Below, in pieces: positions 1-64,000 of a stretch of 64,000 nt of DNA. The DNA is taken from the NCBI GenBank assembly GCA_000092065.1, contig CP000597.1; one strand, given 5' to 3'. The notes beneath the pieces are model-generated. The model did no database searches and was not told where the DNA came from. It was given only the letters and a program-made list of their open reading frames with translations. Numbering within the stretch: the stretch's first letter is position 1; each line of letters opens with the position of its first letter. The translations under genes and the position numbers were made by a program. This DNA is from Ostreococcus lucimarinus. Lineage: Eukaryota.

Positions 1-761
1 GCGGCGACCGTGTGCCCGACCGCGGGCGACCACCCCTCGACGCGCGCACCGACGAGTAAATCCTCTTCGTCCTCTCCGCGCCGTTGATCCCTCGGTCCGC
101 TTCCGATTCGCCGCGCGCCTTTTGGCAACAAAAACGGCGACGCCAGCAACACGTACGCTATCCCCGCCAACGCCACGGGCACGCCGTACAGCCCGAGATC
201 AAACAGACCGATCTTCACCTCCCCCCCTCGCCCCGCGTGCTCGCGCGTCCACGTCTCCACCATTCCCTGCACCACTAAATTCGTCGACGTTCCGATGAGC
301 GTGCACGTGCCGCCGAGCACGCTCGCGAACGACAACGGAATCATCAACTGCTCCTTCGCCATTCCCGTGGCCTCGGCCCATCGCAGCACGATCGGTATCA
401 TCACCGCCACCACGGGCGTGTTATTCAAAAATCCACTCACGCACGCGATCGGCAGCATCAATCGCAACTGCGCCCCCGCCGGGGTTCGCGGCTTCCCCAG
501 CACCTTCCCCATGTACCAGTCCAGCCCCCCCGTCGCGCTGATCCCCGCCGCGACGACGAACAGCGCGCCGACCGTGAGCAATCCCTCGTTCGCGAACCCG
601 GCGAGGGATTCGGCGAGCGTGATGACGCCGCACAGGTTGAGCGTCGCGACGGCGAGCATCATCGTCCAGTCCGCGGCGACGTAGTCTCGCAGGAGCGCGA
701 CGAACGCGAGCGCGACGACGACGACGGTGACGGCGGCGTGGAAGTCCGCGGTGGCGCCCAT
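1..761 (-). CDS. DASS/SLC13 (CitMHS-type) anion permease with TrkA-C (RCK_C) domain, partial (3' part runs off window start)
   Basis: My own reverse-strand translation from ATG at 761..759: MGATADFHAAVTVVVVALAF...MLPIACVSGFLNNTPVVAVMIPIVLRWAEATGMAKEQLMIPLSFASVLGGTCTLIGTSTNLVVQG...LLVGARVEGWSPAVGHTV. The NNTP/TSTNL motifs and the following RCK_C-like stretch are typical of YbiR/ArsB/CitMHS permeases. It is absent from the ORF track because it has no stop inside the window. Confidence 0.5.
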   Translation of the reverse strand, partial: MGATADFHAAVTVVVVALAFVALLRDYVAADWTMMLAVATLNLCGVITLAESLAGFANEGLLTVGALFVVAAGISATGGLDWYMGKVLGKPRTPAGAQLRLMLPIACVSGFLNNTPVVAVMIPIVLRWAEATGMAKEQLMIPLSFASVLGGTCTLIGTSTNLVVQGMVETWTREHAGRGGEVKIGLFDLGLYGVPVALAGIAYVLLASPFLLPKGARRIGSGPRDQRRGEDEEDLLVGARVEGWSPAVGHTVA

Positions 762-849
762 CGCGGGCGTCGAGCCGCGCGACGAGACGCGCGACGCCGC
801 GCGCGACGCCGCGCGTCGTCAGAGAGTGACGCGGCGAGGAGGTCGAGAG

Positions 850-2531
850 ATGTCTCGCGCGCTCGTCGCGCTGAGCGCCGCGCTCGCGCTGAGCGCGCGA
901 CGCGTCGACGCGAACGATGTCGTCGACGACGCCGCGCGGACGCGAGACGCGCTGACGTCGCGATTGACGACGAAAACGGTGCGACTCGAACGATTCGCGA
1001 CGGATTTGGAATCTCTAGCGGCGAATGATTACGACGAGTACGCCGCGTCGAGCGGGTATTTCGCGCTCAATCGCACGACGAAGGACGCGCACATGTTTTA
1101 CACGTTTTTTGATGCGCGCTCGGGAGGCGCGGAGAGCGAGGACGCGATCCCAATCATTCTGTGGCTCACGGGCGGACCGGGATGTTCTTCGGAATTGGCA
1201 GCGTGCGTGTCGTCGGCGCGCGCGCGCGCACGCGCGATCTTTCGCGTCTTGAACGATACAGGAGAGGGACGCGACACTGACTGACCACCGTCTTCCACAC
1301 TAGTCTATACGAAAACGGACCGTTCGCGTTCGACGAAGACGACGCGACGAAATTGAAGCGACGCAAATACGCGTGGAACGACGCCGGAAGGTTGCTTTAC
1401 GTGGACTCGCCGGTGAACACGGGATTTTCGTATTCGAGCTCGCGGCGCGACGCGGCGAAGGACGAGACGACGGTGGCGAACGATTTGTTGGAGTTTTTGT
1501 ACGCCTTCATGTTGAGTAGACCGATGCTCGTGGATGCGCCGGTTTACGTCACGGGAGAATCGTACGCGGGGCACTATGTGCCGGCGTTCGCGAGGGCGAT
1601 TTTCGACGCCAACGCTCGAGACGATGGACCCGTGAGAATAAATCTTCAAGGCTTAGCCATCGGAAATGGGCTGACGGATCCCGCTATTCAGTACGCGGCG
1701 TACGCGGATTATTCGCTCGGGAACGACATCGTGAGCGCGGCGACGGTGAAGCAAACGGCGAAGAAATTACCGTCGTGCGTGGAGAAAATCAAGTCGTGCG
1801 CGAGCGGTAAAACGTCGAGCAAGGAAAATCGCGCCGAATGCTTGGACGCGGTGGATTCGTGCCAAGCCATTCCTGAGGCATTGCTCGAAGATGCCGCTGA
1901 ACGCAACGGTGGGAAGGCAATCAACGTGTACGACATACGTAAATCGTGCGACGCCGAGCTTTGTTACGATTTCAGCGCCGCGGAAGCGTTTTTGAACCGT
2001 AAAGACGTTCAAGAAGCGTTCGGGGTGAGTAAGAAATGGGAAATGTGCGACGCGAGCGTGCACCAAGATATGATGGGGGATTGGATGCACGACTACGAGA
2101 CGTTGATTCCAGACATGATCGAGGCCGGGATTCGCGTGATGATTTACGCCGGCGAGGATGATTTCATCTGCAACTGGCTCGGAAATCTTCGCTGGGTGAA
2201 GGCGATGCAATGGAACGGACGCGAAGCGTTCAACGCCGCACGTCCTGAGCCTTTCATCATCCAGGGTGCGGGTGACGGCGAAGACGACGTTGTGGGTGGC
2301 GACGTGCGCGAACACGGCGGTTTATCCTTCGTAAAGATCAGCGAAGCGGGACACATGGTACCTATGGATCAGCCACGAAACGCGCTGACAATGATTCAGC
2401 GCTTTGTGAACAACGAACCGATCGCGCGCGGTCGAGGTGGTGACGAGCCGAAACTCTCCGCTGCACCACGACGTTTCGGCCCCGTCGAAGACGACGTCGT
2501 TGGCCGCCTCGCTGTGGCGACTCAGAAATGA
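850..2531 (+). CDS. Serine carboxypeptidase (peptidase S10), two exons join(850..1202,1304..2531)
   Basis: Exon 1 has a signal peptide (MSRALVALSAALALSA) and WLTGGPGCSSELA (S10 WLNGGPGCSS motif). Exon 2 has LYENGPFAF...VTGESYAGHYVP (active-site GESYAG). The ~100-bp intron runs from a GTGCGT donor at 1203 to a TAG acceptor at 1303. Joining restores ...CSSELAALYENGPF. Confidence 0.8.
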
Positions 2532-2615
2532 ACTTTGAACGACTTGTAATGCAACGAACGATTGATTTGTACGATGACTGCGTAGTTGGTCAATTACAAC
2601 GGGGATATTCTAAAC

Positions 2616-4031
2616 CTATTTCAAAATTTTATCCAGCTTCGCTTGCCAGAGTTCTTGTCTCGCGCACACCGCCTTTGGGTTGCTCACTTGCAGCTTCGAG
2701 AATTCAGACGAGTTGTTCAAGTTGATCCACGCCGCCAAAATCGTGCTCTTTTTCTCCAAAGCTTTCTTCGCGTCGACGTCGGTCAACGAATACATCAAAG
2801 TATCCCAAAGTGCGACGTTGATTTCGCCCGACGTGAAGAATTCACGGAAGAACAAACCATTGACGTCTTCCTCCGTGACTTTTTTGCCTTTGCCCACCGG
2901 CGACGTTGGGCGAAACGCGCAATCGCCGAAAATATCATACGCGAGCTTGATCGTGCGGTTAAACGATGCCTGCATGTCTCCTGCATCTTGAGGCGTCATG
3001 TCCTTGTTTTCGCGCATCTCCTCGTTCAACCAGCTCTTGATTGGGATGAAGAAACCCTCCGGCGCCGTTCGCATCATAGCAAAGTACCGCAAAACCAACT
3101 CCCGATCGCGCATGCGCAGATGCGGCGTCTTCGATCGATAAACTTTCAACAAATTCTCGTTTTTGACCAATTCTTCCAGCAAGTCGGTGTACATCCCTTG
3201 GTAGATGCAGTTTCTCAACTCTTGTTCGTTCAACTGCGTCGCGCCCATGTTTAAGCGCTCAAACACTTCAAACACAAAATCCGGCTGCGACGATCGTGAG
3301 ATCGTGTGCACGTTCAGAGGGTAGTCTAAAATCGTCTCTTGAAATCGTTCGTGCAAGTCCGTGAACGTCAACCCGTTCAAGTCTTCGTAAACCTCCAACC
3401 CGGTCAGCCTGAACGGAGATCCATCCGGAAATTCACACTGAATAAAGCTCCAAATCGACGTCAAACGCTGCTTGCCATCCACCACCTCTAGCTTCCCACT
3501 CTGCGTCTCGTGAAAGAACATCGTCGGTACGGGAATGTTTAAGATCAAAGACTCTATGAGCTTACTCGCCGTGCGAACCGTCCACACGTATTCTCTCTGA
3601 TAACTCGGTCGCAAGTTCACCTTGCCGCGATTAATCTTGTCGATGACACTATTCACCGTGAAATCCGCTTTTTGTATTTGCAGCGCCGCGCGATCGACCT
3701 TGAACAACGTTTCCTCTAAATCTGCGAACAAGTCCTCGTCCACGTCGTCCTGCGCGCTGGATTTTCGCGAAAACGCCGCGTTTCGCGGCGTCGCCTCGCT
3801 CGCGCCCACGTGTTCCCACAGCGAATCATCATTCGCGTCCGCTACCGCGCTCGCGGCGTCGCCCAGGGACGTCTCATTCCAGAGTTCTTTGTCTTGTTCG
3901 TCCCCGAGCAAGGCGCGAGGCGTTTGAGGGCGCGAGCGCCGCGTCGTTCGCGCCGATGTCCCGCGAGAGTGATTCTGGCGGGAAAGTGGTTTCACCGGCG
4001 TCGCGCGCGCGCTGCGCGCGTAAACCATCAT
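2616..4031 (-). CDS. DUF262 domain protein (ParB/sulfiredoxin-fold, GmrSD N-terminal-like)
   Basis: RPSYQREYVWT and VVDGKQRLTSI (the DGQQR motif) are diagnostic of DUF262. A low-complexity N-terminal ~120 aa precedes the domain. Confidence 0.6.
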   Translation of the reverse strand: MMVYARSARATPVKPLSRQNHSRGTSARTTRRSRPQTPRALLGDEQDKELWNETSLGDAASAVADANDDSLWEHVGASEATPRNAAFSRKSSAQDDVDEDLFADLEETLFKVDRAALQIQKADFTVNSVIDKINRGKVNLRPSYQREYVWTVRTASKLIESLILNIPVPTMFFHETQSGKLEVVDGKQRLTSIWSFIQCEFPDGSPFRLTGLEVYEDLNGLTFTDLHERFQETILDYPLNVHTISRSSQPDFVFEVFERLNMGATQLNEQELRNCIYQGMYTDLLEELVKNENLLKVYRSKTPHLRMRDRELVLRYFAMMRTAPEGFFIPIKSWLNEEMRENKDMTPQDAGDMQASFNRTIKLAYDIFGDCAFRPTSPVGKGKKVTEEDVNGLFFREFFTSGEINVALWDTLMYSLTDVDAKKALEKKSTILAAWINLNNSSEFSKLQVSNPKAVCARQELWQAKLDKILK

Positions 4032-4248
4032 CGCGCGACGACTGAACGTTCAACACGCGAGTTTGTTCGTTCGCGAACCGCAGATCGTGACAGCAGATCG
4101 TCACGCGCGCGAAGGAGTGGCGAAACGTCGAAAGATTTCAAATCCTGACAAAAGAACGAAATCTTCTGGAGTCGGGCTTCGACGCGGACGATGGAGTGCG
4201 AGGGCGAGATGCCGGTGAATTTGGAGTGCTACGAATTATGGGCTAGAA

Positions 4249-5724
4249 TTAAGACGAACGACGCTCCAGGACGTCATCGTGGGCTAGAACTATGACTTTT
4301 GACGGACGACGACCGATCGAGACGGACGGCTCGCTGACGCCGAAGAGGACTTCGGAAAAGAGAGCCTCATCCACGCCATCGAGGGCGTCCATGTCGACGT
4401 CTTCGGGCCATTGCATGCGTCTGCGAAGTATGTCGAACCAGTTCGGGGCGAAGACGGCGGTGCGAGCGCGCTCAGACGTCTCCGCGGTGAGACGCGCTCG
4501 CTCGATGGCGTCGCGGAAATCGTGCAGGCGCGCGCGATAACGCTCCATCGCGACGATATCCTTTCGTCGGCGAGCCAACTGACCGTCGTAATAGTTTAAT
4601 AACGTTTGTTCACCTCCGTCGCGGGTGATAAGAGCGTTGACCTCGTGCGCCAGCTCGATGATGGTGCTCGCGGAGTCGATCGGATTGGCCATCAAATGCG
4701 GCGCATACGCGTACATCGTCATAGCGTCGTCCGCGTCCGACGTCACCGCGATCGAGAGCTCGAAACCGGGTGGAAAATTTTCCTTAGCGTACGCAAATAG
4801 CGAACGCAACACGCGAATCGACTCCTTGTACTCGTCGTCGTCGTACAAGAATTTCCCGTCTTCGTCGCCACCCCAGACGAGAGACAGCGACACCACGAAT
4901 TGATTGCACGCCTCTGGGCATCGTGATCGCCGAAAATCCAGCGCGGCGTCTACGATCAACTTTTCATTCCTTTCCATGAAGGCCACTTTATCGCTCAATC
5001 GCATGGGCATGACGATCGATCGCGGAAGCACCTCCGCCAGCGCCGATCGCGAGAGCGTTCGCTTGCTCCGCTCTCGCGCCGCCACCGTTGCCGCGAACGC
5101 CCGCACGCCCTCCGTTCGAGCCTCTAAAAACGAATACACTAACGTATCCTTATACATCTCCGGCTGATCCACGACCGCCGATCGCGCGTTCAACCACCCT
5201 TTCCCCCGCCGCTTGACGACGTTGCCCAACCGGTACCCGCCGCCGCGTTTATTCACCGGAATCTTCCAAAGCTCGCGCGCGTCCCGCACGACCAGCGCCC
5301 AAGCGCTCGCCGAACGCTCGACCGTGAAACTCGTGCTCTCGTACACCGGTCGAGGGTTCGCCAACCACGCGTCGACGTCGAATTCATCGGTTTCCGTCGC
5401 CTCGCTCGTCGTCGTCGCGTCAACACCCAAACGCGCCGCGTCAGGAACCGCGTCGCGGCGCACGTTCAGCCATCCCGCGTTCGAGACGCCGAGCGCGTGC
5501 GTTTCGCGCGGTGCGATCGGCGTCGTCGCGCGCGCCAGCGCGCACGCGCCGAGCGCACCGAGCGCGCCGAGTCCGACCGCGAGCGCCAACACCCTCGGCG
5601 TTCGCGCGCGCGCGTCGCTCGTGCGCGCGCCAAGTGACGCGCGTTCGACGTCGACGACGCGTTCGACGTCGCGCTCGAGCAGCGCGGCGTCTTCGCGCGG
5701 CGTCTCGGCGCGGGCGCCGGACAT
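4249..5724 (-). CDS. Hypothetical type II membrane protein (single N-terminal TM, large C-terminal domain)
   Basis: 491-aa ORF with a hydrophobic stretch LALAVGLGALGALGACALA near the N-terminus. The moderate-GC body reads as real coding sequence. I recognise no catalytic family. Confidence 0.35.
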   Translation of the reverse strand: MSGARAETPREDAALLERDVERVVDVERASLGARTSDARARTPRVLALAVGLGALGALGACALARATTPIAPRETHALGVSNAGWLNVRRDAVPDAARLGVDATTTSEATETDEFDVDAWLANPRPVYESTSFTVERSASAWALVVRDARELWKIPVNKRGGGYRLGNVVKRRGKGWLNARSAVVDQPEMYKDTLVYSFLEARTEGVRAFAATVAARERSKRTLSRSALAEVLPRSIVMPMRLSDKVAFMERNEKLIVDAALDFRRSRCPEACNQFVVSLSLVWGGDEDGKFLYDDDEYKESIRVLRSLFAYAKENFPPGFELSIAVTSDADDAMTMYAYAPHLMANPIDSASTIIELAHEVNALITRDGGEQTLLNYYDGQLARRRKDIVAMERYRARLHDFRDAIERARLTAETSERARTAVFAPNWFDILRRRMQWPEDVDMDALDGVDEALFSEVLFGVSEPSVSIGRRPSKVIVLAHDDVLERRSS

Positions 5725-5829
5725 GGGTTCGGTCGCCGCGCGGCGGCGTGTGCGGCGCTTGGGACGCGCGAGTCAAAGTGGAGCGCGCGCGTTGGTGTCT
5801 TAAAAGTATATGGATTCACGTCTAACGCT

Positions 5830-8340
5830 CTAGAGATTACACGCCTCGGCACCGCACGCTTGGACGACGCTTGGTCGCTCGGTGCCGACGCCGTCGAACG
5901 GGACGTCGCTCGAGGCAACGAAGACGACTTGTTCGGGCGCAGACGCGCACTTGGGTAAGAATTCCAGGACTTCGCCGATGATGGTGGTGTGCTCGTAACC
6001 AGCGCGTTTTAGCGCTTCGACCGCGGCGTCGGCGCTGGCGCTCGGGAGGGAGGCTAACATCCCGCCCGCGGTTTGCGGATCAAAGAGAAGAGGGTAACGC
6101 GCGGCGCCGGATACGGCGGCTGGATTTGCGATGGCACGCGCCAAGCGCACATTGGCCGGCTGAAGCGAGCTCGTAATGCCGATTTCGACGCACTCTAACG
6201 CCCCAGGAAGCACTGGGAGGGCGTCCATGTCGAGCACGCACGCGGCGCTGCTTCCTTTGCACATCTCCACCAGGTGACCGAGCACGCCGAATCCCGTGAC
6301 GTCGGTGCACGCCGTGGCGCCGTGTTCAAACAAGGTTCGAGCGGCGACCGCGCTGGGCTGTCTCATAGAATCCAAGGCATTGGACACCCACCGTCCCTGC
6401 GCTTTTGATCGCATGTCCGCCGCGAATAGCGTGCCGGTGCCGATGGGCTTGGTGATGATGATTTTGTGACCGGCTCGCATGCCGCCCTTCTTCATCAACT
6501 TTTCCCGCGGTGCGGCGCCGTGCACGGAGAATCCCAGCGATAACTCAGCGCCCTCGGAACTGTGACCGCCGGCCAATCCACATCCAGCGTCGCGTAAAAT
6601 ATCGCACGCACCCGCCATCATTTGATACAACGTCTCCTCCACTTGCGATTCCAATCCGTACGGCACCGTCGCGATTGCAAGCGCGGCGTGCGGGTCGGCA
6701 CCCATGGCCCAGCAGTCTCCGAGCGCGTGCACGGCGGCAATTTGGCCGAAAATGTAAGGGTCGTCCACGAAAGCGCGGAAATAGTCCACGGTCTGCACGC
6801 CAACCATGCCGTCGGGCACAGAAACTACGGCAGCGTCGTCGGGTTGATCGATTCCAACCTCGACGTTCGGGTTCGTCGGAATCGGCTCGAGGCGCTTCAT
6901 CACGCGCGACAGCGTCGTGGCGCCCACCTTGGCGCCACAGCCACCACATCGCATCGGCACCGCGCGAATGGCGGCCATGGTATCTGAGCCCGCGGCGAGC
7001 GCCACTGCGGGTTGCTCGACCTCCGCTTCCTTCATTTCTGGTATCTCTTGATACATTTTCATCCATTTACGGTCAATTTTGTCCTTCCATCGCCACAGGC
7101 GCTCGCCCACGGGGCCGAGACCGCCGAGGGCGAGGTTGCCGTAAGACAACACCGCAGACTTACCGCCGGTGGTGATTAAACCCAAAAATAATTTTTGCGG
7201 GGTGAAATCGACTAAAGGTTCCCCCAGCAACGCACGACGTAGGTTCTTGTCCAACGGAGGCCCTTGACGCACCGCGAAGACTCCCGCCTTTGGTCGCGGA
7301 TGTTTCAGCACGTTTGCAACGTCCCCGGCGGCGAAGATGTTCTTGTGCGACGTCGACTCGAGCGTGGGATTGACTTCGATGAAACCGTTTGCGTCCAACG
7401 CCAAGTTCGTGGACTCGCGCAACCATTTGGCCGCGCCCGCTTGCGTGCACCAAATGCACTCGTCGGCGGAGACGACGCGACCGCTCTCGAGCGTCAATTT
7501 CCCTTGCTCGGCGGTAACCACGCCGTCGCCTTCGATGACGTCCACCCCCGACTCGGCGAAAATATTTAGAAACGTCTTGCGCACCCGCTTAGCGTGCGAC
7601 GGCATCAACGTCCCGCGCGTCACGAGCGTGAACTTGGCCAAGTTTTCATCCATGCCGCGCCGTTTCAACTCCTCTCGCGTGCGATGTCGCATCGAAAGCG
7701 CGAGTTCGGCGCCCCCAGCGCCTCCTCCGACGATCACAACCTCGCAATGCTTCCCCGATTCAATCACGCGTCGCAGCATTGCCTCCCATCGCGCGTTAAA
7801 CCCACATATCGGCTTCACCGGCGTCGCGAACGCCTCCGCGCCTCGCACGTCGCCCGCGCGCGGCGCGATGCCCACGTCAACGCTCGCCACGTCGAATCGC
7901 ACCCCCGGCCTCCCACTCTTCACGATCACTCGCCCATCGTCGTGATCGATCCCGATCGCTTCATCGTGCACGATTCTGAATCCTCCGTTCCGGCACAGCG
8001 GTTCTAAATCCACGCGCGTCTCGTCGTCTTCGTAGTGTCCCGCGACGGCGCCCGGCAGCATGCCCGAGTACGGCGTGTGCAGGTCTTTCGCGATCAGCGT
8101 CACCCGCACTCCCGGCATCGGCGTCATCGCGAGCGATTTCAGCACGTACACGTGCGCGTGACCGCCTCCGACGAGCACCAGGTCCTTGATCGTCGGCGTC
8201 GCCGCGCGCGAGCCGCGCATGTCTGCCGACGACGAAATTGCACTTTTTGTCCCGCGCGTCCCGAAGCGTTTTCTTCGCGACGCGGCGACGAACGACGACG
8301 GGACTCGACGCGGAAGCGCGTGCGAGCGCGCGCTCGGCAT
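5830..8340 (-). CDS. Pyridine nucleotide-disulfide oxidoreductase (NADH dehydrogenase-like) fused to selenophosphate synthetase (SelD/SPS), Cys-type
   Basis: N-terminal half: DLVLVGGGHAHVY and VVIVGGGAGGAELA (two Rossmann GxGxxG motifs), IFAAGDVA. C-terminal half: AIRAVPMRCGGCGAKVG (SelD glycine-rich loop; Cys aligns with E. coli Cys17) plus AIR-synthase-like folds. Start may be 8340 or the internal Met near 8223. Confidence 0.8.
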   Translation of the reverse strand: MPSARSHALPRRVPSSFVAASRRKRFGTRGTKSAISSSADMRGSRAATPTIKDLVLVGGGHAHVYVLKSLAMTPMPGVRVTLIAKDLHTPYSGMLPGAVAGHYEDDETRVDLEPLCRNGGFRIVHDEAIGIDHDDGRVIVKSGRPGVRFDVASVDVGIAPRAGDVRGAEAFATPVKPICGFNARWEAMLRRVIESGKHCEVVIVGGGAGGAELALSMRHRTREELKRRGMDENLAKFTLVTRGTLMPSHAKRVRKTFLNIFAESGVDVIEGDGVVTAEQGKLTLESGRVVSADECIWCTQAGAAKWLRESTNLALDANGFIEVNPTLESTSHKNIFAAGDVANVLKHPRPKAGVFAVRQGPPLDKNLRRALLGEPLVDFTPQKLFLGLITTGGKSAVLSYGNLALGGLGPVGERLWRWKDKIDRKWMKMYQEIPEMKEAEVEQPAVALAAGSDTMAAIRAVPMRCGGCGAKVGATTLSRVMKRLEPIPTNPNVEVGIDQPDDAAVVSVPDGMVGVQTVDYFRAFVDDPYIFGQIAAVHALGDCWAMGADPHAALAIATVPYGLESQVEETLYQMMAGACDILRDAGCGLAGGHSSEGAELSLGFSVHGAAPREKLMKKGGMRAGHKIIITKPIGTGTLFAADMRSKAQGRWVSNALDSMRQPSAVAARTLFEHGATACTDVTGFGVLGHLVEMCKGSSAACVLDMDALPVLPGALECVEIGITSSLQPANVRLARAIANPAAVSGAARYPLLFDPQTAGGMLASLPSASADAAVEALKRAGYEHTTIIGEVLEFLPKCASAPEQVVFVASSDVPFDGVGTERPSVVQACGAEACNL

Positions 8341-8457
8341 GCACGCGCGACGGGCGCGAGTCGCGCCGCGCGCGCGTCGAGGTGTGCGGGGACGATCGCG
8401 CGATTCACGACGACGACGACGACGGACAAAGCGGCGCTGCGGGGTGTGACTACAAGA

Positions 8458-9573
8458 CTAGAAGCGACCGCCGCCGAAGATGCGACGTAAAATAAATCGA
8501 ATGATCTGCTGAAGGATGCGCGCGCCGAAGGTGGCGACGAATCTGACGAACGCTATTCGAGCGACTCGAGCGGCGCCGACGGCGAGCTCCACGAGCGGAT
8601 TCACGCCCACGACGGAACCGGGCGGTGGAGGCGCTCTCGCGCCGCGCGCGGCGCCCGCGCTCGTCGATTGTTGACGCCAAGGATCTTGCGCGCCGCCGCC
8701 GCGACCGACGACGCGTTCGGTGACGCTCTCGCTCACGACGCCGTTCGGCGCTCGAGATCGAACGACGCGCCGGATAACCGTCTCCCCTCGCGCGTTCACG
8801 TACGACGTCTCCGAGATCTCGTTCGCGACTTGTTCGCTGAACAACGTTTTGAATAAATCGTTCAAATCGTACGCGCTCATCCCGCGCCCGAACGCGAACC
8901 CTCCCGCGCCGAACCCCGGCGCGCCGAATCCCGGCGCGCCGAATCCCGGCGCCCGCCCTCGCGTCGCCGCTTCCCGCATCGCTCGCTCGAGCTCGCGTAT
9001 GAAACTCGACGAATCGTTCCCAAACATTTCCCTAAACACCCTCTCCGCGTCCTCGCGCGTGAAATCTCGCCTGTACTCGTACCCGTACCCTCCCGGCGTC
9101 TCGCCGCCGCGACGCGCGTTCGCCGCCCGCGCGCGTCTCGCGAAATCCTCCGCGCCGCCGCCGCGTCCTCCCCCTCCAGACGCCCTCGCGCGTCGCTCTC
9201 CCCCCCCCGGCGCGCTCAGCGCCTGATACGCCGCGCTTATCCTCTTGAATCGCGCCTCCGCGCGCGCCTTCGCGTCGCCCTGGTGCCGGTCCGGGTGCCA
9301 CTTCAGCGCCTCCCGTCGATACGCCCGCTTCACCTCGTCCGCGCTCGCGCCGCGCGCGACGCCGAGCAGCGCGTGCGGATCGTCCTCGATCGTCGACGCG
9401 GCGTACGCGCGCGCGGATTCGCGACGCCGCGCGTTTCCGTCGCGCCGTTGAAAATCATCCGTCGCGCCTCGCGTCGCCTCCCGGACGCGCGACGCGACGC
9501 GCGCGGCGTCCGACGCGCGCGCCGGACGCGCGCCGGACGCGCGCTTTCCGACGCGCGACGCGACGCGCCGCAT
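8458..9573 (-). CDS. J-domain (DnaJ-like) protein with Gly/Phe-rich region
   Basis: [36 protein letters not shown] (J domain with HPD), then [17 protein letters not shown]. The N-terminal ~60 aa is an Arg/Ser-rich leader. Confidence 0.65.
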
Positions 9574-9682
9574 CGCGAATCCGCGCGTCGCGGAGTGACG
9601 CGCGCTTTATCCATCGGTGTGAGAACGTGGTCGGCACTCATCGCCGCGCGCGCGTCGCCGCGCGTCGCGGTTCGAGCGCGCG

Positions 9683-11683
9683 ATGCGCGTCGCGACGTCC
9701 GCGACGTCCGCGCGCGCGCTCGGCGCGCCGTCCCTCGCGCGCGCCGTCCCTCGCGCGCCGCGAATCGCGCGCGCGAACCGCGCGCGATGGATGAAGCGCG
9801 CGCGCGCGACGACGACGACGCGCGACGACGCGACGAGAGACGACGACGACGCGCGCGCGGCGACGATTCACGTGCCGTCGCTCGTGCGGCGCATGCGAGC
9901 GATCGCGCGGCGCGGATGCGCGATCATTCGAGAGGTGACGGAGGGCGGCGACGTCGGCGCGCGGGACAAGGGCGGCGCGCAGCGGGCGGACGGGACGTAC
10001 GTGGCGGACGCGCAGACGGAGGCGGATCGACGCGTGGAGGCGATGGCGATCGGTGCGCTGCGAGCGTTTTCGAAGGATTTGAATCTGGTGGCGGAGGAGA
10101 GCTTCGAGTGCGCGGCGACGATCGAGGCGTACGCGGGGGCGGGGGAGTGGACGACGATCGCGGATCTGGAGGCGGAGGACGAGGACGAGGCGGACGAGAC
10201 GTGGGCGCCGGAACTGAGAAAACCGATCGCGGCGTCGAGGGTGGCGGTGTATTGCGATCCGTTGGATGGGACGAACGAGTACGCGGCGGGTGAGCGGGAG
10301 GCGATCACGGTGCTGTTGGGGGTGGCGGTGGACGGGACGCCGCGCGCGGGGGTCATCGGACAGCCGTTTCACGAGCGCGGGAAGAGCGAGGATTTGGGTC
10401 GGGTGGTTTGGGGAGGCGCCGGCGTCGGCGTGCACGGATTGGACATCGCCGAAGACGCGCTGGCGCCGCCCGTGCCGCCGCACGGCGCGCACGTGGTGGC
10501 GGTGAATAGGAATTTACGAGAAAACAGACAGGCGCCCGTGCTCGAGGCGTTGCAATCGCGCGTGGACGTCGTCATCAGCGCCACGGGATTTCATTATTTG
10601 ATGCTCCTGGAGCGGCGCGCGCACAGCGCTTTATTACTTAGGAAAGCGTCAAAGAAGTGGGACACGTGCGCGGGGGAGGCGCTGCTGCGTGCGACGGGAG
10701 GAATCGTCACCGACACCGTCGGTCGGCGGTACGACTACTCGTACAACTTGAACGCGTTGCCGAATCTGAGCGGCATGGCGGCGAGTTTAGACGTCGGCAT
10801 GCACTGCGAGATGACGGGAATCATTCGAGACGTCATCGAACCGCTCGGTGATTATCCGTACGACGTCGATGATCCCTCCATCAGACCGAGCGTGCTCGAC
10901 GGCGTGCAAACGCCCGCCGGCGGCTGGCGCGCCGTCACGGTGGACGTCGGCGGATGTCTCATCGAGCCTCGCGAACGCGTCGCTGACGTGTACGCGCGCA
11001 CCGCGCGCTCGATCGGTATCGATTACGTAACCAGCGAAACCGCGTCGCACGATTTCAAAGAGGCTTTCGCCAAGTTTCGCGGCTCGGATGAACCGAACGC
11101 CATGCGATACTACGACGACGGGAAATCGTTTTGGCGTAAAGTCATCGCGCACGTGTTATCGCGCGGCGGGGCTCGAGCTTCCGCGGATGACGCCGTCGTG
11201 GAAACGATGTTGACGAAGCTGTATGAATATTACGAGCACCCGAGCGCGTGGTACGTCGCGCACGGCGCCGTCGACGCCATCTCCCGACTCCGAAGATCCG
11301 GCGTCAAAGTCGCCGTGGCGTCGAATTGGGATTCCAGGTTACCTAAACTTTTGGAATCCCTCGATTTGGCGCGACATTTCGACGCCATCGTCGTCTCAGC
11401 CATCGAAGGGTGCGAAAAGCCATCCAAAGAGTTCTTCACGAAGTGTCTCAACGCCGTGGACGTCCCCGCGTCTGCGACTTTACACGTCGGCGACGACGAG
11501 CGAAACGACGTCTCCGGCGCCGTCGCCGCCGATTTCGCGTGCGCCGTCCTGTGGGCGCCGCCGCGTCCCGCCACCGCTTCCAGTCCCGCCCCCGCCCCGC
11601 GCGTGCGAGACTTCAACGAGCTCACCGACGCGATATTATCCGCCAACCGCGCGCACGTCACCCACAAACACTATTTTCAGTAA
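9683..11683 (+). CDS. Inositol monophosphatase/PAP-phosphatase-like domain fused to HAD-superfamily hydrolase
   Basis: VAVYCDPLDGTNEY (IMPase metal-binding motif) in the N-terminal half. The C-terminal half has HAD motifs: TVDVGGCLIEP (motif I DxDGxL), VAVASNWD, and HVGDDERNDVSGA (motif IV). Confidence 0.65.
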   Translation: MRVATSATSARALGAPSLARAVPRAPRIARANRARWMKRARATTTTRDDATRDDDDARAATIHVPSLVRRMRAIARRGCAIIREVTEGGDVGARDKGGAQRADGTYVADAQTEADRRVEAMAIGALRAFSKDLNLVAEESFECAATIEAYAGAGEWTTIADLEAEDEDEADETWAPELRKPIAASRVAVYCDPLDGTNEYAAGEREAITVLLGVAVDGTPRAGVIGQPFHERGKSEDLGRVVWGGAGVGVHGLDIAEDALAPPVPPHGAHVVAVNRNLRENRQAPVLEALQSRVDVVISATGFHYLMLLERRAHSALLLRKASKKWDTCAGEALLRATGGIVTDTVGRRYDYSYNLNALPNLSGMAASLDVGMHCEMTGIIRDVIEPLGDYPYDVDDPSIRPSVLDGVQTPAGGWRAVTVDVGGCLIEPRERVADVYARTARSIGIDYVTSETASHDFKEAFAKFRGSDEPNAMRYYDDGKSFWRKVIAHVLSRGGARASADDAVVETMLTKLYEYYEHPSAWYVAHGAVDAISRLRRSGVKVAVASNWDSRLPKLLESLDLARHFDAIVVSAIEGCEKPSKEFFTKCLNAVDVPASATLHVGDDERNDVSGAVAADFACAVLWAPPRPATASSPAPAPRVRDFNELTDAILSANRAHVTHKHYFQ

Positions 11684-12031
11684 CCGTCGCGCGAATCGAT
11701 TCGATCTCGCGATGTAACATCGAGCCCGCGCGTCCACATGGGACACCTTGACCCCTCACACGGCGTCGCGTCGTTCGCGCGGTCGTCATCGGCGCCCGTG
11801 AAACGTCTTTAGAACCACCCTCGTTCGCCGCGCGGGCTGGACCTCGCGTCGTCTCGCGTCGTCGGACGTCATCTTTCCCGCGTTCGGCGCGTTTGGCTTG
11901 AAATCTCATCGCGGCGGCGTTCGGGTTCGTCGCGCGCGCGAGTCGTCGTCGAACGTCGCGCGGCGAAGTCATCGATCGCCGTGGATTCGTTCGGAAGACT
12001 TCGCGTGCGCGCCGTTTGCGCGACGTAGACG

Positions 12032-13747
12032 ATGGAACCCGCGGGACGACGACGCCGGGACCGACGGGCGCCGAGCGCCGGGACGTCGCGGTCGGCGTCG
12101 CCGGCGAACGCGCCGTCGGGACGCGCTTCTTCAGATTTTACGCCGCAAACGCCGACGACGCGAGATCGCGAGAGCGCGCGCGCGGTGCCGACGGCAGCGG
12201 TTCAAGCGCAGACGCAACCACCGTTGCCACCGACGCCACCGCCGGACGCGAAGACGGGAGATGTGAAAATTTTGGGTCGGCGACATCGCGAGCGCGGCGG
12301 CGGCGGGCGAGGCGCGGGACGCGGGACGTCGCCGGGAGCGGTGGCGCGAGCGCCGGTGGCGGTCCCGGTCGCGAGCGATCACTCGGTGTCGCCCACGCAC
12401 GGCGCACACGTGCCGAGTCACGTACCGAGCCCGATGAGTTTGGACTCGCCGAGCGCGCGCGCGGCGCAAGGACGCGAAGTTATCGATTTGAGCGCGGAAA
12501 TGTACGAGGACGAACAGCCGTACGTGGAAATTTTGCACATTCCGAACAACAAGGTTGGATTGGTGATCGGACGCGACGGACGACACGTTGGATTCGTACA
12601 GAATCGCACGGGGACGCGGATATCGATCGCGAGAGATTCGTGGGATGGGTCTAGGCGACGCGTGGAAATCGAAGGACCGCCGGAGCGGTGCCGGGAGGCG
12701 GCGACGATGATTCAGCGACTGATCGCATCCGCGGATGATCGCGATCGGGAGATCAGTGAGGGCGCGATCAGGGCGTTGTTTGAGGGGTTGGAGGTCGCGG
12801 AAACCGCGGTGATGGCGGCGAACGTCGTCGCGAGTCAACGGGCGAGGGAAGAATTGGCGGACGACGCGGATGCGCAATTCGACGATTCGTCGGCGGATTT
12901 CGACGGTCGCGGTATGCCTGGCGCGCCGCGAGGTGCGCCACCGTCCGCGAGACAAGGACCGGCGACGGCGACGATGACGATTCCGCACACGAAAGTCGGG
13001 ATGATCATCGGTCGGGGCGGAGATAACGTCAAGTACATTCAGCAACAGACGCACGCGCGGATTCAGATTCAGACGGATGCGGAGACGCCCGAGGGCGCGC
13101 CCAATCGTATGGTTTACCTTCGCGGTCCCGTGGAAGCCTGCCGTCACGCCGCGCGATTGATCAACGATATGTGCATCGGTCGAGTGCTCATTCACGCGCC
13201 CGTGCCGCATCACGGAGCTTTGATGACGCCAGCCATGCCCGGAGAACCGCTCGATCGCGGCGATCGCGGCGCGGGGAAAGCCGTCGCGTCCGGGGGCGGT
13301 GGCGCGCCGCCGTACCCGAGCTCGAGATCGGCGTACGGACCGATGCAAATCGATTACTCCGCGATACCCGCGATGTACCCACCGCCGTATTTCGGGCAGC
13401 CTTACACGGGACTTTACAACGTCGGCGCGTACCCTCACGAGATGATGCCGTACTGGAACCAATACGCGACGTACTACGGTCAGCCGCCGATGATGACTCC
13501 GTACGATCTGGGCGGCAAGGAAGGACAGACGGTGTACTACGAACAACCCGCGACGCCACCGTTTCGTTACGGCGAGGAAATCGAGCGCGGCCAGGGTGAA
13601 AGCGAAGGCGAGGTCGAGGTCGAGGGCGAAGGCGTCGCCGAGCCCCAACCGCGCGCCGATTCGCCCTCGTCGCCCGAATCGAAAGACGCCGTCTCGGACT
13701 CCACGCGATCTCCGACGACGCCCAAACAACACCAGCGGCAAACATGA
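12032..13747 (+). CDS. KH-domain RNA-binding protein (two type-I KH domains, Pro/Tyr/Met-rich tail)
   Basis: ILHIPNNKVGLVIGRDGRHVGFVQNRTGTRISI and MTIPHTKVGMIIGRGGDNVKYIQQQTHARIQI are KH-fold GxxG loops. The C-terminus is low-complexity (PYFGQPYTGLY). The N-terminal ~100 aa are low-complexity, so the start is uncertain. Confidence 0.6.
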   Translation: MEPAGRRRRDRRAPSAGTSRSASPANAPSGRASSDFTPQTPTTRDRESARAVPTAAVQAQTQPPLPPTPPPDAKTGDVKILGRRHRERGGGGRGAGRGTSPGAVARAPVAVPVASDHSVSPTHGAHVPSHVPSPMSLDSPSARAAQGREVIDLSAEMYEDEQPYVEILHIPNNKVGLVIGRDGRHVGFVQNRTGTRISIARDSWDGSRRRVEIEGPPERCREAATMIQRLIASADDRDREISEGAIRALFEGLEVAETAVMAANVVASQRAREELADDADAQFDDSSADFDGRGMPGAPRGAPPSARQGPATATMTIPHTKVGMIIGRGGDNVKYIQQQTHARIQIQTDAETPEGAPNRMVYLRGPVEACRHAARLINDMCIGRVLIHAPVPHHGALMTPAMPGEPLDRGDRGAGKAVASGGGGAPPYPSSRSAYGPMQIDYSAIPAMYPPPYFGQPYTGLYNVGAYPHEMMPYWNQYATYYGQPPMMTPYDLGGKEGQTVYYEQPATPPFRYGEEIERGQGESEGEVEVEGEGVAEPQPRADSPSSPESKDAVSDSTRSPTTPKQHQRQT

Positions 13748-14188
13748 CGCGACGCGCGAGACGAACGAGCTCGACGAGACGCTCGCGAACGAATTTGACG
13801 AGACGCCGCGAACCGCGAACCGCGCCGAGCGCAGACTTCGCTCGCGCGCTACGCGCAATCAATCATCATTACACCGATCGCTCGCCAATCTCTCACACAC
13901 CTATCCAATCCATCGTTTAAAATCGCGTCGGTCACCGCCGCCGTCGCAGTCCCAGAACCCCTTTCCCCGCGCGTCGCGCCTCTCGCGTCACCGCGCTCGC
14001 CACCGCGTCCAGCTCCAACCTCGCCCGCTCGCTCCTCGACCGCGCCACCATCACCGCCGCGCTCACCACCGCGATCACCATCACGCACAGGATCGTCCTG
14101 CGTCATCGCGCGCGTCCGCGCGTCGGAGTCAGTCTCTCGTCTCGCGTCGCGCGCGCGCGCGTCGTCGTCGTCGTCGTCGCGCGCGCCT

Positions 14189-15457
14189 GTGTTTCCGTCG
14201 GAGCCATCGCGGGGTGTTCGGCAGGTCGAGCCCGCGCCCGCGCAGCGACTTGACGCTCGACATCGCGTGCTCGATGTGCGTCAGCGAATCGCTTCGACGC
14301 ATCGCGCGCGACGACGCGACGCGACGGCGCGACGCGACGGCGCGTCGCGAAGTGCGAACGCGGTCGAGCGGTCGACGGTCGAGGGCGACGCGCGCGGCAT
14401 CGCGCGACGCGCGCGCGACGGCGCGACGCGAGGACGCGCGCGCGACGGGGGGATGGCGACGGAGGCGGCGACGCGCGACGCGCGCGGCGCGGTGTTCAGG
14501 CGCGGCGCGAAGGCGACGCAGACGCCGGTGGATGGGGCGCTGAGCGAGGCGCAAAAAACGCGACGCGCGAGCGCGCTGGCGTCGCTGCGCGCGCACTGCG
14601 ACGCGACGCGAGGGCAGAAGAGCGCGGTGATGCCGTGCGCGATCTGGCGGGCGACGAAACGGCGCGCGGAGGTGGTGAGACACCGAGGAAGGCATTTTAC
14701 GCGATTCGGGTGCGCGCGCGGCGACGGCGTGTGGCTGAGCGCGGAGGAGTGCGCGTTTTTGGTGGAAACGGAGCGGTTGGCGCTGTTCTTCAGCGAGAAG
14801 GACGAGCGATGCGCGAGCGTGCGCGCGGTGTATCGCCTGATGGCGCGGGTGGGGGTGTCGCGGGAGGCGTACCTGGCGTACGCGCACGTGTGCCGGTTGG
14901 GATACGTGTGCCGACGGTTCGGGAGCGCGTGGACGATGGAGGCGAGGGCGAGCGATGCGGACTTGGTCGCGGCGACGGAGGGGTTGGGAATTTGGAAGCG
15001 CGCGCGAGAGGGCGAGGACGGTGCCGTGGACGACGATCGGGACGCGGTGAAGAGACGGAAAATCGCGCCGTCGACGCGCGAGATTAAAAAGACGCCGAGG
15101 CAGCGAGAATTACAGAGTCGGCGGTGGTGGTTCGCGTCTGGCGCGATCGAACACGAGTGGATCGGGCCGGAAATAGATGCGGCGATCGAGGCGAACGCAA
15201 AACCGCCGTATGCGATGACTTTGGAGTACGACGAGACGCCCGTGCGCGTGGCGCCGACGTTTCAGGTGTACCAACCGAATAGGAATTTTAGCAAAAAGTC
15301 ACCAGACCCGGTGAGTTTTTACCTGTACGTCGCGTCGGAGCGACCACCGAACGGGCGAGAGACGCGATCGCTCATAGAGCAAGCGAATGGGAAGCCAGTG
15401 CGCGTGGCGAGCTGTCGACAGTCGACGGTTATGATGTTTACGCTGTCAGACGCCTGA
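14189..15457 (+). CDS. tRNA-splicing endonuclease subunit Sen54-like
   Basis: GDGVWLSAEECAFLVETERLALFF resembles the Sen54 N-terminal LLPEEALYLVERGSLE block. C-terminal FQVYQPNRNFSKKSPDPVSFYLYVA resembles the Sen54 YDVYKPSTNFKKS...VV block. The true start is probably an internal Met near 14450. Confidence 0.45.
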   Translation: MFPSEPSRGVRQVEPAPAQRLDARHRVLDVRQRIASTHRARRRDATARRDGASRSANAVERSTVEGDARGIARRARDGATRGRARDGGMATEAATRDARGAVFRRGAKATQTPVDGALSEAQKTRRASALASLRAHCDATRGQKSAVMPCAIWRATKRRAEVVRHRGRHFTRFGCARGDGVWLSAEECAFLVETERLALFFSEKDERCASVRAVYRLMARVGVSREAYLAYAHVCRLGYVCRRFGSAWTMEARASDADLVAATEGLGIWKRAREGEDGAVDDDRDAVKRRKIAPSTREIKKTPRQRELQSRRWWFASGAIEHEWIGPEIDAAIEANAKPPYAMTLEYDETPVRVAPTFQVYQPNRNFSKKSPDPVSFYLYVASERPPNGRETRSLIEQANGKPVRVASCRQSTVMMFTLSDA

Positions 15458-15492
15458 AGACGAAATTGTAAAGTAAAATTCTGTTGGTAAAA

Positions 15493-17582
15493 TTACACCG
15501 GGACGAATCGACGCGGATCTTCGGCGACGAAACGAAACGCACGCGGGCCGTCGAGCGCGTGCGAACGCACGGGCGAACCGACGTACCAAAACACCCAGCC
15601 CTTGCGCTCGCCACGCAAAATCGCCGCCGTCTCCGCGCCGCCGTCGTCGTACACGATCCTCAAAGATTTCAACTCCTCCCGCGCGGAATCATGCGCGTCG
15701 GCTCTCGAGGTAGCGGGTCGCGCGCCAAAGTGACGCCGGTTCGCAACCGAGTACCCGCTCTCTACGAACGCATGGACTTCTTCCGCGAGAAAAATCAAAC
15801 GCGCCGCCGCGCCGCGCGCACTTAAATTACGTCGACCATCGGGCGCGCACGCGGCGACGTACGCCCTCGCGGGTTCCGCGTCTCGTAACACATCACCGAA
15901 TCGTAACAATGCGTTGAACGCGATTTCGACGCGCACAAATTCGTCGAGCGATCCCTCGCGGAATATTCCAGACAGAAATTCTTCCTCCGTCGCCGCGCCG
16001 ACGCGCCAAAGTTCGGTGAGGAATTCGGCGGCTCCGGCGATGGTTTCGTCGTCGCTCGAGTCGAGCAAAGCGATAACGCGACGACAAATGTCGTCCCGAA
16101 ATGGCATGGCGTCGCTCAAAGTGGCGTACATCGCCGCGTAACTTTTTTGACACACGGCTGTCGTCACGATTCGCTCCGCGTAAGCGTCAAAGACGGAGAC
16201 GCCTTCAATCGCGGTCAACATTTGACGCGTGGCACGTGGCGCGGTGTCCGGCGTCGAACGATTCAGCGCGGCGTTGAACGCGGCGACCGGATTGCTCACC
16301 GTCGTCGTCGTCGTCGCCTGCAACTTTCGCCAATCAGAGTCGTAATCGCGCGAATCGTCGCCGTCGACGGTCCATCGGTCCTCGTCCGTCTTTGGTAACA
16401 CGACAACCTTCTTCAGCCCACGTCGTTTCTCCACCCCCTTTGCAGTCGGGTCTTTGACACGCTCAAACGCCAAGAGGCAGCACTTTTCAAAACTCGCAAC
16501 GACGGATTCTTTCGCCGTCTTGATTCGGACGGGTAATCCGAATTCGTGATAACCGTCGCAGACGTGGCGGAGCAATGCCTCCTTGACGCCGGCGCCGCGG
16601 AATTCGGGAAGCACGCAGAGTCGATCCACTTGTGCAGTGGTGAACACAGTATCTGGAGAAGAAAACGGATACGCCACCGTCGCGGTTTCGTCGCTCTGCA
16701 AAGCGCTCATCGCGACGTAGCCGACGGCGACGCCGGAATCCGTCAATTCGAGCTCGTAATACACGCCGTGCGGCTGCGGCGGCGCGGCGACGTAGTGATG
16801 CGCCGAGTACCCCCCGGAACACCAGCGTTCGGGCGTGGACGCCTTCAATCGCGCGGTCACGCCTTCGCGCAGCGTCACGTTGAACCCGCGCGTTTCAACG
16901 AAGGCGCGAACGGCGTCGCTGACATCCGCGAGTTGCTCCGCCATGGACAGCGTCAAGCGCTGTATAGGATCGCCATCGATCACCAATCGTTCGCGAGCAC
17001 GCGCGATGAGTACGTCACCGTCGTCTTCGACGCGATCGGCGATGATGGCGATCGCGCGCGCGTGCTCTCGATGCCACGTTCTGCTCGCGCGCTCCTCTTC
17101 GTCTTCGTCTTCCTCCCCAGACCGCGCGCGTCGACTCGGATACAGCCTTCGCGCCGGGCAACGCGCGACCACCGCGTTAAACAACAGATTCGCCCTCAAG
17201 CACGACGCCTTCGTCGGCGCGGCACCGCGCGCGAGCGCGATGCCGACGTCTACGCCCTTCGGCAACGCGCTTCGAAACGCCGCAAACGTCTGCGTCGCCC
17301 GCGTCGTCCCCGTCCCTCCCAATCTCGCGCACACCACCACCACCCGCGTCGTCGACGTCCTCAAAACCTCCGCGCACACCGCTTCAACCATTTTCCTGCA
17401 CTCCCGCGCGCTCTTATGATCGCCTCGCCAGCGATACGTCCCGTCGCTCGTCTCCGCCGGTTTCGTCCTCGTCAGCGTCGTCGTCGTCGTCTCCCCGACC
17501 TCTGGAAACACGCGCGTCGCCCACGCCCGCGCCTCCGCCTGATCGCTCGCGCCGAAGCACACCACGTGCGCGCGCGGCGCCA
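15493..17582 (-). CDS. GNAT-family N-acetyltransferase domain protein with helical C-terminal domain
   Basis: VDRLCVLPEFRGAGVKEALLRHVCDGYHEFGLPVRI is a GNAT motif A (Q/RxxGxG/A). I trimmed the track ORF from 19161 to the Met at 17582 (GLERVMAPRAHVVCFG). The upstream 530 aa are Ser/Arg low-complexity and overlap the + strand gene at 18058. Confidence 0.5.
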
Positions 17583-18057
17583 TCACGCGTTCCAATCCAA
17601 CGCCGAATCGTCGTCGTCGTCGTCTCGCGCTTCGTCGTCGTCGCCGTCGTCGCCGTCGTCTCTTCTCCCCTCGCTCGCGCGCGCGCGAAAGCACTTCGCG
17701 AGGTGCGCGAGCCCTATCGTCCGGCACTCCTCGCTCCACGCCTGCGCGAGCTGCGCGCGCTCGCGCGCCGTGAGCGGCACGACGACGCGGCGTCGCGCTC
17801 GAACGGCGTCGCTGAATTCGCGTTCGAGTTCGAATTCGTCCTCGAATCGCGCCGCCGTTCGAGCGCGGCGCCCGCGTCGCGCCGCGCGCGTCGCGCGCGC
17901 TCTCGCGCGCGTCCCCGCGGGCGCGCTCGAGCGCGTCGCGGCGCGCATGCGCGGTCGCGCGCGTTTTAATGACGCTCGAAGCGGCGCGACGCTTCGAGGC
18001 GGTGACGCGAATCGTCACTCGACGTCGCGCGCGCGCCCGATCGCGCCGCGCGCGCAT

Positions 18058-21000
18058 GGACGACGCGCGCGATGCCCTCGACGCGCTCCTGACGGACGCG
18101 CGCGCGCAGCGAGCGCTCGCGGACGACGCGAGGTGCTTTCCCGAGTGTCGAGAATCGCGCGCGCGATCGAAATCGCTTCGCGAAATCGTCGCCGCGTGCG
18201 AAGCGCGACCGCGGTTGGGCGTCACGGACGCGCGAACGCGATTCAACGCGTCGCGCGCGACGGCGGACGCGACGCACGGCGCGCGAGACGACGACGACCT
18301 CGATGGGATGGACCTCGGCGACGGCGCGGGTGTTGGGAAGACGACGACGACGACGACGACGCGAGAGGTCGAGCGCGAGCGCGCGACGACGCGCGATGAG
18401 GACACGGGAACGAAATTGTGGATGACGTGCGATGGGATCGTGTTCGTGGTGACGGCGGAGGCGTCGATGGGCGAGCGCGGGGGGGGGCGGGAGGCGAAGG
18501 CGAAGGCGAACGCGCCGGCGACGAGCGAGGACGCGACGACGGGCGAAGAGAACGAAAAGACGACGCAATGGCCGGAACCGAAGCGGAGGAACGAAGGAGG
18601 GAGCGGCGATAAATCGTTGGTCGGCGCGGTGAAGGCGCTGAGAGGGACGCGGTTGGAGGGCGTGGTGGACGAGATCGCGTCCAACGTCGAGCGGTTGGGG
18701 GCGAGCGGAATTTTTGTGGTTTGCGAACGCGTGGGGGATTCGGATAACGTGCGCGCGTCCAAAATTCGCGATGCGCTCGTGAAATTGACGGGCGTGGTTG
18801 GGAACAACGTGTTTTGCGTGCCCGAGGGCGCTCGCGAGGGGCTGAGCGCGGTGGATGGGGGACACGTGGACGCTGAAACCGGCGGATGGTTTAGCGGATC
18901 GAGCGGGAAGAAGACGGTGGCGAAAGATTTCCAGCTTCGTTTAGATAATTGGCAATTAGAGTGGCGGAACAGTCGAGCGAAAAAACTCAGAAACGCTGAA
19001 TACGAAGCTATACGCCAGGAGACGCAGTTTTGGGCGATGTTTCTTCGCAAAGACGACGAGTGGCTCGCCGAGGAGCGCGAACGTGAGGAGGCGCGGAAAA
19101 AGGACAACGAAGCGGACGCAAAGGGCGATGAAGTGAGCGCCGACGGCGCCGAAACGTCCAAGATGGATAAAGTGGATAAAGAATCACTCGCGCGCGTCCA
19201 TGAAACGGCTTCGTTGCTGGCGATTCACAAATTCCTCAAGACGGCGATCGAGGGCGTGCCCATGGCTGGCATTCCCGGCGCCCCGGAGATGGCTTGGAAA
19301 CATTTTCAAAAATATCCCGAGCCCGAACGTGCACCGCTCATGAATGCCGTGTACTCACACAACGTCATTCAATACGCCGCGGCGCTCATGTTCGCTTGGC
19401 TGACGCCCGGACCCGTGGGCGCGCACGCGACGCATTTCATGAATCGCTTTCGTATTTCTCTCTTCTTCGCGTGTCTGTGCGGATCGTCGCCGTTAGATCC
19501 GACAGTGATCACCACCGCCATCGCGCTCGCGGCAGGGACGGATAAGGAAAATTTGCAGATGTCCCCTGTTATTCGTTTCATGAAAGACGACGTTGAGAGT
19601 GAGGTTTCGAGCGAGGACGAGGCGTCGGAGGACGAGGACGCGAAGCCGCGGATGGACATCGATGGCGTCGTGGATGTCAAATCGGCTTCGACATCGTCGC
19701 TCGATGAATCTTGGGGATCGCTCAATTCAATGTCGTCGTTAATGCAAGACGCTCTCGACCGCGCCGTCGCGGAAGGGAACGATCTCAAACGTCGAGCGTC
19801 AAAAATGCTGGTTGATTTCTTAAATTCTGGCAACCGAACCGTGCTGAAGAGTCGTCGACGAGCGATGAAAGCGGCGTGCGACGCAAAGGCTGACGCTATG
19901 CAACAAAAGAAAATGTCTTACGACGAAGCGGAGAAGATGGCGAAGAAGGTCTTCGATAGGGAGTTTTCTCGAGATGCAACAAAGCGCTTGACGACGCTCA
20001 TATTTGGACCGAAATACTTTGCGTCGGTCACGGCGGATATAACGCAAGTGATCAACTCTTCGTTTACGACGTACATCGCGATGTCGTCGATCGATATTTT
20101 CTTACCCATGGTCGAAGAACACGAAGAGAAGATGCGGTTGAAGAAGGCGGAAGAGGAAGAACAGGCGAAAGCCGCCGCCGCCGCCGCCGCCGCCGCCGCA
20201 ACAGCGGCGCTGACGACAAAGAATGGCTTCATTCACGTGACGCTCGAAGTCGAGAAAGATTGCGTGCGATGCACGCTCACCCCGACACCGTTACCGACGA
20301 CGGTTGAAAAGTTGTTAAGCACGTCCAAGATCATCAGTGAAAAGACTGTGGCGTTGACGGCGAGCACGGCCGAGGCGGTATCGTCGAGCGCTGAAGCCGT
20401 GTCCACGTGGGCGTCAAAAACCACGGACTCGGTGCGAAAAGAAACCAATCGCGGTCTAGAGCTCGCTCAAGAAAACGCCAAGGCGAGCATGGAAAGCGCA
20501 AAAAGTGGTTTGGAAAACGTCGGTGCGTTCTTTGACAGAACGAAGACGACACTGAATTCGACCATAACGTCGAGCGCGACCTCCATCACCACCGTCTTTT
20601 CGTCGTTGAAGACGGGCGGCGACGCGAGTGCGAGCGATGGTAAGGTTTCTATCGACGTTCGTTCACTTCCGGTTCAGCGTATTGCCGCCGCGCTGGAAAA
20701 CGAAGAAGTCGATCGCGTTATCGCTGACTCAAATTTGGTGCTCAAGATGCCCGCGGATTTGATCCTCTCCAAGGCGCTCGGTGATATTTACAAGGAAGTG
20801 CGAGCAGACGCCTCGGCGTTCGTCAAATACAAGGATGACGAGACCGTCTTGCGCGCTATCCAACGCCTGCTCGAGCTCGTCGTGGAAAGCGGTGACGAAG
20901 TCGCGATCAACGAGCTCATCAAACTCGGCGTCGTTCCGCGACCGAAATCCGCGGCGCAAGCCAAACTCGAGGCGTGGCGAGAAAATTTCCGCAAGCGTGA

Positions 21001-21241
21001 ATCTGAACCCGCGAGTGCGATAAAGGACGACGCAAAGTCTAGTGAAGCAGCTGAGACACCGCCTCCATCGACTGCTTCGAAAATCATCCCAGAAGCCTTG
21101 CGATCCGCGTTCGCCGCGCCGCTGACGCTCTTTTCGCGCGCGTCGGCGTCCGCGCCGTCCGTCGACGCCGTCGACGCCGCCCCGTCGCCCGACGCCAAGA
21201 TCGCCGTCGATGCCAAGGCCAAGGCGAGCGATTCGGCGTGA
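18058..21241 (+). CDS. Large hypothetical protein (coiled-coil and low-complexity, poly-Ala tract)
   Basis: The long ORF has moderate-GC coding-like composition from about 18400 onward. (GCC)n encodes AAAAAAAAA at about 20170-20205. No family recognised. Start assigned to MDDARDAL. Confidence 0.35.
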
Positions 21242-21388
21242 TCCTGTAAAACTGTGTTGTTATAGCATGTATAGCGTGTATGCAGTAATTTCATCGCGTC
21301 TGCGCGAAAACCCCAGATTTCAGTGTTGAGAGGGCCGATGTCCCCACGACGAAAGATCGCCACATCACGTCGCGCACACGCGTTCGCC

Positions 21389-23188
21389 ATGCCCACGGTG
21401 AACCTCAACCGCGATGAACTCTTCGCCAGACTCGGTAAGACGTACACCGAGGATGAATTCGACGAGCTGTGCTTCGAGTTCGGGATCGAACTCGACGAAG
21501 TGACTTCGGAAAGCGCGATGAAATCAAAGTTTTTAGGGCAAGACGGCGATAAAACGAGCGCGAACGCGGACGAGAGCGACGACGTGATATACAAGATTGA
21601 TATCCCGGCGAATCGTTACGATTTGCTGTGCTTGGAAGGGATCTCGCGCGCGTTGAATGTGTTTCGAGGGACGACGCCGACGCCGACGTTTCGAGCGCGC
21701 GAGCCGTCGAGCGGGACGCGGGAGCGGATGACGGTGAAGCCGAGCGCGATGTTGGTCAGACCGTTCGTCGTGTGCGCGGTACTTCGAGGGCTGAAGTTTA
21801 CCAAGGAGCGATACGAGAGTTTCATCGATTTGCAGGACAAGTTGCATCAGAATATTTGTCGACGCCGAAGCCTGGTGGCGATCGGGACGCACGACTTGGG
21901 GAAGATCAAGGGGCCGTTCACCTACGAAGCGCAGTTGCCGGAAGAGATCGAGTTTGTGCCGTTGAAGCAGGAGAAGTCGTTCAACGCTCGAGATTTAATG
22001 GAGTTTTACAAGGGAGATCAGAAATTGAAGCACTTTTTGCACATCATCGAGGACAGCGCCGTGTTTCCCGTGGTGAAGGATTCCGAGGGCACGGTGTTGT
22101 CGTTGCCGCCGATCATTAACGGTGCGAAATCGGCAATTTCTTTGGATACGACAGACGTCTTCATCGAGTGCACGGCGACGGATTTGAATAAGGCGAAGAT
22201 TGTGCTGAACACAATGGTGACAATGTTCAGTGAGTACTGTGCCGAGCCGTTCACTGTTGAGCCGGTGGACGTCGTCGATTGCACCGGCAAAGAGACGACA
22301 TACCCCGATTTTATGACTCGATTTGTCGACGCAGATGTTGATTACATCAATAAGCGCATCGGGACGTCGATCGATCGCCAAACGATGGCGGCCCTGTTGT
22401 GCCGAATGCAACTTCCGACCAAGCTCGGAGCGGACGAAACGACGCTTCGAGTGGAGGTTCCGCCGACGCGATCGGATATCTTGCACCCGTGCGATATCGC
22501 CGAGGACGTGGCGATCGCGCACGGATACAACAACATCGCGCGCACGGTGCCGAACACGTACACGATCGCATCCCAACAACCCATTAACAAGTTTTCAGAC
22601 GCTGTGCGAGGCGAGGTGGCTCGCAGCGGCTTTAGCGAAGTCTTGACATGGATTTTGTGCTCGCACGACGATAACTTTGCGAACGTGCTTAGAGAAGATG
22701 ACGGCAACAGCGCAGCAATCGTAGCTAACCCGTCGAGTTTGGATGTGCAAGTCGCTCGTAACAGCCTCTTGCCCGGCGCGCTGAAGGCGTTGGGGGCAAA
22801 CAAGGATGCGCCGTTGCCGGCAAAATTGTTCGAAGTTGGTGACGTGGTGGTGCTCGATCCCGAGGCGGACGTCGGCGCGCGCAACTCTCGAAGACTACTG
22901 GTTCTCTATAGCAACGTTCAAAGTGGTTTCGAGGTCGTTCAAGGCGTGTTGGATCGCGTCATGCAAGTTGTCGGCATCGCGAAGTTTGACGGCTCAGACT
23001 TTGGCTATCAGCTCCAAGAATCGAATGAGCCGACGTATTTCCCGGGCAGGCAGGCGCGCGTCATGCGGAATGGGAAGAAAATCGGCGTGTTCGGTATCGT
23101 CCATCCCGACGTCTGCGCGAAGTTTGACATCGTCAGCCCGACGAGCGTGCTCGAGCTAGAATTAGAGCCTCTCATGGCCAGTGTGTGA
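21389..23188 (+). CDS. FARSB: Phenylalanine--tRNA ligase beta subunit, eukaryotic cytosolic type
   Basis: MPTVNLNRDELFARLGKTYTEDEFDELCFEFGIELDE...NRYDLLCLEGISRAL...FIDLQDKLHQNICRRRSLVAIGTHDL...MFSEYC...FTVE matches the human FARSB N-terminus and B3/4 blocks almost residue for residue. Intronless. AATAAA overlaps the stop. Confidence 0.9.
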   Translation: MPTVNLNRDELFARLGKTYTEDEFDELCFEFGIELDEVTSESAMKSKFLGQDGDKTSANADESDDVIYKIDIPANRYDLLCLEGISRALNVFRGTTPTPTFRAREPSSGTRERMTVKPSAMLVRPFVVCAVLRGLKFTKERYESFIDLQDKLHQNICRRRSLVAIGTHDLGKIKGPFTYEAQLPEEIEFVPLKQEKSFNARDLMEFYKGDQKLKHFLHIIEDSAVFPVVKDSEGTVLSLPPIINGAKSAISLDTTDVFIECTATDLNKAKIVLNTMVTMFSEYCAEPFTVEPVDVVDCTGKETTYPDFMTRFVDADVDYINKRIGTSIDRQTMAALLCRMQLPTKLGADETTLRVEVPPTRSDILHPCDIAEDVAIAHGYNNIARTVPNTYTIASQQPINKFSDAVRGEVARSGFSEVLTWILCSHDDNFANVLREDDGNSAAIVANPSSLDVQVARNSLLPGALKALGANKDAPLPAKLFEVGDVVVLDPEADVGARNSRRLLVLYSNVQSGFEVVQGVLDRVMQVVGIAKFDGSDFGYQLQESNEPTYFPGRQARVMRNGKKIGVFGIVHPDVCAKFDIVSPTSVLELELEPLMASV

Positions 23189-23193
23189 ATAAA
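23188..23193 (+). terminator. Canonical AATAAA polyadenylation hexamer overlapping the FARSB stop codon
   Basis: tgAATAAAaaacg sits immediately at the stop and is followed by an AT-rich island at 23189-23250. Confidence 0.4.
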
Positions 23194-23252
23194 AAACGAT
23201 TCTCATTCTATTAAAGTAATACGCTTTTGCTATGATGGTATCTGATGTGCTA

Positions 23253-25526
23253 TCACTTTCTCTTACCCTTGCGCTTCATCTGCGTCGTTTTTTTCGCTGG
23301 AGGAGTCTTGCTACCGGAGAGATTGTACGAGCCCGGGGCGAGCGCCGGGGACTTGCTTCCAGTCACCGGCATGGCTCCTCCGATCCCGCCGAGCTGCATC
23401 GCGGCCCCACCCGAGGCTGGGGAGTAGCTGCCGATTTGTTGGAACTGCGCCATACTTTTCGCATCCTTCTTTCCAGGCATGCTAGAGCCTGGAATCCCCC
23501 CGCTCGGCGTGCGAGCGAGTCCACCCGCCGCTGACGAGGGCACGCCCGACCGCCCCGAGGCGACGCCGCCCATCGGTAGCATTGTTCCGAGTCGTTGACC
23601 ACCGGGCATGACACTACCGTTTCCGGTAACGCCGCCAACGGGACTATCATCCGCCAAACTAAGCGGCTGCTGCGTCGGTCCGCAGATTGACTGCACTTCT
23701 CGCCACGATCGATGCGGCGCGTTTCGACGACTCTTGTTCATCCCCAATCGCTCCATCTTTGCCGCTTTTCGAATCTTCAGGTGCTTGGCCATGACGGCGC
23801 ATGAACGATCGAAATGAATGCGAACGGTTTCGTCCTCCACCGGAAGCGCACGCGCCATAAGCGTCCGCGCGCTGCCTTTGTTGAGGTCGAGCGCGGCGAT
23901 GGCTCTTTGGTCTTGCTGCTGTTCGGCGACTTGCGTGAGATGGGAGAAACGCCAGCGGCAGTGATCGATGCGATGATACGTGCCCTTGATCGGTGTGCTC
24001 GCGGCGAACGCGTCGGTGATGAGGGCCCAGTTGGAACCAAATTCGTGCACGATGGCGCACAGCAGTTGGTCCTCCATGGGCGACCAAGACCGCATGGCAC
24101 CTGCGCGTCGCTTCTTCTTCGCGTCCTTGCGGCGTCTGTCGTCCATCGGTCCAGTGCGCTTGGGAATGGGTACACCGAAATCCATATCGACCTCGTGACC
24201 AGGAACACCGAATTGAATGTACTCTCCACGCTTGTTCTTGCGACGACGACCCTTGATGTCCACCATGTAACCCTCTTCGTCGAAGTAATGACCGCGAGCG
24301 GCGGCGGCGGCCAAAAACGCGCGGCGCTGCTCCATCGTCTCCCGATGCGCCTCTTCCTCGGCTTGGTAACGAGCCGCTTCGACGAGCGCGCGCGCGCGCT
24401 TGCGCTCGTTTTCTTCCCAACCTCGTAAACTGCGCTCGTATTCCGCAAACTTTTGAGCCTCGATTTGCATCGTTTCCCTGAAGGCGCGTTCGTTCAACAT
24501 CGGCACAGCGTCGTAAATCACCGGCATGAACTCTTCCACGAGCGGCGGCGTGGGAGGAGCCAACAGGTCCATGTCCAGATCCATACCGTCGATCTCTAGA
24601 GCCTCCGCCAACGCGATGCGATCAGCCTTGGCGTCACCGTCCGCGTCTTCGTCTTCGTCTTCGTCTTCGTCGTCCTTCTTCTTTGAACCTCGTCCGCGCT
24701 TCGGCGTCGCCTTTGGCGCCCCCTTGCTCTTCTTCGCCGCCTTCTTGGCCTCTTTCTCGCGCTCCTTCTGCTCTTTCGCCTCCTTCAGTTCGATAGCGTC
24801 CTTCACCAAATCGCGTTTCATCTCCACCATGGCTAGATACAGCTTATTCGACGCCCAAGAGTTGATGATTCGCATCCCCGCCGGCGGCGGCGGCGTCGAC
24901 GCGAGCGTCGCAGTCGGCGACAACTCAGCATCACCAGTCGGTGTCAACGTCGCTTGACGTCCCAACTTTTCGCCCGCATCACCCTCTTCACCCCCATCAT
25001 CCTCGTCGCTCTCCGTCTCCATCTTGATCTCTTCACCATCCGCCGAGCCGTTCTCGCTTCCTTCGTCCTCGTCCTCGACGAGCTCGCCCGCGTTCGGCAG
25101 CGGCCGCTCCTTCGCCCGCTCCCAAGCCTCGGCCCAGAACTCGGCGACGTCGGCGGCGATCATGGCGCACCGCGTCTTCCTCCGAGTCACCTCCTGCTCT
25201 TCTCGATCCTTCGGCGCGCCCTCGCACGAAGCCGCCAGATGCGACACCTGCCTCGACGTCTCCTGCTTCCAGTCGCGTTCGCTCGCAAAGTCCCGCGCCA
25301 ACCACGTCATCTCCATCATCACGTACTCCCAATGACTCTTCCTCCGGCTATCATCGTGCGTTTTCACGTTCGCCCGCGCGTCCAGCGCCTTTATCTTCTC
25401 CCGAATCGCCTTCGCTCGCGCGACGAGCATGTCCTCGTCTCGCAACCGCCGCCGTCGCGCCTCCCCCGTCTCGTCCGCCGTCTCGTCCACCGCCGACGTC
25501 GACGCCCCCCCGCGATCGCGCGCCAT
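23253..25526 (-). CDS. HSA + SANT/Myb domain chromatin protein (Eaf1/Vid21-like NuA4 platform; no ATPase domain)
   Basis: SHWEYVMMEMTWLARDFASERDWK is an HSA domain. WSPMEDQLLCAIVHEFGSNWALITDAF is a SANT domain. The protein also has acidic and lysine-rich stretches and a Gly/Ser-rich C-terminus. Confidence 0.6.
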   Translation of the reverse strand: MARDRGGASTSAVDETADETGEARRRRLRDEDMLVARAKAIREKIKALDARANVKTHDDSRRKSHWEYVMMEMTWLARDFASERDWKQETSRQVSHLAASCEGAPKDREEQEVTRRKTRCAMIAADVAEFWAEAWERAKERPLPNAGELVEDEDEGSENGSADGEEIKMETESDEDDGGEEGDAGEKLGRQATLTPTGDAELSPTATLASTPPPPAGMRIINSWASNKLYLAMVEMKRDLVKDAIELKEAKEQKEREKEAKKAAKKSKGAPKATPKRGRGSKKKDDEDEDEDEDADGDAKADRIALAEALEIDGMDLDMDLLAPPTPPLVEEFMPVIYDAVPMLNERAFRETMQIEAQKFAEYERSLRGWEENERKRARALVEAARYQAEEEAHRETMEQRRAFLAAAAARGHYFDEEGYMVDIKGRRRKNKRGEYIQFGVPGHEVDMDFGVPIPKRTGPMDDRRRKDAKKKRRAGAMRSWSPMEDQLLCAIVHEFGSNWALITDAFAASTPIKGTYHRIDHCRWRFSHLTQVAEQQQDQRAIAALDLNKGSARTLMARALPVEDETVRIHFDRSCAVMAKHLKIRKAAKMERLGMNKSRRNAPHRSWREVQSICGPTQQPLSLADDSPVGGVTGNGSVMPGGQRLGTMLPMGGVASGRSGVPSSAAGGLARTPSGGIPGSSMPGKKDAKSMAQFQQIGSYSPASGGAAMQLGGIGGAMPVTGSKSPALAPGSYNLSGSKTPPAKKTTQMKRKGKRK

Positions 25527-25984
25527 CGCGCTCGATCACCGTCGCGTCCTCCACCGAGCGCTACCGTCGCGAATCGCGCGTCCGCGTCAGTCTCTCGCTC
25601 GTCTCTCGCGTCTCGGCGTCTCTCGCTCGCGCGCCGTCTTCGCGCCGCCCCCCCCCCCCTCGCCCCTCACCGCGCGCGCGCGTCCCTCTCGCTCGCGCGT
25701 CGACGCGCGCGCTTTTCTATGCGTCACCGACGCCCTCGCGATGTCCCGCGACGTCCCGCGCGTCCGGCGCGACGCGATCGGATCGCGCGAATCGCCCTCG
25801 ATCGCGCGAACGCGCGCGATCCCTCGTCGGAATTCTCCCCCCTCGCGCGCTCGCGCGCGTGTTTCGCGCCTCGCGTCGCGCGCACCTCTTCGACGGCCCG
25901 CGCGCGCGCGTTTCGCCGCGCGATTCGCGCGCGTCGGGCGACGTGTGCGGCGCCGCGCGTCGAAACGCGTCGCCGAATTCGCCG

Positions 25985-26075
25985 AAATGACGGCGTCGTT
26001 TATGCATCGTATGCATAAACAGTACGGTGTATTATTACACAACACGGTGCCCTATATACGGTGCGCTTAAATACG
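25985..26075. promoter_or_regulatory. AT-rich island between divergent genes (Eaf1-like minus, YlxR-like plus) with near-perfect palindrome and TATA-like element
   Basis: TTTATGCATCGTATGCATAAA (two ATGCAT half-sites) and CCCTATATACGG lie within a ~75% GC context. Confidence 0.35.
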
Positions 26076-26577
26076 AGCGTCGGGATCATGAATCCGCGCG
26101 CGTCGTCCGTCGCCCGCAGAGCGCGCCCGCGCGTCGCGCGCGCATGCCGCCCTGCGCCGACGACGACGTCGCGGCGATCCTCGCCGTCGCGCGCGCCGAG
26201 CTCCGCGTCGCGACGACGCGCCGCGTCGCGTCCGCGGCGACGCGGCTTCGCGCGTGCGAGCGCGCCTCCGTCGACGCCGCGCGCGCGTGCGCCGCGCGCG
26301 CGACGGCGGTGCGCGCGAGCGCCGATCGCGCGACGCGCGCGACGCGCGACGCGCGACGCCGCGTCGCGGTCGTCGCGTCCGCGGCGACGCGCGCGCGGCT
26401 CGAGCGCGCGCTCGAGCGCGCGGCGGCGGCGCTCGAGCGCGCGCGAGCGCTCGAGCGCGCGTGCGATCGCGCCGTCGCGGCGACGCGCGCGAAGGCGCGA
26501 GGGACGGCGTGAGGGACGCGAAGACGCGTCGACGCGCGTCGCGCGCGCCGGCGTCGACGCGATTGCGTGTAATTTAA

Positions 26578-27480
26578 ATGTGCAACAATGAGTGCGCGAT
26601 TCATTCGCACACGTCGACGCGCGCGCGTCCGATGCGCGCGTCCGCGGCGCGCGGCGTCGCGTCGCGCGTCGCGCCGCGTCTCGCGCGTCGCGCGCGCGCT
26701 CGAGCGCCGAATCGACGCGCGCGCGCGCGATGCGGCGCGGCGTCGGACGACGACGCGACGCGCGCGGACGCGGCGGCGGCGCGCGCGCTCGCGGACGCGT
26801 GCGGCGGCGTGGACGCGCTGCTGACGCTCGCGGAGCGGACGTCGCCGAAGGACGCGGGCGCGGCGGTGGCGCTCGCGCGCGTGGCGCGCGCGGCGGCGGG
26901 AGACGAGGGCGACGACGTTCGAGGGCGGGCGGACGCGGTCGAGCGCGCGCACGCGGCGGCGACGACGCTGCGAACGTACGAGAGCGCGATCGCGAGCGCG
27001 GCGCGAGCGCAGAGGAATAGGGACGTGGCGAAACGGAAGACGCGACCGCGGGATCGGGCGTGCAATCAGCCGAAACCGCGACAGGGATGGACGAGGGCGG
27101 CGCTGCGCGAGCGAAACGCGAGGACGTGCGCGGCGTGCGAGAGGATCGCGGCGAAAGCGGACCTCTTTCGAGCGGTTCGAGTGAAGACGGCGAGCGGGGA
27201 GACGCGGGTGGTGGTCGGGGACGACGCGAGAGGGGTGAACGGGCGATCGGCGTACGTGTGCAAGACGCGCGCGTGCGCGGCGCGGGCGGCGAAGGGGAAG
27301 GCGATGCAACGCGCGTTGCGGTGCAACGTGGATCAAGGCGTGTACGACGCGCTCGCGAGGGAGGCGCGCGCGCTCGAGGAGGCGATGGGAGTGGATACTT
27401 CGGATTACGTCTTCTTACGACCCGAGGGTACGAGCGCGCGATGGAAAGCGCCGGGCGAATGGATTCCGCCGGACGCGTAG
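26578..27480 (+). CDS. YlxR/RnpM-like (DUF448) protein, probably organelle-targeted
   Basis: RTCAACERIAAKADLFRAVRV...GRSAYVCKTRACAARAAKGKAMQRALRCNV follows the DUF448 pattern (R-x-C-x-x-C ... GRGAYvC ... C). The extremely GC-rich N-terminal region makes the start uncertain (alternative Met at 26137). Confidence 0.4.
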   Translation: MCNNECAIHSHTSTRARPMRASAARGVASRVAPRLARRARARAPNRRARARCGAASDDDATRADAAAARALADACGGVDALLTLAERTSPKDAGAAVALARVARAAAGDEGDDVRGRADAVERAHAAATTLRTYESAIASAARAQRNRDVAKRKTRPRDRACNQPKPRQGWTRAALRERNARTCAACERIAAKADLFRAVRVKTASGETRVVVGDDARGVNGRSAYVCKTRACAARAAKGKAMQRALRCNVDQGVYDALAREARALEEAMGVDTSDYVFLRPEGTSARWKAPGEWIPPDA

Positions 27481-27585
27481 CGGAACCGCGCTGGTGTTAC
27501 AATGCTAGTAATCGATGCCCTATGTATTCTAATTTGCAACCGAGTGTAATTGTATCGTTTAACACGCCACCGACGCGCGCAAACT

Positions 27586-28797
27586 TCAACACGAAAGAAG
27601 GCGCTGCCGCCACTTGCGCTCGTACGTTCTCTTCGCGTGCGCGTACACGGCGAGCGACTTGCGCAGGTTGCGACGCAAATGCGCCATCATGTCTTCGTTC
27701 GCCACGTGCCTGTCGTAGAGGCGCTGCTGGTGCGCATCGAGCTCGGGCGCTTCGTTGTGCTGCGCAAAATTGGCTAAAAGCGTCGCGTTGAGCCGCGCAA
27801 AATCGGGTAAAGTTGTGAGCTTTTCTAAACCGTCGTCGAGTTTCTCCGTCAACAGAAATTTAAAGCACGGGTCGTCCAAATTCGCGATCGCCGCAGCGAC
27901 TTGAGCGTCTTTGTTCTCCCCACCGCCCGGTGCGAGGACGTGCAACCAATTATCACCGCCCAAGTAATCGTGCCACTCTACGAGGTTCATGGCGCACTCG
28001 CCCTTGTCCTTCATCGCCTTGTTCCACAGCCGACGATTTTCAGCCCCGGCCAAGCACGAGTACTTGTAGTGACTTAAAAACCGCTCGACTGGGTCTCTTA
28101 AGATTGTGATGTACGCACACGGGGCGTCAACGACCTCGCACAGTCCCATGCCGTAGGAGCCTTTGCTAAAAATCCGCGCCCCTGATTCATACATCTTCCG
28201 CAAACGATCCACGCCAAAGTACTCCGCGGGTTCGCCCGTGGCAAAGTGCCGCCGCGTCGCCGCGTAATTTTCTCTCGTCGTATCGACCAAAGGCCACGTG
28301 ATCCACTGCGCGATCGACTCATGATCGTGAGGAAATAATTCTTCGCCCAGGAACGCCTCCTGCTTCGGCTTACGATTCACCCTGCGTTCCACCTGTCGCA
28401 ACACCGAGTGAAAAAACGTCCCACCCGTCTTCGGCACGTGCAAAAAGTTGTAAAACAGCACTCGATTCGCGTGCGTCTGCTTCACCGACTTCGCCTTCCT
28501 CGGAATCTCGTAATATTTACTCAGATCACCGACGTTCAATTCCCGTCCGAACGCCTCGACTTCCTCGCGTTCCGCGAGCGCGCCGCCGCGTCGGTGCGCC
28601 CAATCCGCCCTCGCGCTCGCCCCGACGAGGCACGCCGCGACCGCGCACGCGCCGACGACCAGCCTCGCGCTCGCCGCGCCGCGCGTTCGATCGACCGCGA
28701 GCTTCGCCGCCGTCGTCTCCGCGTCGTCCGACGCGCGCTCGACGTCGCGAGACGCGCGCAGGAGCGGTTCGGCGTCGCCGCGCTCAACACCCATCGC
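27586..28797 (-). CDS. Golgi-type (type II membrane) PAPS sulfotransferase, Sulfotransfer_2/HS6ST-like
   Basis: FLHVPKTGGTFFHSVL matches the 5'-PSB motif. ILRDPVERFLSHYKY matches the 3'-PB motif RDPxxRxxSxY. An N-terminal TM (LVVGACAVAACLVGASA) follows the Met at about 28797. The track ORF extends to 29058. Confidence 0.6.
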   Translation of the reverse strand, partial: AMGVERGDAEPLLRASRDVERASDDAETTAAKLAVDRTRGAASARLVVGACAVAACLVGASARADWAHRRGGALAEREEVEAFGRELNVGDLSKYYEIPRKAKSVKQTHANRVLFYNFLHVPKTGGTFFHSVLRQVERRVNRKPKQEAFLGEELFPHDHESIAQWITWPLVDTTRENYAATRRHFATGEPAEYFGVDRLRKMYESGARIFSKGSYGMGLCEVVDAPCAYITILRDPVERFLSHYKYSCLAGAENRRLWNKAMKDKGECAMNLVEWHDYLGGDNWLHVLAPGGGENKDAQVAAAIANLDDPCFKFLLTEKLDDGLEKLTTLPDFARLNATLLANFAQHNEAPELDAHQQRLYDRHVANEDMMAHLRRNLRKSLAVYAHAKRTYERKWRQRLLSC

Positions 28798-29030
28798 GCT
28801 CGGCGCGCGACGACGACGACGACGACGCTCGGCGCGCGACGAAGCGTTCGCTCGCCGTCGTTCTCGAGTTTCGTTCGCGCGCGCGAGAGAGAGGCGAAGA
28901 GTGCGGCGCGCCGAAGAAAGACAGACAGGCGGGGTGTTGCGCAGAAATTGCGATCCGAGACGCGCGAGCGGCGCCGCGAGAGCGACGACGACGGACGAAG
29001 ACGCGCGATACGCCGGGAAGCGACGAGAAA

Positions 29031-29109
29031 ACGACGAGACTGGGATGAAAGAATACAAAGAATACAGTCAGGACGACGAGACTGGGATGAAAGAATACAA
29101 AGAATACAG
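29031..29109. repeat. Tandem direct repeat, 38-bp unit x2 (period 41), AT-rich
   Basis: acgacgagactgggatgaaagaatacaaagaatacagt appears twice, separated by cagg. It sits between the sulfotransferase 5' end and the DTW gene 3' end. Confidence 0.8.
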
Positions 29110-29967
29110 TTAGGACGGCGGCGGCGAGCGCAGGTCGCGCTCGCGCGCGAGAACGGCGCTCGGCGGGCGAGTCGGCGCGCCGCGCTCTCGCGCGCCGCGA
29201 TGGTACGCGGCCCTCTCGGCGTCGAGTTGATCGTCAACCATGGCGTCGAACGCCTGAGCGACGCGCTCGGCGCCGCAGTTTTCACCGTCGAGCGCGAGTA
29301 AGGCCTCGCCGACGCACTCCGCGGTGCTCAGGCACAAATCGTTGGGTTGCTTTCGGATGCGATAGTTTGACTTTCGCCGCGGCTCTATTTGAAACTTGCG
29401 CAAGCGCTGCAACCACGGCACGCGGTGATACATCGCTCGCGCGCGATGCCACGTGGAATCGAGCACGATCAAATTCTCCAACCGTCGCGTCGTCGCGTCC
29501 CGCGCGTGCGCCGCCAGGTCGACCGCCTCGTCGCACGGCCACAGCACCCCCCACCGCGCGGCGTCCTCCTCCGCGAACGGCGCCTTCACGTCCCGTCCTC
29601 GCACTCGAAGGTCATCGAACAGCACTCGCACCTCGCATTTATCCAGCGCGAGTTCGCAGACGATCGCGCTTCCCAGGGCGCGTCGAAACTCCGCGCGGTC
29701 TTGCAGGATGTAAATGTTGGTCGAGTTCGCGACTCTCCCGGCCCGACCGAGCGCGCGCGCGACCGAGCGACACGCGCACGCCACCAACGCGCGGCGACAT
29801 CGCGCGCACGTCGGTCGACGCGTCGTCGCGGCGTCGAGCGCGCGGATCGGCGCGCAGCGCGACGTCATTTGCCGCCGCCGTGTCCCGGTCGCTTCATCGG
29901 GACGCGCGTCGAGACGCGCGATGCGCGCGCGGGCGTCGACGTGGAACGTCGCGGCGATCAACAACAA
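29110..29967 (-). CDS. DTW-domain protein (tRNA-uridine aminocarboxypropyltransferase, DTWD/TapT-like)
   Basis: CARCRRALVACAC (CxxC), ILQDRAE, and LIVLDSTWHRARAMY (DTW motif). Likely start is the Met at about 29868. Confidence 0.55.
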   Translation of the reverse strand: MLLIAATFHVDARARIARLDARPDEATGTRRRQMTSRCAPIRALDAATTRRPTCARCRRALVACACRSVARALGRAGRVANSTNIYILQDRAEFRRALGSAIVCELALDKCEVRVLFDDLRVRGRDVKAPFAEEDAARWGVLWPCDEAVDLAAHARDATTRRLENLIVLDSTWHRARAMYHRVPWLQRLRKFQIEPRRKSNYRIRKQPNDLCLSTAECVGEALLALDGENCGAERVAQAFDAMVDDQLDAERAAYHRGARERGAPTRPPSAVLARERDLRSPPPS

Positions 29968-31570
29968 CCCGTTCGAGTACTACGCCAGCGCGCGCGGTCG
30001 CGGAGAGGCGTCGAGCGACGACGGCGGCGATGTTTATGAATCATTTCTGCTCGCGGTCGAGCGCGCGCTGTCGAGCGACGCCGGCGGCGCGTCCGACGCG
30101 ACGATGGCGCGCGCGCTCGGACCGGACGCGCTGGACGCGCTGCAGGCGAAGATCGCGGCGAGCGGCGCGGCGAAGGACGGAGAGGCGGCGGCGCGGGCGC
30201 GACGCGCGTACGAGGCGCGGTGCGGCGAGCGAACGTGCGGCGAGTTCCTGCGAGACGCGGAGATCGGCGCGAAACGCCTGTGCTCGATGCCGGACAGAGT
30301 GACGAACACGGTGAACGTGTTCGACGACGAAGGCGAGCGAAGGACGGTGCGAAGGCCGACGGTGATTAATTGTTACGACGAGACGCTGGAGGACGAAGGC
30401 GAGTGGTTTCGAGCGTGGATGGGGTACATGTTCGACGCGAAAGTACGCGCGACGCGGGGAGGCGAGGCGCGAGCGATGGTGGAGATGTTGGTGCCGATTA
30501 GACGGGCGAAGTATCCGGCGGTGAGCGAGGAGGAGGAGGCGCTGGGGATCCCTTTACAAATTTTCTATTTGGCGGCGTTCGACGCGGCGTTGGCGCGCGT
30601 GGCGACGACGGCGGCGGGCTCGTTTGAGGCTTGGCAGCGCATTCGCGCCGGTTTAGTCGATGCATTAGTGCGACATAAGGTGCCGCGAACGCTCGATGTG
30701 GTGGAGCATTGCTTACTGGGGTCATCGTCGTCGGACGTGAATTTGTCGGCGTGCTTTTTGCAGGAAGTCGGCGCTTCGTTCGCCGACGCGCTCGAGGCGC
30801 GAGAAAGCGTGCGGGACACGTACGAGATATATCGTCCAGAGGATCTGGACGTGAAGCGCGATCAAAACTCGATCGTGCTCGTGTCCAAGACGTTCACTCG
30901 AGGCGAGCGTGCGATCGAGAAGACGCGCGAGATTTTGGAGTCACTCGGCGACGGCGCCGCCAAATTCTCCAAGGGTGATTTTTGCGCCTTTCTCGTTCGC
31001 GGGGTGCTGTTTTGTTCGTTTCACGGCGATACGGATGGGTTACAAACTAAAGTAATCACCACCGCTACGCACGCGCACTGCGTCGCAAACGACGCGATCG
31101 ATGCGTGCGTCTTTGGCATGGACGCCAACACTCACGTTGCGCACAAGGACGGTAAAAAGCAAGGCGTCACAGATTTCATAGACTTCTTGGCCGCAGAAAC
31201 GACGTTTAGATCGTGCTGGACGATGGCCGAGATCGACGTCGAGCGCGACGCCTTCACGACGTTCAGCGCGCGCACCTTCCTTCAGGCGCAGCTCAACAAA
31301 GCTGTGCCGCTCGCCGAAATCGCGACGAGCGCGCTCACGGACCGCCATCCCAAAGACCACGTGTTGATTTACACCCGAACCGACGCCAACGCCGCCTCGC
31401 TTAACGCCACCACCAAGCCCACGCTCACTCGCATCAACGCCGTGGACTTCACCGCGCACCCCAAGCCCCCTAGTGTCCTCCCTTTCGACGCCGACGCGAC
31501 GTTTCCCAACGCTCGCTTCCCGAGCGATCACGCCTGCGTCGTCTTCAACTTCGACTTCTCCCTCGCGTGA
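29921..31570 (+). CDS. Endonuclease/exonuclease/phosphatase (EEP) family protein
   Basis: N-terminal STWNVAAINNNPFEY (the EEP WN motif). C-terminal FPSDHACVVFNFDF (SDHxPV motif). Start at ATG 29921; the track ORF starts further upstream in low-complexity sequence. Confidence 0.5.
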   Translation: MRARASTWNVAAINNNPFEYYASARGRGEASSDDGGDVYESFLLAVERALSSDAGGASDATMARALGPDALDALQAKIAASGAAKDGEAAARARRAYEARCGERTCGEFLRDAEIGAKRLCSMPDRVTNTVNVFDDEGERRTVRRPTVINCYDETLEDEGEWFRAWMGYMFDAKVRATRGGEARAMVEMLVPIRRAKYPAVSEEEEALGIPLQIFYLAAFDAALARVATTAAGSFEAWQRIRAGLVDALVRHKVPRTLDVVEHCLLGSSSSDVNLSACFLQEVGASFADALEARESVRDTYEIYRPEDLDVKRDQNSIVLVSKTFTRGERAIEKTREILESLGDGAAKFSKGDFCAFLVRGVLFCSFHGDTDGLQTKVITTATHAHCVANDAIDACVFGMDANTHVAHKDGKKQGVTDFIDFLAAETTFRSCWTMAEIDVERDAFTTFSARTFLQAQLNKAVPLAEIATSALTDRHPKDHVLIYTRTDANAASLNATTKPTLTRINAVDFTAHPKPPSVLPFDADATFPNARFPSDHACVVFNFDFSLA

Positions 31571-31800
31571 TCGTTTCCGCTTCGTTCTGTTCGCGCATTC
31601 GATGTCATAAATATTTATTCATCATCTGTGATTTTTCCAGATTTTTTCTCCCCGTTTTCGTCGTCGAGCGCGTCCTCGCCGCGTCGCCGCGCGGCGTTGG
31701 CCGAATCGCCAGCGCAATTCCCAATTCTCAATCGATCGTCATCATTCACCGCCGCGCGACCTCCATCGCGCCCGTCGCGCCCATCGCGCGAAGCGTGGCG

Positions 31801-33744
31801 ATGCGATTCACGAGGAATAAATCCTCCGCCGCCGACGCGTCGTCGTCGACGCAGAGCGATGAGAATTCGACGGCGATCAACGTCGGGCCGGTGCGCCTGA
31901 AACTCCCGATGAAGATTCGATTCGGAAACGACGCCGCCGAGCTCGAACGACGGCGACAGGCGAACAGCAACCCGCTGGCGAAGATTCGAGGCTCGATGGC
32001 GGGCGTCGGACGGTCGATCAAGGGCGTGGGGAATCTGCAGCAGACGCTCATGACGAACATGATGGTGAAGGTCATCGCGGGGGTGTCGGGAACGCTGAGC
32101 GGGTTGTTGCTCGCGGGATTGGCGTATAAGGTGGTGGGAGGATATCAAGATGAGATAAAAGAGGCGAGGCGGGAGGTGCAGCGGCAACACCAGGAGAGGA
32201 AGGCGCGATTGGCGCAGGTGAGACGATTGCTGAGCGGACCGCTGCGGGCGGCGGCGAAAGATTTGAGAAACAGATTGGAGTTTATATTAAAGGTGCCGCC
32301 GAGACGTTCGAGCGGGGAACCGCCGAAGATTCGGGCGAATTATTTTGCGGCGCATTATCCCGATAATCCCAACGAAGCGGTGAATTCGACATTGTTTCGG
32401 TTGTGTCGGTATTTGCACTGGGTCGAGCAGTTTCAACGCGGGGTGCAGTTGGAAGGCGTGAGCGAGCAGGACACGTGGCAGTTCGCGTTGGATCAACAGC
32501 TTGATCGCGTGGCGATGGAGTTGGAGGTGAGCAACGAGCGCTACGACGCAACTGTACCGACAGAGCGTTTGACTGAGGTTTTCGCGCTCATACACGTTCG
32601 TGAGGTGGAGAAGGAGAAGCGAGTCGAGGGCGACGGCGCTGACGACGGCGGAGACGAAGGTGAAAAGTTAGCGAGTAAACGGTCTATTTTTCGCCGAATC
32701 GATTCCTCATTGAATGAGAAAACGACGGCAATGGAACCTTTAGAGGCTGCGGATTCGGCACCGAAGCGTCGCGTCGGACTCCTCAGCGCAGAGCCTCAGG
32801 AACGTCTCAGTCGATTTCCGATGCGCTTGTTTCGCGACACGCAAGTCGCACTGGCGGAGGTTTTTGGTAAGCTCCACACACTTGAATCCGGCGCTGGTCA
32901 GCCTCAACATGAAGGTAAGGTAAACCCGCACATGTTGTACACAGAGTTCGTCATGAAACTCGAAGAGGCGCAAATGCTCTACGAGCGCACCGTGGAAGAA
33001 CAAGCCTCCGAAGGTCTCGTTGATGCAGCCACAGTCTTGGTCGCGCAGCAAGAAAATCTCCAAGCCGATCCGTGGTTTAGATGGATGCTTCCGCTGCAGC
33101 TTCAAATTCGACGCTTGGCCATGCTACAGTCCCAGACGTCCAAGCTGTTAACGAGGAAGGAGGCTCGCGAACTCCTCGCCGCGAGGGCACGTTTGCGCGG
33201 CGTCCTCGACGGCTTGAACGGTTTACTTGACGTGCTCGACAGACGATTGGACGATCCGTTGTTCAACAAGCCCAAACACAATTTAAAGCAAAAGCACTTG
33301 GCGACGGCTAAAATCGCAACGAAGAAGGTAAAGTTGGAGGCGTTGAAGCGCGAAAAGTCACTGGCGCGATGGAACAAGTTGAAACAAGCGATCCCTTACG
33401 TCGCAAAGTATCGCCGCCTTCCACCTCCACCTGCGAGCAAGAGATATATCCGTTTAGTGACAGGAGATGAGTTACTGGCGTTCGTTCGACGGTATAAAGC
33501 GAAAGCCGTGGCGGGCGTCGTCTCTGCGGTGAGCACCGCCGTCGTGAGCACTGTCATCTCGAAAGTTGTCCAGCATCAAAACAAGCGGCCAAAAGCGGTT
33601 GAAATCGTGAAAACCGAGAGCGAAAGCGCTGAAAGCGAAGGCACGACTAAGGAGAAAAAGACGAACGATGAAGCAATCGAAGGTGAATTCGCACCGCCCA
33701 CGAAGACGCGTCCTAGACTTCGCAATAGTGTGAAAGTCAAGTGA
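31801..33744 (+). CDS. Hypothetical membrane-anchored coiled-coil protein
   Basis: ORF with one predicted TM (VIAGVSGTLSGLLLAGLAYKVV) and long helical/charged segments. Starts at MRFTRNK. No recognised family. Confidence 0.35.
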   Translation: MRFTRNKSSAADASSSTQSDENSTAINVGPVRLKLPMKIRFGNDAAELERRRQANSNPLAKIRGSMAGVGRSIKGVGNLQQTLMTNMMVKVIAGVSGTLSGLLLAGLAYKVVGGYQDEIKEARREVQRQHQERKARLAQVRRLLSGPLRAAAKDLRNRLEFILKVPPRRSSGEPPKIRANYFAAHYPDNPNEAVNSTLFRLCRYLHWVEQFQRGVQLEGVSEQDTWQFALDQQLDRVAMELEVSNERYDATVPTERLTEVFALIHVREVEKEKRVEGDGADDGGDEGEKLASKRSIFRRIDSSLNEKTTAMEPLEAADSAPKRRVGLLSAEPQERLSRFPMRLFRDTQVALAEVFGKLHTLESGAGQPQHEGKVNPHMLYTEFVMKLEEAQMLYERTVEEQASEGLVDAATVLVAQQENLQADPWFRWMLPLQLQIRRLAMLQSQTSKLLTRKEARELLAARARLRGVLDGLNGLLDVLDRRLDDPLFNKPKHNLKQKHLATAKIATKKVKLEALKREKSLARWNKLKQAIPYVAKYRRLPPPPASKRYIRLVTGDELLAFVRRYKAKAVAGVVSAVSTAVVSTVISKVVQHQNKRPKAVEIVKTESESAESEGTTKEKKTNDEAIEGEFAPPTKTRPRLRNSVKVK

Positions 33745-33781
33745 AGTAGCGGCGACCCGCGCGAAATGTGTAATTAAAACG

Positions 33782-33990
33782 TAAAATCGTAAAGTCTTTG
33801 TCGCTCGTTTTCATCCTCCTTTAAGTTCTTCTAAAGTCTTCTTATTCGCAATCTTGGTCGCTCTGTTAATGGCTCCCGCGGCGTAGTATAAAATCGTAAA
33901 GTCTTTGTCGCTCGTTTTCATCCTCCTTTAAGTTCTTCTAAAGTCTTCTTATTCGCAATCTTGGTCGCTCTGTTAATGGCTCCCGCGGCG
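33782..33990. repeat. Perfect ~105-bp tandem duplication (x2) of the last 25 codons plus proximal 3'UTR of the EF-hand gene
   Basis: taaaatcgtaaagtctttgtcgctcgttttcatcctcctttaagttcttctaaagtcttcttattcgcaatcttggtcgctctgttaatggctcccgcggcgtagta occurs twice head to tail. The second copy encodes YYAAGAINRATKIANKKTLEELKGG*. Confidence 0.8.
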
Positions 33991-36362
33991 TAGTACCACT
34001 CGGCCCACTGTATGACGCCGTCGCCGTTCAAATCAGCCGCTTTGGCAATTTTCTGAACGGTCGCGTTGTGAGAGTCCCACAACTTGGCACCCGGAACGAG
34101 GGTTTCGATGAACATATCAATCGTCTTCGCGAACTGCTCTTGATTGAGGTAGGGGAACGGAAACTTTTCATCCGGATTGGACGCGTTGGCTTCAAACAAC
34201 GCGAAGACCTCTTTGTCGAAATCGATTGCAACCGCCGACCTTGTCTCCGCAGAACCTCCAGCGTTCAAACCAGTGCGAGAGCCGATGGCGAACACATCTT
34301 GCGCGAAAGCTTCGATCGCTGAAACGAGTGATTCGTTCAATGCATCCGTAACCGCCGGCCCTGCAGATTCCATCACAGTCGCTTCGGCTCTTCTACTCAA
34401 ACCCGTGTTGAGTCGATGACCGACGACGGTCACCTCAAAATCAGAAGCTACTTGAGCGACGAAAGCAAGAACAAAAGCGTAAACGTTGCCCATGATCTCT
34501 TGAACCGAAGGGATGTCAGCAAAGTCCTTGGTGATCTCCCTCAACGCTCGCGCGTCCGGACGGAAGCGGCTGAGGTCCTTGACGTCGCGCTTCGGCGCTT
34601 GGCGCACCAGCATTCGGATTCTTCGCCCGAGCATGTCGAGCTCAAAATCGGACAACACTGTAGATAAAATATCCACTATGAGTTCAAAACAGTTAATGTA
34701 CAGCAAACGCTCAATGTTATCGGGAATAGCCTTGACGTTGTACATGGGATCGCGAAGGAGGTAGTCGACAAATTCCGAAATCGCCTCTCGAGTCTGCTTT
34801 TGTGCCTTTTTTCTCGCAGCTCTGCTCGGGTCTTCATCACCGTCGATGCTCACACCCAAAATTTGACGTGCCTCCGAGGCTATGTTGCTAAAGTCGCCTC
34901 TACGAATTTCGTTCCCCATTTGCTGCAGGAGGTCGCGGGCGCTGGGTGTCTTCTTCGCGGCGTCGCCTTCGTCGAATGTCAAGGCGTCGTCGTCGAACGA
35001 CGCTGACACGTTTGCTCCGCTCGACGGACTGAGCACACGCATAGAAATGTTGAAACCCAAGTTACTCAACACGGGCTCTTTTCCTATCTCACCGAACAAG
35101 CCGGTGAGGAGGTTGATGTACGTGTCGCGCTCGATTCGTCGGGGAAGAAACACTGACGAGATGGCCATCGCTCGAGTGTCCATATATTCATCGACGCACA
35201 CTTCGATAAGTTGCTTCACCGCGCGCTGCGTCTCCAAACGATCCTCGTCGGAAAAGGAGATGTTTGCAAACGCCTCTCGAGTATCGTCGTCGTAAGGCTC
35301 TAACGCAAACTCCACGGTGAATCCTTTAATCTTTGCCTCCATCGTGAGCGCCTCGGATAACATACCCACCGCAACCTTGGCGACGTTTTCTTGGAGATGC
35401 GGGAACAGATTTGTCGGTGGCGGGGCTTTGAGCTCTTCGCGCGCAATCTTGCGGAGCGTTTGATTCGACAGATTCGGCACGATGTCTAAGTAGCCGTCGC
35501 CGCTCGCGACGAGCTTAGTCCTTCGCCCTTCCGCCATGCCATCCTCTTCGCTCGACACTTCAAAGACGAATTCCCGGTCGAAAAGTTGCAACTTGAACGT
35601 TTTTAACGTATCTTCGAACACGGTCCATCCCGTGAGCGCGCCGTTCGTGTAGAGCTTCCTTTCGAGCGGCCCGGGTAACAAGACGGGAATCCCGCTCGTT
35701 TCGCCGACGACGTCGCCGATAAACTTTGCGAGCTCCTGCTCCTTGATACCACTCTTTTCCGGAACGTGTCTGGCGTCCAGATAATCGCTCATGATCAGAG
35801 GATGCCCCAAAACGCTCGCTCCGACGAGGTTCTGTCGTAAGTTCTTCATCGCCGACGCGTACGCCGCCTTGCAAACCTCGCGATACACCTCGCTCTCCGC
35901 GAACTCCGGAACGAACGGAATATCGTACGCATCGTTAATAATCTTCGCGTAACGATCCAAAACCTTCGCCTCCGCGGATTTCTTCTTCCCTCTCGACGCC
36001 CTGGCCAGCGCCACCGCGGCGGCCCCTCCCGCGACCGCGACGCCCGCGCCCGCCGCCGCGCTCGCCCCCGCCCCGCGCGTCCCCTCCCGCGCTCGCGCTT
36101 CCGCCGCCGTCGACACCGACGCCACCATCTTCGTCCCATCGCGCGCGCGCGCCGGTCGCAATCCCTCCATCGCGTCCTTCGCCGTCCTCTTCGCGCCCTC
36201 GTCCGTCTTCTTCGCGTTCGCGTTCGCGTTCGCGTTCGCGTTCGCGCGTCCCGCGCCCCGCGCCGGTCGCCCTCGCCGATCGCGCGTCCGTCCGACCCGC
36301 GCGCGCGTCGTCGACCCGCGTCCGCCGGTCGTCGCGCGCGCGCGAGACGCTCGCGTCGCCAT
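33918..36362 (-). CDS. Hypothetical protein with C-terminal EF-hand
   Basis: AADLNGDGVIQWAEW is an EF-hand loop (DxNxDGxI). (GCGTTC)n near the N-terminus encodes NANANANANA. The rest is unclassified. Confidence 0.4.
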   Translation of the reverse strand: MATRASRARATTGGRGSTTRARVGRTRDRRGRPARGAGRANANANANANAKKTDEGAKRTAKDAMEGLRPARARDGTKMVASVSTAAEARAREGTRGAGASAAAGAGVAVAGGAAAVALARASRGKKKSAEAKVLDRYAKIINDAYDIPFVPEFAESEVYREVCKAAYASAMKNLRQNLVGASVLGHPLIMSDYLDARHVPEKSGIKEQELAKFIGDVVGETSGIPVLLPGPLERKLYTNGALTGWTVFEDTLKTFKLQLFDREFVFEVSSEEDGMAEGRRTKLVASGDGYLDIVPNLSNQTLRKIAREELKAPPPTNLFPHLQENVAKVAVGMLSEALTMEAKIKGFTVEFALEPYDDDTREAFANISFSDEDRLETQRAVKQLIEVCVDEYMDTRAMAISSVFLPRRIERDTYINLLTGLFGEIGKEPVLSNLGFNISMRVLSPSSGANVSASFDDDALTFDEGDAAKKTPSARDLLQQMGNEIRRGDFSNIASEARQILGVSIDGDEDPSRAARKKAQKQTREAISEFVDYLLRDPMYNVKAIPDNIERLLYINCFELIVDILSTVLSDFELDMLGRRIRMLVRQAPKRDVKDLSRFRPDARALREITKDFADIPSVQEIMGNVYAFVLAFVAQVASDFEVTVVGHRLNTGLSRRAEATVMESAGPAVTDALNESLVSAIEAFAQDVFAIGSRTGLNAGGSAETRSAVAIDFDKEVFALFEANASNPDEKFPFPYLNQEQFAKTIDMFIETLVPGAKLWDSHNATVQKIAKAADLNGDGVIQWAEWYYAAGAINRATKIANKKTLEELKGG

Positions 36363-36712
36363 CGCGTCCGCGCTCGCCCTTCGTTCGTGCGTTCGTTCGA
36401 GCGATTAATCGATCGATCGGGTCGATGAATCGATCGATTAATCGAGCGGGCGTTCGCGCGCGCGCGCGCTCGATCCGCCGTGTCGTCGCCGCGCGATCGC
36501 GCTCGATCCGCGCGCGCGCGATCGTCCTCGCGCGCGAACGTCTCGAGCTCGCCGCGCGTCCGCGCGGGGGGGAACGATCGCGCGCGACGCGGAAGAGGTC
36601 TGTGTTTTTAGGAGACGTCGATTTTCGACGCGCGACGCGCGCCGCGGAGACCGACGGCGAAACCGCGCGGGTTCGGAATGGATGACGTCGCGCTGTGTAA
36701 AACTGTGACTTT

Positions 36713-36826
36713 ACGAAACTTGAAAAGACTTGAAACGCGCGACGACTGGATAAAACTTGAAAAGACTTGAAACGCGCGACGACTGGATAAAACTTGAAAA
36801 GACTTGAAACGCGCGACGGGCCGCGC
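36713..36826. repeat. 37-bp tandem repeat x3 (aaacttgaaaagacttgaaacgcgcgacgactggata)
   Basis: Three near-perfect head-to-tail copies, upstream of the EF-hand gene start and downstream of the RCC1 gene. Confidence 0.8.
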
Positions 36827-36955
36827 CACCGTTTTGTAACCGCGCGCGGTCGTCGGTACGGCTGAAGTTTGTCGCGAGCGCGACGACCTCTTCCATGCAA
36901 ACGCACGACGATGGTATAGCGAGAAGGGCGGTGATTGCGAGGACGACGAGCGCGC

Positions 36956-38086
36956 TCACGTTTGAATAACGATGACTTGCGGCTGTTGCGGCGTAACGGC
37001 GACGGGAGCGCCGCGGGTGGGGATGCCGAGGCGCGCGCGGAGCTTGTCGTCGGCGCGGCGGCGCGACCTGACGCAGAGCCCGATGAGAGTCAAGATGATG
37101 ACGAACGCAATACAACCGACGGCAATACCGGCGATTTCAACGTCGCTCAACGTATCCGCGGAGCGCAACGGAACGATGGTGCCCGGAACGCCGCCGCCAC
37201 CCGAGGAGCCACCCGCGGAGACTGACGTCGTCGTCGTGATGCCCAAAACCTGGACGGGAATATTCGAGCTTGTAGTAGCGTTGTTTCCGAGCTGACCTTT
37301 GTCATTGTAACCCCAGCACTGCACCGTGTCGCCGGCGAGCGTGGCGCAATTGAAGTCGTAACCCGCGGAGACTGACGTCGCCGTCGTGATGTTGGAAACC
37401 TGGACGGGAATATTCGAGCTTGTAGTAGTGCCGTCTCCGAGCTGACTATTGACATTGACACCCCAGCACTGCACCGTGCCGTCGGCGAGCATGGCGCAAT
37501 TGTGGCTGCCACCCGCGGAGACCGACGTCGCCGTCGTGATGCCCGAAACCAGGACAGGAGTAAGTCGGTTTGTCTTAGTGCCGTCTCCGAGCCGACCGTC
37601 GAGATTGTAACCCCAGCACTGCACCGTGCCGTCGGCGAGCATGGCGCACGTGTGGGCGCCACCCGTGGAGACCGACGTCGCCGTCGTGATGCCCGAAACC
37701 AGGACAGGAGTAGGTCGGTGTGTAGTAGTGCCGTCTCCGAGCTGACCTTTGTCATTGTAACCCCAGCACTGCACCGTGCCGTCGGCGAGCGTGGCGCACG
37801 TGTGGCCGCCACCCGCGGAGACTGACGTCGCCGTCGTGATGCCCGAAACCAGGACGGGAGTAAGTCGGTTTGTAGTAGTGCCGTCTCCGAGCTGACCGTT
37901 GGCATTGTAACCCCAGCTCTGCACCGTGCCGTCGGCGAGCAGGGCGCACGTGTGGCTGCCACTCATGGAGCCACCCGCGGAGACTGACGTCGCCGTCGTG
38001 ATGCCCGAAACCAGGACGGGAGTAAGTCGGTATATAGTAGTGCCGTCAGCGAGCTGACCGTCGCCATTGCTACCCCAGCACTGCAC
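36956..38086 (-). CDS. RCC1-repeat (7-blade beta-propeller) protein with C-terminal transmembrane anchor
   Basis: Seven repeats of the RCC1 signature CWGxNxxGQLGDGTTTxRxTPVxV...SAGGxHTCA. The C-terminus has a hydrophobic helix IAGIAVGCIAFVIILTLIGLCV, then RSRRR. Blades are near-identical at the DNA level. Confidence 0.65.
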   Translation of the reverse strand: MQCWGSNGDGQLADGTTIYRLTPVLVSGITTATSVSAGGSMSGSHTCALLADGTVQSWGYNANGQLGDGTTTNRLTPVLVSGITTATSVSAGGGHTCATLADGTVQCWGYNDKGQLGDGTTTHRPTPVLVSGITTATSVSTGGAHTCAMLADGTVQCWGYNLDGRLGDGTKTNRLTPVLVSGITTATSVSAGGSHNCAMLADGTVQCWGVNVNSQLGDGTTTSSNIPVQVSNITTATSVSAGYDFNCATLAGDTVQCWGYNDKGQLGNNATTSSNIPVQVLGITTTTSVSAGGSSGGGGVPGTIVPLRSADTLSDVEIAGIAVGCIAFVIILTLIGLCVRSRRRADDKLRARLGIPTRGAPVAVTPQQPQVIVIQT

Positions 38087-38282
38087 CGTGCCGTCGGCGA
38101 GCGTGGCGCACGCGTGGTCGCCGTGTCTCGCGGAGACCGACGTCGCCGTCGTGATGTTGACAACCTGGACGGCGGTATGTCGCTCAACCTTCGACCCGTC
38201 TCCGAGCTAACCGTTGTCATTGATACCCCAGCAATACACCGCGCCGCCGATCTCGACGCACATGCGAGAGTAACCGTTACCC
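37250..38282. repeat. Near-identical ~150-bp coding tandem repeats (RCC1 blades), including an extra upstream blade at 38087-38282
   Basis: Repeated tggggttacaatgacaaaggtcagctcggagacggcactac...accacggcgacgtcagtctccgcgggtgg units on the plus strand. The upstream copy carries ggttagctcggagac (TAG where the other units have CAG). Confidence 0.7.
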
Positions 38283-38803
38283 ATCGCGCGCGATTCGAAA
38301 ACCCTTCGATCGCCCGCTCGCCCGCGGCTCGTCCGCGCCGCGCGCGTCGCCCGTCGCGCACCGCCCGGGTCTCTCGCGCCGCGCGCGTCGCGATCGGTTC
38401 CTCTCGCACCGACGGTCGCGCGCGCGAGTCCGGCGACGGCGCGCGCGCGACGCGACGCGACGGCGAAAACTCAAAACCCAACGCGGGCGTCCGAGTCCGA
38501 GTCGACGCCCCGTCGACGCGTCGTGTCTGACGCGTAAAATGTTAGAAATCTGAAGAGTAAAATATGACGTATAGCTTTCCCTAGTTAACCTATAATTGTA
38601 ATCATCATCACTCATCGACGCACTAGGCCCGATTGCTCACGATCATATAAGGTATAGCTCGCAAAAACGGGCCTTTTCTGAAACTCGATTTTTGCTAGGG
38701 TTTAGCGACTCCGGTTTTCCGACGGAGGAATTGCGTGCGGGTAGTTCGCATCGTCGGTACTCGTCGACGCCACTCGTCGTTGCGCGAGTTGATCGATATA
38801 CTC

Positions 38804-39085
38804 ATGGGCGCGTGCTTCGGGCGATTCATGGGAGAGACCCAGGCGGAAGAATGGGAACGAAAGCAACGAAAGCTCGAGAAGAAACGAGCCAAGGATGAAC
38901 AGTGCAAACGGGACAACGAAATTTTAAAGGCTGTCTTCAAGGAGGAGGTTCGGGACCTCATCGGTGGCATTCCGGTGCTTCAAAACTTCATCGAGCGACG
39001 GTCGGGGCGAAAAATTACGGCTCGCACAAAAGATGAGAAGATGCGTGACCATGAGGCAGCGCAACGTATAGGGAAGCCCGTTTAA
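38804..39085 (+). CDS. Small hypothetical protein (93 aa) with N-terminal MGAC acylation-like motif, in a lower-GC island
   Basis: MGACFGRFMGETQAEEWERKQRKLEKKRAKDEQCKRDNEILKAVFKEEV... lies in a locally AT-richer region, 38550-39090, which is unusual for this contig. Confidence 0.25.
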   Translation: MGACFGRFMGETQAEEWERKQRKLEKKRAKDEQCKRDNEILKAVFKEEVRDLIGGIPVLQNFIERRSGRKITARTKDEKMRDHEAAQRIGKPV

Positions 39086-39861
39086 GGCCCGCGGCCTAAC
39101 TGACCGCCAGTAGCTCGCATAAAACGTGACGTGTGATCGCGCGGGGTCGGGTCGAATCCGACGACGCGACGCGCGCGCGAGGCTCGATCGCGCGATTTCT
39201 TCGAAAAAGCGCGCGTTCGGGCGAAAGCGTTCCCCATCGCCGCGCCCCGCGCGCGATAAAAAGAGCAGCATAGGGTTAGGGTTCGGCGACGCCGGCGATC
39301 CGACGATCGCGCGCCGCCGGGCGACGCACGCGCGCGCGCGCGCGCGCGCGGCGTCGACGTCGGGCGCGCGCGGTCGAGGCGCGCGCGATCGGATCGCGAC
39401 GAGGTACGGGCGCGCGTGAAGGGACACCTTCGGTGACGCGAGCGTCGAATCGCGATCGCGAACACGCGCCGCGCGGGTCGACGTTCGTTCGACGCGCGCG
39501 GTGCGGCGGAAAATCGGACGACGCGCGACGACCACCGGGCGAAAATCCCCGGGCGCTGCGGCAGAGAGTGTCGGGTCGCGATGACCAGGACCTGGACGCG
39601 CTCGCGCGCGGGAAACCGCGAGCGGGACGTCGAGTAACTCGCCGAGGCACAGTCATGTGTCCACCGCGGAGACAACGCGGGAACTCAACGGGGTTTACTC
39701 TGAACGCTGACGCCCTCCCCAGTCGTGACGATGCGAACAGGACGCGCGAGAAAACGCGAGGGAACGCGCGAAACGCGGCGTTTGTGAACGCCCGCACTCG
39801 ACGAAAGAATTGTTTTTCGGCGAGAGGCAAACTAATTAACGCTCTAAACGCTTCGACGGAG

Positions 39862-40932
39862 CTACTCGGAGACGGCGCCGTCTTCGTCTTCGTCTTCGTC
39901 TTCGTCTTCGCCGTCTTCGACTCGATCGTCGCCGATTTTTACGCCGTGGCGCGATAAAATATCGATCGCGCACTCGGTCCATATTTGTTTTTTGTCGCCG
40001 TCGCTCACGAAGGCGAACAAGACGTCGTCGACGAGCTCGAACTCGTCCTCCGCGGCGCGCGCGTAGGCGAGCGCGCCGTCGAAGATGACGTCCAGCGCGC
40101 TCGCGCGTCTTCGAGCGCGAGCCTCGTTCGCGGCGGTTTCGTCGCTCAACTCTCTCACGACGAGCTTATCTATGATTCTACGCGCCAGTTTTTCAAATTC
40201 CGCCTTCAACGACGCCTCGACGGCGAGTCGATGCGCCTCGTACAGCGTCCTCGCGCGCGCCTCCCCTCCGCGCAATCTCGACACGTCGTCCCGACCCATG
40301 GGATCGCCCACCAAGTCCCGTCGAAACGCTTCGTCGTACGAACGCGCGTACGTCTTCACGCGTTCGGCGCACAACGCCTGAAACGCCGCCTCCGCCTCGT
40401 CGTCCAACAATCGCTCCTTCCGAAACCGCGCCTCGCGTTCATCCCTTCGCCGTCGTTCGCTCGCCTCCGACTCCCTCGCCCTCAACGCTCGCGCCCTCCG
40501 CGCGTCCGCGTCCGCCTCGTCTTCCCCCCGCGCCGCCCTTCGTCTCTTCTCCCCCTCCCTCTTCTCCTCCGCCGCGCGTCGCCGCAGCGCGTCGAACGCC
40601 GCGCGTCGCTCCGAGTGCGTCTTCAGCGCGCGAAACCGCGCGTCGCGCCGCATCTTCATCAGCGCGCGCTCCCAGCGCGCGTCCGCGAGTCCGTCGCCCA
40701 GCCGCGCGCGCACCATCGCCTCGAACGCCTCGACGTCCGCGCGCTTTTCCGTCGTCGCGCGTCGCCACTGCGCGTCGAAATTCGACGATTCGTCGTCGCG
40801 CGTCCCGTCGGTCGCGTCGTCGTCGTACGCGTCCGGGTCGAGGACGACGCCCGCGGCGTCGGCCGCCGTCGCCATCGCCGCGGCGCGGAGTGGCGCGCGT
40901 CGCCGCCTCGTCACTGACACCCATACCCACAC
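39862..40932 (-). CDS. FF-domain-like helical protein (PRP40/TCERG1-like C-terminal region)
   Basis: Repeated blocks of the form F..L...........W......l..D.RF..L (FDAQWRRATTEKRADVEAFEAMVRARLGD...DARWERALMKMRRDARFRAL) and an acidic (GAAGAC)n tail. Weak call; it may be the terminal exon of a larger gene. Confidence 0.3.
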   Translation of the reverse strand: MWVWVSVTRRRRAPLRAAAMATAADAAGVVLDPDAYDDDATDGTRDDESSNFDAQWRRATTEKRADVEAFEAMVRARLGDGLADARWERALMKMRRDARFRALKTHSERRAAFDALRRRAAEEKREGEKRRRAARGEDEADADARRARALRARESEASERRRRDEREARFRKERLLDDEAEAAFQALCAERVKTYARSYDEAFRRDLVGDPMGRDDVSRLRGGEARARTLYEAHRLAVEASLKAEFEKLARRIIDKLVVRELSDETAANEARARRRASALDVIFDGALAYARAAEDEFELVDDVLFAFVSDGDKKQIWTECAIDILSRHGVKIGDDRVEDGEDEDEDEDEDGAVSE

Positions 40933-41119
40933 GTCCGAACACTCTCGATTTATTTATCGGCCCAACATCAAAAAAGCGTCGCTGGATCACGTACGCCGGT
41001 GCGCGCGAACGCGATGAAGGATTCAGGTCAACTCGCTTTTCCCGCGCGCGCGCACACGACGACGCGCGGCGATGTCGCCGCCCGACGCGCGCGCGGGCGC
41101 GCGCCTGCGCGTCGCCACC

Positions 41120-43618
41120 ATGTTCACCGGCGCCGGCGCGATCGACTACGGGTGCGTCGCGCGCGACGCGCGACGGCGCGACGGCGCGGGAAACGCGCGA
41201 AACGCAAAACCGAACGCCGAACGAACGCGAACGACGACGACGACGGATTCGACGCGCGACGACGACGACGACGACGCGCGACGACGCGAGATCGGGACGA
41301 CAAGGGGAGGATGGCGCGCGAAGACGCGAAGGCGCGCGCGACGGGAGCCCCGGGAGGACGAACGCGCGACTGACGAGACGCGAATTCGGGACGCGCGCGC
41401 GACCAGGCTGACGCGGGCGGGGCACGAGGTGACGCTGCAGTGCGAACGCGACGAGCGCGCGCGGGCGGTGCTGGACGCGCGATTTCAGGGCGTGCGACGG
41501 GCGAGGGAAGCGAGCGAGATCGAGGCGCTGCCGAGGGACGTGGACGTGCTGGTGTGCGGATTGATGACGAGGGAGTACGAGGGGTCGTGGCGAGAGTCGT
41601 GGACGAGAGACGGCGCGGCGGGGGCGCTGAAACACGCGCTGAGGCTGGGGGCGAGCGCGCGCGTGCCGTGGTTGGTGATCGAAGCGAGAGGGAAGATATT
41701 AGATCGTGGAGTCGATGGGAGCGAGGCGCCGTTGATTCATGAGTTTGTGAGCGAGCTGGAGCGAGCGGGGTACGCGTGGGCGCATCGCACGGTGGCGGCG
41801 GCGGCGTTCGGGGTGCCGGATGTCGCCGCGCGGGTGTTGCTCGTCGCCAGTAGATGCGGGGATCCGAGAGATGTGTTATTGACAGAAGACGCGGGGGCGT
41901 TGAAAGTCGATGCGAGGGATCCCGCGGATGAGCACACGTTTGTGTTTAATCGGCACCCCGAACGAGGGTTGTGCGCGTACGCCGACGTGTGCGAAGGATT
42001 TCATCCCGAGCCTGAGGCGTGCATGCTCACCGCCGCGGGTGGTTTGATGCCGCTCACCGTGCATGACGCTGAAAGATTGCAAGGATTGCCTCCGGGATGG
42101 ACGATGACGACGAGACCGAGCGTTCAAGGAAGTCAAGGGGAGGAGCTCACGGCGCGTTGGGACGCTTTGGCGAAGACGTACGGATGCGTCCCAAGTTCAT
42201 ATTGGCTGGGAACTCGGTTAGCGGACCCGTATGCTTTGAAATTTTCTGCCGATGCGGTTCCATTTAGAGAGTCTGTGCCGCACGCTTGGCCGGGGGCGGC
42301 GTACAACGTTGGACACGGGCGTGCGAGCGCCTTGTGCTCGCCGTTTGTCCGTGAAATCACGGAGTTGCCGTGTCTCGGCACGTTTATTTCCACGTCCTTT
42401 TTCGAAGGCGGTCCGCTGGTGCCGAAAGAGACCGCCGTGGCGTGCGCGCGCGTGCTTAGAGAGTCTGGCTGGGAGGTCCCTCCCCAGCTAGAGGCTTTGG
42501 AAAACGGCGAGGGAGAGATCGCCGTCGTCGAGCCGCGGGTGAAGAACGAACAGGCGCCTGCGGTCGAGCCACTGACGATAGCGACTCCGGCGGCACGGGC
42601 GCAGACCTCTCGCTACGATGAGTTTGTTTCAGCGCCACCGGCTTTGGTCGAACGCACGTTGCCTTTGATAAAGACGAAGAGCGGACATTTAATCGTCGAC
42701 CAAGACGAGGTGAAACGTTCGTCCAATTTTCCCATCGACATCGAGGCGAAGCGGTACAAGAGAAGCATCACGCCATCGTCGGCGGATATCGAGCCTGGAT
42801 CGCCAGGATCAACTCCGGGAACCATGACGTTCATCGCCGGCGTCGGTTTAGCTGCGCCAAGACGAAACCAGCTCGTTTGGGCCAAGCTCCCAGGTCATCC
42901 ATTTTGGCCGGGATTGCGAGCGGATTTGGACAAGGACTTCATCCCAGCGGATGCTCTCGCGATGGCGAGAGAAAACGAAGTACTCGTCGTGTTCTTTGGA
43001 GAAAATTCATTCGGTTGGCTGCGGGCGGAGCATTGCTTAGATTTTACCGAGCACTACGCATCGAAGAGTCGGGATCCGGCGAGGAACAAGGCGCGCTTCC
43101 AAGCGGCGGTGAAGCAAGCGAACGAGGAGCTGCAAATACGAGAGACGTTGCACGAGCGCGATAGATTACGTAAAATGGCGACGCAAAGTACTGCGCATAA
43201 GTTCCGTTCGCGCGGTGGCTCACCCATGCCCGAATTGAAGGGTTGTACGTGCAAGTCGTGCACGAGCATCTCCGCCGACGGTTCGGAATCGCCCAAGTGC
43301 ATACGTGTAGAAGCCGCCGAGAAGGCTAGTCGAGGTCACACAGGCGCCAAGCTTACGATTCAAGGTAGAACTATCATCGGTAAGCAAATTTTGGTGTTTT
43401 GGCCTCTCGACCGAGCGTCATATCCGGGTAAAATAGTCGATTACGATCCCGTCGAGCTTAGACATTGCGTCGAGTATGCCGAAGACGGCGTTAAAGAATT
43501 CTTGTCGCTGTGGAAGGAAGATGTAACATTACCGCCGGGTGAAAGACTCGGCCCGACTCTTCCAGAAGCAGATGAAGCTGGTGCTGATTTGTTGCTGGGA
43601 CTCACGGCGAGAGGATAA
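41120..43618 (+). CDS. C5-DNA-methyltransferase-like domain (degenerate catalytic motifs) + PWWP + Tudor-like domain; probable intron 41152..41406
   Basis: Kozak gccaccATG at 41120. MFTGAGAIDYG matches MTase motif I (FxGxGG). Splicing from GTGCGT at 41152 to the AG at 41406 joins IDYG-G-LTRAGHEVTLQCERDERARAV, the expected motif I-II spacing. Motif IV reads DVLVCGLMTRE instead of GGPPCQGFS (no PC dipeptide). Motif VI reads LVIEARG instead of ENV. Motif VIII-like: FGVPDVAARVLLVASR. PWWP: LVWAKLPGHPFWPG. C-terminal ILVFWPLDRASYPGKIVDYDPVELRHCVEYAEDGVKEFLSL is Tudor/chromo-barrel-like. Confidence 0.55.
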   Translation: MFTGAGAIDYGCVARDARRRDGAGNARNAKPNAERTRTTTTTDSTRDDDDDDARRREIGTTRGGWRAKTRRRARREPREDERATDETRIRDARATRLTRAGHEVTLQCERDERARAVLDARFQGVRRAREASEIEALPRDVDVLVCGLMTREYEGSWRESWTRDGAAGALKHALRLGASARVPWLVIEARGKILDRGVDGSEAPLIHEFVSELERAGYAWAHRTVAAAAFGVPDVAARVLLVASRCGDPRDVLLTEDAGALKVDARDPADEHTFVFNRHPERGLCAYADVCEGFHPEPEACMLTAAGGLMPLTVHDAERLQGLPPGWTMTTRPSVQGSQGEELTARWDALAKTYGCVPSSYWLGTRLADPYALKFSADAVPFRESVPHAWPGAAYNVGHGRASALCSPFVREITELPCLGTFISTSFFEGGPLVPKETAVACARVLRESGWEVPPQLEALENGEGEIAVVEPRVKNEQAPAVEPLTIATPAARAQTSRYDEFVSAPPALVERTLPLIKTKSGHLIVDQDEVKRSSNFPIDIEAKRYKRSITPSSADIEPGSPGSTPGTMTFIAGVGLAAPRRNQLVWAKLPGHPFWPGLRADLDKDFIPADALAMARENEVLVVFFGENSFGWLRAEHCLDFTEHYASKSRDPARNKARFQAAVKQANEELQIRETLHERDRLRKMATQSTAHKFRSRGGSPMPELKGCTCKSCTSISADGSESPKCIRVEAAEKASRGHTGAKLTIQGRTIIGKQILVFWPLDRASYPGKIVDYDPVELRHCVEYAEDGVKEFLSLWKEDVTLPPGERLGPTLPEADEAGADLLLGLTARG

Positions 43619-43702
43619 TGATATAGCCGCACGTCACGAACGATACGATCCGAAGATTTTTGTGATAACAAAGCCTGTCTGTACTAAAAGCTTACTTCGC
43701 CG

Positions 43703-45058
43703 CTAAGCTGACGCGGATTCGAAGGTATCGTATATCGAGTCGCTCGATTCGACGTGCTTGAGCGTTTCGTTTACTGTTGTGAAGTGCTCGATTTCGTCGC
43801 TCTGATCGAACGCGGCTGCGCGTTTGACGGAGCTCTCGCTCAATTCAAATGTGTCCAATCGAGAAAGAAACGACGGTGACAAAGAGGTATCGTTCGTCGA
43901 TGGCGACACGATATCATCGGAGACGTGATTCAAGTACGATCGCGTCGCCTTCTGTACGTCCGCTGTGGCTCGCGTCACGCGATCCATGGCATCTATCATC
44001 ACTTTGGCCATCGCGCGACCCTCCTCCGTGGAGACGTCGACAGAGTTGAAAGCCACCATGTTCTCGGGCCTGAGAATCGATGCATTCATAATTTCAGCCA
44101 TATTCTTGCGCATGTCAATAAGCTCGTCTTCGTACTCGCGCGTCACTCGCATTCGCTCCTCGTGCTCAGCCACGAGCTGCTCGCTCAAGTCCCGAATCTT
44201 TGTCTCGTACAAGCGCGTTGACCTCGGCGATGTTGCGCCGCGAAGTCGCTCGATTTCCCTTGCCCGCTCCTCGCTAATCTCATTGATCTTCTCTAATTCC
44301 CATCGAAGTTCTGTAATAGTTTCCCAATCATCGATCGTCATCGTCGCCGGCCGCCCGTCGATCGGCTCGTTCGACTTGCGCTTCTGCTTGGTTTCTCTCG
44401 CGTTTGGCTCGCGCTTCTGCTCAATTTCACTCGCGCTCGCCAAACTCGCTCGACTCGCCTTTCTGCTCGATTTCTTCGCCGCCGTCTCCATCTCCCGTTG
44501 CGCTAGTCGCACCGCGCGCGCGCGCGTCTCCTCGCTCTGACAATACGCCACCGCCCCGGGTCCCAACTTTCTCGCAAACGAAATCGCCGTCGCCGCGCCG
44601 CTCGCCGCATTCGCTCGCACTTCGCACGTCCAATACATCACCGCCAACGCATCAAACGTCGCCTGAAACTCCCCTCGCTCGACACCATCGACCGATATCG
44701 CATTTGCCGGCACCCGCTCTCTCGCTAAAATCCCTCGCAGCGTCTGAAACGGGTGTTTCATCGCCGCGGCGCCGCCGCGCGTCGACGCGCTCGTCCCCGC
44801 TCGCGACGTCCCCGTCAACGCCTCGAACGATTCCGGCCACGCGCGCGCGGCGCACGCCAACGCTCCGACACTACGTTTTAGATCACTCCACACCAGCGCG
44901 CTCGTATCGCTCTCGCCCCCACGCGTCGCGCGCACGGCGTCGACGCTTCGCCGCGCGAACTCGAGCAGTTCAGATTTCCCAACCTCAATCCCCGTCTCCG
45001 TCGTCCGCGCGCGCGTCGACGCGCTGTTCGACGCGCCGTTCGATGCGACGTCGCGCAT
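43703..45058 (-). CDS. Hypothetical coiled-coil protein
   Basis: 451-aa ORF with a heptad-rich charged central region (ELRWELEKINEISEERAREIERLRG). No recognised domain. Confidence 0.35.
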   Translation of the reverse strand: MRDVASNGASNSASTRARTTETGIEVGKSELLEFARRSVDAVRATRGGESDTSALVWSDLKRSVGALACAARAWPESFEALTGTSRAGTSASTRGGAAAMKHPFQTLRGILARERVPANAISVDGVERGEFQATFDALAVMYWTCEVRANAASGAATAISFARKLGPGAVAYCQSEETRARAVRLAQREMETAAKKSSRKASRASLASASEIEQKREPNARETKQKRKSNEPIDGRPATMTIDDWETITELRWELEKINEISEERAREIERLRGATSPRSTRLYETKIRDLSEQLVAEHEERMRVTREYEDELIDMRKNMAEIMNASILRPENMVAFNSVDVSTEEGRAMAKVMIDAMDRVTRATADVQKATRSYLNHVSDDIVSPSTNDTSLSPSFLSRLDTFELSESSVKRAAAFDQSDEIEHFTTVNETLKHVESSDSIYDTFESASA

Positions 45059-45275
45059 ACTTTCGATCCGCGCGCTTCGAGCGCCCGAAATCGCCGCGCG
45101 CGCGTCACCGAGTGCGGATTTAACCGGTTTTCGCTTGAAAAAGATGCCATCTAATCTCGGCGATCGCCATCACATCGCGACGTCGCTCGCGCGCGCGACG
45201 CCTGTCGCGCCCCCGCGCGTCGCGATCGCGAAGAAATCGTAAGTTCGCGCTCGTCGACGGTGAGATCGGGACGAC

Positions 45276-48200
45276 ATGGAGTACGTCGACGCGTCAACGC
45301 TGCGAAAACTGTCGACGTCGGGTGACATCATCATCGTCGACGCGAGCTGGGCGATCGCGAACGACGTCGAGCGCGCGCGCGCGGCGCACGAGAGCGAGCG
45401 CATCCCGAACGCGACGTTTTATGATCACGACGAGGTGTGCGACCTGTCGTCGCCGCTGCCGCAGGCGTTCCCGCCGCGGGAAGCGTTCGCGCGAGGCGTC
45501 GGCGGCGGACTCGGGGCGACGAAGACGCGAGACGTGGCGATATACGCGAAAAACGGCGCGTCTTGCGCGGCGGAGGCGTGTGCGTTCGCGTTCTTGGAAT
45601 ATGGACATCGAGGACGGGTGATGGTGCTCAAGGGAGGGATGGAGGCGTGGAAGGCGGAAGGCTACGAGACGGAGGTCGGGGCGGAGACGATGCGCGAGCG
45701 GGCGACGGTGGAGTACGACGAAGACGGATCGAACGGAACGCGCGAGGGGAAGAAATCGGGATTCGTCGACGCGAAAGATTTGTTGACGAACTTGAGCACG
45801 CAGCGGTTGCAAGTGCTGGATTGCCGACAGTCGGAGGTGTTCGCGGGAGGGGCGAGAGACGCGGCGTACGTTCGGATTCAGGATCGAGCGATTCAGTTCG
45901 AGGGCTTCCGCGAAGGGCACATTCCGGGGGCGAAGAATTTACCGTACACGCGGTTGTTCGACGTCGCGGACGAAAACTTGCGAGAAATATTCGAGGGCGC
46001 GGGGTTGGACCTGTCCATGCCCGTGGCCGTGGTCGGTTCGGGGGGCGTCGACGCGGCGCCGATGGTGGCGTCAGCGCTCACGCGCGCCGGGTGCGCCGAC
46101 GCCGTGGTGCTAAAGAACGGTATGTGTGCGTGGTGCACGGCGCAAGGGAGCTCGTATCCGATGTCCATCGCTAGCACTTCTCCGCACGCTTCGCACAACG
46201 AAAAGCGCCTGATCGTTTGGGCGGTGACTCGATCGCGCGGCACCGCGCTCGAACGCTCGTTCTCTATGCACTCCGAGGCGATGGTCATGCACGAGTTACT
46301 CACGGAGCCGTGCTTGAAGGAGAATAATCCGGAAAATTACGCCAAGATTGTCAGTGGACAATCTGAACATCATGTCGCGAGCAGTGGATGCAGCTATGCG
46401 ACGATGTTAGAGGTGATGACGGCGGATTACTCCGCGCAAGGACGTCCATTCTTCTTCTCCAAAGAGCTGTCGTGTTACTTTGACTTGAAGCAAATGAAGT
46501 CGAGCTGGTTAAAACGGTTCACGCACGTGGTGTTGATTCGACAACCGACGGAAACGATAGAGTCATTTTATCGCGTCTCCATTGAACACAAGGAAGGGAG
46601 CTGCTATTATGATCCATCTGAGGCTGGATTTGCGGAAGCTTTTGGTATCGTAAACGCGTTGAAGCGTATCAATGCCAAGGTTATGGTCGTCGACGCTGAC
46701 GCGGATTTGCTGTCGCGACCAGAGGAGACGCTCCAAGAGATGTGTTCGCTGGCAAACGTGAACTTTGAGAGTTCGATGTTGTCATGGAAGCCCGCAGAGT
46801 TGTCAACGTGGATCAAATTTCGCGGTTGGCACGACGATGCGGCGAGATCGAGCGAGTTCAAAGCTGTCGACAAGGCACCGATGCAAAACGTACCGCCGGA
46901 ACTCTGCGTCGATGCGGCGAAGCAACAACCGTATTACGACGCCATAGGGTGGGAGCGCAAAGAAACTTCCAAGCGTTGGCCGTTCTTACGCCAGCTCACG
47001 AATCCGACGCATCGGTTCTCCGTCGTCGTGTGCGCATCGGATGAAGGCGCTATGGATATGTTCCCTCGTCTTGCCGCCGCGCGTCTGAGCGGCGTCAACT
47101 TGTACGAGTTCAAGCCGAGCGAAGTTGATCAGGCGATGAATAAATGCCCGTATATTTTCGACGACCCGATCGTTCTAGTGGGCGCACACGGACCCACGCT
47201 GCACATGGCCGAGGCACTGCGCGAGCGTGCGCAGAAGGACGGAACTTTGTGCATCGTACGCATAGTTCTCGTCGACGCTTCGGCGCATCGCGTTCGACCC
47301 GAAGGATTCGAGCACAGCTGGGTCCCAGAAGATTCGCTCAAGGATCAAACCAGCATGGACGAAGTTTTACAGAGTATTTTAGTCGACATCGAAACGGCAC
47401 AAAGCAAAAGTGCGAAGGAGATGGCGGATGTGAACGCGTTAGCCTCGACGACGACGTCGGCGGCGACGCACTGGCGCTCGGGTTTGGCGACGGCGTTGCA
47501 AGACGCTCGCTCCGACAAACCTTGCGTTACAGATGCGACGAGTACGTACACGATGAAAGAAGTGTACTCGCGTGCGTATCACGTCGCAGATATGCTCACC
47601 GAACGCGGTGCGCTGAACTCTCGTGTGGGTTTGTTTGTGCAAGCCTCCGCGGCGTCGGTGTGGTGCGCCATGGGTTCACTCTTGTGTGAATCTGTGTTTT
47701 GCGAAATCCCCGCGTGGTATCGCGACACCGACCTCGAACGCGTGTTGCGTTTGAACGAGTCGAAAGTCATAATAACTTCTCGTGATCTCGTGCAGTTCGT
47801 ACCCACCGCGTACAGAGACTTGGTCGTGGTCGTCGAGGACATGGAGTACGACGTCGACTTGAGCGGCGAGCTTCATCCGGCGCTGACGCGTCCTGACACT
47901 CCCGATGCCCCCGGGTTCTCCGTACTCACCAGTGGCACTACTGGTGTGAGTAAAATTCTGTGCTGTCCACAATCCGCGCTGACGGACTCGCAATCGGTCA
48001 TTGGGCCACACATGCGTGGCGACGATGTCATGGGGAGCTTTTGGGTCTATTATTACTTCTTCATTCCGCTCCTCGCTGGTCGCACGCTGAGCGTCATCCC
48101 GAACGATTTCTTCCTCAAGCCCCGAGAGTTGATTTCGTATGTGCGAAGTCAAAAAATGACCATGCTTTACCTCAGTCCGAGTATCCTGGAGAGCTGTTTG

Positions 48201-51200
48201 TTGCACTGCACGCCGCAAGAGTTCTCCGAAGGGATGCAAGACGTGCACACAATTTTATTGACCGGTGAACGCGTGCGAAGAGAGACTCGTATGCTTCTCG
48301 CCGAGCGTCTCACCCGTACGCGTTTGATTGACGTGTACAGCACGAACGAAACGGGTGATTTGGCGATATCTGATTACGGTGGAGCGTTCTTCCTGCGTGA
48401 GGGCACGCAAGCGCGCGTGTTGACGGATGACGGCAAGCCAGCTGTTCGCGGCACCGTCGGCCAGCTTCACGTTAAAAAGAGTGGTTTGCTCGTTGGCTTC
48501 TACACGGATAACGGTTACGCGAAGATCGAAAGCGAGTGGTATCCAACTGGCGATCTCGTTCGTTGGTTAGGTCGCAACAGGTTGACTTTTGAATCTCGTC
48601 AAAAGTCGGCATACGTCAAGATTCGTGGCTTCAAGGTTTCGCCGGTCATGGTACAAGACGTCATGCTCAAGATGCCAGTGATTAAACAGGCCATCGTGAG
48701 CACGATCGGACAGTCTGACATTGACCAGCAACTCGTCGCTGCTATCTCCTTCAACAACGGTGCGCGAGCGAAGGAGAGCGAATTGCGGGCACACATGGCA
48801 GCGCACGTGCCGCACTACATGATTCCGTCGACGTTTTACGACCTCGGCAACAAAGTGTCCACAGCTACCTCTGGTAAAGTGGTCAAGCTTGATGTCGATA
48901 GGCTGGACAAAATCACCGATAGTAACGAAGTGCAACTGACTACAAAGCAAAATGAGGTCGTGGAGGTGTGGCGCCAAGTGTTAGATCAACCGGAGAAGAA
49001 CTTCGCGGCGACGGAGAGCTTTTTCGACTACGGCGGAAGCTTGAAATTTGTTGAGCTTGCGGCGGCACTTTCGAAGAAATGGGGGGTGAGTTTGACGGTT
49101 CCCGAAGTCATCGCCAAGCCGACGCTGGCTGAGATGGCCCTACTTATGGAAGATTATAAAAACGCCAAGTTTGAGCCCGAGGTCGAAGTCGCAAAGTATG
49201 ACTTTTCCGAGTTCAAGCGAGCGCCAAAGAAGAATACTGCGGCGGGCAAGAAGAATATTCTCCTTACCGGCGCTACTGGTTTTCTTGGTGCGTACTTGCT
49301 TCAAGAACTCGCCGCAAGCGATGAAATTGATCAGATTTACGCTATCGTGCGCGCAAAAGACAAGTTTGCGGCGCAAAATCGCGTGCTCGATGTCTTCCGT
49401 AAGCGCGGGCTCACGTTTACCGATCAAATAACGCAAAAGACAACGTTCATGTGTGGTGACATGTCAATGCCGTTGTACGACATACCCGAAGCCACGCTCG
49501 CGCCAGTTTTGGAAGTGATTGACGTTGTCATCAGCGGTGGCGCGGAAGTCAATATGGTGAAGTCTTATTCAGCGTTAGAAAAGGTAAACGTCGGAGGAAC
49601 GTTCAACGGGCTCGAGATCGCGTCGCGCGCCGGCGCTAGACACGTTCTCATTTCCACGCAGTATCCGCTTCCGGGTGAAGTTTCAACGGGATACCGACGA
49701 AGTAAAGAGGTCGCGGAGATGCTATGCGAGCGCGCGCAGAAAGAAGTTGGCGTTGAGTCGGCCGTTTTATTGTTTGGTGACATCGGTATTTCTCGTGCCG
49801 TCGGTTCGCTCGCGCCCGACGATGACTACATCGTCATCTTCCTCCGCGCCTGCCTCGCGACAGGTTTCTTCCCACGTACCGAGTGGGCTGTTAGTATCTT
49901 GTGCGTCGATGATTGCGTGAAGATGCTCACGTCAATCTCATTATCCGGCCAAGTCGATCGTTATGCGTTTGACGGCGTCGCGCGTGAAGTAAAGGGTAAA
50001 CTGATGCCGTTTTCTCAACTTTACGAATGGCTCTCCAAGGAGTACGCGTTGCAGCTGTGCAGCTACGATGGCTGGCTCAATGCAGTTAAGGCTGGCGCCG
50101 CCGAAGGCAACACGATCCTTCAGCGCGCGCTCCTGACGATTGATTCCATGGAAGTCGAACTCAGAGCGGAGGGTGAGCACTTCAACTCGCAGGCGGCGTC
50201 AGATGCGCTCTTCTCCGTGGACGAAGCGTGGGGTAAGAACCTCGTCGGTGCGCTAATTCTCGAACTCTACAGCGAACTTCAAAATGACGACAAAGACACC
50301 ACCATCGGCTTCGCCGCGTTGGCGCAAGGCGAAGATTTGGTTCCGTTCAAGTATCGCCTCCCAGACATGACCCCGACGTCTGTCGAGGTGAAGGTCGAGT
50401 ACTGCGGCTTGTGCGGAAGTGATGATCACTTGATCGTGGGTGACTATGGTGAATATGCGGTGTGGCCGCAAGTTTGCGGACACGAAGTCGTGGGTACGGT
50501 CACCCAAGTTGGCACGGCGGTGACGACGCTAAAAGCCGGTCAACGCGTTGGCGTCGGCTGGCAGAGCTCGTCTTGCCACGATTGCGAGTGGTGCGCGCGA
50601 GGCGATGAGCAGCTGTGCTCTAGTGTCGGTTGTACATGCTGCGAAGGTAACAAAGGTGGTTTCGCCGATCGCATGCGCTTAAACGACTCGCAATTCTGCT
50701 ACAAAATCCCAGACGCGCTGTCTTCCGCGGAAGTCGCGCCGTTGCTATGCGGTGGCCAAACCGTTTGGACGCCTTTGAACGAGCAAACGAAGTCTAGCGA
50801 TCGCGTCGGCATTCTCGGCCTCGGTGGACTCGGTCACATGGCCATCAAGTTCGCCAAGGCGCTCGGTCGAGAAGTCACCGCGATTTCGTCTTCGGCGTCG
50901 AAGCGCGCCGACGCCCTGTCGCACGGCGCGTCGCGCTTTTTGGTGCACACCAACCAAGAAGAGATGGATGCCGCCGCCTCATCGCTCGACTTCATCCTAG
51001 TCACCATCGCCACGAATAAAGAGGTGGACTTCGCGAAGTTTTTCCCCTTGTTACGCCCGCGTGGGACGATTTGTTTCGTCGGCATGTGCCCTCCCATCCA
51101 AGCCGACGTCTTCACTCTCGGCTTCACCATGAACAACATCACAACGAGTAACACCGGGGGCAAAAAGGACATGGTTCAAATGCTCGAATTCTGCGCCCGA

Positions 51201-51374
51201 CACAAGATCGGCGCCTCCGTCGCCGTGAGTCCGCTCAGCGAGATCAACACCGCCATCACGGCTTTGCGCACGGGCGAATCCCACTTCCGACACGTCCTCG
51301 TCAACGACGTCTCGAGCGGTAGTCAACACCGTCGCATGGCCAGCGCCTTCGGCAGCGGCTTCCCTTCCCGTTAA
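45276..51374 (+). CDS. Intronless 2032-aa megaenzyme: 2x rhodanese-like – PAPS-type sulfotransferase – AMP-binding adenylation – carrier protein – thioester reductase (SDR) – Zn-dependent alcohol dehydrogenase (MDR)
   Basis: Rhodanese folds at about aa 1-290 (IIIVDASW...; second active-site loop reads VAVVGSGGVDAAP, so the catalytic Cys is missing). Sulfotransferase: LIVWAVTRSRGTALERSF (5'-PSB) and VVLIRQPTETIESFY (3'-PB). Adenylation: FSVLTSGTTGVSKILCC (A3), YSTNETG (A5), YPTGDLVRW (A7), VKIRGFKV (A8), GKVVKLDVDRL (A10 Lys). Carrier: FFDYGGSLKFVELAAAL (Ser attachment). Reductase: ILLTGATGFLGAYLLQEL. ADH: GLCGSDDHLIVGDYG...CGHEVVGTVTQVG and ILGLGGLGHMAIKFAKALG. Confidence 0.85.
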   Translation: MEYVDASTLRKLSTSGDIIIVDASWAIANDVERARAAHESERIPNATFYDHDEVCDLSSPLPQAFPPREAFARGVGGGLGATKTRDVAIYAKNGASCAAEACAFAFLEYGHRGRVMVLKGGMEAWKAEGYETEVGAETMRERATVEYDEDGSNGTREGKKSGFVDAKDLLTNLSTQRLQVLDCRQSEVFAGGARDAAYVRIQDRAIQFEGFREGHIPGAKNLPYTRLFDVADENLREIFEGAGLDLSMPVAVVGSGGVDAAPMVASALTRAGCADAVVLKNGMCAWCTAQGSSYPMSIASTSPHASHNEKRLIVWAVTRSRGTALERSFSMHSEAMVMHELLTEPCLKENNPENYAKIVSGQSEHHVASSGCSYATMLEVMTADYSAQGRPFFFSKELSCYFDLKQMKSSWLKRFTHVVLIRQPTETIESFYRVSIEHKEGSCYYDPSEAGFAEAFGIVNALKRINAKVMVVDADADLLSRPEETLQEMCSLANVNFESSMLSWKPAELSTWIKFRGWHDDAARSSEFKAVDKAPMQNVPPELCVDAAKQQPYYDAIGWERKETSKRWPFLRQLTNPTHRFSVVVCASDEGAMDMFPRLAAARLSGVNLYEFKPSEVDQAMNKCPYIFDDPIVLVGAHGPTLHMAEALRERAQKDGTLCIVRIVLVDASAHRVRPEGFEHSWVPEDSLKDQTSMDEVLQSILVDIETAQSKSAKEMADVNALASTTTSAATHWRSGLATALQDARSDKPCVTDATSTYTMKEVYSRAYHVADMLTERGALNSRVGLFVQASAASVWCAMGSLLCESVFCEIPAWYRDTDLERVLRLNESKVIITSRDLVQFVPTAYRDLVVVVEDMEYDVDLSGELHPALTRPDTPDAPGFSVLTSGTTGVSKILCCPQSALTDSQSVIGPHMRGDDVMGSFWVYYYFFIPLLAGRTLSVIPNDFFLKPRELISYVRSQKMTMLYLSPSILESCLLHCTPQEFSEGMQDVHTILLTGERVRRETRMLLAERLTRTRLIDVYSTNETGDLAISDYGGAFFLREGTQARVLTDDGKPAVRGTVGQLHVKKSGLLVGFYTDNGYAKIESEWYPTGDLVRWLGRNRLTFESRQKSAYVKIRGFKVSPVMVQDVMLKMPVIKQAIVSTIGQSDIDQQLVAAISFNNGARAKESELRAHMAAHVPHYMIPSTFYDLGNKVSTATSGKVVKLDVDRLDKITDSNEVQLTTKQNEVVEVWRQVLDQPEKNFAATESFFDYGGSLKFVELAAALSKKWGVSLTVPEVIAKPTLAEMALLMEDYKNAKFEPEVEVAKYDFSEFKRAPKKNTAAGKKNILLTGATGFLGAYLLQELAASDEIDQIYAIVRAKDKFAAQNRVLDVFRKRGLTFTDQITQKTTFMCGDMSMPLYDIPEATLAPVLEVIDVVISGGAEVNMVKSYSALEKVNVGGTFNGLEIASRAGARHVLISTQYPLPGEVSTGYRRSKEVAEMLCERAQKEVGVESAVLLFGDIGISRAVGSLAPDDDYIVIFLRACLATGFFPRTEWAVSILCVDDCVKMLTSISLSGQVDRYAFDGVAREVKGKLMPFSQLYEWLSKEYALQLCSYDGWLNAVKAGAAEGNTILQRALLTIDSMEVELRAEGEHFNSQAASDALFSVDEAWGKNLVGALILELYSELQNDDKDTTIGFAALAQGEDLVPFKYRLPDMTPTSVEVKVEYCGLCGSDDHLIVGDYGEYAVWPQVCGHEVVGTVTQVGTAVTTLKAGQRVGVGWQSSSCHDCEWCARGDEQLCSSVGCTCCEGNKGGFADRMRLNDSQFCYKIPDALSSAEVAPLLCGGQTVWTPLNEQTKSSDRVGILGLGGLGHMAIKFAKALGREVTAISSSASKRADALSHGASRFLVHTNQEEMDAAASSLDFILVTIATNKEVDFAKFFPLLRPRGTICFVGMCPPIQADVFTLGFTMNNITTSNTGGKKDMVQMLEFCARHKIGASVAVSPLSEINTAITALRTGESHFRHVLVNDVSSGSQHRRMASAFGSGFPSR

Positions 51375-51527
51375 ATCGCGTCATCATCGCACACGTTATT
51401 AATCCACACCTATCGCAGCCCATCGCCGCCGCCCTCCGTCGCGAACGCGTCCCGCTGGAAAATCTCCGGCTGCACTCCACAACCGATCGCGCACCTCACA
51501 TCGCGCCTCGCGCGCGCGTTCGCCGCG

Positions 51528-53192
51528 ATGGCGCCCGAGGACGCGCACGCAAACGACCATTCCGCCGCACGTTCGCAATCTGCCGAACGCGCCCGCGCGC
51601 CCGCGAACGCCGCACCCAAACGCACGAAAAGCAACAAAGGACTGAAGCTGATCAACAAACTCGCGCGAGACGCCGTGGACGACGCCGCCGGTGCGCTCAC
51701 GCGCGGGTTCAGCTTCACCAAACAACGGATTACTAAGCAAATGAAGCGCCTGAACGTCGGACGGGCGAGTCGGCGCACGAAACAAATGCGAAGACTGTGG
51801 ACAAAGGTGCACCGCGGCAACCGGTTGGGGACGGCGGACGGCGACGTGCTGACGAATCATCTCGGATTGTGCCTCCAGTTGGCGTTCACGGCGCAAAGTA
51901 GGGGTGCAAGTGGTGACGCTAGCGGTGGTGGTGAGGCGGCGGAGGAAACGGTGAAGCGGGAAGTGTATGCGGTGAAGAAGATGGAGATGGCGAACGGGGA
52001 GCTGCTGCCGAATTTCTCGTACACGGTGGAGGCGCCGAAGAAGTTCGAGGAGTTGAGGTTGTTGTGGGGAATGGATGCGCACTCGTACAGGAGTGCGTTC
52101 GCGATTCCGGATGTAAGGACGGTTTGTGATGACGTACAGACTCAGAACGGCGAGATCCGCGGGAACATGCGCACGGAAACTGGGAAGTTGGAGGCGACGT
52201 CGACGTCGTTGCGGGTGATTTCGCAGGCGCTCGCGAGCGGCAAGTCGAGGAGTTGGTTCTTTTGTAGCGAAGACGGCACACTGCTGGTGAAGACGTGCAA
52301 CGTAGCGGAAAAACGGACGCTACTGAAAATGTTGCCTGAATACACTGAGTACGTGAGAGAAAACAGCACGGTGAGCATGCTGCCGCAATTTTATGGATTG
52401 TACACGATTAAATTCAACGGCACGCGGCCGTTGTCCTTCATCGTAATGAATTATTGGTTCGCGTCGACGAAAATCATTCAGAAGAGGTTTGATCTCAAAG
52501 GTAGCACGTTCGGTCGGCGCGCAAGCGCGCGCGAGCTCGCCAAGGGCTCGGTGTGTATTTATAAAGACAACGATTTTCGCGAGGAGGACGCCGTGCACAC
52601 GCGACATTCGCAAAATATTTGCGACGTATTGAAGAAGGACAGCGAGTTTCTTGCCAAGAGAAATCTCATAGACTATTCACTAGTATTCGGCGAGTACCAA
52701 GCGGTGACGCCAACAGATATTTTCGAGGCTAACAAGGCGTTTGAAGAGTTTGAGACGGATCATGCGGATTGGAAGGACCAGCGCGCCGCCGCCGTCGCCG
52801 TCGCCGAATCCGACGAAGGCAAGAGCGACACGAATAGCTTGGCGGACAGCGATGCCGTATCCGAAAAAAGCGAAGAGTTCTTGATGTTGGAAAAAGCCTC
52901 GATGTTCACTCCATTCTTGCACGACGTCGCGCGCTTGAACCAGTTGCGCATGGTGAACAAACCCAAGGGCGCGGTGTTTTGCGGCATCATCGACATCTTG
53001 ACTGAGTGGGGACCGAGGAAGAAGTTGGAGCGATTTTTCACCAGCCAAATTTGCTGCGGTCGGGACGTTTCGTGTCAACGACCCGATGTCTACGCGAAGC
53101 GATTCAGCGCTTTCATGAATCAGAATGTCTTCCTCCCCGCGATTGAGCGCGCAACTGCAGACGACGTCGGGTTCACGCTCGCGGAGCGCTGA
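51528..53192 (+). CDS. Phosphatidylinositol phosphate kinase (PIP5K/PIP4K-type catalytic domain)
   Basis: GKSRSWFFCSEDGTLLVKTCNVAEKRTLLKMLPEYTEYVRENSTVSMLPQFYGLYTIKFNG, FIVMNYWF, IQKRFDLKGSTFGRRAS, KDNDF, DYSLVFGEY, and GIIDILTEW are the canonical PIPK blocks. Confidence 0.75.
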   Translation: MAPEDAHANDHSAARSQSAERARAPANAAPKRTKSNKGLKLINKLARDAVDDAAGALTRGFSFTKQRITKQMKRLNVGRASRRTKQMRRLWTKVHRGNRLGTADGDVLTNHLGLCLQLAFTAQSRGASGDASGGGEAAEETVKREVYAVKKMEMANGELLPNFSYTVEAPKKFEELRLLWGMDAHSYRSAFAIPDVRTVCDDVQTQNGEIRGNMRTETGKLEATSTSLRVISQALASGKSRSWFFCSEDGTLLVKTCNVAEKRTLLKMLPEYTEYVRENSTVSMLPQFYGLYTIKFNGTRPLSFIVMNYWFASTKIIQKRFDLKGSTFGRRASARELAKGSVCIYKDNDFREEDAVHTRHSQNICDVLKKDSEFLAKRNLIDYSLVFGEYQAVTPTDIFEANKAFEEFETDHADWKDQRAAAVAVAESDEGKSDTNSLADSDAVSEKSEEFLMLEKASMFTPFLHDVARLNQLRMVNKPKGAVFCGIIDILTEWGPRKKLERFFTSQICCGRDVSCQRPDVYAKRFSAFMNQNVFLPAIERATADDVGFTLAER

Positions 53193-53856
53193 GAGTAACG
53201 CCATGTTTCGGAAAATCGAACTCGGCATCGTGTGACGACCATACCGCACAACGCCGACCACCCAAAATGCCGAAAGACAATCGCGGCCTAAGCGGCGTTC
53301 GCGCCACGGCCGTCTTCCTACTGCTCCGCGCGTGGTACTGCGAAGCCGCGCGTCCGCTGCGTCCGTACGAAGCGCCGCTGGTCGCGCCTTTCGTCGCGCC
53401 GGAGGCGTTGATCAAATGGCAACCCGCGGAGTGGTCCATCGCGCTCGCCCCGTCGTCCGAAGATCCATACGTTCCATCGACGAACGCCGACGACGCCATC
53501 GTCGCCGAATCACTCGATCTCACCGACGAATCGCTCGATCTCACCGACGTTTCGCGCGTCTCCCACGGCCACGCGGCGCGTCTCTGGCGCGCGTTCGCGA
53601 ATCGCGCCCGCGACGTCTCCATCGAACCCATCGCCGCCGCGGTCGCCATCAAGCGCGAGGGTTGGACCGGCGGCTCGATACAATCTTCCGCTTCGTTCGC
53701 CGTCGTCGACGACGCGCGCGATTGAGCGCGTCGTCTCTTAATACCTCTCCGGCGACGCTTCGTCTTTTAATACCTCAGAAGTGCTTCGTCGCGAACCGTC
53801 ACCGACACTCATCGACGCTTCGTCGCGACGCCGGCGCCGTCTTCGTCGCGATCGGC

Positions 53857-54498
53857 ATGCGGCGTCGCGACAGAGACGTCCCGCGCGACGAGAATCCGCG
53901 GCGCGTCATCGACGCGCACTTCGGACGACGCGACGACGACGACGCGCCGCCGCTCCTGGACTCGAGCGAACAGCGCGACGCGCTCCGCGCCTTCGACGAC
54001 GCGATCGCGACGCATCGACGGCGCGCGAGCGCGCTGCTGGGCGCGAGCGGACTCGCGATCGGCGTGGGATGGTTTTGGGGACGGTGCGCGCTCGGCGCGC
54101 TCGGCGGCGGCGACGTGTGGGCGCGGTGCCCGGCGCACCGAAGCGTGTACGGCGAACGCGCGTCGGCCGAGGCGCTGGTGCTCGCGTGCGACGCGCTCGC
54201 GGGCGGGACGTTCGCGCTGTCCGGGGCGGGATGTTGGCGGTTGCGCGTCGGCGACGACGCCGGCGACGCGGCGGCGAGACGCGCGGGACGCGCGGCGACG
54301 CGTTTGGGCGCCGTCGCGGGGGGGCTGTGGGTCGTCGCGGCGATCGCGGCGTCGTCGTCGAGCGGCGCGACGACGTTGCAGGCGGCGGTACCGGTGGTGT
54401 ACGCGTGGCTGTGCGCGTCGGTGGCGTCGGCGACGGCGGAGCAGACGCGAACGATTCGGCGACTGCGAGCTTCGACGTACGCGCACAAAAAGGTGTGA
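53857..54498 (+). CDS. Hypothetical small multi-pass membrane protein
   Basis: The C-terminal 213 aa of ORF 53332..54498 hold 3-4 hydrophobic helices (LGASGLAIGVGWFWGRCALGALGG, AVAGGLWVVAAIAA, AAVPVVYAWLCASVA). The upstream part is Arg-rich low-complexity. Weak call. Confidence 0.25.
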   Translation: MRRRDRDVPRDENPRRVIDAHFGRRDDDDAPPLLDSSEQRDALRAFDDAIATHRRRASALLGASGLAIGVGWFWGRCALGALGGGDVWARCPAHRSVYGERASAEALVLACDALAGGTFALSGAGCWRLRVGDDAGDAAARRAGRAATRLGAVAGGLWVVAAIAASSSSGATTLQAAVPVVYAWLCASVASATAEQTRTIRRLRASTYAHKKV

Positions 54499-54575
54499 GC
54501 CGGCGGAGCGTGCGCGCGTAGAATGATAGAACGTAGATTGTAGAACGATTGACTAAGTGGTGAGCGTTATCGCGT

Positions 54576-55649
54576 TCACGCGAACCCGCCGCCGGGGTTG
54601 GAGAGCAAGCGTTCGACGGCGGCGTGGACGTTGCCGCCCGTCGCCTGCAAGGCGCGAATGTTTTCCTCTTGCGAGAAAAATCCCATGTCGTTCAATTGCG
54701 AGAGTTGCGAAGCGTACACTTCTTCGGGTGGACCCGCCGGTGCGACGGGAGGCGCGAACATCGATCCCCCGAGACCGCCGCCCAATCCACCGCCCGGCAT
54801 CGCGTCGCCGAACAACTGTTGCATTTGCGCCATCGCGCGCAAATTTTCAGGATTCATCATTTGGCGAAGAAATTCCGGATTGGAGAGCGTCTCGCGCATT
54901 TGCGGGTTCGCCTCCATCATTTGACGCGCCTGGGGGTGCATGTTCAGCATGGACTCTAGCATTTGCGGGTTCGACATCACGCTATCCATCGCCGCGCGCA
55001 TTTGCGGATTTTGCATCATCTCCGCCATTTGCTCAATCTGCGAAGCCCCAGCGCCGCCGCCGATACCGCCCATGGAAAATCCCCCGCCCGCGGGCGGCAT
55101 CGCGGCGCCGCCGCCGCCCGCGCCGCCGCCCGCGCCGCCCCACGGGTTCGGCAAAGGCTCATCGGGATTCACCGTCCTCGTCGCCGTCGGCGCCGCGGCG
55201 TCCATATCGCGTTCCGCCGCGCGTTCCATCGGCGCTTGCACATCCGTGTACATCCTTCGCAGCGCGTTAAATCCACCCGGCATCATTTCAATGTTCGACA
55301 TCGCGCGATCGTTATTCCGCATCTGTTCCGCCATCAAAGACGGATTCGTCATCGTATTCATCATCCGCCTCAACGTCTCCGGATCCGTCAACGCGCTCGC
55401 GAGTTCCGGATTCGCCGCCATCGCCTCCCGCATCCCGGGCTGACTCTCCATCATCTCCCTCAACGTCTCCGGCCGCTCGCTCAACAGCGCCTCCATCTGC
55501 GACCGCACGAATGGATTATTCATCAAATCGAGCGCCCCCGAACCGCCGAGCGCCGCGCCGCCGCCGCCGAATCCCCCGAACGGCGCGTCGCTCGCCGTCG
55601 CCGTCCCTCGACCGCCGATCGCCGTCGCCGCCGTCGCCGCCGCGGTCGC

Positions 55650-55700
<51 letters not shown>

Positions 55701-55946
55701 CGTCACGACGTGCACCACGCTCTCGTTCGCGCATCCGCACGCCGCCAGCGTCGCCTCGTCCCTGAGCACGCGCCCCTTAAAGATCAACCGCACGTTCGCG
55801 CTCGCGTCGATCGTCGCGTCGCTCTCGGCGAGTCGCGCGGCGACGCGCGCGCGCGCGTCGCGCACGGTGAGCGTCGTCGCGTCGACGTCCTCGAGCGTGA
55901 TTTTCGCGCCGTTCGCGCGCTTGAAGTGGAGCGCGATCGTCGACAT
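54576..55946 (-). CDS. Ubiquilin (UBL – STI1 repeats – UBA)
   Basis: N-terminal ubiquitin-like fold (ITLEDVDATTLTVRDARARVAA...RLIFKGRVLRDEATL), then poly-Thr/Ala encoded by (ACG/GCG)n. Methionine-rich STI1 repeats follow (NPQMRAAMDSVMSNPQMLESMLNMHPQARQMMEANPQMRE). C-terminal UBA: EEVYASQLSQLNDMGFFSQEENIRALQATGGNVHAAVERLL. Confidence 0.8.
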
Positions 55947-56588
55947 GAGGCGCGGTCGAGCGCGTCGCGGTCGCGTCGACGCGTGCGCGCGTCGCGGTGC
56001 GCGGCGACGGCGACGCGCGCGCGCGCGACGCGACGGGGCGATGCGCGGGGTCCTACAGGCAAACAGTGAGAATGCAAATACGAGTCCAGTGGGCTTCGTA
56101 GAGTAATGATGGTGCGAACTCGAGATATAGATACACGGTGTTTGACTTTGATGGTATACGTGTCGAATGTCCGGTAACGTGTGTTTATGTTATCGCGCGC
56201 GCGCGCGACGACGCGCGCCGTCGGCGCGGTAAATCGCGACGCTCGGCGCGCGACGACGGACGACGGACGACGGCGATGTCGATCACCGCGCTCACGAACA
56301 CGGTACGCATCGATTCGCGCGACGCGGCGAGCGAACGGCGCGCGCGTCGCGACGCGCGGACGCGACGCCGCGCGACGTCGCGCGTTACCCTAGGGCTTCG
56401 CGACGACGCGATGACGACGGCGCGCGGCGCGGACGCGGCGCGCGGAAGGGCGGCGCGGGACGCGCGCGCGGCGGGAAAAATTATTGCGGACGCGGCGACG
56501 GGCGATGGGCGACGGCGACGGCGAATCGAGGACGCGCGAGAGGCTGGAACGCACGACTGACGACTGAGGGTACGGCGACGCGACGCAG

Positions 56589-57433
56589 GTGTCCGCGCTC
56601 TCGTTGAGCTCGCGTGGGAACGCTCGCGGGACGTTCCGGGTGCGCGCGGTGCGACCGACGAAGAGTTTCTCTTCGGCGGTCGTCGCGTCGGATGATGAAC
56701 GATTGCGATTGCACAACTTGAGCCCGCTCAAGGGGTCGCGTCGCGAGAAGAAGCGCATCGGTCGCGGTTACGGCGCGGGTCAAGGTGGCTCTTGCGGCGA
56801 CGGGTAAGTGGTTTTTTTGTTTTTGTGCGCGCGCTGAATCGCGCGCGCGACCTCGTTCGGACATCGCGAGACAACAGTGGATTGTTTTTGCGTGCGCGAC
56901 CTGTCGGGCAAACGCGGAACATCGCGGGACAACTGTGGTTTTTTTGTGCGCGCGACCTCGTCCTGACATCGCGAGACTGACGTACGCCCAAAATCCGGGA
57001 ACTTAGCATGCGCGGTCAACGCGCAAGGAGCGGCCCTGGCGTGCGCCCCGGCTTTGAGGGCGGGCAAACACCCATGTACCGCCGCTTCCCCAAACTCAAG
57101 GGCATCGCCGGCGGCATGGGCGCCGGCAAACCGAAGTTTGTCACTGTGAACGTCGGCGACCTCGAGGCGGCCGTCCAAGCGAAGAAACTCGACGCGAGCG
57201 CCGAGATCACGATCGAAGCGCTCAAGAGCGCCGGCGTGATCAAAGCGACTGGCTACTACAGAAACTTGCCGTTGAAGGTTTTGGGTGAGGGCGAGGTGTC
57301 GGGCTTGAAGGTGAAGGCGGCCTCCTTTTCTCAAAGCGCCTCGGAGAAGCTCACCGCGGCTGGCGGTGCGGCGGAAGTTTTGCCGGCGAAGGAAAAGTGG
57401 AGTCGTCAGGCTGCCGCCGCGGCCAAGGCGTAA
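56589..57433 (+). CDS. rplO: Organellar (bacterial-type) ribosomal protein uL15, join(56589..56805,57007..57433)
   Basis: Exon 1: transit-peptide-like [23 protein letters not shown], then [34 protein letters not shown]. Exon 2: (M)[28 protein letters not shown]. Together they match the bacterial uL15 N-terminus (L..L.P..GS.K..KRVGRG.GSG.GKT.GRG.KGQKSRSG..VR.GFEGGQ.PLYRR.PK). The intron runs from GTAAGT at 56806 to a TAG acceptor at 57006. Confidence 0.75.
56810..56995. repeat. Degenerate tandem repeats (~55-60 bp) inside the uL15 intron
   Basis: Three copies of TTTTTGTGCGCGCGACCTCGTYCKGACATCGCGAGAC-like units. Confidence 0.5.
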
Positions 57434-57537
57434 ACGTCTTCGTACGTTTCGTCGAGGTCGAACAATCATTCATCCTGTAGAACTGAGTCGGGCTTAACCC
57501 GCGCGCATTCAATTACAACAACCTAAAAATATCTCAA

Positions 57538-58077
57538 CTACCGACCGTCCAAAACGCTCGCGTCCACGCCGTCGAGGTTCATCTTATTGCGCACCGCCTG
57601 CGCGGGCACGCCCATCTTCAGCATCTTGAAGTAAATGGAGTACTTCGGATCGCTCGCGCGCGCGTTCGTCTCCGGCGTCGCCGCCGTCGCCGCCTCCGCC
57701 GTCGCCGCCTCCGCCGTCGCCGTCGCCGCCGTCGCCGCCGCCGCCGTCGCCGTCGCCGCCTCCGCCGTCGCCGCGTCCGCCGCGTCCGCCGCGTCCGCGC
57801 CCCGACCGTCGTCCTCGCGCGTCGCCGCCTCCGCCGTCGTCGTCGTCGTCGTCGCCGTCCCCGCCTCGAGCGCGCGCTCCAACAGCGCCGTCCTCGCCTC
57901 CGCCTCTCGCAGCGCGCGCGCCGCCGCGCCCAGCTTCGCCTCCGCGCTCGCGCACAGCGCGTCGAGCGTCGTCGCCGTCCGCGCCGCCCGCGCGTTCAGC
58001 GCGCTCGCCATCGCCTGGTCGTTCGCCGCGGGCAAGCGCGCGCGAAGTCTCGCCAGCGCGTCGCCCATGCGTCGGTC
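57538..58077 (-). CDS. WASH complex subunit 3 (CCDC53)-like small coiled-coil protein
   Basis: N-terminal coiled coil. C-terminal SDPKYSIYFKMLKMGVPAQAVRNKMNLDGVDASVLD resembles the conserved CCDC53 C-terminal box (KYFKMLKMGVP..AV..KM). An internal Ala/Thr-rich tract is encoded by (GCG/ACG)n. Start assigned to MGDALARL. Confidence 0.35.
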   Translation of the reverse strand, partial: DRRMGDALARLRARLPAANDQAMASALNARAARTATTLDALCASAEAKLGAAARALREAEARTALLERALEAGTATTTTTTAEAATREDDGRGADAADAADAATAEAATATAAAATAATATAEAATAEAATAATPETNARASDPKYSIYFKMLKMGVPAQAVRNKMNLDGVDASVLDGR

Positions 58078-58132
58078 GTCGCGCGCGCGTCGCGACGTGC
58101 GGACGACGCGCGCGTTCGAATTCAAACGCGCG

Positions 58133-58195
58133 CGGCATCGCTCGACGCGCGCGGCATCGCTCGACGCGCGCGGCATCGCTCGACGCGCCGTCTTC
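58133..58195. repeat. 21-bp tandem repeat x3 (gcgcgcggcatcgctcgacgc) in the divergent promoter between the WASHC3-like and Nse2-like genes
   Basis: Three perfect or near-perfect adjacent copies lie between the two divergent start codons (58077 minus, 58238 plus). Confidence 0.7.
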
Positions 58196-58237
58196 GCGCC
58201 GACGCGCGCGTCGGCGGGCGCCATAATACACGTCGCG

Positions 58238-58930
58238 ATGTCGGCGTCGCCGCGATTGAGCGCGGTGCGGCTCGCGGCGAGCGTCGAGGCGCGCATCGAC
58301 GAGACGCGCGAATCGATCGAACACGTGCGAATCGCGTGCGAAGCGGCGACGGAGGCGGCGCGGATCGCCGAACGGGACGCGAGAGGGTCGTCGAAGGCGC
58401 TGCGAGCGAAGGTGGAGGCGCTGTGCGAGCTGAAGCGGGAGAAGCTGGCGCGGGTGGACGCGCTGGAGGCGCTGCGGCGAGAGTACGAGTGCGCGGCGAC
58501 GACGGAGTTTAATTTTGAGGAATACCTGACGAAGAAGACGAAACATTACGCGAGTAAGCGTCGACAAGAGTTGGAATACTTGATAGCGTTCGATGAGGCG
58601 GTGCGGGGGGTGGATGGGGACGATTTGGACGCGGATTTGGTGTTGGACGAAGAAGACGGGACGGCGGGGGCGAGAAACGCGAAGTGTCCGCTGACGGCGA
58701 AACGGATCGAGGCGATCGATGAGCCGGTGGAGGATAAGATGGGATTCATCTACGAGAAGGACGCGATCATGAGGTACATCGGGTCGAAAAAATCGGTGGA
58801 TTGCCCAGAGGCGGGGACGAGGCACAAGGTGAGTAAGGCGGATCTCAAGCCTTCGCGGACGGCGCTCAAGATGAAACAAAGAGCCGAGGGACTGGACGAG
58901 GACGATTCCGGGCAGTTACTGTCGCCGTGA
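58238..58930 (+). CDS. SP-RING (zf-Nse) E3 SUMO ligase Nse2/Mms21-like
   Basis: C-terminal KCPLTAKRIEAIDEPVEDKMGFIYEKDAIMRYIGSKKSVDCPEAGTRHKVSKADLKP follows the Nse2 SP-RING pattern (CPLT...P...C.H.FEKDAI..........CP..GC). A helical N-terminal region matches the Nse2 architecture. The track ORF upstream of 58238 is Ala/Val low-complexity. Confidence 0.55.
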   Translation: MSASPRLSAVRLAASVEARIDETRESIEHVRIACEAATEAARIAERDARGSSKALRAKVEALCELKREKLARVDALEALRREYECAATTEFNFEEYLTKKTKHYASKRRQELEYLIAFDEAVRGVDGDDLDADLVLDEEDGTAGARNAKCPLTAKRIEAIDEPVEDKMGFIYEKDAIMRYIGSKKSVDCPEAGTRHKVSKADLKPSRTALKMKQRAEGLDEDDSGQLLSP

Positions 58931-59048
58931 GCGAGCGCGCGAGCGAGCGAGCACGAAACGATGTACGACCGATCGCGCGACCACATAGGAGAGGAAAAAT
59001 ATGTTATTAGATGTGATTATTACCGAGAACAGAAAAATTCACGCCCCA

Positions 59049-60632
59049 CTAATAAAGACCGATCACCTTCCACCAAAGACCGCCGAAGACGAGCCAGATG
59101 AGAACGTTGGCGACGCCACAGATGGCGCCGATGCGGAAGTAATCCTTAAGCTCGACGAAGCCGGCGCCGAAGTAGCACGCGGATTGCCCCGAGGCGTAGT
59201 GCGTGATGCCGCCGAAGAGGTTGGTGTGGAAAGCCATGGTGAGGCCGACCAATATGGGCGGCGCGCCGGCAGCCATCATCATCGCCATGAACGCCGTGGA
59301 AAGCGCGGCGACTTGCGCGGTTTGAGACGCGAACAAGTAGTGAATGGAAAAGTAGCAACCGTGGAGCAAAAGCATGACTTGCGGCCACGCCAAGTTGGCC
59401 GCCGTCAATGCGCCGGCGACGGTGGTGGAGAGATAATCGATGAAACCCAGGGCGTTGAGCTGACCAGACATACCGATCAAGACGGCGAACCACAACAACG
59501 TATCCCAAGCGCCCTTTTCGTTCAAGCACTCGGCCCAGGAAATGACGCCGGAGATGAGTTGAAGGGACATCCCGAACATGGCGGCGACGACGGGCGCGAT
59601 GCCAAAGGGTTGGAAAATCCACATGAACACCGTGATGCTCATCGTAGCGACGACCATGAGCTCATCTTGAGACAAAGGACCGAGTTCTTTCAGCTTTGCC
59701 GCCGCCTCCGCGGGAGCGTCGGGCGTGCTTTGCACCTCCGGTGGGTACAACTTGTACACCAAGAGCGGGGTGACGAGCAAACCGATGATCGCCGGGACGC
59801 ACGCCGCCTTGAACCACGTGATCCACGGCGAAGCGACGATGATGCCGAGAGAAGCCGCGAGCTTGAGACTCAACAAGTTTTGAGCCGCCGCGGTCATGCA
59901 CATCGCGCTCGAGTGTCCGCTCGATTGCAGTTGCGTTTGCACCAAAAACGCCCCGAGCTTGCGCGACGTCGGCCCCGGCTCTGACCCCGCCTGCTTGGCG
60001 AGGGACGTGATGATGGGCAAGTACACCCCACCCGCGCGCGCCGTCGTGGACGGCATCGCGGGCGCGAGCAAAGCCTCAGAGATGGTCAGACCGTAAGACA
60101 GACCGAGCGTAGACTTGCCGAGCGCGCGCACGAACATCGTCGCCACGCGGTCGCCCAACCCCGTGCGCACGAAACCGCGCGCGAAGAAGAACGCGAGCAC
60201 GATGAGCCAAATCACATCATTCGTCATCGCTCCGAACGCCGCTTGAAAGCTCAGCGTCTTCGTCACCACCGCCGTGGTCAACCCGACGAACGCCCACGCC
60301 CCCACCGGCAACGGCCCCAACACGAGCCCGCAAATCGTCGACAAAAAAATGCTCAACAGCGCCCACGCCTGCGGCACGACCGCCTCCGGTCGCGGCACAA
60401 TAAAGTTCACCACCAACCCCACGCCCACGGACGCGGCGAGCGGGACCAAATTCGCTCCCTTCCACACGAACGGCGTCGCCGCCGCGCTCGCGTTCGCCGC
60501 GCGCGCCGCGCCCGCGACCACCGCCTCTCGCCGTCGCGCTCGCGTCGCGCCCGCCGCGCCTCGCGCGCTCGCGCACGTCGCACACGCGCACGCGCGCGCG
60601 TGCGCGTCTCCGCGCGTCGTCGGCAGCGCCAT
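59049..60632 (-). CDS. Plastidic 2-oxoglutarate/malate (dicarboxylate) translocator DiT, DASS family
   Basis: FVWKGANLVPLAASVGVGLVVNFIVP..., SEALLAPAMPSTTARAGGVYLPIITSL, HTNLFGGITHYASGQSACYFGAGFV, and IWLVFGGLWWKVIGLY are DiT1/DiT2 hallmark blocks. Start assigned to MALPTTRGD, a transit-peptide-like leader. The track ORF is over-extended to 61352. Confidence 0.75.
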   Translation of the reverse strand: MALPTTRGDAHARACACATCASARGAAGATRARRREAVVAGAARAANASAAATPFVWKGANLVPLAASVGVGLVVNFIVPRPEAVVPQAWALLSIFLSTICGLVLGPLPVGAWAFVGLTTAVVTKTLSFQAAFGAMTNDVIWLIVLAFFFARGFVRTGLGDRVATMFVRALGKSTLGLSYGLTISEALLAPAMPSTTARAGGVYLPIITSLAKQAGSEPGPTSRKLGAFLVQTQLQSSGHSSAMCMTAAAQNLLSLKLAASLGIIVASPWITWFKAACVPAIIGLLVTPLLVYKLYPPEVQSTPDAPAEAAAKLKELGPLSQDELMVVATMSITVFMWIFQPFGIAPVVAAMFGMSLQLISGVISWAECLNEKGAWDTLLWFAVLIGMSGQLNALGFIDYLSTTVAGALTAANLAWPQVMLLLHGCYFSIHYLFASQTAQVAALSTAFMAMMMAAGAPPILVGLTMAFHTNLFGGITHYASGQSACYFGAGFVELKDYFRIGAICGVANVLIWLVFGGLWWKVIGLY

Positions 60633-61647
60633 CGTCGTCGCCGTCGTCGTCGTTCGCGCGCGTCGTCCCGTCGTCGTCGTCGTCGTTCGCGCGCGTCGTC
60701 CCTTCGTCGCGCCGTCGCGCGCGCGCGCGTCGACGCGCGCGCCGATCGCTCTCGCGCTCATCACCGCGCGCATCGTTCGCGTCGAGCGTCGCGCGCGCGC
60801 GTGTGCGGCGTCGCGCGCGTCGAGGTCGTTAGGGCAAATCGAGGCCCCCTCGGAGATAAATGCCGGGAATCGCGTATTCGACGCGTTCGAACGCCGTGTA
60901 TATATATCCGAATGTCCGAATTCATACATCACCGCGCACTGAATGCCCACACGAAGGCGCGCCGACGTCGCCCGCCCCCGCGCCGCGCGCGCGCGCGTCG
61001 CCACACGTCGACGCCCGTCGACATGTTCACGCTCGCGACGCGCCCGACGACGACGCGCGCGACGCGCGTCCCGACCGCGAGCCGACGCCGCTCGACCGCC
61101 GTCGCGCTGACGATGCGCGCGTCGACGACGCCGAACGCGCTCGCGCTCGGCGACACGCCGCGCCGAGTCGCGCTGCAGCGCCGACGGATGACGACGACGA
61201 CGGCGGCGGCGCCGCGAGGCGTCGTCGCGGCGACGGAGGTGCGCGCGCGCGAGCGATGCGATCGACAAAAATTTGCGCGAGCGATCGGGGAGGCGCGGGA
61301 GGCGCGGAGACGCGCGCGGCGCGCGGGGGGGGGCGAGACGACGCGCGAACAAACCCTGGATGGGGTTTCGAGGCGTCGCGCGCGATGGCGCGATGGCGCG
61401 GTGACGCGCGCGGGGGGGGCGACGCGGACGCGCGCGCGCGGTGGAGAAGAAACGAGCGCATCGCGCGGGCGATGCGGGGGACGACGCGCGCGCGAGGAAG
61501 GGGTGGGAGGCGCGAGAGAACGAGAAGGCGATAGGGTTGGCGCTCGGCGGCGAGGACGGCGAGGACGCGGGCGCGAGGGGCGCGCGCGCGATGGACGCGC
61601 GTGGGATATGGAGTACTGACGATGTGTTGATGTTTTACCGCGCGTAG

Positions 61648-62001
61648 GTTGAAGCCGAGAAGAAGGAGGCGGTGTGCTACTTGCGAGGCGTGCGCATGTC
61701 GGCGTCGAAGATTCGTCGCGTGTTGGACGTCATTCGCGGGAAGAGCTACGAGGAGTGCTTGATCATGCTTGAATTCATGCCGTACCGCTCGTGCGAACCG
61801 ATTCTTAACGCGCTGTTCTCTTGCGCGTCGAACGCGAAGAACAACATGGGGATGAACAAGGCGAAGCTGTACGTCTCGGAGTGCTACGCGGACGGCGGGG
61901 CGACGATGAAGCGTTTCCGCCCGCGCGCGCAAGGGCGTCCGTTCTCCATCCGTAAGCGCACGGCGAGCATCACGCTTAAGATGGCTGAGCGTGAAGATTG
62001 A
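61648..62001 (+). CDS. rplV: Organellar (bacterial-type) ribosomal protein uL22, terminal exon; the 5' exon with start codon is not located
   Basis: VEAEKKEAVCYLRGVRMSASKIRRVLDVIRGKSYEECLIMLEFMPYRSCEPILNALFSCASNAKNN...ATMKRFRPRAQGRPFSIRKRTASITL matches bacterial uL22 (ARYLRMSPRKVRLVADLIRGK...MKRIMPRAKGRA..I.KRTSHIT). An in-frame TAG immediately upstream is preceded by a T-rich tract (ttgatgttttaccgcgcgTAG), which I read as a 3' splice site. Confidence 0.7.
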   Translation, partial: VEAEKKEAVCYLRGVRMSASKIRRVLDVIRGKSYEECLIMLEFMPYRSCEPILNALFSCASNAKNNMGMNKAKLYVSECYADGGATMKRFRPRAQGRPFSIRKRTASITLKMAERED

Positions 62002-62304
62002 GCGAACACACATTTATTTGGCATGAGACGTTAGTAGGCTTAGCAACGAACACACCTTAAAATCCGCGAGCGCGCTCGCGTTGTAACGCACGACGCGCGT
62101 TCATTGAATCGATCGAACGAATCACCGAATCGCCGCACCTCCGACGCCATCGCCCGAGCACGCTTCCGCGCGCGCAACCGTCTACATATTTCATTACATC
62201 ACGACGCCGCGCGACGCGCTCGCGCGCCGACGACGCGTCCTCGCCCGCGCCGCTCCGTCGCGTCGCGTCGATCGCCGCCCGACGTCCCGGCGCCGTCCTC
62301 GCGC

Positions 62305-62475
62305 CTACCGCGCGCCCTTCGCCTTGGCCTCGCGTCGCTCGATCGCGACGTCCATCTCGTCCTTTCGCACCTTCATCACGGTGTACCAGTACGCCGCCCC
62401 GCAAAACGTCAACAGCGCCCCCGCGATCGCGGCGTTCCCCGTCGCGCGCGCCGCGTGTCGCTCGCTGAACGCCAT
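62305..62475 (-). CDS. Small single-TM protein (56 aa), hypothetical
   Basis: MAFSERHAARATGNAAIAGALLTFCGAAYWYTVMKVRKDEMDVAIERREAKAKGAR is the C-terminal portion of a longer Arg-rich track ORF. It has one hydrophobic helix followed by a charged tail. Weak call. Confidence 0.25.
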   Translation of the reverse strand: MAFSERHAARATGNAAIAGALLTFCGAAYWYTVMKVRKDEMDVAIERREAKAKGAR

Positions 62476-63364
62476 CTCGCGCGCGCGCGTCGAGCGATGC
62501 TTCGCGCGTGTCGACGCGCCGCGCGCCGCGGACGCCGTCGCGCGACGCGAGCGACCGTCGCGCGCGTGGGAGTGGCGCGAACCGGGCTTCGTTCGTCGGA
62601 CGGCGAACGTCAGTCGTCGTCGCGCGGCGCGACGCGCGGCGCGACGCGCGGAGGCGATCGTTCGACGCGAAAAAATGTTTCGGTGCGTTCGACGCGCGCG
62701 AGGGCGCGTCGAGGACGTCGCGCGAGGTGGACGAGGGGTGAATGCGGCGACGCGCGAACGCATCCGCGCCGCCGGACGACGCGCGAATGAACGGCGTGAC
62801 GACCACACATGCCGCCCCAGTCAGACGACGTTTCGGCGTACGTGGTGATTGGTTTAAGTATACAGTCATGCACGCATGATCGGACCGTTCGTTCGCGACG
62901 TCGGCGCGGAAGGGGCGCGAGGATGGAGAGGTGGAGATGGAGGCGGCGACGACGCGGCGGCGCGGCGGCGCGGCGCGTTTTTCGTTCGTTCGTTCGTTCG
63001 TCATCTGAGCTCGGGAACGCGCGATGCGCGTCGTGAAGAATCGCGAGGAAGATCGAACGCTATTAACCCAGCTCGCTTTGAGCCTCGGCTTTGAAGAGAC
63101 TTGTTCCAAACTACACGACAATTGTCTGAGCGAAATTCGCGCCGACCCGCGCGCGGGAACGAGGAAGATGACGAACGGACGAATGAATGCATCGATGAAC
63201 GCGGGAGATGAGACGGGATGAAGTTTGTTTGTTTCGCGCACTGACGTTGGATTCGGTCGTCGCGAATTCGCGAAATCGCAGAGAACGAACGCGCTCGGAG
63301 ACGCAGAGGCGGGTGGACGTTTGTTTGGTTAAATGAGGTGCGTCTCGGACGTTCTTGTGTTTTC

Positions 63365-63540
63365 TCTCTTCTTCGCCGAAAAGCGAATCGTTACGGAAAT
63401 GAGGACCTCTCTTTCCCCAATTGATCGAAGATGAAAAGCATATAGAAGGCCGGTGCCACCGGCTATACTTGCCAGTATTATCTGATCCGTCAACGATTCG
63501 CCGAACGCATTCGGCGAAGAATGGTTTTTCTTTTTTCTGT
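63365..63540 (+). ncRNA. Candidate small structured RNA in an AT-richer island, ending in a T-tract (Pol III-like terminator)
   Basis: Long-range complementarity: cttcgccgaa (63371-63380) with ttcggcgaag (63511-63520), and gcgaatcg (63383-63390) with cgattcgc (63495-63502). Local hairpins: ggccggtgccaccggc and ttcgccgaacgcattcggcgaa. The element ends with tggtttttcttttttctg. Identity unknown. Confidence 0.3.
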
Positions 63541-64000
63541 GACCGAACGAGGGACGACGCGGACGACGACGCGGGCGCGACGAGCGCGCCCAAAGATTCT
63601 CTGGGGCGTCGCGCGAGTGGAGATGAGGAAATTGATGGTCCGTGTTTACGAATTACGGTGATGAGACAACAAACATCGGGTGTGACAACCCAGTTCCGAT
63701 CTGTTTACGTTCTCGAAGGCCCCCATTGGTCGATGCGTCGTCATCGTCGTCCACGTTATTCGCGTTTTCACATCACTCGTTTGTTTGCTTCGCTAAGTTG
63801 GGCACTTTACTCCGTCAGTGTTTCTTTGCCCCGTTCCCTAGAAGCTAGAACGATAGGTCGGCCCGTTGAATCGAAGCTTCGGGTTCGGTCGCGCAACTGG
63901 TTTCTCGCTATGTTTATTCGCTGCTTACCGCGGGTAAATACATTGAGGCCAGACATCTATCGATGCATTTACGATGACCATTTCGTCGCGCGGGATCGCC

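Follow-up and report, generated by a model that had tools for sequence, protein, structure and literature searches.

A box C/D snoRNA of about 98 nt is in all probability encoded on the plus strand at positions 63393-63490 of a 64,000-nucleotide stretch of DNA from Ostreococcus lucimarinus, a green alga of the Bathycoccaceae (contig CP000597.1 of assembly GCA_000092065.1), the whole of which is referred to below as the window. This RNA is the ortholog of O. tauri Ot-CDsno123, most likely a member of the Z103/SNORD12/snR190/snR107 family and one unit of a polycistronic snoRNA cluster, and the long inverted repeats that bracket it would act as a precursor clamp removed by trimming. The gene is of a published kind in a published cluster and does not represent a novel class of structured RNA. 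The initial annotation of the segment 63365-63540 had described a structured small RNA forming a domain of about 150 nt. The non-coding RNA gene, its plus strand and a selected long-range stem were borne out, whereas the domain of about 150 nt gives way to a snoRNA of about 98 nt lying within the stem. The elements of the gene are as follows.

63369-63380, plus strand: outer 5' arm of the putative precursor stem, TTCTTCGCCGAA, complementary to 63510-63521 at 12/12 positions and paired in the minimum free energy (MFE) fold
63383-63392, plus strand: inner 5' arm, GCGAATCGTT, complementary to 63492-63501 at 10/10 positions and paired in the MFE fold
63393-63490, plus strand: mature box C/D snoRNA (predicted, about 98 nt), Ot-CDsno123 ortholog, from the Rfam match and 96% identity
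63393-63397, plus strand: 5' half of the terminal stem, ACGGA, pairing with 63486-63490
63399-63405, plus strand: box C, variant AUGAGGA, invariant in 13 Mamiellophyceae orthologs
63407-63418, plus strand: antisense element 1 (ASE1), CUCUCUUUCCCC, upstream of box D', from the family consensus
63421-63424, plus strand: box D', UUGA, aligned with CAGA of SNORD12 and AUGA of Z103
63431-63437, plus strand: degenerate box C', AUGAAAA, at the place of C' in the alignments to Z103 and snR107
63448-63464, plus strand: internal hairpin GGCCGGU-GCC-ACCGGCU between C' and ASE2, from the predicted fold
63469-63481, plus strand: antisense element 2 (ASE2), UUGCCAGUAUUAU, upstream of box D, with a conserved GCCAG core
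63482-63485, plus strand: box D, CUGA, invariant in 16/16 aligned family members and also in 13 Mamiellophyceae orthologs
63486-63490, plus strand: 3' half of the terminal stem, UCCGU, pairing with 63393-63397
63492-63501, plus strand: inner 3' arm, AACGATTCGC, from repeat complementarity and the MFE fold
63497-63518, plus strand: alternative local hairpin TTCGCCGAA-CGCA-TTCGGCGAA (9 bp, loop CGCA), competing with the long-range helix
63510-63521, plus strand: outer 3' arm, TTCGGCGAAGAA, from repeat complementarity and the MFE fold
63522-63539, plus strand: T-rich spacer after the stem, with one T5 and one T6 run

The outer repeat, first reported as a 10-mer, extends to 12 bp. The inner one is likewise real and comprises 10 bp instead of 8, its 3' cgattcgc being located at 63494-63501 and not at 63495-63502. 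An additional stem of 5 bp (ACGGA 63393-97 with TCCGT 63486-90) prolongs the helix, and all 27 pairs (12 + 10 + 5 bp) are used in the MFE fold, where they form a single 27-bp helix. The fold of the 176-nt element reaches -57.7 kcal/mol as compared to -42.4 +/- 4.3 for shuffled sequences (z = -3.6, 0/200 shuffles as good), and the duplex between the 5' and 3' flanks scores z = -6.6 with 0/300 shuffles as good. The folding of the 27-bp helix is in excess of chance. Two local hairpins had also been proposed inside the closed domain. The first, GGCCGGT/ACCGGCT (63448-54 / 63458-64), was confirmed. The second, built on the TTCGCCGAA motif of which three copies occur locally, is real as well, but it overlaps both 3' arms and for this reason excludes the long-range helix. 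It is not chosen in the MFE fold of the element and is absent from the relatives L011, L007, L002, L008 and L010. The low-GC island in which the element was said to lie is genuine, with a GC content of 0.53 versus about 0.68-0.69 upstream. RNA of the minus strand folds equally well (-63.1 kcal/mol, z = -4.8) and was considered as a candidate, then rejected on the grounds that boxes, guides and homology are all found on the plus strand and that the flank stems contain G-U pairs. These account for 31 of the 361 predicted flank pairs, a proportion that fits the plus strand.

At gathering thresholds, an Rfam scan of the whole window, a check that the initial annotation had proposed, found nothing. 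When permissive E-values were allowed, snoRNA families did match below these thresholds: snoZ103 (RF00149) aligned over its full length to 63393-63490 with 32 bits (E=5.7e-4; 32.0 against a threshold of 44), followed by snR107 (RF04328, 18.5 against 44) and SNORD12 (RF00581, 16.4 against 43 bits). The other Mamiellophyceae orthologs likewise remain under the Z103 threshold, while plant sequences fetched by the common core motif score 87-100 bits; these plant Z103 sequences align box for box with the algal orthologs. Identity to the published Ot-CDsno123 is 96% over 97 nt by BLAST. At the syntenic loci, which are single-copy in all relatives examined, the snoRNA core is 79-97% conserved. Covariation was observed in the terminal stem, where among 16 family members pair 4/111 is AU in 7, CG in 5 and UA in 4, none of them being broken, and pair 3/112 is AU in 12, GC in 3 and GU in one. 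The box C column of plant Z103 is filled by (A/G)UGA(G/U)GA, and the UGAGGA variant is common to plant Z103 and the present gene. A hairpin at the position between C' and ASE2 is predicted in 16/17 folded members with differing sequences, for instance GCUAGGU/ACCUAGC or CCUCA/UGAGG, among Ostreococcus-, Bathycoccus- and Micromonas-like and plant members; in the exception, L017, a competing fold is better by 0.2 kcal/mol. The earlier by-eye statement that the element matches none of the U1, U2, U4, U5, U6 and SRP consensus sequences was correct, and the likeness of its AAUGAGG to U4 is presumably the K-turn motif that both share.

The neighbourhood of the gene supports the same identification. 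The order and strand of the units, established on the window and on a near-identical contig, are those of O. tauri cluster 12 (Ot-CDsno121, 122, 123, 124, HAsno125 and HAsno126). Downstream, over a distance of about 650 nt, come five more snoRNAs of the same strand, which lie in the window or immediately past its end. The other units of the cluster located in the window are listed here.

62790-62892, plus strand: C/D unit, Ot-CDsno121 ortholog, by BLAST to the published sequence and as a conserved island; 39 flank-flank pairs, z=-2.2
63038-63133, plus strand: C/D unit, Ot-CDsno122 ortholog, 93% identical by alignment; 55-57 flank-flank pairs, z=-5.9 to -8.8
63619-63703, plus strand: C/D unit, Ot-CDsno124 ortholog with the U18-like guide UGGUCCGUGUUU, 81% identical; 36 flank-flank pairs, z=-2.2
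63784-63958, plus strand: H/ACA unit, Ot-HAsno125 ortholog, 88% identical over 176 nt; flank pairing not significant (z=-0.9)

The Ot-CDsno124 ortholog also matched Rfam snoU18 in the permissive scan (25 bits, E=0.28). In O. tauri, Ot-CDsno123 is an uncapped RNA of 97-99 nt detected by RNA-seq at 400-560 TPM and recorded as 'cl 12 - IG', whose mature form ends at the short terminal stem; the snoRNAs of such clusters are described as uncapped products of polycistronic precursors (PMC7671301). The chromosome 18 gene of O. tauri (Bousquet et al. 2020, PMC7671301) displays the same boxes and internal hairpin as the present one, and its neighbouring units are 81-93% identical to those described here, whereas the spacer to the preceding unit measures about 208 nt in that species versus about 260 nt in O. 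lucimarinus. Elsewhere in the window, a plastid dicarboxylate-transporter gene is found at 59049-60938 on the minus strand (79% identity), and there is synteny with Bathycoccus prasinos. Three other candidates were discarded: a 160-aa ORF at 63111-63593 on the minus strand, which has no Pfam match, overlaps the snoRNA and was treated as spurious; a 5.8S rRNA match of 18.9 bits in the permissive Rfam scan; and a match in a scan for bacterial-type terminators and promoters, the last two being judged chance.

According to the initial annotation, the oligo-T that follows the stem resembles a Pol III terminator. The corresponding reading, an independent Pol III-type structured RNA of about 150-170 nt in which the stem belongs to the mature molecule and transcription stops at T5/T6, appears very improbable. 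The T5 and T6 runs do exist directly 3' of the stem, a T-rich tract occupies this place in 5/6 lineages, and the mature snoRNA itself is devoid of any run of at least 4 T. Moreover, the O. tauri study takes T-stretches to be the Pol III terminators of certain intergenic snoRNA genes, and Northern blots in that species revealed unexpectedly long stable forms in some other clusters (PMC7671301). The O. tauri ortholog is nevertheless 97-99 nt long, uncapped, a member of a polycistronic cluster and without a T-stretch flag (PMC7671301), and sequence conservation is confined to the core while the arms turn over. T-rich spacers are found all along the cluster in all relatives, and runs of at least 5 T are spread over many of them, including the spacer from this unit to the next in 5/6 lineages; T runs also occur upstream on the same strand (T4 at 63361-64, T5 at 62979-83), and same-strand snoRNAs follow downstream. 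T5/T6 start 32 nt past the mature 3' end as deduced from the O. tauri ortholog. A search for the upstream sequence element (USE, RTCCCACATCG), which the initial annotation had also recommended, yielded no plant-type site within 1.9 kb, and none appeared in the interval 61480-64000 when as many as 2 mismatches were allowed; this consensus is that of land plants and may not be the one used by this alga. The USE-like matches in the window as a whole number 71 for 71.3 expected, which is the chance level. No tRNA was found by ARAGORN, and a tRNA-snoRNA dicistron is therefore not indicated. The T-rich tract is best regarded as a spacer, and a role in Pol III termination is unlikely.

The evolution of the flanks was assessed by per-sequence constrained folds with shuffle controls. 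Column-based covariation on MAFFT alignments failed for the flank stems and for the internal hairpin because bulges and unrelated arms shift the registers. In each of 6 syntenic lineages, 27-46 flank-flank pairs are formed in spite of diverged sequences, and 13 distinct Mamiellophyceae sequences, Bathycoccus- and Micromonas-like ones with unrelated arms included, all display 18-46 spanning pairs. The z-scores of the flank duplexes go down to -5 to -8 with respect to shuffles of the same composition; those of the Bathycoccus-like duplexes are modest (-1.7 to -3.3). The outer 5' arm has no conserved sequence, yet in the relatives it remains paired, with a partner that differs from lineage to lineage. 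The outer 12-bp pair as such is not conserved in L011 and L007, which are the two closest relatives; the sequence of the outer 3' arm is absent from them, and their 5' arms pair elsewhere. Only the snoRNA core is conserved in sequence, the length and position of the arms varying widely among lineages. These comparisons, which answer the conservation and covariation check contemplated in the initial annotation, show that the flank pairing is structurally conserved and maintained by compensatory turnover in Ostreococcus-, Bathycoccus- and Micromonas-like genomes. The property is shared within the window by all 4 C/D units (36-55 spanning pairs, z from -2.2 to -5.9), for the third snoRNA of the cluster in a flank-pairing test that covers the window, whereas the 2 H/ACA units are both devoid of a significant flank helix (z of -0.9 and -1.7).

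Inverted repeats of this kind could also be non-functional, whether as the ends of a mobile element or as palindromes that arise by chance where DNA is CG-rich, and both the three local occurrences of TTCGCCGAA and the abundance in this genome of easily pairing CG-type low-complexity sequence could be invoked to that effect. Such an origin is strongly disfavoured, to the point of being scarcely credible, given that the pairing is kept with its sequence replaced in every lineage examined, that all relatives carry the locus once and in synteny, that the z-scores of -5 to -8 were obtained against shuffles of equal composition, and that the pairing is specific to C/D and not H/ACA units. The authors of the O. 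tauri study mention a 'strong terminal IR ... truncated by trimming' and note that the IRs are visible in the genomic sequence only (PMC7671301); the length, evolution and role of the flank stems are not analysed in that paper.

The long arms are most likely restricted to the precursor and absent from the mature RNA, because the mature O. tauri ortholog, with its 97-99 nt, extends no further than the short terminal stem. The most likely role that we infer for the stem is that of a clamp for snoRNP assembly, possibly combined with RNase III cleavage. In the nascent precursor, the 10-bp and 12-bp repeats would extend the terminal stem to a helix of 27 bp, which would clamp box C against box D and allow the K-turn to form. 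The core snoRNP proteins could then assemble on the clamped K-turn before exonucleases arrive. Exonucleases would subsequently trim the arms back to the edge of the snoRNP, possibly after an earlier RNase III-type cut of the double-stranded stem. C/D snoRNAs with a short terminal stem are known to be helped in their snoRNP assembly by external or flanking stems (reviewed in PMC10557570). As in the present case, these external stems (PMC10557570) rely on a flank complementarity that joins boxes C and D and is lost in trimming. They are however much shorter than the helices described here, which span 27-58 bp, come on top of an existing terminal stem of 5 bp and, unlike the stems of PMC10557570, accompany all the C/D units of a polycistronic cluster that is intergenic.

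The balance between assembly and cleavage may also be the reverse, the flank helices serving chiefly as RNase III-type (Rnt1/Pac1-like) signals that free the C/D units, with the aid to assembly being secondary. This possibility is a serious one, although we consider it rather less probable than not. Helices of 27-58 bp made of mostly Watson-Crick dsRNA have a size that suits RNase III, and double-stranded stems are processing signals in polycistronic precursors of the Rnt1 and Pac1 systems, to which the present helices are analogous: Rnt1 separates polycistronic snoRNAs in yeast, and in Schizosaccharomyces complementary sequences with compensatory changes bracket snR107 and form a Pac1 site after splicing (PMC12508059). 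Against a primary cleavage function, the two H/ACA units of the cluster need to be released as well and yet have no such helices, and the length and position of the arms differ widely among lineages. The known systems also differ in their layout. The arms of the S. pombe Pac1 stem meet only after excision of the snoRNA intron and the cleavage serves the downstream U14 (PMC12508059), whereas no intron is evident around the snoRNA studied here; Rnt1 of yeast usually acts on distinct AGNN-capped hairpins located in the intervals from one snoRNA to the next, whereas here the snoRNA constitutes the tip of the helix. The clamp, with or without an early cut, is retained as the preferred reading of the stem.

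With regard to family membership, plant Z103 (RF00149), human SNORD12/12B/12C, S. cerevisiae snR190 and S. pombe snR107 (RF04328) all carry CUUUCCCC in the ASE1 that precedes D', as does the O. lucimarinus gene, and this motif is invariant across 3 family models and 16 aligned members at an equal position relative to D'. A GCCAG-containing ASE2 before box D, a stem-loop after C' (described downstream of C' in S. pombe snR107), the length and the order of the boxes are common to the family and to the present gene; Z103, SNORD12 and snR107 all retain the GCCAG core, and the UUGCCAGUAU core of ASE2 matches the snR107 and SNORD12 consensus. Differences reside in the genomic setting. The unit directly downstream of the family member is U14 in yeasts and the U18-like Ot-CDsno124 ortholog here, a downstream U14 being a fungal feature that is not universal in the family; the U14 of O. 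tauri is located in cluster 1 (PMC7671301). The family member is intronic in human and S. pombe but not here, and the tandem multi-copy Z103 arrays of plant contigs have no equivalent at this locus. On the basis of these sequence comparisons, the SNORD12/snR190/snR107/Z103 family appears to be represented in green algae by Ot-CDsno123 and its orthologs.

The rRNA targets can be predicted for O. lucimarinus from one foreign LSU fragment and from the literature. ASE1 forms 9 contiguous Watson-Crick pairs with GGGGAAAGA in a single eukaryotic LSU rRNA fragment of foreign origin, matched on a viral contig, that covers the H73 region only. The ASE1 of the family is documented to target a guanosine of LSU helix H73 and has been shown experimentally in S. 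pombe to direct 25S Gm2483. By analogy, the CUUUCCCC of ASE1 would pair with GGGGAAAG in H73 of the large-subunit rRNA and place fibrillarin on the third G, corresponding to S. cerevisiae G2395, S. pombe Gm2483 and human 28S G3878. The fifth-nucleotide rule designates the third G of GGGG, in agreement, itself partly deduced, with yeast C2392/G2395. The UUGCCAGUAUU of ASE2 is predicted to pair with LSU rRNA domain I, to which the ASE2 or box B of the family is complementary, a contact that has a chaperone role in yeasts. The family member methylates in S. pombe and human and only chaperones in S. cerevisiae. The O. tauri study (PMC7671301) assigns instead 18S.G1511 to Ot-CDsno123, whereas H73 is predicted here. 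Should ASE1 guide methylation of 18S rRNA at O. tauri G1511, the RNA could be a Mamiellophyceae-specific guide foreign to the Z103/SNORD12 family. This target, a snoScan prediction, is given in Table S4 with no human, yeast or plant ortholog, and Table S6 classes the snoRNA as Mamiellophyceae-restricted (PMC7671301). In addition, a SNORD25-type guide, which accompanies Z103 in plant contigs, is not listed for O. tauri in Table S4. We nevertheless find a lineage-specific guide unlikely: the likeness to Z103, snR107 and SNORD12 goes past the guide and includes D', the UCGA spacer, C', the hairpin position, ASE2 and the UCC after box D, and ASE1 of the S. pombe member experimentally directs 25S Gm2483. 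The 18S and 25S targets of ASE1 are in any case not mutually exclusive.

A broader proposal is offered tentatively, its chances being well below even. Every C/D unit of the Mamiellophyceae clusters may lie at the tip of a long helix (27-58 bp, fast-evolving, structure-conserved and pri-miRNA-like) that would act as an obligatory signal for assembly and RNase III-type excision, the H/ACA units being processed by another route, and Ot-CDsno123 would supply the green-algal member so far missing from the pan-eukaryotic SNORD12/snR190 family, which contacts LSU domains I and V. If this holds true, the helix signal of C/D units could account for the long precursor forms of unusual stability described in O. 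tauri. The family view also differs from the O. tauri catalogue, in which Ot-CDsno123 figures as a lineage-specific RNA directed to 18S; the family serves in yeast as a chaperone that links LSU rRNA domains I and V. Finally, the presence of flank helices on the C/D but not on the H/ACA units provides a testable handle on the assembly and cutting of polycistronic snoRNA precursors in the green lineage.

Rfam scanning, suggested as a check by the initial annotation, returned no match over the whole window at curated thresholds, whereas in a permissive scan of 62800-64000 the segment 63393-63490 (+) was matched full-length by the plant box C/D family Z103 (RF00149), with 32 bits (E = 5.7e-4) and a threshold of 44 that is not reached. 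Weaker matches of the element were obtained with fungal snR107 and human SNORD12/106.

Features of the flagged element (63365-63540) and its cluster; boxes and antisense elements (ASE1, ASE2) according to the Rfam alignments, inverted repeats and 9-bp hairpin from repeat search
62790-62892, + strand: C/D unit, Ot-CDsno121 ortholog
about 63038-63134, + strand: C/D unit, Ot-CDsno122 ortholog, also in the permissive scan
63369-63380 and 63510-63521: outer inverted repeat, TTCTTCGCCGAA vs TTCGGCGAAGAA, 12/12 bp
63383-63392 and 63492-63501: inner inverted repeat, GCGAATCGTT vs AACGATTCGC, 10/10 bp
63399-405, + strand: box C, AUGAGGA
63407-18, + strand: ASE1, CUCUCUUUCCCC
63421-24, + strand: box D', UUGA
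63431-37, + strand: box C', AUGAAAA
63448-64, + strand: internal hairpin GGCCGGU-GCC-ACCGGCU between C' and ASE2 (sequence and fold)
63469-81, + strand: ASE2, UUGCCAGUAUUAU
63482-85, + strand: box D, CUGA
63497-63518: 9-bp local hairpin
63522-63539: T5 and T6 runs
about 63619-63704, + strand: C/D unit, U18-like, Ot-CDsno124 ortholog, also in the permissive scan
63784-63958, + strand: H/ACA unit, Ot-HAsno125 ortholog

Judged by its sequence, the element is a snoRNA type already published for Ostreococcus tauri, where 131 snoRNAs were catalogued using RNA-seq (Bousquet et al. 2020, PMC7671301). Counterparts of the published sequences Ot-CDsno121 to Ot-HAsno126 lie in the window and its continuation, with order and strand unchanged, Ot-CDsno123 being 96% identical to 63394-63490 over 97 nt. 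This RNA is described as uncapped, 97-99 nt long, 'cl 12 - IG', located on chromosome 18, expressed at about 400-560 TPM and present in O. lucimarinus, O. mediterraneus, Bathycoccus and both Micromonas genomes; all clustered O. tauri snoRNAs are uncapped and originate from polycistronic precursors (PMC7671301). The authors also point out strong terminal inverted repeats in the genomic sequence that trimming removes (PMC7671301). According to this record, the mature RNA ends at a 5-bp terminal stem and the long arms belong to the precursor. The small RNA gene and long-range stem proposed initially are retained, the stem as a selected structure, while the proposed domain of about 150 nt is replaced by a known box C/D snoRNA whose arms exist in the precursor only.

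Since further C/D units (one U18-like, 63620-63704; another at 63041-63134) were found in the permissive scan, the element is one member of a snoRNA cluster. The low-GC island described initially was confirmed (GC 0.53 in 63001-64000 vs 0.68-0.69 directly upstream). The island is occupied throughout (62790-64000) by the ortholog of O. tauri snoRNA cluster 12, and on the near-identical ENA metagenome contig L001 (ERZ27251070 k141_1934825) this ortholog extends to ~64920. Conserved islands follow in series across the intergenic region and continue for about 900 nt past the window; outside it lie at least one more H/ACA unit (Ot-HAsno126 ortholog) and further islands probably containing C/D units. 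No tRNA was detected by tRNA search. A plastid dicarboxylate transporter gene is located at 59049-60938 (minus strand) and the identical protein is encoded on L001, which is 99.2% identical to the window over 15 kb (63 mismatches and 59 gap positions) and displays no difference in 63300-63600. Relatives with 79-94% transporter protein identity, the 79% group including a protein named Bathycoccus prasinos, have the same gene order. This points to an Ostreococcus-like member of the Bathycoccaceae as the source of the window.

The Ot-CDsno122 ortholog, whose counterpart is classed as an orphan (PMC7671301), has a degenerate box C (AGGAAGA, 63046-63052) in the window and its closest relatives L011 and L007, where L002, L008 and the Bathycoccus-like L010 have GUGAUGA or GUGACGA. 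The conserved element UUAACCCAGCUCGCUUUGAGCC of this ortholog is similar to Tetrahymena TtnuCD4 / SNORD29 guides. A U18-type guide, UGGUCCGUGUUU (Rfam snoU18, 25 bits), is present in the Ot-CDsno124 ortholog, whose box D reads CCGA in the window, CUGA in L011 and CAGA in L002 and L008; the O. tauri table lists 25S.A557 as target and names no ortholog (PMC7671301). A gene diverging from the cluster (62305-62808, - strand) appears to encode a small membrane protein, with a weak Coa3_cc Pfam match (cytochrome oxidase assembly factor 3) for its L007 ortholog, and its 5' end is overlapped by the start of the Ot-CDsno121 ortholog or lies within about 20 nt of it. Two ORFs overlapping the cluster, one of 160 aa (63111-63593, - strand; no Pfam match) and a 65-aa gene predicted on L001 (window 63035-63232, + strand), look spurious, as the authors likewise remark for small CDSs over O. 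tauri snoRNA clusters (PMC7671301).

The 10-mer and 8-mer pairings of the initial annotation are real and form the cores of the outer and inner repeats, the 3' 8-mer having been placed one base too high. Upon RNA folding of 63365-63540, both repeats and the 5-bp stem ACGGA/UCCGU produce a 27-bp interrupted helix at -57.7 kcal/mol vs -42.4 +/- 4.3 for dinucleotide shuffles (z = -3.6, 0/200 as good); the 5'-flank/3'-flank duplex of the 63393-63490 unit alone gives z = -6.6. Both local hairpins reported earlier were recovered (63448-64 and 63497-63518), and the second includes parts of both 3' arms, which puts it in competition with the long helix. An 11-bp hairpin (63295-63349; TCGGAGACGCA / TGCGTCTCGGA, one mismatch) is also located in the spacer before the outer arm; it encloses a second AAAUGAGG motif and is not conserved in the other lineages.

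The closing stem is selected as structure, not sequence. The snoRNA core is 79-97% identical in all syntenic loci and the flanks have diverged. Each ortholog was folded with the C-to-D core held single-stranded, and long flank helices (27-46 pairs) with different arm sequences were obtained in all six syntenic lineages. The outer 12-bp pair as such is absent from L011 and L007, whose 5' arms pair with other downstream sequences instead. Cognate flank duplexes average -31.7 kcal/mol vs -19.8 for non-cognate combinations. Across 13 distinct Mamiellophyceae sequences, 18-46 spanning pairs are found, with z of -6 to -8 in several Ostreococcus-like lineages, -2 to -6.5 in Micromonas-like and -1.7 to -3.3 in Bathycoccus-like ones. 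G-U pairs, compatible only with the + strand, represent about 9% of the predicted flank pairs. Flank helices of the Ot-CDsno122 ortholog comprise 14-58 pairs in 6/6 lineages, and all four C/D units of the window display 36-55 flank-flank pairs (z = -2.2 to -5.9), while the same test gave no significant flank pairing for the two H/ACA units of the cluster (z = -0.9 and -1.7).

Because flanking-sequence stems are known to assist C/D snoRNP assembly (review, PMC10557570) and the helices are specific to C/D units, their primary role would be to clamp boxes C and D together while the polycistronic transcript is being made. This would allow K-turn formation and binding of the core proteins ahead of the exonucleases, which would subsequently trim the flanks back to the edge of the snoRNP. 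At 27-58 bp, the helices are plausible RNase III substrates as well: in yeast, Rnt1 cuts polycistronic snoRNAs apart (PMC10557570), and Schizosaccharomyces snR107 is bracketed by complementary sequences that create a Pac1 site after splicing and show compensatory evolution (PMC12508059). The H/ACA units, which have no such helices, argue against RNase III as the general mechanism of release, and its action on the flank helices is considered rather doubtful.

The T-run had been compared to a Pol III terminator. This is unlikely, since T runs of at least 5 occur at many cluster spacers in all lineages, one directly upstream of the previous unit, with a T4 run 5 nt before the outer arm; the next snoRNA follows ~80 nt downstream and further units come after it on the same strand; no plant-type USE, an upstream element also suggested for inspection, was found near the element; and in O. 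tauri the RNAs of the cluster lack a cap and arise by processing (PMC7671301). T runs outnumber A runs on the cluster strand in 4/6 lineages. Speculatively, the T-run might be an unstructured spacer or a post-cleavage La-type binding site, cf. yeast U3 (PMC10557570).

Ot-CDsno123 was assigned the target 18S.G1511 and described as Mamiellophyceae-restricted, with no human, yeast or plant ortholog (PMC7671301). Sequence comparison indicates that it probably belongs, with the window element, to the SNORD12 / snR190 / snR107 / Z103 family, whose Rfam thresholds the window element does not reach. Scanning metagenomes for CTTTCCCCANNTGATCGA gave 120 stretches, and 35 of the pattern matches within them also possess an upstream C box and a downstream GCCAG...CUGA. 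These are Ostreococcus-, Bathycoccus- and Micromonas-like sequences and plant sequences, the latter scoring 87-100 bits on Z103. Common to the aligned algal and plant sequences are box C (the UGAGGA variant occurring in grasses too), ASE1, D', a UCGA spacer, C', ASE2 GCCAG and box D followed by UCC. Covariation, a check suggested by the initial annotation, is present in their terminal stem (AU:7, CG:5, UA:4 at one pair, 0 broken). A hairpin of unrelated sequence is predicted between C' and ASE2 in 16 of the 17 family members folded, and S. pombe snR107 has a stem-loop after C' as in the algal element.

According to the literature, snR107, snR190 and SNORD12/B/C are orthologous, and ASE1 in each pairs with LSU rRNA helix H73, which is methylated in S. 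pombe (Gm2483, experimentally shown) and human (G3878), S. cerevisiae G2395 being unmethylated; ASE2, or box B, pairs with LSU domain I in a chaperone role. With D' = UUGA and the fifth-nucleotide rule, the third G of GGGGAAAG is the predicted ASE1 target. This agrees, as we partly infer, with yeast numbering, in which C2392 immediately precedes the run and G2395 is targeted. ASE1 forms nine contiguous pairs with GGGGAAAGA in the one eukaryotic LSU fragment compared, which is from another organism. Ot-CDsno123-type RNAs may target 18S, alone or besides LSU, as in the published assignment (PMC7671301). Plant Z103 genes on the plant-like metagenome contigs L101, L076, L019, L086 and L052 form tandem multi-copy arrays, in contrast to the single-copy algal genes, and cluster with SNORD25, U31b, Z101 and snoR136. 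SNORD25 presumably guides the same 18S site as that assigned to Ot-CDsno123.

The analysis of this element thereby makes it probable that Ot-CDsno123 should be re-assigned to the SNORD12/snR190/Z103 family, and gives comparative evidence that long, C/D-specific flank helices are kept across Mamiellophyceae.
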